A stretch of DNA of 64,000 bases from the sequence record PZ445523.1, one strand, 5' to 3'. Source of the stretch: a phage. The number at the start of each line of letters is the position of its first letter. The first letter of the stretch is position 1. A program made the position numbers and the translations under genes. Of the stretch, positions 1 to 64,000 are shown piece after piece. The notes under the pieces are model-generated. The model did no database searches and was not told the DNA's origin. It saw only the letters and a program-made list of their open reading frames with translations.

Positions 1-373
1 TAATAATCAATACTTCGGTGGAATCTTCAACCAGTTTTGCCCATTTACCGTATCTTTTACCACGAGGAACTGCAGCCATTAGATAATTAAAATGAGCTTC
101 ATCACTTAATCCAGAACCGATTAAATTCATTGCATATACAGCTGGCATGCACTCTGGAAATTGTGATAATGCATTTTCAACCATGAATTTTGAATAATCT
201 TTTTGAGCAATTGAGCATTTAGTTTTATTATTAATAGCTCCAATTATTTCAAAAAATTCATTTTCAGCTTTTTCTTTAAAAGAATCAGCAGCAGATTGGA
301 CAGCTGTCCAATCTTTTGAATACCAAGCAACTTGATGCTCGTTTAATTGAATATCATCTTCAAATAAGCTCAT
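1..373 (-). CDS. 62: Clamp loader small subunit gp62, N-terminal part; C-terminus runs past the window edge
   Basis: Minus-strand ORF opening [22 protein letters not shown] at 373 and open to position 1; sits immediately downstream of gene 44 as in T4. Confidence 0.75.
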
Positions 374-374
374 A

Positions 375-1334
375 TCACTTCCACTGCATTTCGCATGCTA
401 ATTGAATGAAAAGATAAGCTAGATGCAATTCAGTATTAGCTGCAATTCCATGATACTGATTATTTTCGCCGACAATTTCGTACATACGAATAATACTTTG
501 TGGAGTTACACGTGAATAGATTTCTTCGGCAAGTTTACCAACGAACCATGAATAATCAGCTGCATATTTTGGTGCTAAAGCTCTGAGTTGTTTAACATCT
601 TTATTTTTGAGAGACTCAAGAACATCATCAATAGCACCACGATCGTTAGTAACCAGTGATAAAATACCAGCATCCAAAACACCTTTAGATGAATAACTAT
701 CGAGCTCGCCAATAGTTTTACGAAAATCAGGAAAATTCTTTTTAACCAAAGCTGCTACAACTTTCATATCAGCTATAGCAATTCCTTCATGCTTGCAGAT
801 TTCAGTCAATCGACGAATCATCTGCTTCATCATTTCAATTTTATCTTCATCAGTTGGTTGACCGAATGTAATAACTCGGCAGCGTGACTGAAGCGGTTTA
901 ATAATACCATCAATATTGTTAGCAGTAATAATAATACTACAGTTTGAACTATAAGCTTCCATAAAGGAACGAAGATGTCGCTGAGACTCTGCTAGCCCTG
1001 AACGGTCAAATTCATCAATAACGATTACTTTTTGACGACCATCAAATGAAGCTGCACTGGCAAAATTAGTCAAAGGACCACGAACGAAATCAATTTTACA
1101 GTCTGATCCATTCACAAACATCATATCAGCATTTACATCATGACACAATGCTTTTGCTACAGTTGTTTTACCTGTTCCTGGAGAAGGAGAATGAAGAATA
1201 ATATGTGGAATCTTACCTTTACTTGTAATAGATTTAAAGGTTTCTTTATCAAAGGCGGGAAGAATACATTCATCGATAGTAGATGGACGATATTTCTGTT
1301 CAAGAATGTGTTCTTTTTCATTTACGGTAATCAT
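375..1334 (-). CDS. 44: Clamp loader ATPase gp44
   Basis: Walker [11 protein letters not shown], Walker [12 protein letters not shown] motif; likely start MITVNEK (319 aa), the ORF-track start at 1349 is 5 codons upstream. Confidence 0.9.
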
Positions 1335-1367
1335 AATTTCCTCATTCAAGTTTTAGTGTAAATTATA

Positions 1368-1385
1368 AAGGGCCGAAGCCCTTTA
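1368..1385 (-). terminator. UUCG-tetraloop hairpin between genes 45 and 44
   Basis: Minus strand GGGC-UUCG-GCCC stem-loop followed by U-rich tract. Confidence 0.6.
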
Positions 1386-2072
1386 TTAAAAATCGTGGGT
1401 AGAATCAGCTTCAAGAGCTACTACATAATTCGCATGTTCACCTTCAAATTTAGCAGCGCCTTGTTTACCTTTTGCCCAGAGCAGAAGTTTATAATTTCCT
1501 GGTTGCATTTTCATATTTGCCATATTGATAATGAAATTAAATGTATTTTCACCATCATAATCACCAAGAGTCAAAGAATATTTAACACGGGTCAGAGCAG
1601 AATCTTCTACTTTATTAAAACCGTTAATTACGATTTTACCTTCTTTTACTGTGATAGCAATTGTATCAATCTGCAGACCACGAGATACACGCAACAGTTG
1701 TTGAAGGTCTTCAGCTTTAATTTCAGTAACAACAGATGCTACCGGGAATGGAATTGGTTTATTAGGAGCAACTACTGTACTCGGATCGGCTGCTGGCCAA
1801 AAAATTGTTGAGCGGGCATCAGCAATTTTAATATTTCCATCTTCTGACTGGGAAATTTCTGCATCATCATTAACTAGAGACAGAATACCGAGAAAACCGT
1901 TCAAATCGTAAATTGCTACATCAAAATCAATAACGTCAGAAATATTTGCTTCCGCATAAGTTGTGCCATTAACTGCGCGAGTCATAATAAATTGACCGGA
2001 TTTAAGCATAATACCGGAGTTAATAGTAGCGAAATTTTTAAGCAGAGCAGTAGTATCTTTAGACAGTTTCAT
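1386..2072 (-). CDS. 45: Sliding clamp gp45
   Basis: 228 aa, matches T4 gp45 length and sequence as I recall it; position between 44 and rpbA. Confidence 0.9.
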   Translation of the reverse strand: MKLSKDTTALLKNFATINSGIMLKSGQFIMTRAVNGTTYAEANISDVIDFDVAIYDLNGFLGILSLVNDDAEISQSEDGNIKIADARSTIFWPAADPSTVVAPNKPIPFPVASVVTEIKAEDLQQLLRVSRGLQIDTIAITVKEGKIVINGFNKVEDSALTRVKYSLTLGDYDGENTFNFIINMANMKMQPGNYKLLLWAKGKQGAAKFEGEHANYVVALEADSTHDF

Positions 2073-2127
2073 GTAATTTCCTTCAATTCAAATGAGATTT
2101 AATTTTATAACTAATTTAATAAAGCAA

Positions 2128-2517
2128 TTAACGATTAAAATCAGCCGCAATTGTTTCCGCAACAATTTGTGCAGCAACAATTAGACGTTCATCTGCATTG
2201 CCGCAATAATCATCTTCAAGGCGTTCACCACATGAAGTCATAATAAATTTAGCACCGGCGTTTAGGGATTCTGCAGTATGTTTGCGCATTAGTTCAATCC
2301 ATTTATTACTTACTTCACGATCGATAGCTTCATAATACGCATGACGAGCAGGTGCAGATTTAATTTTGTTCTGAATAACTTCCATTGCGTTATCAGAAAG
2401 AGACAAAACCCATGCTCGACGAATTTTATTTTGGTTTTGTGGATTTGATTCAGAACGCACGTGTTTTGGCTGAATATCTTTTACATCAACAGTATAATTC
2501 ACAGTAATTTTAGTCAT
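2128..2517 (-). CDS. rpbA: RNA polymerase binding protein RpbA
   Basis: 129 aa, conserved position between 45 and 46. Confidence 0.6.
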
Positions 2518-2526
2518 AATACACCT

Positions 2527-2715
2527 TTAGTCATAATAATCAGTAACAGTCCAAGCTTCATTTCTATTGGACATTATTTTTGTATATTCTGCTTTAAATG
2601 CATTCTTAAGCATAGATTCAGTAACTATATGCTCTTCATTGGAAAAATTATTTCTCAGAATATATCGTTTTATTTCAGGAATAGTTAATAGATGCTGTCC
2701 AGTTGAATATTCCAT
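2527..2715 (-). CDS. Hypothetical small protein (45.2-like position)
   Basis: 62-aa ORF in the 45-46 intergenic block. Confidence 0.4.
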   Translation of the reverse strand: MEYSTGQHLLTIPEIKRYILRNNFSNEEHIVTESMLKNAFKAEYTKIMSNRNEAWTVTDYYD

Positions 2716-2770
2716 GTTTTTCCTCCATAGAGATTATACTCTAATAAATTAAAGCATAATCTCTTATAAA

Positions 2771-4453
2771 TTAAACCATTACAGTAAATCGACCAACTTT
2801 CTTCATTTGAAGATGCTGACCGTATGCTTGCGGGTCATGGTCTCTATGCGAAATAACAAAAACATTAGTATTTTTTAAACTATCTAAAATAGTTGAAATA
2901 GCTTTTACACCTTCAACGTCGGTCGCTGAATCAAAAACTTCATCAAGAATTAGTGTGTTTATTTTAACACCTGAAACTTTTTCAGCAATATCACGCCAAG
3001 TAAATAAAAGAGCAATATCAATTCGTGCTTTTTCACCTTGACTGAATGAAGCATAACTAAAATCTTCGCGACCACGGGATTTAATTGTCTCATTAAATTC
3101 TTCATCTAATGTAAACACATAATCCGCTTCCATTATTTTAAGATAATGGTTAATCTGCTTATTAAATAATGGAATGTACTTTTTAATAATAGCACCTTTA
3201 ATACCAGAATCTTTGAGCATATCAGTCAAAATTCCTCGGTGGTATTTTTCCATTACTAAATTAGTTTTTGTCTTAACAATTTTATCAAGTTCTTCTTGAA
3301 GCAGTGCTATTTCATCAGCATGGTCAATAAACTCAGAAGATGCTTTTTCTATAGCCGCTTTAACTTTTTTAGCTTTATCTACCGTCGTGATTAGAGATTG
3401 CTTTTTATTGCGAATATCATTTGCCAACGACTGTTGGGTTTTAATATTATCTCGGTATTCATCAACAAGAACTTTTAAATTATCACGATGTGTTGAAAGC
3501 TGTTCAAACGAATGCGTACATTCAGAAACTTTATCTTTAATTTTAGAAACAACTTTATCACCGGAACTTAATTGTGACAAGCAGGTTGGACATAATCCAC
3601 CTTCGTGATACATATTAATGACTTTATTATACGAGTCAATTTTTGATTTAATTAAAACTGCTTCTTGACCGATTTTATTAAATGCATCAGTCGGGTCTTC
3701 ATCTAAAACAATATTAACTAATCTTTCGTTAGCTTCTTCTATTTCCGATTTTAGCGTTCTAGCTTCTTTTGCCAAATCATCATACATATTTTGCAGACGA
3801 GTAAGGTTGTCACCCGTTAATTTTTTCTGGCGTTCAACGTTATCATTATATATTTTAATTTGTTGGATAATACTATCTTTTTTAACATCAAGCACTTGGT
3901 TCTGCGAATTTAATTCACGTATTAGTGCTTTATTAAGCTTATCCATTTCAGCTAATGTTCCTACCTCAAGCAGGTCTTCCACAAGCTTTCTTCGCGCAGG
4001 GGTCGACAAACCCATGAAAGGGGTATACCCTGCTGTACCAAGGACAACAATCTGCTTGAAACTGGCATATGACATTCCGATAAGCTGTTCAAATTCTGCT
4101 TGGAAATCTTTACTGCTGGCAGATTCATTAAGACGTGTACCGTTAACGGTGATTTCGAAAACGTTTGGTTTTTGTCCTCTTTTGATATAGTACTTTTTCT
4201 CATCATATTCCATCCACAGTTCAACTAAAAGTTCTTTCTTATTTGTGCTGTTTATTAATTGGCCTTTCTTTACATCACGAAATGGCTTGCCAAAAAGCCC
4301 AAATGTGATGGCTTCCAACATAGTAGACTTACCACCGCCATTTCGTCCAGTAATAAGAGTTTTTTGAACCTTATCTAATTGAATGTCAATAGGATTTCCA
4401 CCTACTGACATTATATTTTGATACCTAACTCGGTTTAGTTTAAAATTCTTCAC
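2771..4453 (-). CDS. 46: Recombination endonuclease subunit gp46 (Rad50/SbcC-like)
   Basis: 560 aa; Walker A GRNGGGKST, long central coiled coil with CPTC zinc hook, D-loop LILDEVFD. Confidence 0.9.
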   Translation of the reverse strand: MKNFKLNRVRYQNIMSVGGNPIDIQLDKVQKTLITGRNGGGKSTMLEAITFGLFGKPFRDVKKGQLINSTNKKELLVELWMEYDEKKYYIKRGQKPNVFEITVNGTRLNESASSKDFQAEFEQLIGMSYASFKQIVVLGTAGYTPFMGLSTPARRKLVEDLLEVGTLAEMDKLNKALIRELNSQNQVLDVKKDSIIQQIKIYNDNVERQKKLTGDNLTRLQNMYDDLAKEARTLKSEIEEANERLVNIVLDEDPTDAFNKIGQEAVLIKSKIDSYNKVINMYHEGGLCPTCLSQLSSGDKVVSKIKDKVSECTHSFEQLSTHRDNLKVLVDEYRDNIKTQQSLANDIRNKKQSLITTVDKAKKVKAAIEKASSEFIDHADEIALLQEELDKIVKTKTNLVMEKYHRGILTDMLKDSGIKGAIIKKYIPLFNKQINHYLKIMEADYVFTLDEEFNETIKSRGREDFSYASFSQGEKARIDIALLFTWRDIAEKVSGVKINTLILDEVFDSATDVEGVKAISTILDSLKNTNVFVISHRDHDPQAYGQHLQMKKVGRFTVMV

Positions 4454-4665
4454 AAAAGATTCCTTTTAATGTATCTTTTAGACCATTCTATCATATCATC
4501 ATAATCTAAAAAGTATTCATCAAATTCAGCCATGCAAACAACACCTTGCGCTGTTTTTGATGTAATATAAATTATTCCAACATATCTAGAATCTTCTTCT
4601 GTATAATCAATATTTGCTATGAATTCATCATTAATGTCAAATGTCGAAAACTTCACAATACGCAT
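4450..4665 (-). CDS. Hypothetical protein (46.1-like position)
   Basis: Small ORF between 46 and 47; start uncertain. Confidence 0.35.
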   Translation of the reverse strand: MRIVKFSTFDINDEFIANIDYTEEDSRYVGIIYITSKTAQGVVCMAEFDEYFLDYDDMIEWSKRYIKRNLL

Positions 4666-4900
4666 CCTTAATACAAGATATAGCCATATCTCGCAATGAT
4701 TTAGGTGTGTCATTATCTAAAATGTTGAAGTTAAAAGATACAGCCCAGTCAGTGCAGACCGTAACCTTTTTAATACAATTATCTTCAACCTCTAGTGGTT
4801 CAAACCAGTATTCAATAATTTCTTTATGCCCAATATCATCTTTTACTTCGCATTCAAAATGCTGACTCATCATAACATTTTTAAATTCATCAAAAGTCAT
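4637..4900 (-). CDS. Hypothetical protein (46.2-like position)
   Basis: 87-aa ORF between 46 and 47. Confidence 0.4.
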   Translation of the reverse strand: MTFDEFKNVMMSQHFECEVKDDIGHKEIIEYWFEPLEVEDNCIKKVTVCTDWAVSFNFNILDNDTPKSLRDMAISCIKDAYCEVFDI

Positions 4901-5916
4901 TGTGTTGCCTCTACATATAGCTGATTTGCATATTGAATAAGTGCTTCACGGTCAGAATCAGTGATGTCTGGAATTGCATTAATATACTCTTCCATTAATG
5001 TCTGAAGCGATTGAACTTCAACTTCTTCACTGTCATCTGACTCGACAGAGTTATCAATCTTTGACACAACTCGTAATGAATGCACAACTTTTTCTAGTTC
5101 AGATTCGAACTTCGTTAGATTTTTGTCTACTTCAGCTACTATAACACGTACTGATAGATTTGTAAAATCTTTATAGTCAATTTTTCCTTTAAATGGATAA
5201 TGAATTCTACGGTGCCAGGTAGTATTGTTTGGAATAAATTCCATTCGTTCTGTTTCTGTATCAAACATCCAGAACCCACGAGGGTCATTCTCGTCACCTG
5301 CAGTTAGTGTCCATGGTGTCCCAATATATCTGACGTTAGCAGCCTCAGAGATAGTATGGAAGTGACCAGACCACACCTCTTTATAAGTCTTAAGGAAATC
5401 AGGTTCAAGACCGTGAGATTTCATTCCTTTATAAAAATAAAATCCATTCAGCTCCCAGTGACCAACACAAAAAGAAGCAGATGAAGTTTTGATGTGCTCA
5501 AGAATTTCACCAGTATTTTCTTCGCACATCCAAGGAATCAAATCAATCAAACATCCGTCAAAATCTACTGTAGTAGGCTTATCATATACTTTAACATTAG
5601 GATATTTAGCCAAAAGCTCAGTAGAAGCATTTGGAGTTAAAGTATTTTTAAAGTGCATATCATGGTTTCCTACAACAGTATGTAGGGTAATACCAGCATC
5701 ATCAAGCATTTGAACTATTTCACGAGCGAACTCCATAGTTTTATGCGTGATTGCTTTTCGCACATCAAAAATATCGCCGTATTGAATCCAGGTAGTAATT
5801 CCATTTTTCTTAGAATATTCTATCGCTTGCTTAATTCCATCCAACTGAATGGATTGAACCCACTCATCATCGGCTTTAACGCCTAAATGCCAATCACCTA
5901 AATTTAAAATTTTCAT
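4897..5916 (-). CDS. 47: Recombination nuclease subunit gp47 (Mre11/SbcD-like)
   Basis: 339 aa; phosphoesterase motifs LNLGDWHLG, GNHD, GHWE/GHFH. Confidence 0.9.
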   Translation of the reverse strand: MKILNLGDWHLGVKADDEWVQSIQLDGIKQAIEYSKKNGITTWIQYGDIFDVRKAITHKTMEFAREIVQMLDDAGITLHTVVGNHDMHFKNTLTPNASTELLAKYPNVKVYDKPTTVDFDGCLIDLIPWMCEENTGEILEHIKTSSASFCVGHWELNGFYFYKGMKSHGLEPDFLKTYKEVWSGHFHTISEAANVRYIGTPWTLTAGDENDPRGFWMFDTETERMEFIPNNTTWHRRIHYPFKGKIDYKDFTNLSVRVIVAEVDKNLTKFESELEKVVHSLRVVSKIDNSVESDDSEEVEVQSLQTLMEEYINAIPDITDSDREALIQYANQLYVEATQ

Positions 5917-6077
5917 ATATCAAGAACCGTCATTGAAATGCAAAATAAAATTATTGAAATAAATCCATCTGGAGTGCTAAAGAACCCAATCCAACATGCT
6001 CTAGTGAATAGATAAAATGCAAGAAAAAGTATCACATATCCAAGAAATATCATTATATCAAACTCCGTATAAAGCTA

Positions 6078-6094
6078 AAGGGCCGAAGCCCTTT
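6078..6094 (-). terminator. UUCG-tetraloop hairpin at the end of a-gt
   Basis: Identical AAAGGGC-UUCG-GCCCTTT element. Confidence 0.6.
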
Positions 6095-7295
6095 ATTTTG
6101 TAATAATGTCAAACTGTTCTTTAAAGCAGAAGCTTGAATCTTGATGCTGATACAAAAATTCATATGCTTTTTCACGTTCGCGGTCATAAAGAGCTCGGTC
6201 AGATGACAGTTCTTTAATACGTTCAAATGTTGATTCCATGTCATTTTCATCAAACCAAATGATACCGCTATCATGCGAGGTCAAAGGAGTATTATCAACA
6301 CGGAATTTTAAATTTTCGCCAGTAGATTTCCAAAATACCGGAATTGTTCCACATGCACCAAGCTCGAGATGAGTATATTCTAAAGAACGTTGTAGATATT
6401 TTTTGTCCAACTTACTCAACTGATAACCAAATCCGGATTTACTCATGCGTTCAAGCATTTCGCTATTTACATAACGGTCAAGAATTTGCGTTGGCAAATT
6501 AGGAGCAATTTTAATTTGGTCTACTTGATGAAGACGATAATACTCGTATGGAATTCCTTTTTCTTTAATAGGAATGAACGCTGGAGAACGTTCCAGACCT
6601 TCCATAATAGTACTTAGTCCTGCAGGTTTAAGATGTTTTTCATGAAAATCAAACATCTGATAAAAACCTTTCCATGTAGTCGTACGACCAATCCAACGGT
6701 TGATATTCATGTTAATTTCAGAAACATCTTTCCAGTATGTTGATCGAACCTTTGCAATATCCATCGGAGGCTGAAAGTTATATACGGTCGGTGCTTCTTC
6801 AATATCATCAAACAGAGAAACAGTTTCTGGATACCACTCTTTCATCAGAACTTTATTAAAATCACCATTATCAGAATGGCTAAAAATAATATCAGCTCGA
6901 CGAACAGTTTCTTCTAATCCCAAATTTCGACGCAAAGAAAGAGAAGAATGGTCATGCTGATAAACTACAACACGAACCGAAGGTTTAATGTTATCAATAA
7001 TTTTTTTATAGTTATTAATAGTGTCTTCTTCAACTGAAGTAGCAGGAACTGAATTGATAATTAGAATATCACAATCATTTACCAGCTTAAGTGTTTTATC
7101 GTATTCTTTTGCCAATAAAACCGGAATTGAAAATGATTTATAATCATGTGCACAGTTACGAGTAAATGATTTATCTTTAGCATAAACCAAAGTTACTTCA
7201 TGACCATTTTTAATAAACCAATCACGCTGCTCGAGTGAGAATTTTGTTACACCACAACCTTCAAGACCTCGAGCCATAAAAATACATACTTTCAT
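6093..7295 (-). CDS. agt: DNA alpha-glucosyltransferase
   Basis: 400 aa, same length and position (47 to 55 interval) as T4 a-gt. Confidence 0.75.
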   Translation of the reverse strand: MKVCIFMARGLEGCGVTKFSLEQRDWFIKNGHEVTLVYAKDKSFTRNCAHDYKSFSIPVLLAKEYDKTLKLVNDCDILIINSVPATSVEEDTINNYKKIIDNIKPSVRVVVYQHDHSSLSLRRNLGLEETVRRADIIFSHSDNGDFNKVLMKEWYPETVSLFDDIEEAPTVYNFQPPMDIAKVRSTYWKDVSEINMNINRWIGRTTTWKGFYQMFDFHEKHLKPAGLSTIMEGLERSPAFIPIKEKGIPYEYYRLHQVDQIKIAPNLPTQILDRYVNSEMLERMSKSGFGYQLSKLDKKYLQRSLEYTHLELGACGTIPVFWKSTGENLKFRVDNTPLTSHDSGIIWFDENDMESTFERIKELSSDRALYDREREKAYEFLYQHQDSSFCFKEQFDIITK

Positions 7296-7345
7296 TTAAT
7301 ATCCTCTTTGTTTTGGTTTATTTTACCAAAAATTTATAAAGCAAT

Positions 7346-7365
7346 ATAGGAGCCGAAGCTCCTAT
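7346..7365 (-). terminator. UUCG-tetraloop hairpin
   Basis: ATAGGAGC-UUCG-GCTCCTAT. Confidence 0.5.
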
Positions 7366-7538
7366 CCACATAATACGCCATACAGAGGCTCGTTAGAACT
7401 TTTAAATTTTATGCGCTTATATGTTATAGTTCCTTCTGCTTTAGCTTTATCATGAGACTCTTTAAAGCGTCTCATCATTTCCTCTTTAGAGGAACGAATT
7501 TTATTATAATCTATTTCAGAAGTCTGGGTGTTCATCTT

Positions 7539-7745
7539 TCACAGTTGCCACCATTTTTTAACTTGATAAGAATCAACCCACACTTTCATATTAGGGTCTG
7601 CTCTTACAATAGGAGGATTAACTTCTTTAATTGAACTATCATGGTATTCTTTTTCAGAAATTTTCACACAAAGATGACCATTCAAAGATTCAGTAAATCC
7701 TGCATTAATTTTAAGACGCTTGAATTTTACGTGTGTAAGCATCAA
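7539..7745 (-). CDS. Hypothetical protein
   Basis: 68-aa ORF. Confidence 0.3.
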   Translation of the reverse strand: MMLTHVKFKRLKINAGFTESLNGHLCVKISEKEYHDSSIKEVNPPIVRADPNMKVWVDSYQVKKWWQL

Positions 7746-8028
7746 TCATATCCTCAATTTGCGATCTAGTAGTCTTCCAAAGAATACTGATGAGTTCATC
7801 GTTATATGGCTGTTTTAGAATATCCCGACTTTTCTTGATAGCATATTCGTATTGAGCAAAATTATTATTTTCAGCTGCAATCTGAGCGTGCTTATAAAGA
7901 CGATTCAGTTCGCGTTTGTTTTTAGACAATAACTTATTTGCTTTTCTTTCTGCTTCAAGACGGTTCTTTTCTTCAATAGAAGAAATAAGCTTTTCCACTT
8001 CATCATTAATTTCGGGTTTATCAGTCAT
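7711..8028 (-). CDS. Hypothetical protein
   Basis: 105-aa ORF, helical and charged. Confidence 0.4.
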   Translation of the reverse strand: MTDKPEINDEVEKLISSIEEKNRLEAERKANKLLSKNKRELNRLYKHAQIAAENNNFAQYEYAIKKSRDILKQPYNDELISILWKTTRSQIEDMIDAYTRKIQAS

Positions 8029-8029
8029 A

Positions 8030-8248
8030 TTATTTCTCTAATATAAAATAAAAATCATCATCTGTTAAATGATACCGATAGTTTAATTCTACACCATTAG
8101 ATTTAAAAGCGGTATCATACGGATTTTCTGGATCAATATCAATGTCAAGAGCTAAAACTTCCCTGAGATACATTTTAAGTAAATAGGGAATAGCTTCAAC
8201 TTCAGGTATTTCTTCCAAGAATCCGGAGAGGTTAATCGTTAGCCTCAT
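8030..8248 (-). CDS. Hypothetical protein
   Basis: 72-aa ORF directly downstream of gene 55. Confidence 0.4.
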
Positions 8249-8789
8249 ATAAAAAATCCAAACTAGGAGAATCGTCTACAACACTTTTCTTTTCAGCCCC
8301 CGGTGTTCTATAGGTTGATTCTTCGTAATGCGTCATTTTATCGTAGATGTCTTGAATAAAAGTTTCATCTACTAACGCAACCATATCGTCGTCACGGCTG
8401 TCATAGACATTGTGAACGAAGTAACTATATTTCTTTGCAACTTCCTTACGTTCTTTTTTAATACGTTGGACGAATGCATTAAAACAAGCTTGAGTTATAT
8501 ACGCATGTGGGTTTTTATATTTCGTTTCATCAAAATTGTGAAGTCCCTTAATAGAAGCTTCTATACCATCTGCAATCATTTCTTGTTTCCAAGACTGGGT
8601 GTATCCTGAAAAGTTGAAACGTTTAGATAAGCCTTCTGCAATAAGCATAATGGCTAATCCGATAGTATCATTCTGACGAACTACTTTATTTGGGTCTTTA
8701 TTATTTGCTAATTCTGTTTTCCAATCAATAATAGCTTGTAAAAGCTCTTTATTGTTTACGTAATTATATTTAGGCTTAGTTTCTGACAT
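8232..8789 (-). CDS. 55: Late-transcription sigma factor gp55
   Basis: 185 aa from [18 protein letters not shown]; T4 gp55 length and N-terminus. Confidence 0.85.
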
Positions 8790-8867
8790 TTTCACCTCTT
8801 AGCTCAATTCATAGATCTATTATATCATAATATTTGAAGATCTATCTTAAAGCATAGAGGATATCAG

Positions 8868-9137
8868 TTATCTAAGTAAGCAGTATGCTTGGAACACTTT
8901 CTCCATCATCTTTTTAAATTCATGAATATCTATGTAATGATCATTAATATCAGCGCGATATAAAAAGTCTAAAAACTTTTTATGGGTATTAGAATATTTA
9001 CTTCCAGTTAATTCAGAAACATGGCTTTCCCAATATCCAACACCAGTTTTATTTGGGAAAAATGAAATTTTCATGTATTGGTCAACATAGAAAATACCAA
9101 AATTTTCAATAGCAATAGAAATATTAATTAATTTCAT
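8868..9137 (-). CDS. Hypothetical protein
   Basis: 89-aa ORF. Confidence 0.4.
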   Translation of the reverse strand: MKLINISIAIENFGIFYVDQYMKISFFPNKTGVGYWESHVSELTGSKYSNTHKKFLDFLYRADINDHYIDIHEFKKMMEKVFQAYCLLR

Positions 9138-9349
9138 ACATTCATCAACTTAGCCGCTTCAAGAGCTGCATCTAGTGAATCAAACTGGTCAACGTATTCA
9201 ATCAATTCGCCGTAATTGGCATATAACCACCATTGGCTAAATTCATACTCAAGGATGAATCCATTTCCTTCAATTTGAGTTAAACCAATGCCGTTTGTAT
9301 TTACTTCATATCCGGCAAGACGCAAATCGTTAATAAGAGCTTCGTTCAT
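9134..9349 (-). CDS. Hypothetical protein
   Basis: 71-aa ORF, stop/start overlap with neighbour. Confidence 0.4.
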   Translation of the reverse strand: MNEALINDLRLAGYEVNTNGIGLTQIEGNGFILEYEFSQWWLYANYGELIEYVDQFDSLDAALEAAKLMNV

Positions 9350-9358
9350 AATTATACC

Positions 9359-9679
9359 TTAGTAATTTTCAGGTCTGCAAATTTTTTTCTTGCGTTGATT
9401 TTTCATGCGACGAATAGTTTTATCGGAAATTTCATGCTTTTGATAAGCTTTAGATTCTACACCAAAAGCTTTAACATCAAATTCTGACAAGATATATTGA
9501 ACCAACAATTCACGGATAGTGTTGCGTCCAATCTTCTGATCATTCTGTTTCATCGTCTGATGAAGCTCTTTTTCCCATTTATCCAAAATTTGAGGAGTTA
9601 CAATATCGCCTTTTTCTAGTAAAGAAACTACTTTATCATATGCGTAAGAATTGATGGCGTTTTTAATTTGAATAGTCAT
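9359..9679 (-). CDS. Hypothetical protein
   Basis: 106-aa ORF. Confidence 0.4.
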   Translation of the reverse strand: MTIQIKNAINSYAYDKVVSLLEKGDIVTPQILDKWEKELHQTMKQNDQKIGRNTIRELLVQYILSEFDVKAFGVESKAYQKHEISDKTIRRMKNQRKKKICRPENY

Positions 9680-9717
9680 ACATTATCCTCAATTGCGTTA
9701 AAATTTTATTATCCAAA

Positions 9718-9733
9718 AAGGGCCGAAGCCCTT
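9718..9733 (-). terminator. UUCG-tetraloop hairpin
   Basis: AAGGGC-UUCG-GCCCTT followed by U-tract. Confidence 0.55.
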
Positions 9734-9932
9734 AGCTAAACTTTTTGGCACCCTTCCAGCCTTCGTACATCATTGCGGCTGATATTAATATTGCTCCTGA
9801 GCAACTTGAATATTTGTGATTCCAAAACCAGTTTAGAAAAACTTCGTCATCAATACCTTGGGCTATCATATTTTCAAAGAACTGACGACGAGCTTCGGCA
9901 ATTCGCTGCGATAATTTAGATTCAGGATTCAT
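9732..9932 (-). CDS. Hypothetical protein
   Basis: 66-aa ORF followed by a hairpin. Confidence 0.35.
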   Translation of the reverse strand: MNPESKLSQRIAEARRQFFENMIAQGIDDEVFLNWFWNHKYSSCSGAILISAAMMYEGWKGAKKFS

Positions 9933-10072
9933 TTAAATTTTCCAGTTACCGTTTTCATCAATAAATTCAATCCAGTCATTTACTGACCACTTAGTTGTAT
10001 CACCTTTTTGGAGTAACATTTAAAGTGTATAACCCCTGCTTAAAAAGCATTCGTTTGATATTCATATTTTCC

Positions 10073-10411
10073 TCAGCTGTAACGATAACACTCGTTTGAT
10101 TTACGTTTAGCAACTCGTTGAGATGTATTATAATCTAATTCATCGTCGATGTAAACATCTTTTTTCAACTTTCTCACTTCATTACGTAATTGACGATTTA
10201 ATTCATTCTTAACCTCTGAATCAACACCTCGCATACGTCGCCATTTATCTGAACGAAAAATGTTTTCAACCATATCTTTATGACTTACACCATCAGGAGC
10301 TTTACGCTTTCCGAAATAGTCATAATCACGTACTTTTAAATCTTTACGACGATACGTTTTACCCATGGAGTTTAATTTCCTTAGCAACTGAACTAAATAC
10401 AGCACGGTCAC
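10073..10411 (-). CDS. Hypothetical basic protein
   Basis: 112-aa ORF, K/R-rich; start uncertain. Confidence 0.35.
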   Translation of the reverse strand: MTVLYLVQLLRKLNSMGKTYRRKDLKVRDYDYFGKRKAPDGVSHKDMVENIFRSDKWRRMRGVDSEVKNELNRQLRNEVRKLKKDVYIDDELDYNTSQRVAKRKSNECYRYS

Positions 10412-10541
10412 AAATCATCTGTTTATGTAACTTAAGTATAAGATAATAAACTTCAAAACCGTTTACATAAGTAACACGAACAACATTACCATTAATAAAA
10501 TAATATTGTCCCCTTTTAATTTCTTTATCAACCACAACCAT
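10359..10541 (-). CDS. Hypothetical protein
   Basis: 60-aa ORF immediately downstream of an early promoter. Confidence 0.35.
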   Translation of the reverse strand: MVVVDKEIKRGQYYFINGNVVRVTYVNGFEVYYLILKLHKQMICDRAVFSSVAKEIKLHG

Positions 10542-10571
10542 ATCAAATCCTCAAAGGCAATTCATATGTCA

Positions 10572-10601
10572 ATAATACCACAGTTTGAACTTGTTGTAAA
10601 C
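10572..10601 (-). promoter_or_regulatory. Early promoter (T4 early consensus type)
   Basis: Minus strand reads GTTTAC, 18 nt ending TGG, then TATTAT. Confidence 0.6.
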
Positions 10602-10682
10602 AACTTTGTGAAAAATATTTTAGGGAATGACAAGAAGGGAACGATAGCTTAGAATGGTAATATACAGAATGCGAGAAAGAAA

Positions 10683-10695
10683 GGCCCAGAGGGCC
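10683..10695 (-). terminator. Short GC hairpin downstream of nrdH-like gene
   Basis: GGCCC-TCT-GGGCC. Confidence 0.4.
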
Positions 10696-10699
10696 CGTC

Positions 10700-11040
10700 T
10701 TAATCTTCTATGATATCTCTATCATATCCAAGTGAAATGAGAGTTTCTTTGAAGTGTTTAATGTTCTTTTGTCTAGAATCATTAATGAAAATGACTGGAT
10801 AACGAATGTTAAGAGATGTGAATCCAGCGCGTTTAGCAAGAGATACAATCAGTGGACGATCATACTCAATCTTACCGTTATTTGTAAGAACTTTATAGAA
10901 AGTAAAAGGAGCATTGAGCTCCTTTAGAAGTTTTGTAACTGATTGACATCCAGGACAACGACCTACTTCATCTGGAATTCCATAGACTTCAATCTTATTC
11001 TTTAAGTTCGAGTTTTGTTCCACGAGAAATAATTCCTTGG
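10700..11040 (-). CDS. nrdH: NrdH-like glutaredoxin
   Basis: KIEVYGIPDEVGRCPGCQSV redoxin motif with CxxC; true start is unclear (no in-frame ATG nearby, possibly GTG). Confidence 0.5.
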
Positions 11041-11306
11041 TAAGCCCAATAAGGAGGATTAACAGAATCATCACCAGAATTTTCTTCAGGGAAATAAACC
11101 TGGATAACGAAGCCGGATTCATCAAAGGTGAAATAAGTAGTAGGCAGTTCACCTAACAAATCGGCACGAGCGTTGATTTCTTCGAGGTCTTGTTCACGTC
11201 CAGCCCAGAAGCTTGGGTTCAGACTACATTCATAGAAATAATAGTCATTACCGAACATATCAAAACCATTCCAACTCTCTACTACATACCGCTCAAAACT
11301 AATCAT
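10995..11306 (-). CDS. Hypothetical protein
   Basis: 103-aa ORF. Confidence 0.4.
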   Translation of the reverse strand: MISFERYVVESWNGFDMFGNDYYFYECSLNPSFWAGREQDLEEINARADLLGELPTTYFTFDESGFVIQVYFPEENSGDDSVNPPYWAYQGIISRGTKLELKE

Positions 11307-11308
11307 AA

Positions 11309-11524
11309 TTAAGCCTTTTTATCAAGAACAGCATTCAGCTTGTTAGTAATTTTATCCAGACGCTCATTGAACTCACTAGAAGATAAGCCCTTTTCTGGAG
11401 AAATTAAACTAATAACGAAAAATACAACAATAAAAGGAATAAGAAAAATAGCTCCAACTGCCATAAACAGAAAGAATGTTACAGTTGTAAGAAAATCAGC
11501 TAAACCTTTACGAAATTTATACAT
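11309..11524 (-). CDS. Hypothetical small membrane protein
   Basis: 71 aa with one hydrophobic helix. Confidence 0.4.
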   Translation of the reverse strand: MYKFRKGLADFLTTVTFFLFMAVGAIFLIPFIVVFFVISLISPEKGLSSSEFNERLDKITNKLNAVLDKKA

Positions 11525-11639
11525 ATTTTACCCTTAATTGATTAACCAAGCATTAATAAGCACTAAACTATATTGCGAATAAAATTCTGGACCAAAATGA
11601 AAAATCATATCATTTATAGTATCCATAATGTAATTCAAT

Positions 11640-12110
11640 TTAATCATGTGTCCACCCCTCATCGGTATTTGACCAAAGTCGCTGATTATCTGATCCTCGC
11701 CACAGCTTTTTGGTAGGAAGATTTTTCTCATACTTCCCATCAATAATAACATCAACATATTTAAGCATTTCTAGTTGTTTAATATCTTCAAACTTATATC
11801 CTGTCCACAACCAAATGCTTTTATTGGGATAAAGATTTTTAATAGTTTGAACCACAGAGTGAATCACGTCTCTGTTATCAGGATAAAGAGGGTCTCCTCC
11901 AGTTATAGTTAATCCTTCTATATAATCATTATTCAAACATTCAATTAATTGCTCTAGTGTTTCACCAGTGAATGGAATGCCATTTCTAGCATTCCATGTT
12001 GATTTATTATAACACCCTTCACATTTATGCAAACAACCTGTAACGAAAAGAACGACCCTGCAACCAGGGCCATTCACAAAATCGCAAGGATAAAATCTAT
12101 CATAATTCAT
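11640..12110 (-). CDS. nrdG: Anaerobic ribonucleotide reductase activase (radical SAM)
   Basis: 156 aa; CDFVNGPGCR and CLHKCEGC cysteine motifs. Confidence 0.9.
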   Translation of the reverse strand: MNYDRFYPCDFVNGPGCRVVLFVTGCLHKCEGCYNKSTWNARNGIPFTGETLEQLIECLNNDYIEGLTITGGDPLYPDNRDVIHSVVQTIKNLYPNKSIWLWTGYKFEDIKQLEMLKYVDVIIDGKYEKNLPTKKLWRGSDNQRLWSNTDEGWTHD

Positions 12111-13924
12111 TGGTGTTTAACCCTATGCATGATTTCTTTATTTTTACCGAGATTAAATCCGCGTTCGTTCGGATTTCCCAAATAACCACATGTTCTTCTT
12201 ATTGTGTTCATCTTTTTAGGATCAGTTTCTCCACAAATAGAACAAACAAATCCGTTTTCAGTAGGAGTCATTTCATGGGTACTTCCGCATGTAAAACATT
12301 TATCTACCGGCATGTTAACACCAAAATAATCTAAATGTTGTGCAGCATAATCCCATACGGCCTCAAGACCTTTTAAGTTATTTTTCATATCAGGAAGTTC
12401 AACATAAGAAATGTGACCACCTGTCGCAATGAAATGATATGGTGCTTCGCGGGAAATCTTTTCAAACGGAGTAATATTTTCTTCTACTGAAACATGGAAA
12501 CTGTTAGTGTACCAGCCTTTATCGGTAACATCTTTTACGCTTCCATATTTTTCGGTATCGAGTTTACAGAAGCGATAACAAAGGTTTTCAGCAGGAGTCG
12601 AATATAAACTAAAAGCAAATCCGGTTCTTTCAGTCCACTGTTTAAGATGAGCATTCATTTTAGTTAAAATTTCTCGTCCAATATCACGACCGACAAGAAT
12701 ATTCAATTCGTGAATACCAATGTATCCTAAAGACACTGAACTTCTACCATTTTTAAATAACTCAATTATGTCGTCATCAGGTTTAAGACGAACCCCGAAT
12801 GCACCTTCTTGGTAAAGAATAGGAGCAACAGTTGCTTTAACTCCTTTTAAGGAACTAATTCTACACATCAAAGCTTCAAAACACAAATCCATTCGTTCAT
12901 TAAATAGCTCAACAAATTTCTGTTCATTGAACTGTGTTCCAATATAAGAATCTAACGCGATGCGAGGAAGATTCAGTGTTACAACACCAAGATTATTACG
13001 TCCATCAAGAATTTCATTGCCAGTCGAATCTTTCCATACGCTCAAGAAACTACGGCAACCCATTGGAGAAACAGGAACAGATGAACCAGTGATAGCTTTA
13101 TTGTTCTTAGCTGAAATAATATCAGGATACATCCTTTTGCTTGCACACTCTAGAGCAAGCTGTTTAATATCATAGTTCGGATCGTCTTTATAAAGATTAA
13201 CACCTTCTTCAACAAACATAACAAGCTTAGGGAAAATAGGAGTTATCCCATCACGACCAAGACCTTTAATACGATTTTTCAGAATTGCTTTCTGAATCAT
13301 TCGTTCAGTCCAGTCAGTTCCCGTACCAAATGTAATTGTTACAAAAGGCGTTTGTCCGTTTGAACTAAAGAGAGTATTTACTTCATATTCATAAGCTTGG
13401 AATGCATCGTATACGTCTTTTTCTGTTTTAGATTGAGCATAATTCAACGCATCGGCGATTTGCCATTTTTCTGCATCCTCAATGTGTTTTGCATAGGTGC
13501 GTTTAACATAAGGAGAAAGTACTTTATCTACATTCGCAAAAGTCGTTCCGCCGTATTGGTGAGAAGCAACCTGCGCAGTAATTTGTGCCATAATCGCAGT
13601 AGCAACGCCAATTGATTTAGGGGTTTCAATCTGCGCATTACCTAGCTTAAATCCGTTCTCAAGCATTCCTTTTAAATCTACTAAACAGCAATTAGTAAAT
13701 GGAAGAGCAGGGGAATAATCAATATCGTGGAAATGGATAATTCCGCTTTCATGTGCTTTCATAATAAAAGACGGGACCATATTTTTGGCAATGTGTTTAG
13801 ACACAATACCAGCCATAAGGTCCCGTTGAGTTGGAAAAACACGAGAATCTTTATTAGCATTCTCGTTTAAAAGGTCTTTATTAGTTTTATGAATCAATCC
13901 TTCAATTTCTTTTTCAATTGTCAT
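12107..13924 (-). CDS. nrdD: Anaerobic ribonucleoside-triphosphate reductase, uninterrupted
   Basis: 605 aa; C-terminal glycyl radical motif RRTCGYLG and CxxC zinc site; continuous ORF with no intron. Confidence 0.9.
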   Translation of the reverse strand: MTIEKEIEGLIHKTNKDLLNENANKDSRVFPTQRDLMAGIVSKHIAKNMVPSFIMKAHESGIIHFHDIDYSPALPFTNCCLVDLKGMLENGFKLGNAQIETPKSIGVATAIMAQITAQVASHQYGGTTFANVDKVLSPYVKRTYAKHIEDAEKWQIADALNYAQSKTEKDVYDAFQAYEYEVNTLFSSNGQTPFVTITFGTGTDWTERMIQKAILKNRIKGLGRDGITPIFPKLVMFVEEGVNLYKDDPNYDIKQLALECASKRMYPDIISAKNNKAITGSSVPVSPMGCRSFLSVWKDSTGNEILDGRNNLGVVTLNLPRIALDSYIGTQFNEQKFVELFNERMDLCFEALMCRISSLKGVKATVAPILYQEGAFGVRLKPDDDIIELFKNGRSSVSLGYIGIHELNILVGRDIGREILTKMNAHLKQWTERTGFAFSLYSTPAENLCYRFCKLDTEKYGSVKDVTDKGWYTNSFHVSVEENITPFEKISREAPYHFIATGGHISYVELPDMKNNLKGLEAVWDYAAQHLDYFGVNMPVDKCFTCGSTHEMTPTENGFVCSICGETDPKKMNTIRRTCGYLGNPNERGFNLGKNKEIMHRVKHQ

Positions 13925-14394
13925 TTTAAACTCTTTCTAAGCTGCTTCTTAAATGAAGCTATTAACTGTGTTTTGGTGTCAGATTCATTATATTCAAATC
14001 CTCTTTGAAGCATCTCGGCCATCATTTCCTCTTTTCCTAAACGAGAAAATTCCTTTGATTTATCTCCAACAAAGTTAGGGTGAATATTATTTTGGGTGTA
14101 ATCGGATTTTAAGTAAGTAAGTAAATTTTCTAACCATTCAAGATAATCAACACCTTGTCCCTTTAAGCCAGAACGATTAAATTTGTGCTTCATTTGACCT
14201 TCTGCAGCATTGCAAAGATTACAAAGCAATCCACGTACCTTTCCTGCTTTTGGTCCATTTAATTCATGGTCATGATCAAGATGATTAGCTTGAACATCAG
14301 GATTTAGTTCTCGTTGGCAAATTAAGCATTTACCGTTTTGTGCATCATAAAATTTCTGTTTTTCTTCTTTATATAATTTGCCAGTCAATAACAT
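13921..14394 (-). CDS. 49: Endonuclease VII (Holliday junction resolvase)
   Basis: 157 aa; CLIC...HLDHDHELNG...C zinc and catalytic motifs. Confidence 0.9.
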   Translation of the reverse strand: MLLTGKLYKEEKQKFYDAQNGKCLICQRELNPDVQANHLDHDHELNGPKAGKVRGLLCNLCNAAEGQMKHKFNRSGLKGQGVDYLEWLENLLTYLKSDYTQNNIHPNFVGDKSKEFSRLGKEEMMAEMLQRGFEYNESDTKTQLIASFKKQLRKSLK

Positions 14395-14435
14395 AATAAA
14401 CCCTTACCTTAAATAGATAAGGGTATTTATTATTT

Positions 14436-14918
14436 TCAAGTATTGTAAAACATTTGATGCAATCGCTTATATTGCCGAATCTTTTGGTCAGAAAAAGAAA
14501 TTTGAGTTTCAAGCCATTCAATGTACTCTGCGGCAGCTTGCATTAAATTTCCTTCATAACCATCGTTATTTTCTTGTGCAGCTAATTTAGCTAATGCGTA
14601 TGAAATACGTTCACCTTGAAAAGCGGATTCAGGCTTCTGAACATCTTGACTAGTTCGCTCTACGACTTCTTCAATTTCGCCATTTTCTACTGATTCAGTA
14701 TTCCATAAGCACCAATACGCAGTTGGCTTATCGTAGATGTTAATAATCTTTCCGTCGGAAAGTTCAATTTCAATAATTCCAGTATCAGGTTCTATATCAT
14801 CTTCACATTCTTTTGCAAGTTCACGAACTTTAAAGACAGTACCTGCACTAAGTTCCGGCCAGTAATTACATAGCTCTTTATCAGCACGATTAATTCTAAA
14901 CCACTTATCTACTGTAAT
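14436..14918 (-). CDS. Hypothetical protein (pin-like position)
   Basis: ORF between 49 and nrdC where T4 has pin; identity not verifiable from sequence alone. Confidence 0.4.
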   Translation of the reverse strand: MTVDKWFRINRADKELCNYWPELSAGTVFKVRELAKECEDDIEPDTGIIEIELSDGKIINIYDKPTAYWCLWNTESVENGEIEEVVERTSQDVQKPESAFQGERISYALAKLAAQENNDGYEGNLMQAAAEYIEWLETQISFSDQKIRQYKRLHQMFYNT

Positions 14919-15044
14919 CATGTCCCATCTCCATATCAATTAAGTCATTTATCGTTGGTTCATTATATACTGTTTCTTCATCAGTGTAAACCGGTTCTTC
15001 CGGCTCTGGCTCTACAGTTTCCCATCTAGCCGCCCACCAAGGTT

Positions 15045-15365
15045 TTATAGCGTAATCCATTCTCGTACTGTCTGAATTACTACACGTTCTCGAAGCTCAA
15101 CCAGTTCAACGGTAGGAACTGCATAATACCAGTCAGAATGGTAAGAACCTGAGCGAGATTCATTTACAGAAACATATACGTGGTGTTTTGGGCTAAAGTA
15201 AATTACTCGACGATATTGGCATTTGCCTTGTTGAGTCCATTCTTCGGATTCAATCTGAATAAGATAGTCGGAAAAATCGAAATCATAGTTTTCCGAAAAT
15301 GCATCATGGTCTTCGATGATTTCACTCAGAACTGCATCAACATCTAATTTATTTTCAATAGTCAT
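15045..15365 (-). CDS. Hypothetical protein
   Basis: 106-aa ORF. Confidence 0.4.
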   Translation of the reverse strand: MTIENKLDVDAVLSEIIEDHDAFSENYDFDFSDYLIQIESEEWTQQGKCQYRRVIYFSPKHHVYVSVNESRSGSYHSDWYYAVPTVELVELRERVVIQTVREWITL

Positions 15366-15376
15366 TTTTTCACCAA

Positions 15377-15586
15377 TTAATTTCGCAATTTATTAAGTTC
15401 TTCATAATCAATCCAGGATTCTAATCCTGATGGCAAATCAGATTCAATTTCCCAAAGAAGCTCTTCAATTTTCTGAAGACGATCTAGTTCTTCAGCTGGA
15501 ATAGTAACCATTGATGGAGTTCTTGATACACTAATATCGTAAATCATATTTACCCCAGTTTGACCATACAATCGCCGTATTTCCAC
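15377..15586 (-). CDS. Hypothetical protein
   Basis: 69-aa ORF. Confidence 0.35.
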   Translation of the reverse strand: MEIRRLYGQTGVNMIYDISVSRTPSMVTIPAEELDRLQKIEELLWEIESDLPSGLESWIDYEELNKLRN

Positions 15587-15765
15587 TTAGAAATAGACTT
15601 TTCACCATTAGAATAATAAACTTCGAGTTTAGCACGATTATTTTTAATTTGAATAACCTTGGCTGTCATCAAAGTTCCATACCCATAGTAAACTGCAACT
15701 TCATCACCTACATATACCGCGCTTCCGCGGTAATCATGGATATAATCAGTTCCTTCGAGAATCAT
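15550..15765 (-). CDS. Hypothetical protein
   Basis: 71-aa ORF. Confidence 0.35.
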   Translation of the reverse strand: MILEGTDYIHDYRGSAVYVGDEVAVYYGYGTLMTAKVIQIKNNRAKLEVYYSNGEKSISKWKYGDCMVKLG

Positions 15766-16025
15766 TTAAAGTATTCCCGCAATTGGTCAAATCCACCAAT
15801 ATGACTTCCATCAGGAGCAAATACCTGAGGCATTGTCAAGCCGATTTGAGTATCACGACCTAGTTTCGTTAGAAGCTCAGCAATTTTCTCATCATCAAAA
15901 ACACCTTTTTCCGGCATAATGTTGATAAATTCAAACGGCTGTTTCTTCACGGTCAAAAGACGTTTTGCATTATCGCAATACACGCATTTGTGGATGTTGC
16001 TATCATAACCATATACTTTAAACAT
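15762..16025 (-). CDS. nrdC: Phage glutaredoxin (thioredoxin)
   Basis: 87 aa with VYCDNAK active site; matches T4 NrdC as I recall it. Confidence 0.9.
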   Translation of the reverse strand: MFKVYGYDSNIHKCVYCDNAKRLLTVKKQPFEFINIMPEKGVFDDEKIAELLTKLGRDTQIGLTMPQVFAPDGSHIGGFDQLREYFK

Positions 16026-16026
16026 A

Positions 16027-16272
16027 TTATTCCTTAATTCCTAGTACTTGTTTGAAGGTCTCAGTATAATCGGAGTATTGACCGGTTTGTTCTTTATATT
16101 TGTTCATAATATCATAAACTTCTAAACGCATATTATTATACGAACGGGTTAAAGCGGATTTCAATACTGAATAACTATCCGGAAATTTACCATGTTCTTT
16201 ATAATAGGCCAGAGTTAATTCACGGACCGCTTTATCAGCAGTCTCAAGATATTCTTTACGCTTTGCCATTTT
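16027..16272 (-). CDS. Hypothetical protein
   Basis: Likely start [15 protein letters not shown]; the upstream part of the ORF-track frame is probably not coding. Confidence 0.4.
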
Positions 16273-16570
16273 CTTCTCGCTCAAATCGGTGTTTACAATG
16301 GCGACATTTATAACGAAGATTATTAGTCTGCCAATGGACCAATTGCACCTGTTCAGTTCCACATTCAGGGCAATTAGGAACGTTTTTAGAAGCCCTTTCG
16401 CGACGTTCAATCATGACCATTACAGAATCCCAATTAACAGGAGGGCTATAATCATCACAACCATGAATCTTTCCACGCATTTCCAGATCGTCTTCTTCAC
16501 CAGCCATAATAATTTTAATTAAACTGGAATTACTTGAAGCTGCAATGTCTTCTAATAGACGCTTTTTCAT
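16256..16570 (-). CDS. Small zinc-ribbon protein
   Basis: 104 aa with CPECG...CRHCKH four-cysteine motif. Confidence 0.5.
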
Positions 16571-17493
16571 TTCAATACCTCAATAGCATTACGTAAACCA
16601 TTTGCTTTGGCGGTTAAAGCCTTAAGAACTTTAGTATGCTCTTCAATTTGTTTTTCAACTTCAATCAAACGAGCATTGAGATATTCGCGTTCTTCTTTCA
16701 TAGTATCATTTCCATGATTGGATTTTGGTGTAGGTTTAAATTCACTAGGGTCCTTTAATTTAATAACAAATTTAGTTTCAAACAGTGAAAGACCATAATT
16801 CGTATTATCATCAAAGGATTTGACTACATCCATATCAGATAATAACACGCGCAAATTATAAGCCAAAGAACTAATAGTTTCATTGTGTTTATTAGCTTCG
16901 CGTGGTTTCATATACGGAAGATTTTTATATATCTCATGCGGAGCGCAAACGATAATTGACAATTCAAATTGTCCATTCTGGGACGATGGAGTGAATTTAG
17001 CCGTAACCCAGTCTTTTACATTCACATTAATAGTACGGTTATCACCATGACAAAACAGTCTACGAGAATGCTTAAAAAGCATATTCACGTTATTATTGAA
17101 TTCGTGTGAAAATTCACTAGCAAATTTTTCTTTACTATCTTTAGAAAACCATTCTTCTAAATAAGTTCTTTTCACGTCGTTAATAATATTAAATGTAACA
17201 ACATTAGCATTTGATACATTAGTCTCAATGTAGCTTGGATACATAAATTTTTTAACATTATTAACAGCTATCACAGAAGATAGTAATCGGGAACGTTTGA
17301 ACCACTCGAGCAAAGAACCAAGAGAATGTGAATACGCATTTTGTGTATCTTTACAAATATGGTTTTCCCATCCAATATAGTCTAAAAAATCACGAAGAAT
17401 ATTATTGATTACTGCTCTGTGTCCGATCTGATAATTACGGTGTTTAGTAATAAGACTGTCAAAATAATCAATATAATGTTTACGAGTTTTCAT
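16567..17493 (-). CDS. Paralog-family protein A with C-terminal coiled coil
   Basis: 308 aa; central MDVV motif shared with the ORF at 18605; C-terminal heptad-rich tail. Confidence 0.6.
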   Translation of the reverse strand: MKTRKHYIDYFDSLITKHRNYQIGHRAVINNILRDFLDYIGWENHICKDTQNAYSHSLGSLLEWFKRSRLLSSVIAVNNVKKFMYPSYIETNVSNANVVTFNIINDVKRTYLEEWFSKDSKEKFASEFSHEFNNNVNMLFKHSRRLFCHGDNRTINVNVKDWVTAKFTPSSQNGQFELSIIVCAPHEIYKNLPYMKPREANKHNETISSLAYNLRVLLSDMDVVKSFDDNTNYGLSLFETKFVIKLKDPSEFKPTPKSNHGNDTMKEEREYLNARLIEVEKQIEEHTKVLKALTAKANGLRNAIEVLK

Positions 17494-17545
17494 GTTCTTC
17501 TCACTTGGTTAATGGTTTATACTCCGAGCCATCCTTGGCTTTAAA

Positions 17546-18547
17546 TTACTTAATTAACTGTAAAGCTTGTTCAAGACGATCCAGGCGATTAACAGATTCT
17601 TCCCAAATCCTTTTAGCCTGCTCATATTCTTTCTGTGCTTTATTAGAAATTTCTAGAACTTCTTTATAAGCTTTTTCTAGTGCAATAACTTCTGGACGAA
17701 TTTCTATCGGTTCAGGTGAATCGTCAAGACATTCCATTAGTTCCTCAAGGGTAGTTTCTTCTTTAGGAGTATTCACAATTTCATCACATTTTTGCTGGTA
17801 AATTTCTTTATCAGTCGGTGAGTACGCACACTTTACTTCACGAAGACTAACTACAATTTTATATCCTTCCCAACCGCATATATTCTTAAAAGGATAAGTA
17901 TGAATATTTTCTACTGTTTCCATACAAAGTAATGCAGTCTCTAACTGACGAGTTATATCACTAGCAATTGAGAAAAATTTATTAATGTTCTTTTGATTAG
18001 CTTCTGGTGTAAAAAATTCATAATTCACAAAAATAGCTGCTTTATTTTTATCAAGTTCATATTCTTTTATGATAATCATATCAGAAGCCAAAGGATGAAT
18101 TTGACGATAATCGCCATAACATAATTTAGAAGCTGATTTTAGAATTTGCTTCTTGAAAAGTCTAAAATTACTAACCCAACGACGAGTAAAAATATTCTCA
18201 GGGTCTTCTTTATTATTAAGATGATAAGAATTAACATCACCGAACCAGCTGTATCCTACTACATTTTTAGTTCGTTTAATTTCTTTCCCAAATTTACTAA
18301 GAATATCTTGATTAACTAAATATGAAAGAAGACGAGACTCTTTAAAGGTTTTCTTGATATTATCTTTATCTACACGGCTAGAAATTTTACGAATTTCATG
18401 AATAAATTTAGCAGAAGAAACAATACCTGCATCAACACTATTGAGCCATTGATTGATAATAGAAAGAACGCTATTTTGGCCAAACATCGGTATAGCTTTA
18501 CCATCAATAACGCTATTGAATGATTTGATATATTCGTTACGAGTCAT
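17546..18547 (-). CDS. Paralog-family protein B with C-terminal coiled coil
   Basis: Likely start MTRNEYIKSF; the first 17 ORF-track codons translate the promoter; C-terminal coiled coil. Confidence 0.55.
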   Translation of the reverse strand: MTRNEYIKSFNSVIDGKAIPMFGQNSVLSIINQWLNSVDAGIVSSAKFIHEIRKISSRVDKDNIKKTFKESRLLSYLVNQDILSKFGKEIKRTKNVVGYSWFGDVNSYHLNNKEDPENIFTRRWVSNFRLFKKQILKSASKLCYGDYRQIHPLASDMIIIKEYELDKNKAAIFVNYEFFTPEANQKNINKFFSIASDITRQLETALLCMETVENIHTYPFKNICGWEGYKIVVSLREVKCAYSPTDKEIYQQKCDEIVNTPKEETTLEELMECLDDSPEPIEIRPEVIALEKAYKEVLEISNKAQKEYEQAKRIWEESVNRLDRLEQALQLIK

Positions 18548-18575
18548 AATAATCTCCTCAGTAGAAAGTAAGAAC

Positions 18576-18605
18576 ATTATACCACATCCTTGTGGCAAAG
18601 TAAAC
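18576..18605 (-). promoter_or_regulatory. Early promoter
   Basis: GTTTAC, 18 nt, TATAAT; upstream of paralog B. Confidence 0.65.
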
Positions 18606-19627
18606 TAGTTCAGTGCATTTAGTGCATTGTTCAGTTTAGAACGTTGCTTTGCCAGATTTTGAACCCTTGACTGCGCTTGTTCTAACACCTTTTCAGCTTC
18701 TAGCACTTCATTGGTCGCTTTAACGAGTTCATCATCTACTGCCTTAAGAGACTTCTCAATCGCATCAGCGTGCCATTTTTCTACAGGTTTAAAATTTGAA
18801 TTTTCAGTAGGAAGAAAATTCACTTTATTAAGTTTACATGCATCTATATTGCTTGAGCTATACATCCAAAATTTAGGATCGTTTGAGGAGTAATTAGATG
18901 AATTTAAGGTATCTTGCACTTCCTGCTTTTTCTCTTGAACAACTTCGTCCTTTCTCAAAAATTCATATTTAAATGAAACGACCATATCAAGTTCATATGT
19001 TGTTGTGTCTAATTTAAATCGTTCGAAATGCCGCGAAATCCTAGACTGAACACCAGCAACAACATCCATATACTTAAATGCTTCTGTCAACTGTGATTTA
19101 AGGCATTCACAAATTGAAAGAGAATTTTTTGTATTAGGTTTAAAGCTAATTCGTGCAGTTCTATTATTTTCTTTTAACGGTCTTACTTCCATCTGAAGAG
19201 TATAACCATCAAATTTAAGATTCTTTAAGTTAATATCAGAACCTTTTAATCGACTAGCAGTAGACAAAATTTGCTTTAATTGTTTACGGAATAAAGCAAT
19301 AAATCTCCATTCAAGACGATAATGATTTGGATTAAAAAATCCAGTTGATAGATCGGTCTTACTTTGACCAACGCCTCGAACAAATAGAGGATTTTTATAA
19401 TCAATAGTTTTACAGAAATCAACGAGCTGCTCGCGAGCAGTCATTTGTGTAATATACCCTGATTCATTAAAATTACGCACCCATTCACTGCTGTTCAGAT
19501 GTTTAAAGGCGTGAATGGAACAATTAACTTTATTAAGGTCTAAATTATTTTCACACAAAAATGTCATAACATCACGATTATAGCTGGCATTACGAACCAT
19601 ATCTTCAATTTGAGAACGAGTTTTCAT
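18605..19627 (-). CDS. Paralog-family protein C with C-terminal coiled coil
   Basis: 340 aa; starts MKTR like protein A; KYMDVVAGV central motif. Confidence 0.6.
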   Translation of the reverse strand: MKTRSQIEDMVRNASYNRDVMTFLCENNLDLNKVNCSIHAFKHLNSSEWVRNFNESGYITQMTAREQLVDFCKTIDYKNPLFVRGVGQSKTDLSTGFFNPNHYRLEWRFIALFRKQLKQILSTASRLKGSDINLKNLKFDGYTLQMEVRPLKENNRTARISFKPNTKNSLSICECLKSQLTEAFKYMDVVAGVQSRISRHFERFKLDTTTYELDMVVSFKYEFLRKDEVVQEKKQEVQDTLNSSNYSSNDPKFWMYSSSNIDACKLNKVNFLPTENSNFKPVEKWHADAIEKSLKAVDDELVKATNEVLEAEKVLEQAQSRVQNLAKQRSKLNNALNALN

Positions 19628-19635
19628 GGTGTTCC

Positions 19636-20550
19636 TTAAGATTTAAGTAAATCAACAATTTTAATTAACTTTTCACGCTCAGATTTAGCTTTACTACTCA
19701 GTCCAGATAGTCTGAAAATTTCATCGTCATATTGTTGAATAGAAATATTCAGCTCTTCAATTTGCTTATTAAAATAATCAATTTGCTCAGAATGTTTTTC
19801 GTTACTACGAACTGGTGCAGGTTTTGTAGGCAATTTAGTTGAACTGGATTCATCCGGGCGATAAATTAAAATACAATTTGAACCAATCGGGCATTTAGCA
19901 CCAGACACATATTCTAATGTTCCAGCTTCTTTTAAAACTTCAAAAGCTAAACAGAGATGATGCCCCATATTAACATAATCTGTAGAGCGAGCTCTGATGT
20001 AATAATCATCTCCACGAGTACTAAATTTAAAGCATTTAAGGTCTTCTGTATTATTAGTTTTAAAAATCATTTGTTTATCTAGACCTTTAGCTAATCGAGC
20101 GCCTAATGCTAATAATCGTCGTTGATTTTCCCACAAATCCGCAATCATTTGGTCGAATGATAATTTCGGCATTAGTCGGCCATAAAGGTCATATCCTTTA
20201 TTATAATTACGAAGGATTTCACTCGCGTTAATACGAGACAATGCTCCAATTTTATTAAGGGCTTTCATAATGCGATTAGATAAACTCATTCCAGACCCAT
20301 TTGTTCGCTGTAAATGTTTTTCTAATCCAAATCCAATATCAACTTTAAATTTATCTAAAATTTCAGCATGAACATCTCTGTCAATAACATTCAAATCCAA
20401 AGTTGGGTTAAATCTATGAAAAAATTTATCTGGCTCTCCACGACGAAATACAGTCCATTCATTCATCATTTTTTTATTAACTAAGGATTTAATTACTGCA
20501 TTGACATTATTAATTACTACTGACATATTTTCCTCACTCAATTTTACCAA
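19636..20550 (-). CDS. Paralog-family protein D with C-terminal coiled coil
   Basis: 304 aa; same size class and C-terminal coiled coil. Confidence 0.55.
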   Translation of the reverse strand: MVKLSEENMSVVINNVNAVIKSLVNKKMMNEWTVFRRGEPDKFFHRFNPTLDLNVIDRDVHAEILDKFKVDIGFGLEKHLQRTNGSGMSLSNRIMKALNKIGALSRINASEILRNYNKGYDLYGRLMPKLSFDQMIADLWENQRRLLALGARLAKGLDKQMIFKTNNTEDLKCFKFSTRGDDYYIRARSTDYVNMGHHLCLAFEVLKEAGTLEYVSGAKCPIGSNCILIYRPDESSSTKLPTKPAPVRSNEKHSEQIDYFNKQIEELNISIQQYDDEIFRLSGLSSKAKSEREKLIKIVDLLKS

Positions 20551-20935
20551 TTACGCGGAATAAGATTGAACAGACTATATAAGTACCACATATAGATTGA
20601 ACTAATGCCATTCCAAAGAACCAAACAATATTATCAAACCATGTCTGTTTTACGTCGAAAGGACGTAAACTTACAGTAATATTATCACCTTTTTCTATTG
20701 ATGAATACATCTCTGGGGAAATATATTCACTAAATCTATAACCGTCTTTGAGTTCATATACGGCAATAAACGATAAACTAGACCCCTTTCCTTGAGTTCC
20801 TGTAAGGGTATTAACTACAGGAACATCATAATCTTTATAATGCATATAATCATTAATTGCGTAATAACCATATGCAATTACTATACATAAACAACATATC
20901 AATAAATTCAATCTTTTAATTATCAACTGTTTCAT
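20534..20935 (-). CDS. Small membrane protein
   Basis: 133 aa with N- and C-terminal hydrophobic helices; overlaps the start of protein D. Confidence 0.5.
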   Translation of the reverse strand: MKQLIIKRLNLLICCLCIVIAYGYYAINDYMHYKDYDVPVVNTLTGTQGKGSSLSFIAVYELKDGYRFSEYISPEMYSSIEKGDNITVSLRPFDVKQTWFDNIVWFFGMALVQSICGTYIVCSILFRVIGKIE

Positions 20936-20990
20936 AATAATCTCAATTAAAAGGGCTTAGAACCATTATACCATCCTTGGTATAAAGCGG

Positions 20991-21518
20991 TTATGCGAGT
21001 ACCGTCTTTAACCGTTCTTCAAACTTCCGAAGAGTATTCTGGCGTTCAGCTCTTTGCTTTTTGTAAGTTTCAATACGCTCTGAAATGAGAGTGTATCGTT
21101 CATTTACTGATTCTTTCATAAAATCAGGAATTTCACGAGAAGCTTTAATCTCGTCAAATTTATCAATAACAGCTTGCTCTTCAGCAATTAAGTTATCATA
21201 CATCAAAATATCTTTCTTGATGAACTCAATATCTTCTTGAGTTACACGAGATAACTTAGATGCTTTATCCTTTTTGTACTGTTCGTTAGTATCACGAGAC
21301 CAGTGTAATGTACGATTTTTATTCGTATTCTTGTAAATTTCTACAATACCAATCTCATCAATAATAACGATCCAATTCCAACGGGATTTGTAAATTTGTC
21401 CTCCATCAACAGTGATTTCACCTCCGATTGAGATGTCATTAAAGAACTTGCTTTGTGCTTCAGATTTAAATTTACCATCGTTGTAATTTACCAGGTTGAA
21501 AATATCTTTAGCGTTCAT
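20991..21518 (-). CDS. Hypothetical protein with C-terminal coiled coil
   Basis: Likely start MNAKDIF; upstream ORF-track extension is the translated promoter. Confidence 0.5.
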   Translation of the reverse strand: MNAKDIFNLVNYNDGKFKSEAQSKFFNDISIGGEITVDGGQIYKSRWNWIVIIDEIGIVEIYKNTNKNRTLHWSRDTNEQYKKDKASKLSRVTQEDIEFIKKDILMYDNLIAEEQAVIDKFDEIKASREIPDFMKESVNERYTLISERIETYKKQRAERQNTLRKFEERLKTVLA

Positions 21519-21546
21519 TTTGTGTTCCTCCGTAGTTGATAGTTGT

Positions 21547-21576
21547 ATAGTACCACAGAGGAACGGTCTTGTAAAC
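21547..21576 (-). promoter_or_regulatory. Early promoter
   Basis: GTTTAC, 18 nt, TACTAT. Confidence 0.6.
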
Positions 21577-21578
21577 AA

Positions 21579-21893
21579 CTAAAAGAAACTTCTTTCACAA
21601 TTTTTTCCACTGAACCACGCGCTCACTGCTTTCTTAGTCTCAGGAGCAGTATTATCCATAAACCATTCAAAGGCAGCCTTTTTATGATTCTGGAGGGCTT
21701 CTCGGGCTTTAATCTGCTCACGGTCTATTAACACTAACATATGAGCCTTTCTTGTCACCATGGGCTTCTTATGATTTTTTGAATACTCCCAATCATTTGT
21801 CCATCGCATCGTTGTTGCGAACTGGAATACAGCTTCTTTAATTTTAGTTTCGTAAATTTCACGAGCCTTTGAGTATAACATCACTACCTCCAT
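21579..21893 (-). CDS. Hypothetical protein
   Basis: 104-aa ORF. Confidence 0.4.
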   Translation of the reverse strand: MEVVMLYSKAREIYETKIKEAVFQFATTMRWTNDWEYSKNHKKPMVTRKAHMLVLIDREQIKAREALQNHKKAAFEWFMDNTAPETKKAVSAWFSGKNCERSFF

Positions 21894-21963
21894 TTACCAG
21901 TTTAATTCTAGTCATCTTTTTGATGGCAGTCCATATAATCTATTTCTGAACTGCCTTTTTGTC

Positions 21964-22683
21964 TTATGATTCTTCTAAATGTCTTTTCTGAAAAGTTGAT
22001 ACCATACTACGATAAGGTTCATTTGGATACCCGTGTTTTATAGCTTCCTTTGTAAATTTTCTCCATCCGTATTTAGTTTCTTTCCAAAGCTCGAATAATT
22101 CATCTTCATACTGCCATATAGTTAAATGAGAACGCTTTGCAGCTTTAATTCCATTAATGTGCTTTTCTTTTACTGTAGGATTGCTTAGTGTCTTTTTAAT
22201 AATATTACTAACTTTTCTAACAAAAGCTGGGTCCTTATATCGTTGTGAAGTTTTTATTGAAGTGTTTAATTTAGCTTCCGGCGTGGATGTGACCTCTTTC
22301 ATCTTTTTCTTCATATGCTCTATATGATTAGGATTTTTCCATAAATTTATAGAATGCTTTTTACATTTTATCCTAGTTTCATCTGCAACCTTTCCTCCTT
22401 CACCCCCATATGACAGGTTAACGCAGTTTTTTCCATATTTCAATTTACCTGCCATGATATATAATATTTCGGCTTGTACCATTTTATCATAATTATCAAA
22501 AACTTCTAAAACCGTTTTTGATAATATATGGTCATTTGACACTTTTACACGTTCTATATAATTTCCACTACCAACATACGAATCATTGATGTTATTAGTT
22601 ATATGTCGACCATAATAGTATTTCTTAATACCTGTCTTTAAATTTAATATTTCAGTTTTATAGATAGTAAAATATTTTTTCAT
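21964..22683 (-). CDS. Seg-like GIY-YIG homing endonuclease
   Basis: N-terminus YYYGRHITNNINDSYVGSGNY and later NLSYGGEGG align with the SegB ORF in this window (KIYIGVHSTENLDDGYMGSG, NLKLGGEGG). Confidence 0.6.
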   Translation of the reverse strand: MKKYFTIYKTEILNLKTGIKKYYYGRHITNNINDSYVGSGNYIERVKVSNDHILSKTVLEVFDNYDKMVQAEILYIMAGKLKYGKNCVNLSYGGEGGKVADETRIKCKKHSINLWKNPNHIEHMKKKMKEVTSTPEAKLNTSIKTSQRYKDPAFVRKVSNIIKKTLSNPTVKEKHINGIKAAKRSHLTIWQYEDELFELWKETKYGWRKFTKEAIKHGYPNEPYRSMVSTFQKRHLEES

Positions 22684-23648
22684 TTTAATAATACCGTTTC
22701 AGCAATTTCTTCCCAATGGTTTTTGTCGGTCATAATAAAGTCAGCAAGATAAAGTGCAGTACGCAGTGAAACATTGCGTAAACGATTAACATTGACTTTC
22801 ATCCATGATAATGCTTTATAAGTTTCTTCATCAGAAAGACCGCGCTTTTGCATCATGTCAGTTGAAAGAATAACATCTTCAACCCTGACCATAATTTCTT
22901 CATTAGTGTGAACACCCAAATCTAAATAAACTGAGCGGGACACTAATGCTTGTAAATGTGGAGCAAGTTTAGTACCACGGTCTAATTCGCGGTCAATATC
23001 AACGTTTGTGATAAAAACAATCGTTCCTTTAAATTCAAACTCACGCTCAATGCCTTTTTCTTCTAAGTAAGAAGATGCAGTGCTCCAGCAGACTTTACGG
23101 GTCTCTCCAGTGTCCAGAGCAGCTTTCAGAAGATTAAGAATGTCCATATCAGAGAAAACATCCACATCATCAATCAAAAGGACAGAATTCTCTTCACGAT
23201 TATTCCAAAGCTGTTCATAAAGACCGATACCAGAGATTTTACCATTAATGCTTTTATACTCAATGTATCCAATATCATTTGCTTTATTCAAAGCTTTATC
23301 TAAAGAATACGTTTTACCAATACCTGCCGCACCAGAGATAATTAATGAACGAATGTTTCCGTTAATAATACCATTCGTCATCATTCCCATAACATTAAAT
23401 CTTTTATTAATGCGGGTTTTCATATCTTCATATGATTCTTTAACTTCTTCAACTTTTACACCATCATATGAAATGTCTGATTTGTAAACCCAAACACCGC
23501 GACGTTTACCATCAATTTCAACAAAAACTTTACCGTCTCCTTGTGCATCTACCGGAGCATTATCTGGGAACCATTCGCCTAAGAGCTCAAAAGTTCCAGA
23601 AATTTCTTTACCGAAGTAGATACCCTTATTGATAGTTACAGTTTTCAT
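22680..23648 (-). CDS. AAA+ ATPase
   Basis: Likely start MKTVTINKG; Walker A ISGAAGIGKTYS, Walker B VLLIDDVD, sensor-like TNV. Confidence 0.7.
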   Translation of the reverse strand: MKTVTINKGIYFGKEISGTFELLGEWFPDNAPVDAQGDGKVFVEIDGKRRGVWVYKSDISYDGVKVEEVKESYEDMKTRINKRFNVMGMMTNGIINGNIRSLIISGAAGIGKTYSLDKALNKANDIGYIEYKSINGKISGIGLYEQLWNNREENSVLLIDDVDVFSDMDILNLLKAALDTGETRKVCWSTASSYLEEKGIEREFEFKGTIVFITNVDIDRELDRGTKLAPHLQALVSRSVYLDLGVHTNEEIMVRVEDVILSTDMMQKRGLSDEETYKALSWMKVNVNRLRNVSLRTALYLADFIMTDKNHWEEIAETVLLK

Positions 23649-23682
23649 TTTATTCTCCAAATCCGTATCAGTTGATAGTTGT

Positions 23683-23712
23683 ATAGTACCATAAAGCTTT
23701 ATGCTTGTAAAC
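23683..23712 (-). promoter_or_regulatory. Early promoter
   Basis: GTTTAC, 18 nt, TACTAT; upstream of the AAA+ ATPase gene. Confidence 0.6.
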
Positions 23713-23742
23713 AACTTTGTGAAAAATTTTTGAAATAAAAAA

Positions 23743-23762
23743 GGGGAGCCCGAAGGCTCCCC
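23743..23762 (-). terminator. Intrinsic terminator after the nucleotidyltransferase gene
   Basis: GGGGAGCC-UUCG-GGCTCCCC followed by a T-run on the minus strand. Confidence 0.7.
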
Positions 23763-23763
23763 A

Positions 23764-24777
23764 TCATTTATAATAACTTCGGTGGTTTTCAAGATAGACC
23801 TTCTCAAGGAAGTCATCCCAGAAACTCATGTCTACTTTTTGCTGCATACCGTTCTTAGAAGCTTCAGTAGATGCTGCTTCTACTTGATCGACCACATCTT
23901 CCAAAAACTCTTGAACCGTTTTAAATGGATGTTTACCCAACTTCACGTCGAGAATAAATGGAGCATCTTGGAGTGGATAAATCAAGTCGCCAGTTTTGTA
24001 AATTTCCAATAGTTGAAGTCCACCACGACAAGCATGGCTCAGAGCTTTCCAGTCAATACCTTCATTGGCTTCAGCCTTACGAGCACGTTCACCGTATTCA
24101 GCATCTAATTTGTTCAGTGACTGCTTAAGCTCAATAAGAGAAAGCGTTGTCTGATATTTACGACCCAACACAGTGTAGAACGTTTGTGGGCCTGTTTTCT
24201 CATGATTATGGAACACCCATTCACAGAATTCGTTTTCTGGAAGACGATGCTTAATATCTTCAACTTTAGTGCGACGCTGCTTAATAGAACCATCTTCTTG
24301 GTAATCAACCCATTGCTCAGGGATTTGATTAACTACTTTCAATACATCACGTAATGCAGCCAAACGAGAACCCTTGACACCGTATTTAGAAGCTTGCTTG
24401 CGGACATATCCTAAATATGATTTCATGTTAGTCGTATAAAAACGAGAACGGTTGTCTTGAATAAACTTCCACACATCAGGCAAATCAGATTTAACCACTA
24501 GTTCAGGTGGAGTGTGAAGCATATCTAATGCTACAGTTTCACCATCTGCTGCTAATTTAAAGAAATATTTAAGACTGTATAGTTCATGGTCAATATCATC
24601 TTTAGTGTTTTTAGATGATGTGTTGTTAGTGTTTTTACTCATATGCTCTTTAACATTTCCGATAAGAATATCGCGAGCAGGAGGAACAAAGATTTCTTTA
24701 AAATCTACATCAGATTCTGGGGTAGAAGTTCCATAAAGATGACTACCAAAATAGCTTTTCATTACTGTTTTCATCAT
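23764..24777 (-). CDS. Nucleotidyltransferase (Pol-beta / minimal NTase fold)
   Basis: N-terminal FGSHLYGTSTPESDVDF matches the GS-x(9-13)-DxD nucleotidyltransferase signature; 337 aa. Confidence 0.6.
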   Translation of the reverse strand: MMKTVMKSYFGSHLYGTSTPESDVDFKEIFVPPARDILIGNVKEHMSKNTNNTSSKNTKDDIDHELYSLKYFFKLAADGETVALDMLHTPPELVVKSDLPDVWKFIQDNRSRFYTTNMKSYLGYVRKQASKYGVKGSRLAALRDVLKVVNQIPEQWVDYQEDGSIKQRRTKVEDIKHRLPENEFCEWVFHNHEKTGPQTFYTVLGRKYQTTLSLIELKQSLNKLDAEYGERARKAEANEGIDWKALSHACRGGLQLLEIYKTGDLIYPLQDAPFILDVKLGKHPFKTVQEFLEDVVDQVEAASTEASKNGMQQKVDMSFWDDFLEKVYLENHRSYYK

Positions 24778-25235
24778 TCAGCCTTATATTCAATAACAGG
24801 ACATACTTTAGCTTTACGAGCTTTTAAAAATTCAACGATAATCGATTTCTTGGGTTGAATAGGAGGTAAACCTTTATACGCCCTATCAATATTTTCTATG
24901 TGTAAAGCATAATCCTTTTTCCATTTATAATCTTTATATTTTTCACGCAAATGTGCAGGAATAACAAATGAACCGATAATAAGTAAAACAACCAAAAGCG
25001 CAAGTATAAATGCTGATGGAAGCAAAGTCCATAAACTACCAAAAATAAGCCAACGTTGTAGGCTTTCTGCACAAATAATTGTTAGCCCTACGAGTATAGC
25101 ACACCCAAAAATAGAAACGAAAAATGTAGGAATAGCAATAGACCAAAAATATGCGCATAGTGTCTTAGGTCGTTGCCATTCATCGTTAAACAATTTGAAT
25201 AATTTATAGTGCCAAGAGTTTTCATTAATAATCAT
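24774..25235 (-). CDS. Integral membrane protein
   Basis: 153 aa with about three predicted transmembrane helices. Confidence 0.5.
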   Translation of the reverse strand: MIINENSWHYKLFKLFNDEWQRPKTLCAYFWSIAIPTFFVSIFGCAILVGLTIICAESLQRWLIFGSLWTLLPSAFILALLVVLLIIGSFVIPAHLREKYKDYKWKKDYALHIENIDRAYKGLPPIQPKKSIIVEFLKARKAKVCPVIEYKAE

Positions 25236-25237
25236 AA

Positions 25238-25759
25238 TTATCCTTTCATTGAAGGCGTAACGGTTGTTAAATACTTAATCATAGCTTCAGCTTCTGATTT
25301 TGATAATGAAATTTCTCCATTGTTTTGACGAATAGAAATAAAATCCGGATGACGGTCACCACCAGCTTTTAAAACACACATATAAGTATCAACTTCGCCT
25401 TCAATATTTGAAATGATTGAAGCAGTTCCACATGAATGTGGTTTTTGATAAATCAATACAGCTTTTCTTCCGCCATTTGACTGTTCATATGCTTTTAACA
25501 CATCAAGCAAATCAGTTCTTTTATCAATAGCTAAAATGTTATTTTCATCTTCAATGTTAAATCCTTCGGATACTTCATAAAGCGTTACCCATAAATCACC
25601 AATGTCAATAACAGCATTTACGTTTCCACGGCTTTCAAGAGCATGACAAATTTTCTTGATTTCGTCATAACTCATTTTAATAATATCATCTCCTTGAATA
25701 AGAAAGATGTCATTTTTAAATTCAACACGAATTAAACCACTTCCACTTGAAATAAACAT
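25238..25759 (-). CDS. Tandem-paralog protein 1
   Basis: 173 aa; C-terminus SKSEAEAMIKYLTTVTPSM resembles the neighbour. Confidence 0.5.
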   Translation of the reverse strand: MFISSGSGLIRVEFKNDIFLIQGDDIIKMSYDEIKKICHALESRGNVNAVIDIGDLWVTLYEVSEGFNIEDENNILAIDKRTDLLDVLKAYEQSNGGRKAVLIYQKPHSCGTASIISNIEGEVDTYMCVLKAGGDRHPDFISIRQNNGEISLSKSEAEAMIKYLTTVTPSMKG

Positions 25760-25765
25760 ATTTCC

Positions 25766-26320
25766 TCACTTTGAAATCATAGTTGGAATGACAGAATCAA
25801 GATAAGTCTTTAGCGCAATAGCTTCGTCTTTGGTAAATGTGACAATATGTGCTCGAGAATCATCAATTTGGCGAACAAGTACGACATCGCCATCTTCATA
25901 AGAAGTCTTGACATCCAAAGTCGTAGTATAATTTGCAGCTACTGGATTAATAATGCTAGCACCGCGATCTTTAGCCCATTGAAGTTTAGACTTTTCGGGT
26001 GTTTCGACTGTTTCAGATTCCAAGAATTCTTTCACCTTGGCAACGAATGTTGCCCAATTGTTGATAGAAAGACACGCAAGTTCAGTTTCAATATTACCAC
26101 CGTGAGTGCCACGATAAAAACGAACTTGGAGGTCGTCTGTAATATTAGTTACACAGGTAACTCCTGAGGGAGCATAAGATAAAATCGCAGGCAATTCCAT
26201 AGGAAGAATAGTAATACTATCGTCTTCCTGCGTCAGAACGTATATATTACCACGTTTTTCGATAACCAGGTCACCGAACAAATCAGTTGTTTCAATTACA
26301 GCTTTCATATTATTTACCAA
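25766..26320 (-). CDS. Tandem-paralog protein 2
   Basis: 184 aa; C-terminus TKDEAIALKTYLDSVIPTM. Confidence 0.5.
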   Translation of the reverse strand: MVNNMKAVIETTDLFGDLVIEKRGNIYVLTQEDDSITILPMELPAILSYAPSGVTCVTNITDDLQVRFYRGTHGGNIETELACLSINNWATFVAKVKEFLESETVETPEKSKLQWAKDRGASIINPVAANYTTTLDVKTSYEDGDVVLVRQIDDSRAHIVTFTKDEAIALKTYLDSVIPTMISK

Positions 26321-26495
26321 TTAAAGTTTCAATATAAGAATCAAGATTTACTTTAGCTTCTTCCATAAGAGTTTTGTATTTAATCTTGTTGGCATGTCCG
26401 GAGAAAGCTGATTCATCAATAATTGTTGATGTATGAACAGCTTTACTATACGTCTCAATTAATTCTCTTAATTTAAAAGCCTGCTCACTTGTCAT
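26310..26495 (-). CDS. Small helical protein, family member
   Basis: 61 aa; MTSEQAFKLRELI...LDSYIETLIGK. Confidence 0.45.
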   Translation of the reverse strand: MTSEQAFKLRELIETYSKAVHTSTIIDESAFSGHANKIKYKTLMEEAKVNLDSYIETLIGK

Positions 26496-26627
26496 TACAT
26501 ACTCCTCTGAATCATATCAATAATGTTGTTCACCAGATTATAAGTAAACATTGGGTAATTATATTGAATCATCACATACACAACAAACAAAACTTTCATT
26601 CTCTTCTCCTTGGCAGTTGACAAGATT

Positions 26628-26657
26628 ACTATACCATAACCTTGCCAACTTGTAAAC
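26628..26657 (-). promoter_or_regulatory. Early promoter
   Basis: GTTTAC, 18 nt, TATAGT. Confidence 0.5.
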
Positions 26658-26823
26658 CATTAAATGACGTTTTCGATAAAATTCTGAAGCTTTGTATGAG
26701 CATCAACCATGATTTTCATTTCTTCTTTGGCGAAAGCTATACCTCTTTCACGAGAAGAATATTCATAGTCAGAAACTGCATTAGCATATTCTTCAATTAG
26801 CTTTCATTAAAAACATCTGCTTT

Positions 26824-27018
26824 TCAGTTTTCATTATTCCACCTAATCATTTCAAGATATTGAACTAACTTAGCTTTGGATTTATCCAAATCCTTTTTAG
26901 CTGCTTCTATACCGTCGTATGAATATCCTTCACAATGCTCAACTGCTAATTGATATGAATCTATTTCAATATCATGCGCTAATTTAATGATTTTTTCAAA
27001 CTGTTCGTGTGTTAGCAT
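26824..27018 (-). CDS. Small helical protein, family member
   Basis: 64 aa; MLTHEQFEKIIKL...LVQYLEMI. Confidence 0.45.
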   Translation of the reverse strand: MLTHEQFEKIIKLAHDIEIDSYQLAVEHCEGYSYDGIEAAKKDLDKSKAKLVQYLEMIRWNNEN

Positions 27019-27020
27019 AC

Positions 27021-27239
27021 TTACACTCTCGTATTATGATCGATAATTTCATCAAGAAACATATCTAACGCTTCTAAAGCATTATCAACTTTAGCTTCAA
27101 ATTCTTCAATACCTGATAAGGCAAAGTTAACGCGTTCCTCATCTGCTTTACGAATTAAAGCTACCAATTCCTTAATTTTATCCGCTTGTTCAATACTAAT
27201 CATTATTCCACCACATATGAAAGAGAGAATATTGCACAC
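27021..27239 (-). CDS. Small helical protein, family member
   Basis: [13 protein letters not shown]...LDMFLDEII. Confidence 0.4.
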
Positions 27240-27391
27240 GCCATGTGAGTTGCAGCTTCATCACACATATTATAACGTTTCTTAAGAAGTTCTACAAGTT
27301 CTTCACTAGTGACTTCATCCATGTCGACGAAAAAATCACCATTAATGATGACGTAGATATTTCCTTCTTGATTGAGTGCTTCAATTTTCAT
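27203..27391 (-). CDS. Hypothetical small protein
   Basis: Likely start MKIEALNQ just downstream of an early promoter. Confidence 0.4.
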
Positions 27392-27419
27392 GATGTTCTC
27401 CTCTTTATCCGATGGTTGT

Positions 27420-27449
27420 ATAGTACCACAGCTCAAACGGAAAGTAAAC
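27420..27449 (-). promoter_or_regulatory. Early promoter
   Basis: GTTTAC, 18 nt, TACTAT. Confidence 0.6.
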
Positions 27450-27464
27450 CGGTAAAATGAAAAA

Positions 27465-27482
27465 AGTCTCCCGAAGGAGACT
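27465..27482 (-). terminator. Intrinsic terminator
   Basis: AGTCTCC-UUCG-GGAGACT followed by TTTTTT. Confidence 0.65.
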
Positions 27483-27486
27483 AATG

Positions 27487-27873
27487 TTATTCGAGGGAAA
27501 GAAGATACTTACTCTGGTAAAACATTCCAGTAATATCATCTATCGTGCTTTGGATGGCTGGAGGCATTTCTTTATAAATGCTGTTAGATTGGTCTAGTAT
27601 GCGATCAATCATTTTAATTGTGTCGGTAGGAAGTTTACTGGCATCTGGAATTGAAGGTGTGTATTTTCGACCAGAATACCCCAAATATTGCTCACCAAAT
27701 TTATCAATCAAATCTGGCAACTCGGAGAAAATAAAATCGTATGCTTTGTGTCTAGCATAACTTTTAGTTTCAAAATGTGCAGAATGAAAATAAGCTTGTG
27801 CAGCCATTAATAAACCTAAGTATTCATCTGCCTTTGAAGGTTTTCCACTTTGTGAAAAGTCGCTGAATTTCAT
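27487..27873 (-). CDS. Hypothetical protein (rI.-1-like position)
   Basis: 128-aa ORF immediately upstream of rI on the minus strand. Confidence 0.45.
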
Positions 27874-28163
27874 TCAGTCTCCAATTTAATGTTCATAATT
27901 CTAGCGTATGATTGTGCCATCTCCGCGCCTCGTTCTATACATTCAAAATCAGAAGAGCACGGGTCATTTTTATAGGTCGTTCTCATAAAACTATAGAATT
28001 GTTCAGACGATTCTACGCTTTTATTTTCAAAAAGCATATAAACGTGCCTAATACCAGATTCCATAAATTTATCAAAATGAGGATCGGCATTCGCTTCAAT
28101 CGATGGAGATAAAACAAATGACAATCCTAGCATGGCAAATAGTGCCGTTGCTTTTAAGGCCAT
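27870..28163 (-). CDS. rI: Lysis inhibition regulator rI
   Basis: 97 aa; N-terminal signal/anchor MALKATALFAMLGLSFVLSPSIEA; matches T4 rI as I recall it. Confidence 0.85.
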   Translation of the reverse strand: MALKATALFAMLGLSFVLSPSIEANADPHFDKFMESGIRHVYMLFENKSVESSEQFYSFMRTTYKNDPCSSDFECIERGAEMAQSYARIMNIKLETE

Positions 28164-28175
28164 AAAGGCCTCCTA

Positions 28176-28388
28176 TCATTTTTGTCCTGTATTTACTTTA
28201 TGCCGATGCACGGCCTTAACTTTATCAAGGTATTTTTCAAAATTTCGCAATCTAGTATAGTCTGCCGGAGATTGGTTGAGTGATACTTCTCGACGCAAAG
28301 CTGAAATGATATTTCCAACTTCCCTACGAATTTCATCTAATTGAAGCACAGTAAGATTGCGAAGTTGCTTTTCAGTTAATTGTAGCAT
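28176..28388 (-). CDS. Hypothetical small protein
   Basis: 70-aa ORF between rI and tk. Confidence 0.4.
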
Positions 28389-28430
28389 ATATACCCCTTT
28401 AGTTAGATAAACCTATTTATAACTTTTGCA

Positions 28431-29012
28431 CTAACCGAGCTTTTTAGTTAATTCATTCCAATGTTTTCTACACAAAGAAACATAAATTTCATCACCAATA
28501 CAGATTTGATTACCTTCTTTAACTGATGTTCCATCTTCCATTAATCGAGCTGTCATAATCGCTTTTTTACCACAATGACAAACTGCCTTTAGTTCAATAA
28601 GTTTATCTGCAATCGCTAAAAGTTCTTTAGAACCTTCAAACAATTTTCCAGCGAAATCAGTCCTTAATCCATAAGCCATAACAGGAACATTATATGTATC
28701 AACAATTCGGCTCAATTGATGCACCTGTTCAGTTTTTAAAAATTGGGCTTCATCTACAAATATGCAATGAATATCTTTTTGTGCTTCAGCCCATTTATAG
28801 AACTCGAAAATATCCATATCATCCGTAATAATATTCGCTTCCTGCTTAATTCCAATGCGAGAAACGACTTCACAGACAGAATCGCGAGTATCAATAGCAG
28901 GCTTAAGAACTAATACGCCCATTCCGCGTTCTTTATAATTGTGTGCAGCAGTCAAAAGAGAAGCAGATTTTCCAGCATTCATTGCTGCATAAGTAAAAAT
29001 TAAACTCGCCAT
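28431..29012 (-). CDS. tk: Thymidine kinase
   Basis: 193 aa; P-loop NAGKSASL, zinc cysteines CHCGKKA. Confidence 0.9.
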   Translation of the reverse strand: MASLIFTYAAMNAGKSASLLTAAHNYKERGMGVLVLKPAIDTRDSVCEVVSRIGIKQEANIITDDMDIFEFYKWAEAQKDIHCIFVDEAQFLKTEQVHQLSRIVDTYNVPVMAYGLRTDFAGKLFEGSKELLAIADKLIELKAVCHCGKKAIMTARLMEDGTSVKEGNQICIGDEIYVSLCRKHWNELTKKLG

Positions 29013-29013
29013 T

Positions 29014-29202
29014 TTAGTCCTTAGTTAAATTTTCTAAATATGTTTCTAAATCATTTTCAGCTTTATCGATAGATTTTACTAATTCGTAATATGTTTCGGC
29101 ATCTCCATATTCAGAAGATATTTCAAAAGACAAATCCTTTTCTAAACTAATAATTTCACCAACTAAAAATAATATTTCGTTCTTTTGTTCGCGAGTAATC
29201 AT
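29014..29202 (-). CDS. Small helical protein, family member
   Basis: 62 aa; MITREQKNEILFLV...LETYLENL. Confidence 0.45.
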   Translation of the reverse strand: MITREQKNEILFLVGEIISLEKDLSFEISSEYGDAETYYELVKSIDKAENDLETYLENLTKD

Positions 29203-29384
29203 AAAGAATTTATATAATCAATGAGTTCTTGCTCTTTATCGTCGAAATCTTTACACAGTTCTTCGTATTCGTCAGTATTAAAAGGACCGCATTCATTACA
29301 AACTTTTTCCAATTCACTATTTTTATCCATAACTTCGTGGATAAGAGAAAAGAGTTTGTCTTTTTGTTCTTTGCTTAGGCTCAT
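29199..29384 (-). CDS. Small helical protein, family member
   Basis: 61 aa; MSLSKEQKDKLFSLI...LIDYINSL. Confidence 0.45.
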   Translation of the reverse strand: MSLSKEQKDKLFSLIHEVMDKNSELEKVCNECGPFNTDEYEELCKDFDDKEQELIDYINSL

Positions 29385-29550
29385 ATATTAATTTCCAGAA
29401 GTTTTAAAATAATTCGCTTTTGCTTAAATATTTCCACAGTTAAATGATCAGTATCTTTTTGACCAATTCCAATGGCAAAACCTTTATTAACAGCGAGTTC
29501 AATTAAATTATCAAGTTCACGTAACACTTCGTATTGTAACTCAGAACTAT

Positions 29551-29763
29551 TCATTTTGGTTTACCTTCTTTAACGAAATCAGGATAAGGATAAAATCCTG
29601 AATAAAATCCTTCACCTTTATGATTGATGCATCCTTTATTAGAACAATAGCACCAATAATCGAAATCACAAGCCATTTCATCATTGCATAAAGCAAAAAC
29701 AACCGGCCACTTACACTTTTCACAGTGGGCATTTTTAAGAATACTAGTTTGGCTCATAACCAT
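29551..29763 (-). CDS. Small cysteine-rich protein
   Basis: 70 aa; HCEKCKW...C...C.C..GC, possible zinc-binding. Confidence 0.35.
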   Translation of the reverse strand: MVMSQTSILKNAHCEKCKWPVVFALCNDEMACDFDYWCYCSNKGCINHKGEGFYSGFYPYPDFVKEGKPK

Positions 29764-29981
29764 GTCACCTTTAAGCAGTATTCTTCTACATGTTGTTTAC
29801 GACCTTTCTTATCAATAAAGGTATATTCAACGAATGTTCCAATGTAGTCTTTATCTACATCATGTGGACTATTAATTGGACATTTAGTACGGCAAATGCG
29901 TTCCCATTGACGAATAATTACTGCCTTATTCTTTGGGTCATACGGATGTGGATAATGTATATTCATAATAACGGTTCCCAA
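29754..29981 (-). CDS. Hypothetical small protein
   Basis: 75-aa ORF. Confidence 0.35.
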   Translation of the reverse strand: MGTVIMNIHYPHPYDPKNKAVIIRQWERICRTKCPINSPHDVDKDYIGTFVEYTFIDKKGRKQHVEEYCLKVTWL

Positions 29982-30430
29982 TCAACAATCACAATTTCTA
30001 ATTTAGAGGAATATGTATCTAAAATCCCCTCAATAATATCCCAGTTCCCTTTACCTATGCCTGCACCAATCCTAGGCATATAGATTGTAGGTTTAATCAG
30101 TTTATTTTCACCAAACTCATTTAATTCTAACATACAATTCATTAAAGCGGAATACTCAAAATTTGGCCCTGGTTGAAATTGAGTATAAAGATTGAAGCAG
30201 TAAGCTTTATGAGTCCTAAAGTATTTTTCATAGACTGAGTAAGAACCGAGTTTAGTTACATCGCCCCATTCTGTCTGTAATTTATCAGCTTCCAAAATTT
30301 TAGGGAAAGCTTTGGTTAATTGACCCGCTACGCCTGAACCCATAGTATGAAAACAATTGCATCCATGCGCAATATTTTTACCTTCAGCGAAAAGGGCGAC
30401 AATATCGCCCTTGATATATTTTACAATCAT
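29963..30430 (-). CDS. Macro-domain protein (ADP-ribose binding or hydrolase fold)
   Basis: 155 aa; GDIVALF...AHGCNCFHTMGSGVAGQL...PRIGAGIGKG resembles macro-domain glycine-rich loops. Confidence 0.55.
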   Translation of the reverse strand: MIVKYIKGDIVALFAEGKNIAHGCNCFHTMGSGVAGQLTKAFPKILEADKLQTEWGDVTKLGSYSVYEKYFRTHKAYCFNLYTQFQPGPNFEYSALMNCMLELNEFGENKLIKPTIYMPRIGAGIGKGNWDIIEGILDTYSSKLEIVIVDWEPLL

Positions 30431-30774
30431 CTAGTACTCAATCCTCGATTATAAGAATCTACCAAACGGTCAACCATTGAATGACAAGCGGCTTTATCTT
30501 TCTCCTCCGCAACTGAGCATTCTAAGGTATTCCACTTTTTAGCATATCGTTTTAATAATGTATCGTTTTTGTATCTGCTTGATTTATCTCTTTCTCCGTC
30601 TTTATATGCATATATTAATTTCTGTGCAAATTCAGCTTGGCATGCTTTATTTTTCCCACAATAATCTGCCGCAGTGCGGTTTACATATTCTCTAATTTCA
30701 GTATATGATGTATCTGCTGACGCAGAAGCAGAAAATGAAATTAATCCTATACATAAAACCAAAATTTTAGTCAT
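30427..30774 (-). CDS. Secreted cysteine-containing protein
   Basis: 115 aa; signal peptide MTKILVLCIGLISFSASASA; four cysteines. Confidence 0.5.
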   Translation of the reverse strand: MTKILVLCIGLISFSASASADTSYTEIREYVNRTAADYCGKNKACQAEFAQKLIYAYKDGERDKSSRYKNDTLLKRYAKKWNTLECSVAEEKDKAACHSMVDRLVDSYNRGLSTR

Positions 30775-31312
30775 TTACTATTTCCAAAAGTTTATTATTT
30801 TTAAGGTAATTAGCCTTTTCTAGGACTTCAGAAGCATATTTAGAACCAGCTTTAACATTCCATCCCGAATTATAAGAGGATATTGCTTTTCTTATATCGC
30901 CCTTATGTATATTTAACCAATAAGAAAGTTCAATGTACGCCCAGGAAGCTGAATTGGATCGTTTATTCAACATTCTTTTTATTTCAGCATCGGTCATATT
31001 ATAACCAAGTTCCTTAACTCTTGCTCGCATAGTAGGCAAATAATTTTGGAACATTCCATAGGCGTGATGCTTTGGTTTAGATTTTAAATTAACTCCGCCA
31101 GAGCTTTCTTGCCATAAAATAGCAGCCATTATATGACCTAATCCGCTCTTGTGGATATTTTTGTGTGTTTTATATTTTCCATCCTTAGAAAATTGTTCCC
31201 CGAATTGATACGCGTAACGCATGTTATCGAGTTGGACATTACTGAAAGTATGCTCGGAGCTATGTGCCATCATTGAAATGGCCAATAGACCAGCGAGTAG
31301 TGCTTTTCTCAT
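30767..31312 (-). CDS. Secreted lytic transglycosylase (SLT family 1-like)
   Basis: 181 aa; signal peptide; motifs WQESSGG, YGMFQ, SYNSG in catalytic-domain order. Confidence 0.6.
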   Translation of the reverse strand: MRKALLAGLLAISMMAHSSEHTFSNVQLDNMRYAYQFGEQFSKDGKYKTHKNIHKSGLGHIMAAILWQESSGGVNLKSKPKHHAYGMFQNYLPTMRARVKELGYNMTDAEIKRMLNKRSNSASWAYIELSYWLNIHKGDIRKAISSYNSGWNVKAGSKYASEVLEKANYLKNNKLLEIVND

Positions 31313-31319
31313 GCTTACC

Positions 31320-31781
31320 TCATTGAGTTTTAATTACTGCTTTAGAAGCCTTTCCTGGTAAACGACGACTGTTGATAATTGCCATCCTACATTGAAGTGA
31401 CGGGTCTTTGAACTTCTCGTTAGGTTTACAAACTGTAAATCCAAGCCAAAGATTTCCATCTGTGATTTCTAAACGTCCAGGACGATATTCAACCCCATCA
31501 ATAAAATCCTCATCAATGTCAGGACGCGGAGGCATACTCAGGAATTCATTAACTTCTAAAACATGGTCTTTTATTTTATGGAATAATTCAAAAACGTATG
31601 TCTCATCAATCTCCCGTTGAATTGCACGATCAAGAAGATGCTGAGAATATTTTAGATGAAACGATGAGACCCCTGCTGCTTTTGATGCCTCACGAATCTC
31701 ATTGTTAATTTGACGAAACTCCGACTCAAAGTGACGACGAAGCTTATTTCGACGGATAAAAACTTCAGTGTTGATAGTCAT
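31320..31781 (-). CDS. regB: Sequence-specific endoribonuclease RegB
   Basis: 153 aa, own early promoter, conserved position relative to tk/denV/e; assignment by length and synteny. Confidence 0.55.
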   Translation of the reverse strand: MTINTEVFIRRNKLRRHFESEFRQINNEIREASKAAGVSSFHLKYSQHLLDRAIQREIDETYVFELFHKIKDHVLEVNEFLSMPPRPDIDEDFIDGVEYRPGRLEITDGNLWLGFTVCKPNEKFKDPSLQCRMAIINSRRLPGKASKAVIKTQ

Positions 31782-31808
31782 GTTATTCTCCTCTTAACTG
31801 ATAGGAAA

Positions 31809-31838
31809 ATTATACCACAGCCAAGAGGAAAAGTAAAC
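31809..31838 (-). promoter_or_regulatory. Early promoter upstream of regB
   Basis: GTTTAC, 18 nt, TATAAT. Confidence 0.65.
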
Positions 31839-31840
31839 AG

Positions 31841-32161
31841 TTATTCTTTAAATCTAATCAATTTATTCATAGACTTTGAAACTTCTGCACGAACCTCATG
31901 TAAGTTTTTGAGCTGTTCAAGACGCTGCTCATAGTAAGCAATTTCATCTTCTTCGAGACAGTCCTGTGAATCTTCTTTAAGATAACGTGCATAGTCCTGG
32001 AAAGCTTTACGAACTACTTCCTGGAAGTCATCAAGACTTTGAATTTTCTTAGGAGCAACAGATACACGACGAGGGGCAGTATAATACTCATAACCAAACC
32101 CTGCGCTTAATTGAGCCATTAGTATTTTTCCTCGGGTTGGAAAATGGAACGACACGCCCAC
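31841..32161 (-). CDS. Hypothetical protein
   Basis: 106-aa ORF. Confidence 0.4.
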
Positions 32162-32433
32162 ATGCTTGCTTCTTTCAGACGGTCAATCGCGTTACGAATC
32201 TGGGTGATGCGTTCATGAGCCTGGTCCAGTTCTTGTTCAGAAACTTCTTTGGTATCCAAGTTCATATAATAGGTAACATGTTCATCTTCCAGAGCTTTAA
32301 ACATTAACCCAAGACGAACTTCAGCATCTTTAATAGCATTCACTTTACCAATTTTGTCATCGGTATGCGGTTTATAACCTTTAATATCTTCAATCATATT
32401 TGACTTCCTCGCCAGTACCCAAATCATATTCAA
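32119..32433 (-). CDS. Hypothetical protein
   Basis: 104-aa ORF. Confidence 0.4.
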
Positions 32434-32611
32434 CTAAACGAATAGGTTCATGAATGCCATATCCTTGAACAGAAATTTCTGTCGTAGGATAAATTCCATC
32501 AATATCCCCCATATTCCATGCTTCATTAAATTGTTGCTCACCTGAATTACTAAACCATTCAGCGAAAGCATTTAGTACATCTTCAGAACCTTCAATAATT
32601 ATCTTTGCCAT
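32390..32611 (-). CDS. Hypothetical protein
   Basis: 73-aa ORF. Confidence 0.35.
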   Translation of the reverse strand: MAKIIIEGSEDVLNAFAEWFSNSGEQQFNEAWNMGDIDGIYPTTEISVQGYGIHEPIRLVEYDLGTGEEVKYD

Positions 32612-32973
32612 TATAAGCTCTCGGTAAAGGTACGAGCGATAACGTCGCGCTGCTGTTCCGGAGTCAGAGAGTTAAAGCGAACTGCATAACCGGATACACG
32701 GATGGTCAGCTGCGGATATTTTTCCGGATGCTTAACTGCATCTTCCAGGGTTTCACGACGCAGAACGTTAACGTTCAGGTGTTGACCACCTTCAATTTTA
32801 ACTGTAGACTGTGGCTCAATTTCAATTTCACGGGCATGTAAACCGTAGAAAATTTCTGGGTCTACAAAAGAGTCCTCTTTAAAGGTTTTAGAGACAATAA
32901 TTCGCGCTTGAATACCATCTTCAAAATAAATAGTACCTTTATGCGTGCCTTCAAGAATTTGATATGCTTTCAT
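32611..32973 (-). CDS. GrcA/YfiD-like autonomous glycyl radical cofactor
   Basis: C-terminal ~60 aa [56 protein letters not shown] carries the RVSGY glycyl-radical motif and matches E. coli GrcA as I recall it; locally GC-richer DNA. Confidence 0.8.
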
Positions 32974-32979
32974 ATAACC

Positions 32980-33312
32980 TCAATTAGAAAATAAATTTAT
33001 CCAAGATTGTTCTTTAATTAAAAATGGCTCAGAATCATATGCCATTAAACTTTGCGTAATTAATCCTTTAAAAGGTCCATCAATAAATTCCATGGTAAAA
33101 TATGGAATTTTATTCATTAGCTGCGCGTTAGGAGCAGTGCACAAAACTCTGCATCCTTTGAATACACCCTTTTGTAATTTGTATTGCTTGGGATAAAATT
33201 CGCTCAAAATGTTGTTATTTGCCAAAATTTCAAAATGATTCACCAATTTATTTTTAATAGTTTTTGGTGAAAAATAAAGATATTCGAAAAGTTGCGCATC
33301 TGTCATCATTGC
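32980..33312 (-). CDS. Hypothetical protein
   Basis: Likely start MMTDAQLFEY. Confidence 0.4.
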   Translation of the reverse strand, partial: AMMTDAQLFEYLYFSPKTIKNKLVNHFEILANNNILSEFYPKQYKLQKGVFKGCRVLCTAPNAQLMNKIPYFTMEFIDGPFKGLITQSLMAYDSEPFLIKEQSWINLFSN

Positions 33313-33845
33313 ATTCCGATTACGAAAAACTGTGGACGAGTAATACCACCAATACAACATTTACTATTGCAACAGTACTGTACAGTGTCAATATGAGCAT
33401 CATAAATCTTATCCATATCAGGAGATTTGACAGGCTCATCAATTATATATAAAATTCGCGAAAGCGATAAACCTCTGAACTTGCTTCCTTTATTACCAAT
33501 AAAACTGCGCACAGAATCAGTAAATAAACGAAAACGTATATCATTATTAGAATAACGCGAAAATTCCTTTTTGATGTTATTTGCAGAAATTTTAGCGTAA
33601 GCTGAAGTATTAGAAAGAACAATAACTGTTCCGCCATCATACAGCCAATTAGCAGCAAAGTTAGTCACAGCAATTGATTTACCGGATTGACGTCCACCAT
33701 CTATACGAAGTGTGCAGTACTGTTTAAGTAATTCTTCAAATGGCGGGATATATTCGTTTTTACAAATTTCTTCTACTCTAGCATCAGAATGGTGTGTAAA
33801 AGCATTCATCAGGGATAGATAAGGACCAGTTAAAAATGTTCTCAT
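33306..33845 (-). CDS. Small P-loop NTPase
   Basis: Likely start MRTFLTGPY; Walker A GGRQSGKS, Walker B-like ILYIIDE. Confidence 0.5.
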   Translation of the reverse strand: MRTFLTGPYLSLMNAFTHHSDARVEEICKNEYIPPFEELLKQYCTLRIDGGRQSGKSIAVTNFAANWLYDGGTVIVLSNTSAYAKISANNIKKEFSRYSNNDIRFRLFTDSVRSFIGNKGSKFRGLSLSRILYIIDEPVKSPDMDKIYDAHIDTVQYCCNSKCCIGGITRPQFFVIGMQ

Positions 33846-33998
33846 TTTATTCTCTCTAAATTTGGGCCATTCCATGGCGCATGAATTGTCCATTTCTGTA
33901 TTTACCCATTACCGCACTCAGGCTCGACCTTATTACAGGTTGGCGGGAATCCCTCATAGAATCATGAGGTCCAGGTTGTTCCCATATTTCTTATTTGC

Positions 33999-34472
33999 TT
34001 ATTTGAATGATTTAACGTACTGAATAGAACCTTTACTATTCACAAAGGCAATTTTACCATTTTTGTTATACATGGTAGCAGTACGCTGATAGCCATAAGT
34101 TTGTTTACCAGATTGATAACCAACTAATGCAAAATTATCTTCGCCCATTTTATTCTGCTTAGCGCGGATACGTTCATGACCGTGCGCCATAAGAACCTTA
34201 GCGTCGCCAGTTGCAATGGATCTACGAGTTTTTTCATCTTCAACTGTATTAACAAAGTCGTCAAATGAATCAAATTTAGCATGAGATTTATTATACAGTT
34301 TTCCATCTACTGCATAATTATATCCCTGTACATCCATCTCAACTTCTGTACCATCATCCAATACAGCAGTGATTTTTTGACCTTTTTTAAATTTCAAAAG
34401 ATCAGTAAAAGATTCAGCAATAATTTGAGAATTAATAGCTGCTTCAGTAATAAATTCTTGATATGTTTTCAT
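33999..34472 (-). CDS. Internal-protein-like head protein with capsid targeting sequence
   Basis: N-terminus MKTYQEFITEAA matches the T4 internal-protein capsid targeting sequence consensus; lysine-rich. Confidence 0.65.
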   Translation of the reverse strand: MKTYQEFITEAAINSQIIAESFTDLLKFKKGQKITAVLDDGTEVEMDVQGYNYAVDGKLYNKSHAKFDSFDDFVNTVEDEKTRRSIATGDAKVLMAHGHERIRAKQNKMGEDNFALVGYQSGKQTYGYQRTATMYNKNGKIAFVNSKGSIQYVKSFK

Positions 34473-34481
34473 ATGTTTCCT

Positions 34482-34898
34482 TTAAATGTAAATATTTTTA
34501 CCGTAATACTTGTACCAATGTGGTTTCATTAAAATTTTTTCATCAAGTCGTTGTTGACTCAATTTAATAGCTGATTTGCATGGATTATAATCATTTTTCC
34601 ATTCTACTGGAATATCGCTGATGTCAGGAACTTCAGTATCTTTTATACTGAACCCGCGTTTTAAGCATTCCGTTATAATGTCTGATTGACGCTTTCGCAA
34701 AAATTCTAACTTATCGTAAAAGAAAGTAACATGACCAGAACCTAAAATAAACTCGGAAGATATTTTAAAATCTTTAACCCGCTTACCATTTGCCACATGT
34801 TTACGAACTATACCAAAAACACGCGGCAATTCACGGTATTCTGCGATTAAATGTTGATCAGCAAGTTCAGATACTAAAGTCAAATTAATACGAGTCAT
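34482..34898 (-). CDS. denV: Endonuclease V (pyrimidine dimer DNA glycosylase)
   Basis: 138 aa; [17 protein letters not shown]...WYKYYGK, near-identical to T4 endo V as I recall it. Confidence 0.9.
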
Positions 34899-34923
34899 TT
34901 TATCCCTCCAAGTAACTGTGAAT

Positions 34924-34953
34924 ATACTATCACAATTCTAGGAGAAAGTAAAC
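34924..34953 (-). promoter_or_regulatory. Early promoter upstream of denV
   Basis: GTTTAC, 18 nt, TAGTAT. Confidence 0.6.
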
Positions 34954-34957
34954 AACT

Positions 34958-35488
<531 letters not shown>

Positions 35489-35944
35489 TTAAAAGAGGTT
35501 GTTCATTATTCGGTAAAGCGAAGGACCCATCACATATTGCCACTGAGTACGAGGAATAAGAGCAAAAGCGTCCATCTCTGGAATCATAACGCCATCTTTA
35601 TTTTCAAAATAAGACTCGCAGCGGCAATTTCTAAACATCTCATGCTCTACTGGAATCATATAATAAAATAACTGTAGGTCTTTATTACTAGAATATTTAA
35701 ATACACCTAGGTCTTCTAGAAGGTCTGGATTATAATTGCTAAAACCGGTCTCTTCTAAGCATTCTCTTTTTGCAGCTTCCAGTGCATTCAAATCAGAACT
35801 TTCTACACGCCCCTTTGGAATATCCCAGCGATGTGCCATCATTCCAGGCTTACGAGAACCAGTAACCCGACCCATAAATAAATCTTTATCTTCTGTCATA
35901 AAGATAATACCAGCTGATAATGTTTTCATTTTAATTTCCTGCAT
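35489..35944 (-). CDS. nudE: Nudix hydrolase
   Basis: 151 aa; Nudix box GRVESSDLNALEAAKRECLEETGF. Confidence 0.8.
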   Translation of the reverse strand: MQEIKMKTLSAGIIFMTEDKDLFMGRVTGSRKPGMMAHRWDIPKGRVESSDLNALEAAKRECLEETGFSNYNPDLLEDLGVFKYSSNKDLQLFYYMIPVEHEMFRNCRCESYFENKDGVMIPEMDAFALIPRTQWQYVMGPSLYRIMNNLF

Positions 35945-36414
35945 TCAGCGATAAAGCTATTTAAATTTTGGGTATATTTCTTTTCATCAAAAATCTTTTG
36001 TTGTCTGCGTAAACGCCATGGCATTTCAATGAACACGCACCATATTCCAGATAATATTGCTGCTGTCAAAATATTAACAAGCATAATTAAAAGAATCCAA
36101 TCTCCTGTTCTGCCTATTGGACTTTCTCCAAAGAAGCAAAATACGAATGATGACACAGGAAGACTAATGATATACCACAGAATCATAATCTTATTTGTAA
36201 ACCAATCAGCATTTGTTAACTTAGCGCGACCGTTTTGAATACATACGAACTTATCATCTGTTATAGTAGATGGCTTAGCTGCTTGATATCCCATTCTAAA
36301 CTCCCTAATCAACAAATTTTTCATATCTTCGGAACAACCATTCCAGTCAACTCTATCAACTGAAATGCCATCATCCCCATCATCTAAATCATACCAGCGA
36401 GTTTTTAAAATCAT
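35926..36414 (-). CDS. Membrane protein
   Basis: 162 aa with two or three hydrophobic helices. Confidence 0.45.
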   Translation of the reverse strand: MILKTRWYDLDDGDDGISVDRVDWNGCSEDMKNLLIREFRMGYQAAKPSTITDDKFVCIQNGRAKLTNADWFTNKIMILWYIISLPVSSFVFCFFGESPIGRTGDWILLIMLVNILTAAILSGIWCVFIEMPWRLRRQQKIFDEKKYTQNLNSFIAECRKLK

Positions 36415-36773
36415 TTAATTTTCCTACAATCACTCACAAACTCTTCCATTGATTCTTTTTCAATATAAGACATGTAGCTATTATATTCCTTTAATTGTAT
36501 TTTGTAATCCTTTTTTCTTTGCCAATTTATTTTAAAATTATCATAATGAAAATATAACATGGTACCAAAGAATGAAAATAATGAAATAATTTTAGTATAG
36601 CGAAGTTCACTCCAAAATTCTATTATATTTACTGTGCCGTCAATGTTTAAAATAAGACAGTCAATTAACAATCCAAAAAGACTACCCGCAAGAGCTGCAA
36701 ATGCTGATACGGCAAGAATTAATAGTGCCTCTGGAAACGAATATTTAACTTTATTTAGTTTTGGCTTTTGCAT
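36411..36773 (-). CDS. Membrane protein
   Basis: 120 aa, hydrophobic. Confidence 0.45.
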   Translation of the reverse strand: MQKPKLNKVKYSFPEALLILAVSAFAALAGSLFGLLIDCLILNIDGTVNIIEFWSELRYTKIISLFSFFGTMLYFHYDNFKINWQRKKDYKIQLKEYNSYMSYIEKESMEEFVSDCRKIK

Positions 36774-37135
36774 CGTGATTCCTTAACAAATTTCATAATT
36801 TCATCAAATTCATACGCAGCAAGTTTAAGCTGATGTTCCTTTTTAATCTTTTTACACTGAGCTTTCCATTCGCGTACGCGTTTACGATAATGTCTTCCTT
36901 GATACCAGTATCCTACCCAATTTACAGGTACTAATAAAAATGGAACTATCATTGGAAGAAATAGTGTTGACACAAATATTACACCAAATTTATTGGCAGT
37001 CATAACGTCTATAACCATTCCAACTACAAATGATACAACTACCACAGGACCCATTAATACATCAGTAGAAATTATCTGACGCTTTAATTCATACTTCAAC
37101 GGTTTACTTGGAAGGTATAGTGATGGTTTTGACAT
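36755..37135 (-). CDS. Membrane protein
   Basis: Likely start MSKPSLYL; hydrophobic helices. Confidence 0.45.
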   Translation of the reverse strand: MSKPSLYLPSKPLKYELKRQIISTDVLMGPVVVVSFVVGMVIDVMTANKFGVIFVSTLFLPMIVPFLLVPVNWVGYWYQGRHYRKRVREWKAQCKKIKKEHQLKLAAYEFDEIMKFVKESRCKSQN

Positions 37136-37712
37136 ATTCTCTACATTCCTTAACAAATTTTTCTAGTAATAAATCGCTTTCAAAATTGGGATTTTCTACG
37201 AATTTATCAAAAAGATCATCAACAATAGTTAAGATATTCTTTTTACTAAGAATACGTTTATTTTCATGCTTCGTTTCAGAATCAACTATAAGAGTAAAGA
37301 AATATTTCTTTCCCTGAAATTTTACAGTAGTATCAATATAGAATAAATTTGACTTTTGTAAATTACGTTTAAACCATGCATCACTTAAACTATAAACGCC
37401 AAGATAATCATAATCGTCGTTTAAATAACAGACCGTCCATTCAGGAGAAACAAAATCAGTAAATTCAACGTCAAAATCGCATGTTAATAAATGAATTGAT
37501 TCAATACTGTTAATAAGTATTCCAGGACGTATTAAAGACTTTTTACCTCTAGAAAATCTTCCAGAAAGACTTTCATCAGTTTCATATGAAGAACCCCAAT
37601 AATAATTACGTCCTTCTGCCATACGTTTAAGAGCATTTAATAATTGGTCTGGAACATCAACCTGTCTTTGAAACTCTTCAAACATTGAATTGAAATCACT
37701 TTGCATTTTCAT
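37104..37712 (-). CDS. Hypothetical protein
   Basis: 202-aa ORF. Confidence 0.45.
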   Translation of the reverse strand: MKMQSDFNSMFEEFQRQVDVPDQLLNALKRMAEGRNYYWGSSYETDESLSGRFSRGKKSLIRPGILINSIESIHLLTCDFDVEFTDFVSPEWTVCYLNDDYDYLGVYSLSDAWFKRNLQKSNLFYIDTTVKFQGKKYFFTLIVDSETKHENKRILSKKNILTIVDDLFDKFVENPNFESDLLLEKFVKECREYVKTITIPSK

Positions 37713-37730
37713 TCCTATTTACTCCAAGTA

Positions 37731-37751
37731 ATAGGGGCCGAAGCCCCTTAT
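37731..37751 (-). terminator. UUCG-tetraloop hairpin
   Basis: AAGGGGC-UUCG-GCCCCTAT. Confidence 0.55.
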
Positions 37752-37753
37752 CA

Positions 37754-38347
37754 TTATTTCAGAGAATTAATGTATTCCTGAACATCGGCAGAGGTAGTTT
37801 CAACCCCAGAAATATTACCGTTAAAGGTTTCAACTCGAGCAAGAGTATCTTCAATATCAACCTTAGTCAGTGCTGCAATTTCAACTACATCATCAGCAGT
37901 ACTAATTCCAAGGGCATTCGCGGCGCGAGTTTCACGGATATATTCCAATTTAATTGCAAGTTCTTGGCGAGCATCATCTAGCTCAACTACTTTCTTGGCG
38001 ATTTCAATTCGCATTTCAGCATAACCATCAGCTTTAGTAGTCAACTGCTCAGCTGTTCGACGATATAGTAAACCGAGTTTAGCATGCATTGTTACATCTT
38101 GACCTTCGGAAAGAAGCTTGCGAATTTCACGCTCTTTTGATTCGGCCTGCTTATTCTTTTCGACAATAAGTTCACGAATACGCTTTTCTTCATTAATAGA
38201 TTTAACGGAAGCAGTTTTTAGATCTTTAATCTTATCAAGTAGTTTTGCTGCTGCAGCAGTATACTGTTCTTCAACAGATAGATTTTTAGCCATAGCAGAA
38301 CCAAGTTTAGTGCGAATAAACTCAACAATTTTCTTCAGTGTGTTCAT
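37754..38347 (-). CDS. Long coiled-coil protein, tentatively PspA/IM30-like
   Basis: 197 aa, almost entirely helical and charged with an N-terminal amphipathic segment; family assignment is tentative. Confidence 0.4.
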
Positions 38348-38403
38348 AGTATTTCCTTAGGTTGGTATAATTAGATAATATCACGTTTTAATAGATTGTA
38401 AAC

Positions 38404-38739
38404 TTATTCTTCGTCTAGCTCATCGATAAAGACGTCGATGGCCTCGATAACGGCATCATTGATAGCCAATAAAGTAAAATCATCGTCAGTGCCTTTAGAA
38501 GATTCTAAAGCATTGATATATGCTTGGTTAGCAAGTTCCCAAGCCTTTTTAAAATAAGGAGCTTCATCATCAGGACAAATATCCCGCACGCCTTCAAAGA
38601 TACGTTTGGCATAATCTAACACCCATTGTACAGGCATGTTTTGAGAACGTTCGTTAAACTCTTTAAATTCCTTAGATTCAAAAAGCTCTTCAGGATAATA
38701 ATTTCGATTACAAAAAGCTTTACTAAAGTTACGTTTCAT
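38404..38739 (-). CDS. Hypothetical protein
   Basis: 111-aa ORF. Confidence 0.4.
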   Translation of the reverse strand: MKRNFSKAFCNRNYYPEELFESKEFKEFNERSQNMPVQWVLDYAKRIFEGVRDICPDDEAPYFKKAWELANQAYINALESSKGTDDDFTLLAINDAVIEAIDVFIDELDEE

Positions 38740-38794
38740 AATGTTCTCCTCAAATTATGGGCTCATAATATCTCAATCATGAGCCTATGTAAAC

Positions 38795-39058
38795 TTATTT
38801 CATATTATTGAAATATTCTTCTGCGATTTCGTCGTTATCATGGTAAACTTTAGAAGACAGTTTAACATAACCTTCTGCCGTGAACATGTTAATCACAACC
38901 TTTACAGTATACCACTGACCATCTTCATTACCCATTACTGCGTAAGTTTCAAACATCGGATGATCAGGACCGATAACTTTAATATCATTCACTGTACGAC
39001 CGAAATCTTCTGAAACACATTTCATAAAGAAGTTGAACAGTTCGCCGTAATTATCCAT
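38795..39058 (-). CDS. Hypothetical protein
   Basis: Likely start MDNYGELF; upstream ORF-track extension is the translated promoter. Confidence 0.45.
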   Translation of the reverse strand: MDNYGELFNFFMKCVSEDFGRTVNDIKVIGPDHPMFETYAVMGNEDGQWYTVKVVINMFTAEGYVKLSSKVYHDNDEIAEEYFNNMK

Positions 39059-39101
39059 TTCATTCTCCAAGTTGTTTTCTGTATCAGTAGTTGATAGTTG
39101 T

Positions 39102-39131
39102 ATAGTACCATGGAAGGACAAGGATGTAAAC
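39102..39131 (-). promoter_or_regulatory. Early promoter
   Basis: GTTTAC, 18 nt, TACTAT. Confidence 0.6.
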
Positions 39132-39265
39132 AGTTTTGTGAAAAAATTTTTAAAAAGTTTTAGGGAATTCTAGGGTCAGGAGGGGCAATTAAAAGGTAGG
39201 ATAATATATTATAAAGGGTATAAACTAAATGATGCCTAGAGAGGCCCGGAAAGGCCTAGATACCA

Positions 39266-39292
39266 AAAAGCCCCAACCTTTCGGTCGGGGCT
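39266..39292 (-). terminator. Intrinsic terminator, copy 1 of a duplicated element
   Basis: 10-bp stem AGCCCCGACC / GGTTGGGGCT with GAAA loop and U-tract; identical to 39801-39827. Confidence 0.7.
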
Positions 39293-39299
39293 AAGAATG

Positions 39300-39761
39300 T
39301 TATTTGATTTGTTTAGCAGACCAAATGCGGTCTTTAATAATTTTTTGGATGTCTTCAACATACTCTAGGTCATGAGCATGTGGATTATCTTTGAAACTAT
39401 GAGCTCGCGCAAGTTTCTGGCCTTCGGTCTTAATTATCAAAAGTTCTTTAAGAATTGCTTCATATCTAGAGATAATTCCTTTAGCAATATTTTTTTCTTG
39501 TGCTGCTTTAGGGTCAGCCTTAGGAGCAGGTTTACCAGAAGGTTTTTCGAAAGCCGCACCAGTAGCAACCAGGCTTTTCCAGGCGGTGGTAACATAGTTA
39601 CCCACAAAGCCTTCAGCTCTCATATCGTCATAGAACTTGTACCGAGATTCGTCAGAAGCATCTTTATAAGAATATTTACCAGCTTTAATAGCAGCAGTTG
39701 CTACAGCGCGAACATCTGAAGCGGATGCTTCGGTCATTAAAAATTGAGCATAAGTTTTCAT
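39300..39761 (-). CDS. Internal-protein-like head protein with capsid targeting sequence
   Basis: N-terminus MKTYAQFLMTEA; late promoter TATAAATA 25 nt upstream; flanked by identical terminator hairpins. Confidence 0.6.
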   Translation of the reverse strand: MKTYAQFLMTEASASDVRAVATAAIKAGKYSYKDASDESRYKFYDDMRAEGFVGNYVTTAWKSLVATGAAFEKPSGKPAPKADPKAAQEKNIAKGIISRYEAILKELLIIKTEGQKLARAHSFKDNPHAHDLEYVEDIQKIIKDRIWSAKQIK

Positions 39762-39789
39762 TGTTATTTCCTGTGTTAATTAACTCATC

Positions 39790-39797
39790 TATTTATA
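39790..39797 (-). promoter_or_regulatory. Late promoter upstream of ip-like gene
   Basis: Minus-strand TATAAATA about 25 nt upstream of the start at 39761. Confidence 0.55.
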
Positions 39798-39800
39798 TCA

Positions 39801-39827
39801 AAAAGCCCCAACCTTTCGGTCGGGGCT
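39801..39827 (-). terminator. Intrinsic terminator, copy 2 of a duplicated element
   Basis: Same 27-nt hairpin as 39266-39292. Confidence 0.7.
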
Positions 39828-39831
39828 AAGC

Positions 39832-40141
39832 CTTGCGGCAACCTTGTCGGGGTTCCACCTGCTAAGGCAAGTGTTTGTACGAAACGCCGGGATTCGAACC
39901 CGGTTATTAAGCAGTTGACGCTACTCAATATTTTTAAAAGGCCATATCTCGACCATATCCGAACGTTCCGTCAAAAACGCTACTCGACTTACGGCAAAGA
40001 TATTTCCTCGAATCGATAATTCGGTGCGCCGTTTCTGCTGTGATGTAAGAGGGCATCAATAAACGCAAAGATTATTAACGCAATTCCTTACTCAGGGAAC
40101 ATCAGTCCGACGACTTACCGGTAGCGACCCGGCTTCTTGTC
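39832..40141 (-). ncRNA. Small stable RNA region (T4 species 1/2, rnaC/rnaD-like) with tRNA-like element
   Basis: No ORF; perfect T-arm-like CCGGGTTCGAATCCCGG on the minus strand (plus 39887-39905); lies between tRNA-Arg and a strong terminator. Confidence 0.45.
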
Positions 40142-40218
40142 TGGTCGAGGCAGAAGGATTCTAACCTTCAACCAACGGATTAGAAATCCGTTGCTCTATA
40201 CAATTGAGCTATGCCCCG
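40142..40218 (-). tRNA. tRNA-Arg, anticodon UCU
   Basis: Hand-folded cloverleaf: acceptor CGGGGCA/TGCCTCG, anticodon loop TTTCTAA, T-loop TTAGAAT, encoded CCA. Confidence 0.7.
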
Positions 40219-40221
40219 TAA

Positions 40222-40887
40222 TTAAAATTTCATTTTTCGACCTTTAAACCATCCTTCTGGAATTGGGTCAGTTTTCTTAATACGTTTAGAAACTTTTTCA
40301 TCTAATGAATGAATCCACATCATACCAAATTGGGAATTCTTTTCACCTTTCTGGTGATTATTTTTAGCGTGAATTTCTTTCATTTTATTAATAGTTTCAA
40401 GAGTATGATGCTTATTTAAAAATCTGCTATTATTTAAAAATTTTTCTTTGTATTCAGGAGTTGACCATAAACGTTTAAATACATTTGAACCATTTTTACG
40501 ATATTTTTCTTGAAGTAAAATATCATTTTCAAAACGTGACTTAAACGATTTAGCTCCTTTTAAGCTAGCATCTTTCTTCTGGTTTAGCATTCCAGGAATA
40601 TTTACATGATCCCATCCGCCTTCACCGCCAAGTTTTAAATTATACACATCTGGTCTATTTAAAAACTCTTCTGTGACAATATTTTTCTCGGCTTCAAGCA
40701 TAGATTCTTTATCATCAAAATACTCTAATATTTCTTTAGAAAAATTTTCTATACCATATTTATCTTGGGCTCTTTTTAATAATTTACCAGAACCCATATA
40801 TCCATCATCTAAATTTTCGGTAGAATGCACACCAATATAAATTTTATTATTAATTTTATTTGTTATTTTATAAGTGTAATAGAACAT
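40222..40887 (-). CDS. segB: GIY-YIG homing endonuclease SegB
   Basis: 221 aa; YKITNKINNKIYIGVHS...GSG GIY-YIG module; sits inside the tRNA cluster as in T4. Confidence 0.8.
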   Translation of the reverse strand: MFYYTYKITNKINNKIYIGVHSTENLDDGYMGSGKLLKRAQDKYGIENFSKEILEYFDDKESMLEAEKNIVTEEFLNRPDVYNLKLGGEGGWDHVNIPGMLNQKKDASLKGAKSFKSRFENDILLQEKYRKNGSNVFKRLWSTPEYKEKFLNNSRFLNKHHTLETINKMKEIHAKNNHQKGEKNSQFGMMWIHSLDEKVSKRIKKTDPIPEGWFKGRKMKF

Positions 40888-40928
40888 AAATATCTCCTAT
40901 TTCTAAGAGTATTTATGTTCTCAAAATA

Positions 40929-41002
40929 TGACCCAGACCAGATTTGAACTGGTAACCTTTCCCTTATGAGGGGACTGCTGCTAACCATTGAGCTACAGGG
41001 CC
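40929..41002 (-). tRNA. tRNA-Ile, anticodon CAU
   Basis: Anticodon loop CTCATAA, T-loop TTCAAAT; D-stem and one acceptor pair imperfect by eye; no encoded CCA. Confidence 0.55.
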
Positions 41003-41003
41003 T

Positions 41004-41079
41004 TGGTGCTGATTGACGGAATCGAACCGCCGACCTTCTCATTACAAGTGAGTTGCTCTACCTACTGAGCTAAATCAGC
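41004..41079 (-). tRNA. tRNA-Thr, anticodon UGU
   Basis: Acceptor GCTGATT/AATCAGC, D-arm GCTCAGTAGGTAGAGC, anticodon loop CTTGTAA, T-loop TTCGATT, encoded CCA. Confidence 0.75.
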
Positions 41080-41081
41080 AA

Positions 41082-41168
41082 CGGAGGCGATAGGATTTGA
41101 ACCTATGAGTCGCCGGAGCGACTGCCGGTTTTCAAGACCGGTGCATTAAACCACTCTGCCACGCCTCC
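41082..41168 (-). tRNA. tRNA-Ser, anticodon UGA
   Basis: Acceptor GGAGGCG/CGCCTCC, anticodon loop CTTGAAA, long variable arm, T-loop TTCAAAT. Confidence 0.75.
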
Positions 41169-41170
41169 AG

Positions 41171-41244
41171 TCTCCGTGGCAGGATTTGAACCTACGACAT
41201 TCTGCTCCCAAAGCAGACGCTCTACCAAACTGAGCTACACGGAG
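41171..41244 (-). tRNA. tRNA-Pro, anticodon UGG
   Basis: Acceptor CTCCGTG/CACGGAG, D-arm GCTCAGTTTGGTAGAGC, anticodon loop TTTGGGA. Confidence 0.75.
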
Positions 41245-41254
41245 TAAATTAAAT

Positions 41255-41328
<74 letters not shown>

Positions 41329-41333
41329 AAATT

Positions 41334-41420
41334 TGGTACGAGAAGTGGGACTCGAACCCACAAGGAAATCATTCCGCAGCATTTTAAGTGCTGTGCCTTT
41401 ACCAATTTGGCCATTCTCGC
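41334..41420 (-). tRNA. tRNA-Leu, anticodon UAA
   Basis: Acceptor GCGAGAA/TTCTCGT, anticodon loop CTTAAAA, long variable arm, encoded CCA. Confidence 0.75.
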
Positions 41421-41421
41421 G

Positions 41422-41494
41422 CTGGGAATAAAGGACTCGAACCTTTGCATCTAGCAGTCAAAGTGCTATGCCTTACCAACTTGGCTAATTCCCA
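41422..41494 (-). tRNA. tRNA-Gln, anticodon UUG
   Basis: Acceptor TGGGAAT/ATTCCCA, anticodon stem TAGCA/TGCTA with loop CTTTGAC, T-loop TTCGAGT. Confidence 0.75.
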
Positions 41495-41591
41495 ATTATT
41501 AACAAAGGCTCTCAAACAAGAACCCTTGATGATAGAGGGTATTAATCAGTGCGGTATGAGTTAATAATAACAAATAATTCTTAAAGCATAT

Positions 41592-41879
41592 TTACCATTT
41601 ATGATAATACGTATTTACGATACATTCAAGACCCAAAGGATTCTTGAAAATATCATATTCAAGAGGACCTTTTTCTGTTTCAATAAAGAAATCAAAATTT
41701 ACTGTATTAAATTTACGGTCTTCCTTCACTAATTTAACTTGAGAAGATGAACGGTCAATGTAAACCTTTTCAACTTCAAAACATGTTAAAATTCCATAAT
41801 CATCAATCAAGGCTTTAGCAGCGTCTTGATCATATTTATATCCATTTTCAATGGACGATACTTTCGCATAAAGAATCAT
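41592..41879 (-). CDS. Hypothetical protein
   Basis: 95-aa ORF. Confidence 0.4.
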   Translation of the reverse strand: MILYAKVSSIENGYKYDQDAAKALIDDYGILTCFEVEKVYIDRSSSQVKLVKEDRKFNTVNFDFFIETEKGPLEYDIFKNPLGLECIVNTYYHKW

Positions 41880-41881
41880 TA

Positions 41882-42292
41882 TCAGCCTCTATCAACGATA
41901 GTATGAGTATGGGCATTTACGATTTGCCACCAGTCGAAACGATTGGAACCATAATCTGGTTTATTTTCATTTTCTTTAATGATATCACGCAGTTTATCTT
42001 CTGTTTCAGCATACGCAATTAAATCATCATATCCACCACAAGGATAATAATTATCACCTGCGAATAAAAGAAAATTTACCTTAGATGGATTTACGTAATA
42101 ATGGTCTTTAGGATATTTAGTTCCTCTCCAATCAGTTACTTCAACATAACGATAAGAAAATCCATTTTTACTTTCAATCCAACTCCACGCTTCAAAAGGA
42201 GTATTAAAAACTTTATCAGGTATTAAATTACCTTCAAAATGAGAAGGATTTGCATAATCCCCGGCATAAACATAATATTCGTTAATACTCAT
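41882..42292 (-). CDS. Hypothetical protein
   Basis: 136-aa ORF, aromatic-rich. Confidence 0.45.
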   Translation of the reverse strand: MSINEYYVYAGDYANPSHFEGNLIPDKVFNTPFEAWSWIESKNGFSYRYVEVTDWRGTKYPKDHYYVNPSKVNFLLFAGDNYYPCGGYDDLIAYAETEDKLRDIIKENENKPDYGSNRFDWWQIVNAHTHTIVDRG

Positions 42293-42478
42293 TTATTCAC
42301 CTTTAGAAATTTTATCCATAACGATAGCGATTAAACCAATTAAAAATGCTACTACAAGTGAAAACACATTTTCTGCTGTAGTCAGTAATCCGCATATAAA
42401 TCCAACAAACATTGAAAAACTAAAAGCGGAAGCAGAAATTGCAATAGCAACATTTCGAATTAATTCACAGCGTTTCAT
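42293..42478 (-). CDS. Small membrane protein
   Basis: 61 aa, two hydrophobic helices; own early promoter. Confidence 0.4.
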   Translation of the reverse strand: MKRCELIRNVAIAISASAFSFSMFVGFICGLLTTAENVFSLVVAFLIGLIAIVMDKISKGE

Positions 42479-42506
42479 TTTATTCTCCTCAGTAGTTGAT
42501 AGGGTA

Positions 42507-42536
42507 ATAATATCACCACCCTATCTAAAAGTAAAC
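42507..42536 (-). promoter_or_regulatory. Early promoter
   Basis: GTTTAC, 18 nt, TATTAT; spacer is palindromic. Confidence 0.6.
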
Positions 42537-42546
42537 GGTTTATAAA

Positions 42547-42855
42547 CTATTTTATTCCGCGTGATGCAATTGTGTTCTGTCGTTTAACGCCAGTTTGTTT
42601 AAAGTCATGATTGTCGATTTGATCGGTACGAGCAACTCCGAATGATGATTTGATCTTAGCTTTAGATCCTTTAGTTATAGAAATAAACATCTCGGAAGCC
42701 CCTTTCTTAAAGTCCGAGGCGATTACTTCAACGCCGTTCTTAGCAAGTGACTTCAGAATTGCCTCCGCATACTCATCGTCAAGACTCGCCTGAGTATTAA
42801 TAACGAATGTCTTTGGTGCAGCAGCTTCATTGATAAATTCTTTAAATGTTTTCAT
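42547..42855 (-). CDS. Internal-protein-like protein with capsid targeting sequence (ipI-like position)
   Basis: N-terminus MKTFKEFINEAAA; adjacent to 57B as ipI is in T4. Confidence 0.6.
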   Translation of the reverse strand: MKTFKEFINEAAAPKTFVINTQASLDDEYAEAILKSLAKNGVEVIASDFKKGASEMFISITKGSKAKIKSSFGVARTDQIDNHDFKQTGVKRQNTIASRGIK

Positions 42856-42885
42856 TTTATTTTCCTAATTAATTTTGATAGGGTA

Positions 42886-42915
42886 ATAGTATCACTACTA
42901 AAACCCTGTGTAAAC
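42886..42915 (-). promoter_or_regulatory. Early promoter of ipI-like gene
   Basis: GTTTAC, 18 nt, TACTAT. Confidence 0.6.
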
Positions 42916-42927
42916 AACTTTGTGAAA

Positions 42928-43185
42928 TTATTTTAAATCTTCTAATCGTTTCTTCATCTTAGAACCGTTCTTAGCGATTTCGCCTGCATCAGAGCATAAT
43001 GCTAAAAGCGCTTTAACTTTAGTTTGGTCTCCTTTAAAAGATGAAGGATCAACAGCAGCAGCAAGTTCTTTAATACGAGAGAAAAGACGCTCAGCTTCAG
43101 CTAAAGCCATTCCAAGCTTTACTTCCATACCATGAGAAGATTCAGTAATAGTAGTTTTTGTAGCAAACTCTTTGAAAGTTTTCAT
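42928..43185 (-). CDS. Internal-protein-like protein with capsid targeting sequence
   Basis: N-terminus MKTFKEFATKT; promoter and leader are near-duplicates of those of the neighbour. Confidence 0.55.
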   Translation of the reverse strand: MKTFKEFATKTTITESSHGMEVKLGMALAEAERLFSRIKELAAAVDPSSFKGDQTKVKALLALCSDAGEIAKNGSKMKKRLEDLK

Positions 43186-43215
43186 TTTATTTTCCTAATT
43201 AATTTTGATGAGGTA

Positions 43216-43245
43216 ATAGTATCACTACCTCATCAGTATGTAAAC
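43216..43245 (-). promoter_or_regulatory. Early promoter of second ip-like gene
   Basis: GTTTAC, 18 nt, TACTAT; near-duplicate of the promoter at 42886-42915. Confidence 0.6.
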
Positions 43246-43257
43246 AACTTTGTGAAA

Positions 43258-43942
<685 letters not shown>

Positions 43943-43943
<1 letters not shown>

Positions 43944-44668
43944 TATAGTACCTTTAGTGTATTTTTAATTTTAGAAAAAAGTTCTTCAAGAGAACCATCG
44001 TTTGTAATTACTAAATCGCCATCACGAATTGGCAATCCAGCTTCTGTAATATGTGTATCATTGGATTTTTGACCAGGACGAACTACATGAATTACTGTAG
44101 CACCCATCGCCCTAGCCGCATCCATTTCATGATCTTGACGAGTATCAGGAACGATATAATAATCATAACCTGTGTTAAATTTATCAAGATAATCTAAAGC
44201 AAATAATTTTACCCAGTACATGCGGTCGAAGTTATTAACAATCAAATCCGTACCTAGGGCTTGCATCAGACGACGGACTGACCATTGATCTTCAATATTA
44301 TTTATAACGTCAATAATCTTGTTAAATGCTACGGAATTAACTGATTCTTGTCCTTCGTCATCAAAAACAAACACACCTTTAATTGGGCTTTTACCATTAA
44401 GATAGCAAAATGCTTGTTCCATAATCGTGATTACTTCTAATTTAGTCAGATTTAAATTAGTCTCACGATCATAGTCAATTCCTTCAAACTCTTTACGAGT
44501 TAAGCAAGGATAGTCGGTATTTGCTGCAAATACCCCCCATGCATAAACCAATGCATCCTTAATAGGACCAGCAAGTTGGTATTTAACTGCAGAATAATTG
44601 CTCATGATAAAATCAGCAGTAGTATCTTTTCCACTACGCTTTACACCGCTTAAAAAGATTAGTTTCAT
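43943..44668 (-). CDS. 1: Deoxynucleoside monophosphate kinase gp1
   Basis: 241 aa from MKLIFLSGVKRSGKDTT (P-loop). Confidence 0.85.
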
Positions 44669-44717
44669 GTGTTTCTCCTCAAATTTAATTAAGATTATAA
44701 CACACAAAACTGAAGCA

Positions 44718-45248
44718 TTAAACTTCTGCTATAATTTTACCATCTTTTTCTACTTGAAAATAGGTGTAAGGAATTGTTGCAGTACATACTAAAGCCGGGT
44801 CTGAATCTTCCGTGTAGCTAAATTCTACTTCAGATAGGTCAGAAACCCAAGGCTTATAAAAATTTATTGACATCACGATTTCAGTTTTGCTATTATCTAA
44901 GATGTAAAGCGTAATGTACTCAGGACCTGTTTTTTGGGCAGTATTTTCACCTGTAAGATAGTTGCTAGTTCCTAGCATCCATTCATACATTCCTATCCAT
45001 GACTTAAGTTCTTCATCAACTATAAATCTCACAATGAGTGGATCATACTCGAATGTAACACCTGGACGTTGTGCTCGGCCCAGTCCAAACGGCCCAGTCA
45101 CGGTATCAGTAACAGGTATTCTAATTCCTGGAATAGGAACTGACTGAGCATTTAAAGTAAAAGCAGATGTAGTATTACTATGTGGTATTGATACTACAAA
45201 GTTAGTTGTATTTGCTTGGTTAAAAATTTGTTGCAGAGCTTGCGACAT
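44718..45248 (-). CDS. 3: Tail sheath stabiliser / tail completion protein gp3
   Basis: About 176 aa from an internal Met; synteny 1-3-2-4. Confidence 0.7.
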   Translation of the reverse strand: MSQALQQIFNQANTTNFVVSIPHSNTTSAFTLNAQSVPIPGIRIPVTDTVTGPFGLGRAQRPGVTFEYDPLIVRFIVDEELKSWIGMYEWMLGTSNYLTGENTAQKTGPEYITLYILDNSKTEIVMSINFYKPWVSDLSEVEFSYTEDSDPALVCTATIPYTYFQVEKDGKIIAEV

Positions 45249-45354
45249 ATATTCCTCATAATGCTTTATAACTGTTGGTGGTATAATGGGTCTAAGTCCC
45301 TTCCATTCAATTCCATTTAGAACAAACAACAGAAAAGAATGGAAGATAATAGAA

Positions 45355-46179
45355 TTAGATATTTGACCAGACTTTGTTTGCAGAGAAACGTTTTCCTTTT
45401 GAAACGAACTGCTGAAGTGGCATTAACACAACGTTCGCCCAGTCTTTCGGGGCGATTTCAACAAGGCTACCCATAATATTACCAGGTATATATGCCTTAA
45501 TCATTTGGTCTGCACCCCTAAATCCTTTCACTTGACTCCAATCAATTTTTAATTTCGTTTTATTAGTAATAGTAGGTGTATTTGCATATTGCTTTAAAAG
45601 CTCTTCTAGGAATTGCTGACGAGCTTTAGGTGGAATATAGTGCAAGTTTAATCCGTACATTAAATTATGCTTACCTAAACCAAGGTAAATTATCAAAGGA
45701 AATTTATCCCAGTAAGGAAGAGTTTCCTTGTGTTTAGCATCATAAGCAAAAGCATATATTCGTCCCGGCTGCGGGCGAACAACTTTATGTCCTTTTACTT
45801 GCTTAATAGTTTCAGCAAACCACTTTCTGGTTTTATTATTAATTGCTGCACCTTCATTACGAATTTTATCGCGCAATGTTTGTCTGAATGAATTTATCAT
45901 AAGCAGTTGTCTTTCTTGCTTATTGAGTTTATTCATTGGTTTTGATTCAAGCTTTTGAATCTTTTCAGCCGTTTTAATTCCTGAAGCATATTTTGACATT
46001 GCCGAAGTAAACGTAGAGTATTTGATTCCTCTTTCTTCAGCAAATTGCTTTCCTGTCATTCCTTTTGCTTTGGCCTTTTTATATTCAAGACCTATCTGAA
46101 TCCATTTCTTTTCATTTAATGATTGCTTAACCTTTGGAACTTGGGGAGTGCTTTCATTAATTATTTGAAAAATAGCCAT
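45355..46179 (-). CDS. 2: DNA end protector protein gp2
   Basis: 274 aa; synteny. Confidence 0.75.
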
Positions 46180-46631
46180 TATGCCCCCTTAAAGCCAAGA
46201 GCTCGTAATCCATCTTCTGTTAGAATTCTAAATTTTATTCCACGCTTTTCAGCTAAAGATTGTGCTGCTTTCCATTTGTCAGTGTTCACAGACCAGGTAT
46301 AAATTTCATTCATAAATCTTTTCTTCGCTGCTGTTGTTAGATGCGCCGGTTTAACTGGTGGTTGTGTTTCTTTTTTAGGTTTTATTTCAATAAAAAATTC
46401 TTGCCCAGAAGAATCTTTCATCCAAATATCCATGAAGTATCTACGTTTTTTCCCTTCTGCATTACAAAAATAAGGAATTACTGCTGTTTCACTACCCCAT
46501 GCAATAATTTCTGGATTTTTATCTAACCATTCAAAAAAGAATTTTTCCCAATTTGATCTATACGTAATTTTTTTAGGGTCACCTCTATACTTTGATATAT
46601 TTTTAGGAACCCATTTTCCAGAATATGCCAT
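46179..46631 (-). CDS. 4: Head completion protein gp4
   Basis: 150 aa; synteny; minus-strand late promoter upstream. Confidence 0.75.
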
Positions 46632-46642
46632 TGGATTCTCCT

Positions 46643-46650
46643 TATAAATA
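46643..46650 (+). promoter_or_regulatory. Late promoter for gene 53
   Basis: Plus-strand TATAAATA 28 nt upstream of the gene 53 start. Confidence 0.65.
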
Positions 46651-46657
46651 GATAATA

Positions 46658-46665
46658 TATTTATA
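46658..46665 (-). promoter_or_regulatory. Late promoter for gene 4
   Basis: Minus-strand TATAAATA in the 47-bp intergenic region; divergent from the gene 53 promoter. Confidence 0.55.
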
Positions 46666-46678
46666 AACAGGAGGGCCC

Positions 46679-47269
46679 ATGCTCTTTACATTTTTTGATC
46701 CGATTGAATATGCGGCCAAAACGGTGAATAAAAACGCGCCGACTATTCCTATGACAGATATTTTTAGAAACTATAAAGACTATTTTAAACGTGCTCTTGC
46801 GGGATACCGCTTACGTACTTATTATATTAAAGGTTCACCACGCCCGGAAGAATTAGCAAATACTATATATGGAAATCCACAGTTGTATTGGGTTTTATTG
46901 ATGTGTAATGATAATTATGATCCATATTATGGATGGATTACTTCGCAAGAAGCTGCTTATCAAGCATCTATACAAAAATACAAAAATGTAGGTGGAGACC
47001 AAATAGTATATCACGTGAATGAGAATGGTGAAAAATTTTATAATTTAGTATCATACGATGATAATCCATATGTTTGGTATGACAAAGGTGATAAAGCTAG
47101 AAAATATCCTCAATATGAAGGAGCGCTTGCTGCGGTCGATACGTATGAAGCGGCTGTTCTTGAAAATGAAAAACTTCGTCAAATAAAAATAATAGCAAAA
47201 TCAGACATCAATTCATTTATGAACGACCTTATACGTATAATGGAGAAATCTTATGGAAATGATAAGTAA
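46679..47269 (+). CDS. 53: Baseplate wedge protein gp53
   Basis: 196 aa; late promoter TATAAATA at 46643-46650. Confidence 0.85.
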   Translation: MLFTFFDPIEYAAKTVNKNAPTIPMTDIFRNYKDYFKRALAGYRLRTYYIKGSPRPEELANTIYGNPQLYWVLLMCNDNYDPYYGWITSQEAAYQASIQKYKNVGGDQIVYHVNENGEKFYNLVSYDDNPYVWYDKGDKARKYPQYEGALAAVDTYEAAVLENEKLRQIKIIAKSDINSFMNDLIRIMEKSYGNDK

Positions 47270-48980
47270 TAACCTTAATTGGTTTGTTGGTGTTGTTGAA
47301 GATAGAATGGACCCATTAAAATTAGGTCGTGTTCGTGTTCGTGTGGTTGGTCTGCATCCACCTCAAAGAGCACAAGGTGATGTAATGGGTATTCCAACTG
47401 AAAAATTACCATGGATGTCAGTTATTCAACCTATAACTTCTGCAGCAATGTCAGGAATTGGAGGTTCTGTTACAGGACCAGTAGAAGGAACTAGAGTTTA
47501 TGGTCATTTTTTAGACAAATGGAAAACTAACGGAATTGTCCTTGGCACGTATGGTGGAATAGTTCGCGAAAAACCGAATAGACTTGAAGGATTTTCTGAC
47601 CCAACTGGGCAATATCCTAGACGTTTAGGAAATGATACTAATGTATTAAACCAAGGCGGAGAAGTAGGATATGATTCGTCTTCTAATATTATTCAAGATA
47701 GTAATCTAGACACCGCAATAAATCCCGATGATAGACCGCTATCAGAGATTCCAACCGATGATAATCCAAATATGTCAATGGCTGACATGCTTCGCCGTGA
47801 TGAAGGATTAAGACTAAAAGTTTATTGGGATACTGAAGGATATCCGACAATTGGTATTGGTCATCTTATCATGAAGCAGCCAGTTCGTGATATGGCTCAA
47901 ATTAATAAAGTTTTATCAAAACAAGTTGGTCGTGAAATTACTGGAAACCCAGGTTCTATTACGATGGAAGAGGCGACGACTTTATTTGAACGTGATTTGG
48001 CTGATATGCAACGGGACATTAAATCACATTCTAAAGTAGGACCAGTCTGGCAAGCTGTCAACCGTTCTCGTCAAATGGCGTTAGAAAATATGGCATTTCA
48101 AATGGGTGTTGGCGGTGTAGCTAAATTTAACACAATGTTAACTGCTATGTTAGCCGGAGATTGGGAAAAAGCATATAAAGCTGGTCGTGATTCATTGTGG
48201 TATCAACAAACAAAAGGCCGTGCATCCCGTGTTACCATGATTATTCTTACGGGGAATTTGGAATCATATGGTGTTGAAGTGAAAACCCCAGCTAGGTCTC
48301 TATCAGCAATGGCTGCTACTGTAGCTAAATCTTCTGACCCGGCTGACCCTCCTATTCCAAATGACTCGAGAATTTTATTCAAAGAACCAGTTTCTTCATA
48401 TAAAGGCGAATATCCTTATGTGCATACAATGGAAACTGAAAGCGGACATATCCAAGAATTTGATGATACCCCTGGGCAAGAACGATACAGATTAGTTCAT
48501 CCGACTGGAACTTATGAAGAAGTATCACCGTCAGGAAGAAGAACAAGAAAAACTGTCGATAATTTGTATGATATAACCAACGCTGATGGTAATTTTTTGG
48601 TAGCCGGTGATAAAAAGACTAACGTCGGTGGATCAGAAATTTATTACAACATGGATAATCGTCTTCACCAAATAGATGGAAGCAATACAATATTTGTACG
48701 TGGCGATGAAACTAAGACGGTTGAAGGTAATGGAACTATCCTAGTTAAAGGTAATGTTACTATTGTAGTTGAAGGTAATGCTGACATCACAGTTAAAGGA
48801 GATGCTACCACTTTAGTTGAAGGTAATCAAACTAATACAGTAAATGGAAATCTTTCTTGGAAAGTTGCTGGGACAGTTGATTGGGACGTTGGTGGTGATT
48901 GGACAGAAAAAATGGCATCTATGAGTTCTATTTCATCTGGTCAATACACAATTGATGGATCGAGGATTGACATTGGCTAA
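47253..48980 (+). CDS. 5: Baseplate hub and cell-puncturing protein gp5 with lysozyme domain
   Basis: 575 aa; internal domain MADMLRRDEGLRLKVYWDTEGYPTIGIGHL is paralogous to lysozyme e; C-terminal VEGN-type beta-helix repeats. Confidence 0.9.
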   Translation: MEMISNNLNWFVGVVEDRMDPLKLGRVRVRVVGLHPPQRAQGDVMGIPTEKLPWMSVIQPITSAAMSGIGGSVTGPVEGTRVYGHFLDKWKTNGIVLGTYGGIVREKPNRLEGFSDPTGQYPRRLGNDTNVLNQGGEVGYDSSSNIIQDSNLDTAINPDDRPLSEIPTDDNPNMSMADMLRRDEGLRLKVYWDTEGYPTIGIGHLIMKQPVRDMAQINKVLSKQVGREITGNPGSITMEEATTLFERDLADMQRDIKSHSKVGPVWQAVNRSRQMALENMAFQMGVGGVAKFNTMLTAMLAGDWEKAYKAGRDSLWYQQTKGRASRVTMIILTGNLESYGVEVKTPARSLSAMAATVAKSSDPADPPIPNDSRILFKEPVSSYKGEYPYVHTMETESGHIQEFDDTPGQERYRLVHPTGTYEEVSPSGRRTRKTVDNLYDITNADGNFLVAGDKKTNVGGSEIYYNMDNRLHQIDGSNTIFVRGDETKTVEGNGTILVKGNVTIVVEGNADITVKGDATTLVEGNQTNTVNGNLSWKVAGTVDWDVGGDWTEKMASMSSISSGQYTIDGSRIDIG

Positions 48981-49509
48981 TATACTTCCAATGAGCGCTG
49001 ATTTAGGAGAATCCATGGAAGGTTCTTCTATCGACGTCACCTTTACCGCTCAATTAGAAACAGGTGAAACGTTAGTATCTATAAATATAACTAGTTACGA
49101 AGAAACTCCTGGGGTTTTAGTAGAAGAAAATCGCTTATACGGAACATATGAATCTGTGTTTGGATTTGGAAATGACGCGTTGAAATATCGACTAGGCGAT
49201 GAATTTAGAACTGCTGCTTCATGGGAAGAACTTCCTATTGATTCTGATACTCAGTTGTATTTGTGGAAAGCTCCTCAAAATCTCCAGAAGACATTCACTT
49301 ACGAAGTAACATTAATATATGACTACCAAGAACAAAGCGAATCTGGAGGTTCTGGCAGTAATTCTAGGTCATCTTCTGATACTACTGAACCGACAGATCC
49401 TCCTGCTCCAGTAAGAAAAACTCTAGTTAAAAATTACACAAAAACTATAGTTGGAAATTGGAGTCGTTGGGCTAATAAATTAAGAAGCTATGTATATGAG
49501 AGGTCATAA
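48952..49509 (+). CDS. 5.1: gp5.1-like baseplate-associated protein
   Basis: ORF between 5 and 5.4; start could be 48952 or the internal Met near 48991. Confidence 0.55.
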   Translation: MMDRGLTLANILPMSADLGESMEGSSIDVTFTAQLETGETLVSINITSYEETPGVLVEENRLYGTYESVFGFGNDALKYRLGDEFRTAASWEELPIDSDTQLYLWKAPQNLQKTFTYEVTLIYDYQEQSESGGSGSNSRSSSDTTEPTDPPAPVRKTLVKNYTKTIVGNWSRWANKLRSYVYERS

Positions 49510-49803
49510 ATGTCAGGATTGAGTTATGATAAGTGTGTTACTGCTGGCCATGAAGCGTGGCCTCCAACAGTTGTGAATGCTACGCAAAGTAAAGTATTCA
49601 CTGGAGGAATTGCTGTTCTAGTAGAAGGCGATCCAATTACAGAACATACAGAAATTAAAAAACCATATGAAACACATGGCGGAGTGACACAACCCAGAAC
49701 TTCTAAGGTATATGTCACTGGAAAGAAAGCTGTTCAAATGGCTGATCCAATATCATGTGGTGATACTGTGGCTCAGGCATCATCTAAAGTATTCATTAAA
49801 TAG
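49510..49803 (+). CDS. 5.4: PAAR-repeat spike tip protein gp5.4
   Basis: 97 aa, the size of T4 gp5.4; position after gene 5. Confidence 0.75.
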
Positions 49804-49811
49804 GATTTAAA

Positions 49812-51794
49812 ATGGCAAATACCCCTGTAAATTATCAATTAACAAGAACAGCAAATGCTATTCCCGAGATATTCGTCGGGGGTACGTTTGCTGAAATAAA
49901 ACAAAACCTCATTGAATGGCTTAATGGCCAAAATGAATTTTTGGATTATGATTTTGAAGGCTCAAGATTAAACGTTCTGTGTGACCTTTTGGCTTATAAT
50001 ACGCTGTACATTCAGCAGTTTGGTAATGCTGCTGTATATGAAAGCTTTATGCGTACTGCTAACTTACGAAGCTCAGTTGTTCAAGCTGCACAAGATAACG
50101 GATATTTACCTACTTCAAAATCCGCTGCGCAAACCGAAATTATGTTAACATGCACCGACGCATTGAATAGGAATTACATTACAATTCCTCGCGGAACTCG
50201 CTTTTTAGCATATGCAAAAGATACTTCTGTTAATCCATATAACTTCGTTTCTACCGAAGACGTTATTGCTATTCGTGATAAAAATAACCAATATTTTCCA
50301 CGTTTAAAATTGGCCCAGGGACGTATAGTAAGAACTGAAATCATTTATGATAAATTAACACCTATTATCATTTATGATAAAAATATTGATAGAAACCAGG
50401 TTAAATTATATGTTGATGGAGCGGAATGGATTAACTGGACGAGAAAGTCAATGGTTCATGCTGGTTCAACATCAACGATTTACTATATGCGTGAAACTAT
50501 TGATGGAAACACTGAATTCTATTTTGGTGAAGGTGAAATTTCTGTTAATGCTTCTGAAGGAGCTTTGACTGCTAATTATATTGGAGGTCTTAAACCTACT
50601 CAGAACTCTACGATTGTTATTGAGTACATCAGTACTAATGGTGCTGACGCGAACGGAGCAGTCGGATTTTCATACGCAGACACATTAACAAATATAACTG
50701 TCATCAATATTAATGAAAATCCAAACGGTGACCCAGATTTTGTTGGGGCAGATGGAGGCGGTGATCCAGAAGATATTGAGCGTATTCGCGAATTGGGTAC
50801 TATTAAACGCGAAACCCAGCAACGATGCGTAACTGCGACTGACTATGATACATTCGTTTCAGAGAGATTTGGTTCTATTATTCAAGCTGTTCAAACTTTC
50901 ACTGATTCTACTAAACCCGGGTATGCATTTATTGCTGCTAAACCTAAATCAGGACTGTATTTAACTACTGTACAGCGTGAAGATATTAAAAATTATCTCA
51001 AAGACTATAATTTAGCTCCTATTACGCCATCAATTATTTCTCCTAATTATCTTTTTATTAAGACTAATTTAAAAGTCACATATGCTTTAAATAAACTGCA
51101 AGAATCCGAACAGTGGCTTGAAGGTCAAATAATTGATAAAATTGATCGCTATTATACCGAAGATGTAGAAATTTTTAACTCATCTTTCGCTAAATCTAAG
51201 ATGTTAACTTATGTAGATGATGCAGATCATTCTGTCATCGGTTCATCAGCGACTATTCAAATGGTTCGTGAAGTACAAAACTTCTATAAAACACCTGAAG
51301 CAGGTATTAAATACAATAATCAAATAAAAGATCGTTCTATGGAATCTAATACGTTTTCATTTAATTCTGGACGAAAGGTTGTAAATCCTGATACTGGTTT
51401 AGAAGAAGATGTATTATATGACGTTCGTATAGTATCAACAGACCGAGATTCTAAAGGAATTGGTAAAGTTATTATTGGTCCATTTGCTTCTGGCGATGTT
51501 ACAGAAAATGAAAACATTCAGCCGTATACAGGCAACGATTTTAACAAATTAGCAAATTCTGATGGACGCGACAAATACTATGTTATCGGTGAAATAAATT
51601 ATCCGGCTGACATGATTTATTGGAATATCGCTAAAATTAATTTAACATCTGAAAAATTTGAGGTTCAGACTATTGAATTATATTCTGACCCAACCGATGA
51701 TGTTATCTTTACCCGTGATGGTTCACTGATTGTATTTGAAAATGATTTACGTCCACAATACTTAACTATCGATTTGGAGCCTATATCACAATGA
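49812..51794 (+). CDS. 6: Baseplate wedge protein gp6
   Basis: 660 aa; synteny. Confidence 0.9.
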   Translation: MANTPVNYQLTRTANAIPEIFVGGTFAEIKQNLIEWLNGQNEFLDYDFEGSRLNVLCDLLAYNTLYIQQFGNAAVYESFMRTANLRSSVVQAAQDNGYLPTSKSAAQTEIMLTCTDALNRNYITIPRGTRFLAYAKDTSVNPYNFVSTEDVIAIRDKNNQYFPRLKLAQGRIVRTEIIYDKLTPIIIYDKNIDRNQVKLYVDGAEWINWTRKSMVHAGSTSTIYYMRETIDGNTEFYFGEGEISVNASEGALTANYIGGLKPTQNSTIVIEYISTNGADANGAVGFSYADTLTNITVININENPNGDPDFVGADGGGDPEDIERIRELGTIKRETQQRCVTATDYDTFVSERFGSIIQAVQTFTDSTKPGYAFIAAKPKSGLYLTTVQREDIKNYLKDYNLAPITPSIISPNYLFIKTNLKVTYALNKLQESEQWLEGQIIDKIDRYYTEDVEIFNSSFAKSKMLTYVDDADHSVIGSSATIQMVREVQNFYKTPEAGIKYNNQIKDRSMESNTFSFNSGRKVVNPDTGLEEDVLYDVRIVSTDRDSKGIGKVIIGPFASGDVTENENIQPYTGNDFNKLANSDGRDKYYVIGEINYPADMIYWNIAKINLTSEKFEVQTIELYSDPTDDVIFTRDGSLIVFENDLRPQYLTIDLEPISQ

Positions 51795-54700
51795 CAGTAA
51801 AAGCACCTTCAGTCACTAGTCTCAGAATTTCCAAGTTATCCGCAAATCAGGTGCAAGTACGCTGGGATGACGTTGGTGCTAATTTCTACTATTTTGTAGA
51901 AATCGCTGAGACAAAAACGGACTCGGGGGAAAATCTCCCGAGCGATCAATATCGTTGGATTAATTTAGGATATACTGCAAATAACAGCTTCTTTTTTGAT
52001 GATGCTGATCCATTAACAACATACATTATTAGAGTAGCCACAGCTGCGCAAGATTTTGAGCAGTCTGATTGGATTTATACCGAAGAGTTTGAAACTTTTG
52101 CTACGAATGCTTACACATTTCAAAACATGATTGAAATGCAATTAGCCAATAAATTCATTCAGGAAAAATTTACTCTTAACAATTCTAATTATGTCAATTT
52201 TAATAATGACACTATAATGGCTGCATTGATGAATGAATCGTTTCAATTCAGCCCATCATATGCTGATGTCTCATCAATCAGTAATTTTATTATTGGTGAA
52301 AATGAATATCATGAAATACAGGGTTCTATTCAACAAGTATGTAAGGATATTAATCGAGTTTATTTGATGGAATCAGAAGGGATTCTGTATCTTTTTGAGC
52401 GCTATCAACCCGTAGTTAAAGTATCTAATGATAAAGGACAAACCTGGAAAGCTGTAAAGCTCTTCAATGACCGTGTAGGATATCCTTTATCTAAGACAGT
52501 ATATTACCAATCTGCAAACACAACATACGTTCTAGGATACGACAAGATTTTCTACGGCCGTAAATCTACTGATGTTAGATGGTCAGCTGATGATGTCAGA
52601 TTTAGTTCGCAGGATATAACATTCGCTAAACTTGTCGACCAATTACATCTAGGATTTGATGTAGAAATTTTTGCCACTTACGCGACTTTACCAGCGAATG
52701 TATACCGCATTGCAGAAGCTATTACTTGCACCGATGATTACATTTACGTTGTCGCCAGAGACAAAGTTAGATACATAAAAACGAGTAATGCACCTATAGA
52801 TTCTGATCCATTATCTCCGACATATTCAGAAAGACTTTTTGAACCTGATACAATGACTATAACTGGAAATCCTAAAGCAGTATGCTATAAAATGGATTCT
52901 ATCGGTGATAAAGTTTTTGCTCTTATTATTGGCGAAGTTGAAACATTAAATGCCAATCCAAGAACATCAAAAATAATTGATTCTGTTGATAAAGGAATAT
53001 ATGTTTTAAATCATGACGAAAAAACATGGAAAAGAGTTTTCGGTAATACCGAAGAAGAAAGAAGACGTATTCAACCCGGATATGCGAATATGTCAACTGA
53101 CGGTAAATTAGTTTCTCTATCTTCGAGTAATTTTAAATTTTTAAGTGATAACATTGTTAATGACCCTGAAACTGTGGTGAAATATCAGTTAATCGGTGCT
53201 GTTAAATATGAATTTCCCCGTGAATGGTTAGCTGATAAGCATTATCATATGATGGCATTTATAGCGGATGAAAAATCTGATTGGGAGACTTTTACTCCTC
53301 AACCAATGAAATACTACGCAGAACCGTTTTTTAACTGGTCTAAAAAATCTAACACACGCTGTTGGATAAACAACTCTAATAGAGCTGTAGTAGTTTATGC
53401 TGATTTAAAATACACTAAAGTTATAGAAAATATTCCGGAAACATCACCAGATAGATTAGTTCATGAATACTGGGATGATGGTGATTGCACTATAGTAATG
53501 CCAAATGTTAAATTCACCGGATTTAAAAAATATGCATCTGGGATGCTTTTCTATAAAGCCTCCGGTGAAATAATTTCTTACTATGATTTTAACTATCGTG
53601 TGAGAGATACAGTAGAAATTATTTGGAAGCCGACTGGAGTATTTTTAAAAGCATTTTTACAAAACCAAGAGCATGAGACTCCTTGGTCACCAGAAGAAGA
53701 GCATGGATTAGCTGATCCTGATTTAAGACCATTAATTGGCACAATGATGCCTGATTCTTATTTGTTACAGGATTCGAATTTTGAGGCATTTTGCGAAGCA
53801 TATATTCAGTATCTTTCTGATGGATATGGAACTCAGTATAACAATTTACGAAATTTAATTCGTAATCAGTATCCACGAGAAGAGCATGCATGGGAATATT
53901 TGTGGTCAGAGATATATAAAAGAAACATTTATTTGAACGCGGATAAGCGAGATGCTGTAGCAAGATTTTTTGAATCACGTAGTTATGATTTTTATTCTAC
54001 TAAAGGAATTGAAGCATCATACAAATTTCTTTTTAAAGTTCTTTATAATGAAGAAGTTGAAATTGAAATTGAATCTGGAGCTGGTACTGAATATGATATA
54101 ATTGTTCAATCTGATTCTTTGACTGAAGATTTAGTAGGACAAACGATTTATACTGCAACAGGAAGATGTAATGTTACTTATATAGAAAGAAGCTATTCTA
54201 ATGGTAAATTGCAATGGACCGTAACTATTCATAATCTTTTGGGACGATTAATTGCTGGTCAAGAAGTTAAAGCAGAAAGACTCCCTAGTTTTGAAGGCGA
54301 AATTATTCGTGGAGTTAAAGGAAAGGATTTGCTTCAAAACAATATAGACTATATTAATAGAAGTAGATCATACTATGTAATGAAAATTAAATCCAATTTA
54401 CCTTCTTCCCGCTGGAAATCTGACGTTATTCGTTTTGTTCATCCAGTAGGATTTGGATTTATAGCAATTACTCTTTTAACGATGTTTATTAATGTCGGTT
54501 TAACTCTTAAACACACAGAGACTATAATTAATAAATACAAAAACTATAAATGGGATTCTGGATTGCCTACTGAATATGCTGATAGAGTAGCTAAATTGAC
54601 TCCAACTGGTGAAATTGAGCATGATTCATTAACAGGCGAAGCAATTTATGAGCCTGGCCCAATGGCTGGTGTAGAATATCCTCTTCCTGATGACTATAAT

Positions 54701-54889
54701 GCTGAAAATAATAATTCAATATTTCAAGGTCAATTGCCGTCTGAACGACGTAAATTAATGAGTCCTTTATTTGATGCATCTGGAACAACATTTGCGCAAT
54801 TTAGAGATTTAGTTAATAAACGTCTAAAAGACAATATAGGAAATCCAAGAGACCCTGAAAATCCAACACAGGTTAAAATAGATGAATGA
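51791..54889 (+). CDS. 7: Baseplate wedge protein gp7
   Basis: 1032 aa; synteny. Confidence 0.9.
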   Translation: MTVKAPSVTSLRISKLSANQVQVRWDDVGANFYYFVEIAETKTDSGENLPSDQYRWINLGYTANNSFFFDDADPLTTYIIRVATAAQDFEQSDWIYTEEFETFATNAYTFQNMIEMQLANKFIQEKFTLNNSNYVNFNNDTIMAALMNESFQFSPSYADVSSISNFIIGENEYHEIQGSIQQVCKDINRVYLMESEGILYLFERYQPVVKVSNDKGQTWKAVKLFNDRVGYPLSKTVYYQSANTTYVLGYDKIFYGRKSTDVRWSADDVRFSSQDITFAKLVDQLHLGFDVEIFATYATLPANVYRIAEAITCTDDYIYVVARDKVRYIKTSNAPIDSDPLSPTYSERLFEPDTMTITGNPKAVCYKMDSIGDKVFALIIGEVETLNANPRTSKIIDSVDKGIYVLNHDEKTWKRVFGNTEEERRRIQPGYANMSTDGKLVSLSSSNFKFLSDNIVNDPETVVKYQLIGAVKYEFPREWLADKHYHMMAFIADEKSDWETFTPQPMKYYAEPFFNWSKKSNTRCWINNSNRAVVVYADLKYTKVIENIPETSPDRLVHEYWDDGDCTIVMPNVKFTGFKKYASGMLFYKASGEIISYYDFNYRVRDTVEIIWKPTGVFLKAFLQNQEHETPWSPEEEHGLADPDLRPLIGTMMPDSYLLQDSNFEAFCEAYIQYLSDGYGTQYNNLRNLIRNQYPREEHAWEYLWSEIYKRNIYLNADKRDAVARFFESRSYDFYSTKGIEASYKFLFKVLYNEEVEIEIESGAGTEYDIIVQSDSLTEDLVGQTIYTATGRCNVTYIERSYSNGKLQWTVTIHNLLGRLIAGQEVKAERLPSFEGEIIRGVKGKDLLQNNIDYINRSRSYYVMKIKSNLPSSRWKSDVIRFVHPVGFGFIAITLLTMFINVGLTLKHTETIINKYKNYKWDSGLPTEYADRVAKLTPTGEIEHDSLTGEAIYEPGPMAGVEYPLPDDYNAENNNSIFQGQLPSERRKLMSPLFDASGTTFAQFRDLVNKRLKDNIGNPRDPENPTQVKIDE

Positions 54890-55886
54890 TTCAAGTGTTA
54901 TCTATCGTGCGATAGTTACTTCAAAATTTAGAACAGAAAAAATGTTGAATTTTTATAATTCAATTGGAAGTGGTCCGGATAAAAACACTATCTTTATCAC
55001 ATTTGGAAGATCAGAACCGTGGTCATCAAATGAAAATGAGGTGGGCTTTGCCCCACCTTATCCAACCGATTCTGTATTAGGAGTAACTGACATGTGGACG
55101 CATATGATGGGAACAGTAAAAGTTCTTCCATCAATGCTTGATGCAGTTATTCCTCGTCGAGATTGGGGAGATACTAGATATCCGGATCCGTATACATTTA
55201 GAATTAACGATATTGTAGTGTGTAACTCAGCTCCTTACAACGCTACTGAATCAGGCGCAGGCTGGTTAGTATATCGTTGTTTAGATGTTCCTGATACCGG
55301 AATGTGTTCAATCGCATCTTTAACTGATAAGGATGAATGCCTTAAATTAGGCGGAAAATGGACACCTTCTGTTAGGTCAATGACTCCTCCTGAAGGTCGA
55401 GGAGATGCTGAAGGAACAATTGAACCTGGGGACGGGTATGTATGGGAATATCTATTTGAGATTCCACCCGATGTATCTATAAATAGATGCACGAATGAAT
55501 ATATCGTGGTTCCTTGGCCTGAGGAATTAAAAGAAGACCCGACTAGATGGGGATATGAAGATAATCTCACTTGGCAGCAAGATGATTTTGGATTAATTTA
55601 CCGGGTTAAGGCAAATACTATCCGTTTTAAAGCATATTTAGATTCAGTTTACTTTCCTGATGCTGCATTGCCAGGAAATAAAGGATTTAGACAAATATCA
55701 ATAATCACGAATCCTCTTGAAGCTAAAGCTCATCCAAATGACCCAAACGTTAAAGCTGAAAAGGATTATTATGATCCAGAAGATTTAATGAGGCATTCGG
55801 GCGAAATGATTTATATGGAAAATAGGCCACCTATTATCATGGCAATGGATCAAACAGAAGAAATCAATATTCTGTTTACATTTTAA
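54882..55886 (+). CDS. 8: Baseplate wedge protein gp8
   Basis: 334 aa; synteny; terminator hairpin downstream. Confidence 0.9.
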   Translation: MNDSSVIYRAIVTSKFRTEKMLNFYNSIGSGPDKNTIFITFGRSEPWSSNENEVGFAPPYPTDSVLGVTDMWTHMMGTVKVLPSMLDAVIPRRDWGDTRYPDPYTFRINDIVVCNSAPYNATESGAGWLVYRCLDVPDTGMCSIASLTDKDECLKLGGKWTPSVRSMTPPEGRGDAEGTIEPGDGYVWEYLFEIPPDVSINRCTNEYIVVPWPEELKEDPTRWGYEDNLTWQQDDFGLIYRVKANTIRFKAYLDSVYFPDAALPGNKGFRQISIITNPLEAKAHPNDPNVKAEKDYYDPEDLMRHSGEMIYMENRPPIIMAMDQTEEINILFTF

Positions 55887-55890
55887 ATTA

Positions 55891-55914
55891 AGGGAGCCCA
55901 TGGGCTCCCTTTTT
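55891..55914 (+). terminator. Intrinsic terminator after gene 8
   Basis: AGGGAGCCC-ATG-GGCTCCCT followed by TTTT. Confidence 0.7.
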
Positions 55915-55917
55915 CTT

Positions 55918-55925
55918 TATAAATA
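55918..55925 (+). promoter_or_regulatory. Late promoter for gene 9
   Basis: Plus-strand TATAAATA 25 nt upstream of the gene 9 start. Confidence 0.65.
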
Positions 55926-55949
55926 CTATAAACTCATAAGGAAACCGCT

Positions 55950-56816
55950 ATGTTCATTCAAGAACCAAAGAAATTGATTGATACCGGCGAAATTGGTAAC
56001 GCTTCTACTGGTGATATCTTATTCGACGGTGGTAATAAAATTAATAGTGATTTTAACGCAATTTATAATGCGTTTGGCGATCAGCGTAAAATGGCAGTAG
56101 CAAATGGCACTGGAGCAGATGGTCAAATTATCCATGCTACTGGGTATTATCAAAAACACTCTATTACAGAGTACGCAACTCCAGTGAAAGTTGGCACTAG
56201 ACATGATATTGATACCTCTACTGTAGGTGTTAAAGTTATTATTGAAAGAGGCGAACTCGGCGATTGTGTTGAATTCATTAACTCTAATGGATCAATATCA
56301 GTTACTAATCCTTTAACAATTCAAGCTATTGATTCAATTAAAGGTGTTTCAGGTAATTTAGTAGTAACTAGCCCATATAGTAAAGTAACTTTACGCTGTA
56401 TTTCATCTGATAATTCTACATCGGTTTGGAATTATTCTATTGAAAGTATGTTTGGACAAAAGGAATCACCAGCTGAAGGTACATGGAATATTTCTACATC
56501 CGGATCAGTTGATATTCCACTATTTCATCGCACTGAATACAATATGGCTAAATTGTTAGTTACGTGCCAATCGGTAGATGGAAGAAAAATTAAAACGGCA
56601 GAAATAAATATTCTTGTGGATATTGTTAATTCAGAGGTCATTTCTTCTGAATATGCTGTCATGCGAGTTGGGAATGAAACCGAAGAAGACGAAATCGCTA
56701 ATATTGCATTTAGTATTAAAGAAAATTATGTAACGGCGACTATAAGTTCTTCAACTGTCGGTATGAGAGCAGCAGTTAAAGTTATCGCTACGCAGAAAAT
56801 CGGGGTGGCTCAATAA
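55950..56816 (+). CDS. 9: Baseplate long-tail-fibre socket protein gp9
   Basis: 288 aa; late promoter TATAAATA at 55918-55925. Confidence 0.9.
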   Translation: MFIQEPKKLIDTGEIGNASTGDILFDGGNKINSDFNAIYNAFGDQRKMAVANGTGADGQIIHATGYYQKHSITEYATPVKVGTRHDIDTSTVGVKVIIERGELGDCVEFINSNGSISVTNPLTIQAIDSIKGVSGNLVVTSPYSKVTLRCISSDNSTSVWNYSIESMFGQKESPAEGTWNISTSGSVDIPLFHRTEYNMAKLLVTCQSVDGRKIKTAEINILVDIVNSEVISSEYAVMRVGNETEEDEIANIAFSIKENYVTATISSSTVGMRAAVKVIATQKIGVAQ

Positions 56817-58621
56817 TGAAACAAAATATTAATATCGGTAATGTTGTAGATGATGGTACCGGTGACTACCTGCGTAAAGGTGGTATAAAAATAAATGAAA
56901 ACTTTGATGAGCTTTATTACGAGCTTGGTGACGGTGATGTTCCATATTCAGCTGGTGCCTGGAAAACTTATAATGCTTCATCAGGACAAACACTAACAGC
57001 AGAATGGGGAAAATCATATGCCATTAACACTTCATCTGGAAGAGTAACTCTACAACTTCCTAAAGGAACCGTTAATGATTATAATAAAGTAATTAAAGCT
57101 AGGGATGTATTTGCAACATGGAATGTTAATCCAGTTACTCTAGTAGCCGCTTCTGGTGATACTATTAAAGGATCATCGTCATCAGTTGAAATTAATGTTC
57201 AATTTAGCGATTTAGAATTAGTTTATTGTGCTCCAGGACGTTGGGAATATGTCAAAAACAAACAAATTGACAAAATTATTAGTTCAGATATTAGTAATGT
57301 AGCACGTAAAGAATTTTTAGTTGAAGTTCAAGGACAAACAGACTTTTTAGATATTTTCCGTGGAACTAGCTATAATGTTAATAACATCCGAGTAAAACAC
57401 CGCGGTAATGAATTATATTACGGCGATGTATTTAGTGAAAACAGTGACTTTGGCTCTCCTGGGGAAAATGAAGGAGAATTGATTCCTCTTGATGGATTTA
57501 ATATTAGGTTAAGACAGCCTTGTAATATTGGTGACACTGTTCAAATTGAAACATTTATGGATGGTATATCACAATGGAGAAGTTCATATACAAGACGCCA
57601 AATAAAAGTATTAGATTCAAAATTAACGTCAAAAACTTCTTTAGAAGGAAGTATTTACGTTACTGATTTATCAACAATGAAATCAATTCCATTCTCTGCA
57701 TTTGGATTAATTCCCGGAGAACCTATTAATCCTAATTCTCTTGAAGTTCGTTTTAATGGAATTTTACAACAACAAGCTGGAACAGCTGGATATCCTCTGT
57801 TTTTGTGTGAAGGTGCTAATTCAGATACGCAAGCAGGATGTATATCTCTTGGTGGTGAATGGAAAGAATCGAACACAGATTATTCTATAGAATATGAAGA
57901 TGGAAAACCTGTCAGTCTTTTATTTGATAGAAAATTTGAATCAGGAGATATAATCGTTATAACATGGTTCAATAATGATTTAGGAACTCTTTTAGAAAAA
58001 GATGACATTATTGAATTAACTGATGACCGTTATGTTAGTAAAGGATCATCTACTGAAGTTACTGGTGATGTAGCCTTAACAGATTTTGATAAAATCGGTT
58101 GGCCAAATGTTGAAAAAGTTGATTCTTATACTAGAACGTATAATTCAATATCATCTATTTTCGACAGCATTTATCCTGTTGGTTCAATTTATGAAAATGC
58201 TATAAACCCAAATAATCCGGTGACTTATATGGGATTTGGTTCATGGAAATTATTTGGTAAAGGACAAGTTTTAGTAGGATGGAATGATGATGTTACGGAT
58301 CCAAACTTTGCTTTAAACAATAATGATTTAGATTCTAGCGGAAATCCTTCACATACTGCCGGTGGAACAGTTGGTACAACATCAGTAACGCTTGAAAACG
58401 CAAATCTTCCTGCGACTAAAACTGATGAAAGAGTTTTAATTGAAGACGAAAATGGATCAGTTATTATTGGAGGTTGCCAATATGACCCAGACGAAACTGG
58501 TCCTATATATACAAAATATCGTGAAGACTACGCAACAACAAACTCTTCACATACTCCTCCTGCTAATATTAGTAATATTCAACCGTCTATTACTGTATAC
58601 CGTTGGATAAGGATTGCATAA
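56816..58621 (+). CDS. 10: Baseplate wedge / short tail fibre attachment protein gp10
   Basis: 601 aa; synteny. Confidence 0.9.
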
Positions 58622-59280
58622 TGAGTTTACTTAATAATAAAGCGGGAGTTATTTCCCGCTTAGCAGATTTTCTTGGTTTTAGAACTAAGAAAAATGATAT
58701 TTCGGTTATGAATAATCAACCGGTAGGCGCTGTAACAATTTCACAAATAGCAAAAGGTTTTTATGACTCAAATGTAGAATCTGCTATCAATGATGTTAGA
58801 AATATGGCAGAGCAACAGGTTGGAGCTGTATTAATTAATATAAGCGGCGTATCTCCTACTGGCGTGCAACAAACCGACTATTGGTCATTTGAAGGAACTG
58901 TTACTGATACTTCAGCCAAACCAGGTGACCCAGTTATTGTTAACATGTTTGGTATTCCAGTTAAAGCTACTAATGGAATGACTTCAATTGAATTTACTAG
59001 TGCTGTTAGAACAGCTCTACAGGAAATGGTTGTAAAATTTATTGCAATTGATTCATTTGAAGACCATCCTACTATAGGGAATAAAATACAAGTTAAGTAT
59101 TTAGATAACCAAGAACATATCTTAGAGCAATACTCTGATAAAGGAATTACTTTCAAACAAGAAATAATTTCTCCTTCTAAACCCGGGTATGGAACTTGGC
59201 AATTATTAGGTGCGCAAACTGTTACGCTAGATAGTCACACACAACCTACAGTATTTTATTATTTTGAGAGAATAGCATGA
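58621..59280 (+). CDS. 11: Baseplate wedge protein gp11
   Basis: 219 aa from [10 protein letters not shown]. Confidence 0.85.
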
Positions 59281-60827
59281 GTAACAATACATATCAGCAC
59301 GTATCAAATGAATCAAAATATGTTAAATTCGATCCTACTGGATCGAATTTTCCTGGCACTGTTACGACAGTACAGTCTGCATTATCAAAAATAAGTAATA
59401 TCGGCGTAAATGGTATTCCTGATGCAACTATGGAAGTTAAAGGAATAGCAATGATTGCATCAGAGCAAGAGGTTTTAGATGGAACAAATAATTCTAAAAT
59501 CGTTACACCAGCTACATTAGCAACAAGATTATTGTATCCAAACGCTACTGAAACTAAATATGGTTTAACGCGCTATTCAACAAATGAAGAAACATTAGAA
59601 GGCTCAGATAATAATTCATCAATAACGCCGCAAAAACTGAAATACCATACTGATGATGTGTTCCGAAATAGATATTCATCTGAGTCATCAAACGGGGTTA
59701 TTAAAATATCATCTACGCCTGCAGCTTTGGCTGGTGTCGATGATACTACGGCGATGACTCCGTTGAAAACCCAAAAACTTGCAATAAAATTAATTTCACA
59801 AATAGCTCCTTCAGAAGACACTGCAACAGAATCTGTGAGAGGAGTAGTTCAATTATCTACTGTTGCACAAACTCGTCAAGGAACTCTCCGTGAAGGATAT
59901 GCAATTTCCCCGTATACCTTTATGAATTCTGTTGCAACACAAGAATATAAGGGTGTTATACGTCTAGGAACACAATCAGAAATTAATAATAATTTGGGGG
60001 ATGTTGCAGTAACAGGTGAAACACTAAATGGTCGAGGAGCTACTGGTTCTATGCGTGGAGTAGTAAAATTAACGACGCAGGCCGGTATTGCTCCTGAAGG
60101 CGATAGCTCTGGGGCATTAGCCTGGAACGCAGACGTAATTAATACTCGTGGTGGACAAACTATTAATGGTTCTTTAAATTTAGATCATCTCACAGCAAAT
60201 GGAATTTGGTCGCGCGGCGGAATGTGGAAAAATGGCGATCAACCTGTTGCCACTGAAAGATACGCGTCCGAAAGAGTTCCAGTTGGAACTATTATGATGT
60301 TTGCGGGTGATTCAGCACCTCCAGGTTGGATTATGTGTCATGGTGGAACCGTGTCAGGTAACCAATTTCCTGATTATAGAAACGTAGTTGGAACAAGATT
60401 TGGTGGCGATTGGAATAATCCTGGCATTCCTGATATGCGAGGTCTTTTCGTCAGAGGCGCGGGCACAGGCGGTCATATTTTAAATCAACGAGGACAAGAT
60501 GGTTATGGGAAGGATAGACTTGGTGTAGGATGTGATGGAATGCATGTTGGCGGTGTTCAAGCACAACAAATGTCATACCATAAACACGCTGGTGGTTGGG
60601 GGGAATATAACAGAAGTGAAGGTCCATTTGGCGCGTCTGTTTATCAAGGATATCTTGGAACTAGAAAATATTCCGACTGGGATAATGCTTCATACTTCAC
60701 CAATGATGGATTTGAATTAGGTGGACCGAGAGATGCCCTTGGTACACTTAATCGCGAAGGATTAATTGGTTATGAAACTAGACCATGGAATATATCATTA
60801 AACTATATTATTAAAATTCATTACTAA
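59277..60827 (+). CDS. 12: Short tail fibre gp12
   Basis: 516 aa (T4 is 527 as I recall); synteny. Confidence 0.85.
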
Positions 60828-62294
<1,467 letters not shown>

Positions 62295-62297
62295 CAT

Positions 62298-62313
62298 GGG
62301 GCCGCAAGGCCCC
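62298..62313 (+). terminator. GCAA-tetraloop hairpin after wac
   Basis: GGGGCC-GCAA-GGCCCC; weak U-tract, so possibly a stability element rather than a terminator. Confidence 0.45.
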
Positions 62314-62325
62314 AAAGGATTTTAA

Positions 62326-64000
<1,675 letters not shown>

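Follow-up and report, generated by a model that had tools for sequence, protein, structure and literature searches.

Variable loci encoding internal proteins (IPs) have long been described in T4-like phages. As later papers cite the 1994 study by Repoila, Tetart, Bouet and Krisch (EMBO J 13:4181), these hyperplastic IP loci hold a variable set of IP open reading frames with a conserved N-terminal leader, are enclosed by homologous flanking blocks and lie beside gene 57B and the tRNA region, an organization that recurs at the locus analyzed here (PMC2839356, PMC4122927, PMC3012670, PMC12373910). The study is also reported to have recorded elements at the two IP loci in which an early promoter is combined with an AT-rich stem-loop, similar to the promoter-early stem-loop (PeSL) cassettes published by Arbiol in 2010 and Comeau in 2014 (PMC2839356, PMC4122927). 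The PeSLs of RB49/phi1, PST/T4 and nt-1/KVP40 resemble the cassette reported below: an upstream stop codon and AT-rich sequence precede an early promoter with a stem-loop, often lying over the -10, and the SD and start codon follow. Like the IP cassettes, they flank small variable ORFs and are tied to indels and replacements (PMC2839356, PMC4122927). Terminator activity has been shown only for a G+C-rich PeSL of RB49, and inter-cassette mini-circles, detected by inverse PCR, only for RB49 and phi1 (PMC2839356).

The cargo of such loci participates in confronting bacterial defence, each of Ip1, Ip2 and Ip3 being an inhibitor of its own, separate GmrSD type IV restriction enzyme (PMC12373910), and because the targets of Ip2 and Ip3 were found between 2022 and 2025, the internal proteins have again become an active topic. 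Delivery depends on a capsid targeting sequence (CTS), in which residues 4 and 7 govern targeting and residues 8 and 10 processing, with cleavage after L/I-X-E (PMC9026906).

The window, meaning the whole stretch of DNA analyzed, comprises 64,000 nucleotides of record PZ445523.1 and comes from a Tequatrovirus, a T4-like phage. Within it, ip7 and ip5 fill the interval between tRNA.4 and gene 57B (Table 1), and the T2 locus (NC_054931.1; ip7 69807-70115, ip5 70188-70442, 57B 70515-970) presents the same genes in the same order, on the same strand and between the same flanking genes. Alignment to T2 yields 97.1% identity over 851 nt in a single piece spanning the annotated ip7, ip5 and 57B, while the window carries tRNA.3 and segB, both of which T2 lacks at these positions. 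Judged from these sequence comparisons, this very probably (roughly 85%) is the hyperplastic IP locus of ipI type in a T-even phage (Tequatrovirus), occupied by ip5 and ip7 as in T2. The locus type is already known, and nothing here is new in kind.

Table 1. Features of the ip7-ip5 locus; positions refer to the 64,000-nucleotide window.
Feature	Position	Strand	Basis
tRNA.4, 61-aa predicted membrane protein; conserved right-hand boundary of the locus	42293..42478	-	PHROG 1692; annotated tRNA.4 in RB32, T2, T4
Third cassette copy, upstream of tRNA.4: promoter TTTACT-N17-TATTAT (42507-42535), hairpin (42498-42525), SD GAGGAG	42479..42546	-	RNA fold, promoter scan
ip7, 102 aa	42547..42855	-	PHROG 2667 'internal head protein', 2.2e-41
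Repeat copy 2: ip5 tail (..EDLK-stop), early promoter, weaker hairpin, leader, first 7 ip7 codons	42835..42943	-	109 nt at 88%, same repeat as copy 1
Hairpin 2 (Ip7 cassette): two-tier, outer stem AGGGU/ACCCU, inner stem UAGUA/UACUA	42880..42907	-	RNA fold
ip7 early promoter: TTTACA-N17-TACTAT with TG	42886..42914	-	Promoter scan
ip5, 85 aa	42928..43185	-	PHROG 3499 'internal head protein', 1.2e-49
Repeat copy 1: 57B tail, early promoter, hairpin, leader, first 7 ip5 codons	43165..43273	-	109 nt at 88% (repeat search), exact identity runs
Hairpin 1 (Ip5 cassette): UGAUGAGGUAGUG-AUAC-UAUUACCUCAUCA	43206..43235	-	RNA fold
ip5 early promoter: -35 TTTACA (43239-43244), 17-nt spacer, TG-extended -10 TACTAT (43216-43221)	43216..43244	-	Promoter scan
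Gene 57B, encoding an Acb1-type anti-CBASS protein; conserved left-hand boundary of the locus	43258..43716	-	Pfam PF23474 Acb1, 7e-60; annotated 57B in T2, RB32, T4

The preliminary description of this DNA had recognized two adjacent small genes starting with MKTFKEF and had taken them for internal-protein-like genes, and both points are confirmed. The genes lie in tandem, and the two products begin with these residues, including F4 and F7, and thus carry a CTS of the MKT(Y/F)(Q/K)EF type; both fall into PHROG families of internal head proteins and have annotated ip7 and ip5 homologues in T2, RB32 and other phages. Beyond the first seven residues the proteins are unrelated, as had also been stated, belonging to different PHROGs and giving 27% identity over 75 columns with 11 gaps by BLASTP (E = 0.003, for a single comparison). 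Ip5 shares 99% identity with Ip5 of T2, and the Ip5 of RB70, a 1994-era sequence, is present in UniProt as Q38378. At the level of sequence motifs, both proteins possess a predicted propeptide within the 10-19 residue range that ends in the L/I-X-E motif of gp21. For Ip5, the predicted propeptide MKTFKEFATKTTITE is cut before S16, giving a predicted mature form of 70 aa with a pI of 9.2; for Ip7, MKTFKEFINE is cut before A11, giving 92 aa and a pI of 9.65. The Ip5 motif I13-T14-E15, followed by S, is invariant among homologues, one of which has a 10-aa CTS (MQTYQTFITE, again followed by S), while in the Ip7 motif I8-N9-E10, followed by A, I8 and E10 are invariant in 12 homologues. Going by established T4 biology, the CTS would direct Ip5 and Ip7 into the prohead core, the gp21 protease would remove the propeptide after I-N-E (residue 10 of Ip7) and I-T-E (residue 15 of Ip5), and the small basic mature proteins would be injected together with the DNA. 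The identification of Ip5 and Ip7 as T4-type internal proteins, predicted to be packaged and injected, is supported by these features. Elsewhere in the window, positions 39300-39761 hold a 153-aa ORF, a CTS-like late gene that is possibly unannotated; a 100% identical ORF occurs in phage JK1, which has only Ip6 at its IP locus.

Both homologue families are tiny and confined to T4-like phages; for Ip7, a search of 5.8 billion proteins yielded only 14 homologous clusters, every one of T4-like phage origin and named Ip7. AF2 models of moderate confidence depict Ip5 as a helical hairpin (pLDDT 71) and Ip7 as a beta-alpha-beta-beta-alpha core of ferredoxin/ACT-like type (pLDDT 68). Foldseek searches of the PDB with these models returned generic fold matches only, none at E <= 1e-3, so that structure offers no functional lead for either protein. 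A sequence search of the PDB recovered no relatives of Ip5 or Ip7, PADLOC, NCBIfam and Pfam gave nothing meaningful for them, and a literature search on their function found nothing.

By analogy only, Ip5 and Ip7 would be first-response counter-defence proteins, each directed against a narrow host target. The preliminary description had named them candidate anti-restriction cargo. A 2025 screen of Ip4-Ip10 against GmrSD variants confirmed no target for them, and an apparent signal between ip7 and CLS_011 was not reproducible (PMC12373910, Supplementary Fig. 9). T2, which carries the same IP set, is moreover restricted by GmrSD-ECOR17 and GmrSD-ECOR21 (PMC12373910), and in view of both results an anti-restriction role for Ip5 and Ip7 remains an analogy. 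Neither protein is related to a proven inhibitor: both cluster apart from IpI, show no sequence match to IPI* (2JUB) and do not have it among their top 50 Foldseek hits. The screen would also suit a different role, in which Ip5 and Ip7 serve mainly as accessory proteins of the head core or the DNA, acting in charge neutralization or assembly kinetics without a specific anti-defence target; the predicted mature forms are small and basic, IPIII affects the rate of head assembly, and IPs contact DNA phosphates. Such a role is nevertheless rather doubtful, as all three resolved T4 IPs are specific GmrSD inhibitors (PMC12373910), IPs are dispensable on laboratory hosts (PMC9026906), their presence or absence is extremely variable and their families narrow, as is typical of arms-race genes, and the anti-CBASS gene 57B/Acb1 lies next to the locus. 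What Ip5 and Ip7 target is worth finding out, a question that the literature has already posed.

Both ip5 and ip7 stand behind the same module of ~110 bp. It takes in the end of the upstream gene with its last codons and stop, then AT-rich sequence and a T4 early promoter (TTTACA-N17-TG-n-TACTAT); a stem-loop surrounds the -10, and an AU-rich leader with an SD leads into the first seven CTS codons. The near-identical promoter-leader blocks of ~70 bp in the preliminary description correspond to the intergenic parts of this repeat (42856-42927 and 43186-43257), which agree at 63 of 72 positions (87.5%). The repeat extends 21 nt, the CTS codons, into each downstream coding sequence and covers 16 nt at the 3' end of each upstream gene, both of which terminate in ...DLK-stop (..DDLK-stop for 57B, in copy 1). 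Identity is exact in runs of 31, 17 and 32 nt, and all nine intergenic mismatches are located in the two hairpin arms. The ip5 promoter fits TTTACW-N17-TAYWAT, the early-promoter consensus for the PST/T4 pair (PMC4122927), and in both blocks the sequence downstream of the promoter is AGGAAAATAAA-ATG, so that, as in a PeSL, a strong early promoter is followed by the SD and start codon of a small ORF. In the RB32 record, Ip7, Ip9 and Ip5 are annotated as 'flanked by 43 bp direct repeat'.

Comparison of the 57B-tRNA.4 interval in ~20 related phages and metagenomic contigs revealed differing subsets of Ip5, IpI, Ip6, Ip9, Ip7 and Ip8, each IP gene being preceded by the same cassette. The relative order of the IP genes is constant across these ~20 loci; variation in gene order is reportedly mentioned as well in the 1994 abstract. 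Since the order never permutes in this sample, deletion, insertion and allelic replacement fit better than free shuffling. In CM8 the array differs from that of the window and contains a tandem duplication. As with PeSLs, the cassettes accompany insertion, deletion or replacement differences among close relatives.

The locus in the window is itself a mosaic in which each segment has a different closest relative. The cassette before ip5 (cassette 1) is 100% identical to those of T4 and CM8, the intergenic part of the cassette before ip7 (cassette 2) is 100% identical to PST along at least 70% of its length, the third cassette is closest to T2, and the ip coding sequences are closest to VEc74. 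Cassette 2 is chimeric: its left half matches the PST junction between Ip5 and Ip6, and its right half the leader that precedes Ip7 in RB32, T2 and P922. Chimeric cassettes with mismatched arms also stand upstream of Ip7 in RB32, FL12, VEc74 and Pu-Krd-SF5, and T2 has one as well; the ip5-ip7 cassette of T2 is an ATAGGGT.../ACCTCAT chimera, and it is here that the window differs, matching the PST junction instead. IP gene arrangement therefore varies among relatives, with cassettes that are mosaic and chimeric, and the comparison with other T-even ip loci upholds the cassette-exchange locus suggested earlier. As the module is tandemly repeated and common to several phages, homologous recombination inside it would add, delete or replace whole IP genes. 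Exchange through the module would leave expression undisturbed, and the Ip5-Ip7 junction looks like the loss of the middle gene from an RB32-like Ip5-Ip9-Ip7 array, with a crossover that would fall between the -10 and the leader.

The likeness of the blocks might instead reflect nothing more than a need, common to all IP genes, for one strong early promoter, ribosome-binding leader and CTS, with recombination incidental and the hairpin a by-product of conserved promoter-proximal sequence. The exact identity runs do coincide with functional elements (the -35 and its upstream region, the extended -10, and the leader plus SD and CTS), and part of the 3' arm, CTATCAAC, is also found downstream of the -10 at unrelated early promoters without a hairpin, for example as TACTATACAACTATCAAC at 39102-39131, 23683-23712 and 21547-21576. 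This explanation is nonetheless rather unlikely. Identity also covers positions without a function, the DLK codons that end two unrelated genes upstream. Breakpoints fall inside the cassettes, as the chimeras and the mosaicism from segment to segment indicate. The hairpin arms vary yet stay complementary, and stems of this kind are missing from most of the window's other early promoters.

The hairpins of the three cassettes differ in strength. Hairpin 1 has 13 pairs including G.U as RNA (MFE -17.4 kcal/mol, z = -3.35, equalled by 2 of 200 shuffles) and reaches -8.1 kcal/mol as DNA; as it encloses the -10, it can form only in read-through RNA or single-stranded DNA. Hairpin 2, whose register is unlike those of the other two, has an MFE of -12.9 to -14 kcal/mol (z = -2.09), and hairpin 3, GAUAGGGUGGUG-AUAU-UAUUACCCUAUC, folds at -16.0 kcal/mol. 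The preliminary description had read a palindrome in each of the first two cassettes, differing by compensatory changes. The Ip5 cassette does carry gatgaggta...tacctcatc, but gatagggta...ccctatc is absent from the Ip7 cassette, where the opposite arm is accctgtg; assigning it there was the one error of that description. A perfect gatagggt/accctatc palindrome belongs to the third cassette, just beyond the interval that had been covered, so the compensatory GA/TC versus AG/CT relation is real but links cassette 1 to cassette 3 and not to cassette 2. Overall, the earlier observation is partly confirmed, and its interpretation is supported, re-deriving published work.

Two conventional functions were considered and rejected for these stems. 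An intrinsic (Rho-independent) terminator would combine a G+C-rich stem with a U-run, and since the hairpins have no U-run, this reading fails; no terminator-like site was called at any of the three cassettes, the stems being followed by AAAAUUAAUU in place of a U-run and by A-rich tails, CAAAAUUAAUU behind hairpins 1 and 2 and CAACUACUGAGG behind hairpin 3. SD sequestration does not apply, as the 3' arm stops ~20 nt before the ATG, clear of the SD; at other promoters in the window, SD sequestration does apply. Rfam contains no family at the hairpins.

Conservation was assessed in 37 distinct cassettes from related phages, drawn from an annotated phage collection and one metagenome scan; a pattern scan of IMG/VR gave only 24 stretches, few of them T4-like. 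A fold of -10 kcal/mol or better was found for 32 of the 37, with a mean of -12.6 kcal/mol compared to -10.6 +/- 0.41 when arms were randomly re-paired (0/2000). Stem cells are paired in 95.6% of cases, both partners have changed at two of the pairs, and G.U pairs appear as intermediates. Covariation scores 0.183 versus 0.139 (3/500); this value comes from two neighbouring base pairs, and in sequences this closely related the independent events are few. Through G.U-bridged changes, either type of 3' arm can pair with the 5' arm GAUGGGGUA. In Mosigvirus, Jiaodavirus, Karamvirus and MHG19, stem registers are shifted with overlap of the -10 always kept. The hairpin is thus usually kept in these cassettes of related phages, bearing out the earlier expectation of a conserved hairpin; as in PeSLs, a promoter-overlapping stem-loop is kept as a structure, and the Ip7 copy of the window is the weakest.

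The palindrome could alternatively work as DNA, as a cruciform or single-strand hairpin that draws recombination or a structure-specific nuclease, or that modulates promoter melting. Arbiol et al. speculate that PeSL stems may be targets of a DNA-binding recombination protein and found a crossover inside a loop (PMC2839356), and the chimeras here break between the two arms. A DNA role is nevertheless improbable, because 13 of the non-Watson-Crick stem cells are G.U, all on the sense strand, sense RNA is more stable than antisense in 33 of 37 cassettes (by 8-10 kcal/mol in some), and the DNA stems are weak (-6 to -8 kcal/mol, z = -0.9 to -2.3). As it is centred on the -10 of a strong promoter, the inverted repeat might also be read as an operator at which a dimeric regulator, from phage or host, controls early transcription. 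This is highly improbable, since one genome contains both GATGAGG and GATAGGG arms, each always changing in step with its partner arm, and other genera hold the stem in shifted registers with unrelated sequence, which fits base pairing and not sequence-specific protein recognition.

An RNA-level role would concern transcripts read through from upstream promoters, on which the stem-loop would act as an attenuator, insulator or 3'-end stabilizer, as proposed for PeSLs; this is the least supported step of the mechanism. The 5' arm is absent from transcripts begun at the local promoter, and as the stem-loop occurs only in read-through transcripts, including those from the gene 1 late promoter, it could distinguish read-through from locally initiated mRNA in processing, stability or insulation. 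Two readings are tentative possibilities: the stem-loop may be a selected RNA element kept by compensatory and G.U-bridged changes, and Ip5 and Ip7 may each neutralize a host first-response defence beyond the GmrSD variants screened.

Compared with the closest known systems, Ip5 and Ip7 have in common with T4 IPI* (PDB 2JUB), Ip2 and Ip3 the CTS, the gp21 motifs, a mature form that is small and basic, early expression, and a place in the same or the sister locus; they differ in showing no similarity of sequence or predicted fold, and in that no tested GmrSD variant has so far been inhibited by them. Arbiol et al. regard the elements of the IP loci as analogues rather than homologues of PeSLs, with T4-type early promoters, weaker AT-rich stems and no polyG/polyC (PMC2839356), and the repeat described here, unlike a PeSL, also takes in coding sequence in the form of the CTS codons. 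In practical terms, the locus adds one more natural Ip5+Ip7 array of T2 type, with a chimeric junction cassette marking a recombination site. Nothing essential separates it from the hyperplastic IP loci of the 1994 account as cited in later papers, and it stands as a textbook case of T4-like phages varying their injected counter-defence cargo.

The preliminary description had reported two promoter-leader blocks, and the duplication proved to be real and longer than claimed: the copies extend over 109 nt at 88% identity, each overlapping the final codons of one of two unrelated upstream genes, which both end in DLK-stop, and taking in the first seven codons of an internal protein (IP) gene. Within the 72-nt intergenic blocks, 63 of 72 positions are identical and all nine mismatches fall in the two arms of a hairpin, while the exact runs span 31 nt (stop region and -35), 17 nt (extended -10) and 32 nt (leader, SD and start of the coding sequence). 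A promoter scan identified the expected early promoter in both blocks, TTTACA-N17-TACTAT with TG, in agreement with the T4/PST consensus quoted in PMC4122927. The downstream coding sequences are unrelated, as had been stated, with MKTFKEF the only stretch common to the two proteins.

Features of the IP locus and of related elements elsewhere in the window
Feature	Coordinates	Strand	Remark
Late promoter TATAAATA	44299-44306
gene 1	43943-44707	minus	T4-like gene run, preceded by gene 2 and gene 3
57A	43713-43943	minus	between gene 1 and 57B
57B	43258-43716	minus	Pfam Acb1 match, 7e-60
Repeat, ip5 copy	43165-43273
ip5	42928-43185	minus	85-aa ORF; annotated ip5 in T2
Repeat, ip7 copy	42835-42943
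ip7	42547-42855	minus	102-aa ORF; annotated ip7 in T2
Third cassette copy	42479-42546		upstream of tRNA.4
tRNA.4	42293-42478	minus	then tRNA.3, tRNA.2, eight tRNA genes, segB
Terminator hairpin CTTAGCCCCGACCGAAAGGTTGGGGCTTTTT	39800-39830		exact 31-nt copy
Late promoter TATAAATA	39790-39797		T4 late-promoter consensus; 29 nt before ATG of 153-aa ORF
153-aa ORF	39300-39761	minus	MKTYAQFLMTE|ASAS start
Terminator hairpin CTTAGCCCCGACCGAAAGGTTGGGGCTTTTT	39265-39295		exact 31-nt copy
Early promoter	38765-38794	minus	outside IP locus
denV promoter	34924-34953
denV	34482-34898
Ip4	33999-34472	minus	157 aa; MKTYQEFITE|A
Early promoter	31809-31838	minus	upstream of regB
Early promoter	21547-21576	minus

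More than 700 Tequatrovirus and related records match the region by megablast against the phage collection. Phage T2, which annotates both genes there, aligns to 851 nt of the locus in a single piece at 97.1%, and RB32 carries Ip7-Ip9-Ip5 at the same site with the record remark "flanked by 43 bp direct repeat". The two ORFs belong to separate PHROGs families of "internal head protein" (2667 and 3499); in a collection of 5.8 billion proteins, related clusters number 14 for Ip7 and five for Ip5; they are confined to T4-like phages, and those with names are called Ip7 or Ip5. Given the Acb1 match of 57B, the injected-protein locus directly adjoins another counter-defence gene. Acb1 is an anti-CBASS nuclease; elsewhere 57B is often labelled "RNA ligase" or hypothetical.

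Eighteen annotated phages and 15 metagenomic contigs supplied the 57B-tRNA.4 interval, and the ORFs bearing a capsid targeting sequence (CTS) were clustered. The arrays comprise IpI (T4), Ip5-Ip7 (T2 and the window), Ip5-Ip9-Ip7 (RB32), Ip5-Ip9-Ip7-Ip8 (VEc74), Ip9-Ip7 (FL12 and Pu-Krd-SF5), Ip5-Ip6 (PST and several contigs), Ip5-IpI (RB14), IpI-Ip7 (P922), Ip6 (teqhad and JK1) and Ip5 alone (one contig). Shigella phage CM8 (MK962750.1, 70034-74144) carries a tandem duplication, 57B-Ip5-IpI-57B'(partial)-Ip5-IpI-Ip8-tRNA.4, which, if not an artefact of assembly, looks like the amplification of a segment carrying counter-defence cargo. Across about 20 phages and contigs the order is constant, Ip5 followed by IpI, Ip9 or Ip6, then Ip7, then Ip8, with IpI, Ip9 and Ip6 acting as alternatives for one slot. 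This invariant order is better matched by deletion, insertion and allelic replacement through recombination between cassettes than by free permutation.

Within the window's own locus, the nearest relative differs segment by segment. T4 and CM8 have the identical sequence for cassette 1 (ahead of ip5), VEc74 comes closest for the ip5 and ip7 coding sequences, and cassette 2 (ahead of ip7) agrees at 100% with the PST Ip5-to-Ip6 junction for 70% or more of its length before passing into an Ip7-type leader; T2 is closest for cassette 3. Chimeric cassettes with mismatched arms precede Ip7 in RB32, VEc74, FL12 and Pu-Krd-SF5, and one more occurs in T2; the breakpoints therefore fall between the arms. 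These differing IP subsets and mosaic cassettes bear out the earlier interpretation of a cassette-exchange locus for internal proteins.

The preliminary description, largely correct, had misplaced one of two palindromes said to differ by compensatory changes. The Ip5 cassette does contain GATGAGGTA...TACCTCATC, forming as RNA a hairpin of 13 pairs (-17.4 kcal/mol, z = -3.35), whereas the other palindrome is absent from the Ip7 cassette, which has only AGGGT/ACCCT and an inner stem in another register (-12.9 to -14 kcal/mol); it is in the third cassette that GATAGGGT/ACCCTATC forms a perfect palindrome (-16.0 kcal/mol). A fold of -10 kcal/mol or better is reached by 32 of the 37 distinct cassette cores, and 33 of the 37 are stabler as sense than as antisense RNA. 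Their mean energy is -12.6 kcal/mol, against -10.6 +/- 0.41 when 5' and 3' halves were randomly re-paired (0 of 2000 as low). When 17 cassettes sharing one register were aligned without gaps, 95.6% of cells were paired. Two adjacent pairs differ on both sides, G-C/A-U being replaced by A-U/G-C, and G.U intermediates occur; the 5' arm variant GATGGGGTA pairs through G.U with both 3'-arm types. The covariation score is 0.183 versus 0.139 +/- 0.017 in shuffles that ignore relatedness (3/500). With few events among related sequences, this gives modest comparative support to the conserved hairpin that had been proposed.

An intrinsic terminator does not describe these stems: in a terminator scan of the three cassettes no U-run followed them and none was called terminator-like, and no Rfam family matched. 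In Mosigvirus, Jiaodavirus, Karamvirus and phage MHG19 the stem still overlaps the -10 in shifted registers and with different sequences, which argues for base pairing over a protein operator. Since the -10 lies inside the stem, a locally started transcript lacks the 5' arm, and the structure is therefore possible only in read-through RNA, for which the late promoter within gene 1 is one source, or in single-stranded DNA.

Most remaining early promoters of the window lack comparable stems. At 38765-38794, a 10-bp stem, GGCUCAUGAU/AUUAUGAGCC, encloses the -10 in the design of the IP cassettes (-14.3 to -16.4 kcal/mol, z = -4.0). At 21547-21576 and 31809-31838, the spacer is complementary to its own downstream SD (about 13 pairs; -20.9 and -21.5 kcal/mol, z = -4.7 and -4.3), so that the predicted folds would sequester the SD in upstream read-through RNA and leave it free in locally initiated RNA.

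Regarding the proteins, IP propeptides have 10-19 residues, CTS residues 4 and 7 serve targeting and 8 and 10 processing, and gp21 cleaves after L/I-X-E (PMC9026906). Ip7 (MKTFKEFINE|A) and Ip5 (MKTFKEFATKTTITE|S) obey these rules, consistent with the CTS assignment made earlier; the cleavage-motif residues are invariant among homologues, one Ip5 homologue having the 10-residue form MQTYQTFITE|S. The predicted mature proteins have 92 aa (Ip7, pI 9.65) and 70 aa (Ip5, pI 9.21), and we infer that both are packaged, cleaved and injected.

Two further CTS-type genes lie elsewhere in the window. Ip4 (Pfam DUF7412, PHROG 3155), in the other IP locus, begins 9 nt past denV without its own promoter cassette and is thus presumably co-transcribed from the denV promoter. 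The 153-aa ORF belongs to neither canonical IP locus; it is situated between the tRNA-Arg/stable-RNA region and e.8 and is flanked by the terminator copies. Homologues begin MKTYNEFLNESVLTE or MKSYAQFLNEVVLNE, which is the canonical CTS pattern and includes L-x-E motifs, and the mature portion is basic (pI 9.4). It occurs in 512 phage records, is "hypothetical protein" or unannotated in 25 of the 25 matches listed, belongs to PHROG 2280, a family without assigned function, and may encode an unrecognised packaged internal protein.

An anti-defence role for Ip5 and Ip7 is the best guess, by likeness to Ip1, Ip2 and Ip3, which each specifically inhibit a different GmrSD type IV restriction enzyme (PMC12373910). 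Counting against it, no interaction of Ip4-Ip10 with GmrSD variants was confirmed in that study, where what looked like an ip7 signal could not be reproduced, and T2, with the same IP set as the window, was restricted by two GmrSDs. Sequence searches and the top 50 Foldseek hits likewise revealed no resemblance to IPI*, the processed T4 IPI (PDB 2JUB), and Ip5 and Ip7 do not class as its homologues. The AF2 models, of moderate confidence, suggest a ferredoxin/ACT-like core for Ip7 (pLDDT 68) and a helical hairpin for Ip5 (pLDDT 71), and fold searches with them returned generic matches only.

Every hallmark of an IP, and of a PeSL-like (promoter-early stem-loop) cassette, that can be assessed in silico is present, and the feature is already known, with three published results reproduced. 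The hyperplastic IP loci of Repoila et al. 1994, as later papers cite them (PMC2839356, PMC4122927, PMC3012670, PMC12373910), are the same kind of locus. The cassette concept is that of the PeSLs (Arbiol et al. 2010; Comeau et al. 2014): PeSL-like analogues that combine an AT-rich stem and a T4 early promoter are described at the IP loci, and overlap between stem and -10 is listed among the commonest PeSL arrangements (Arbiol et al. 2010, PMC2839356). The reading of these genes as anti-restriction cargo likewise reproduces the published view of IPs.
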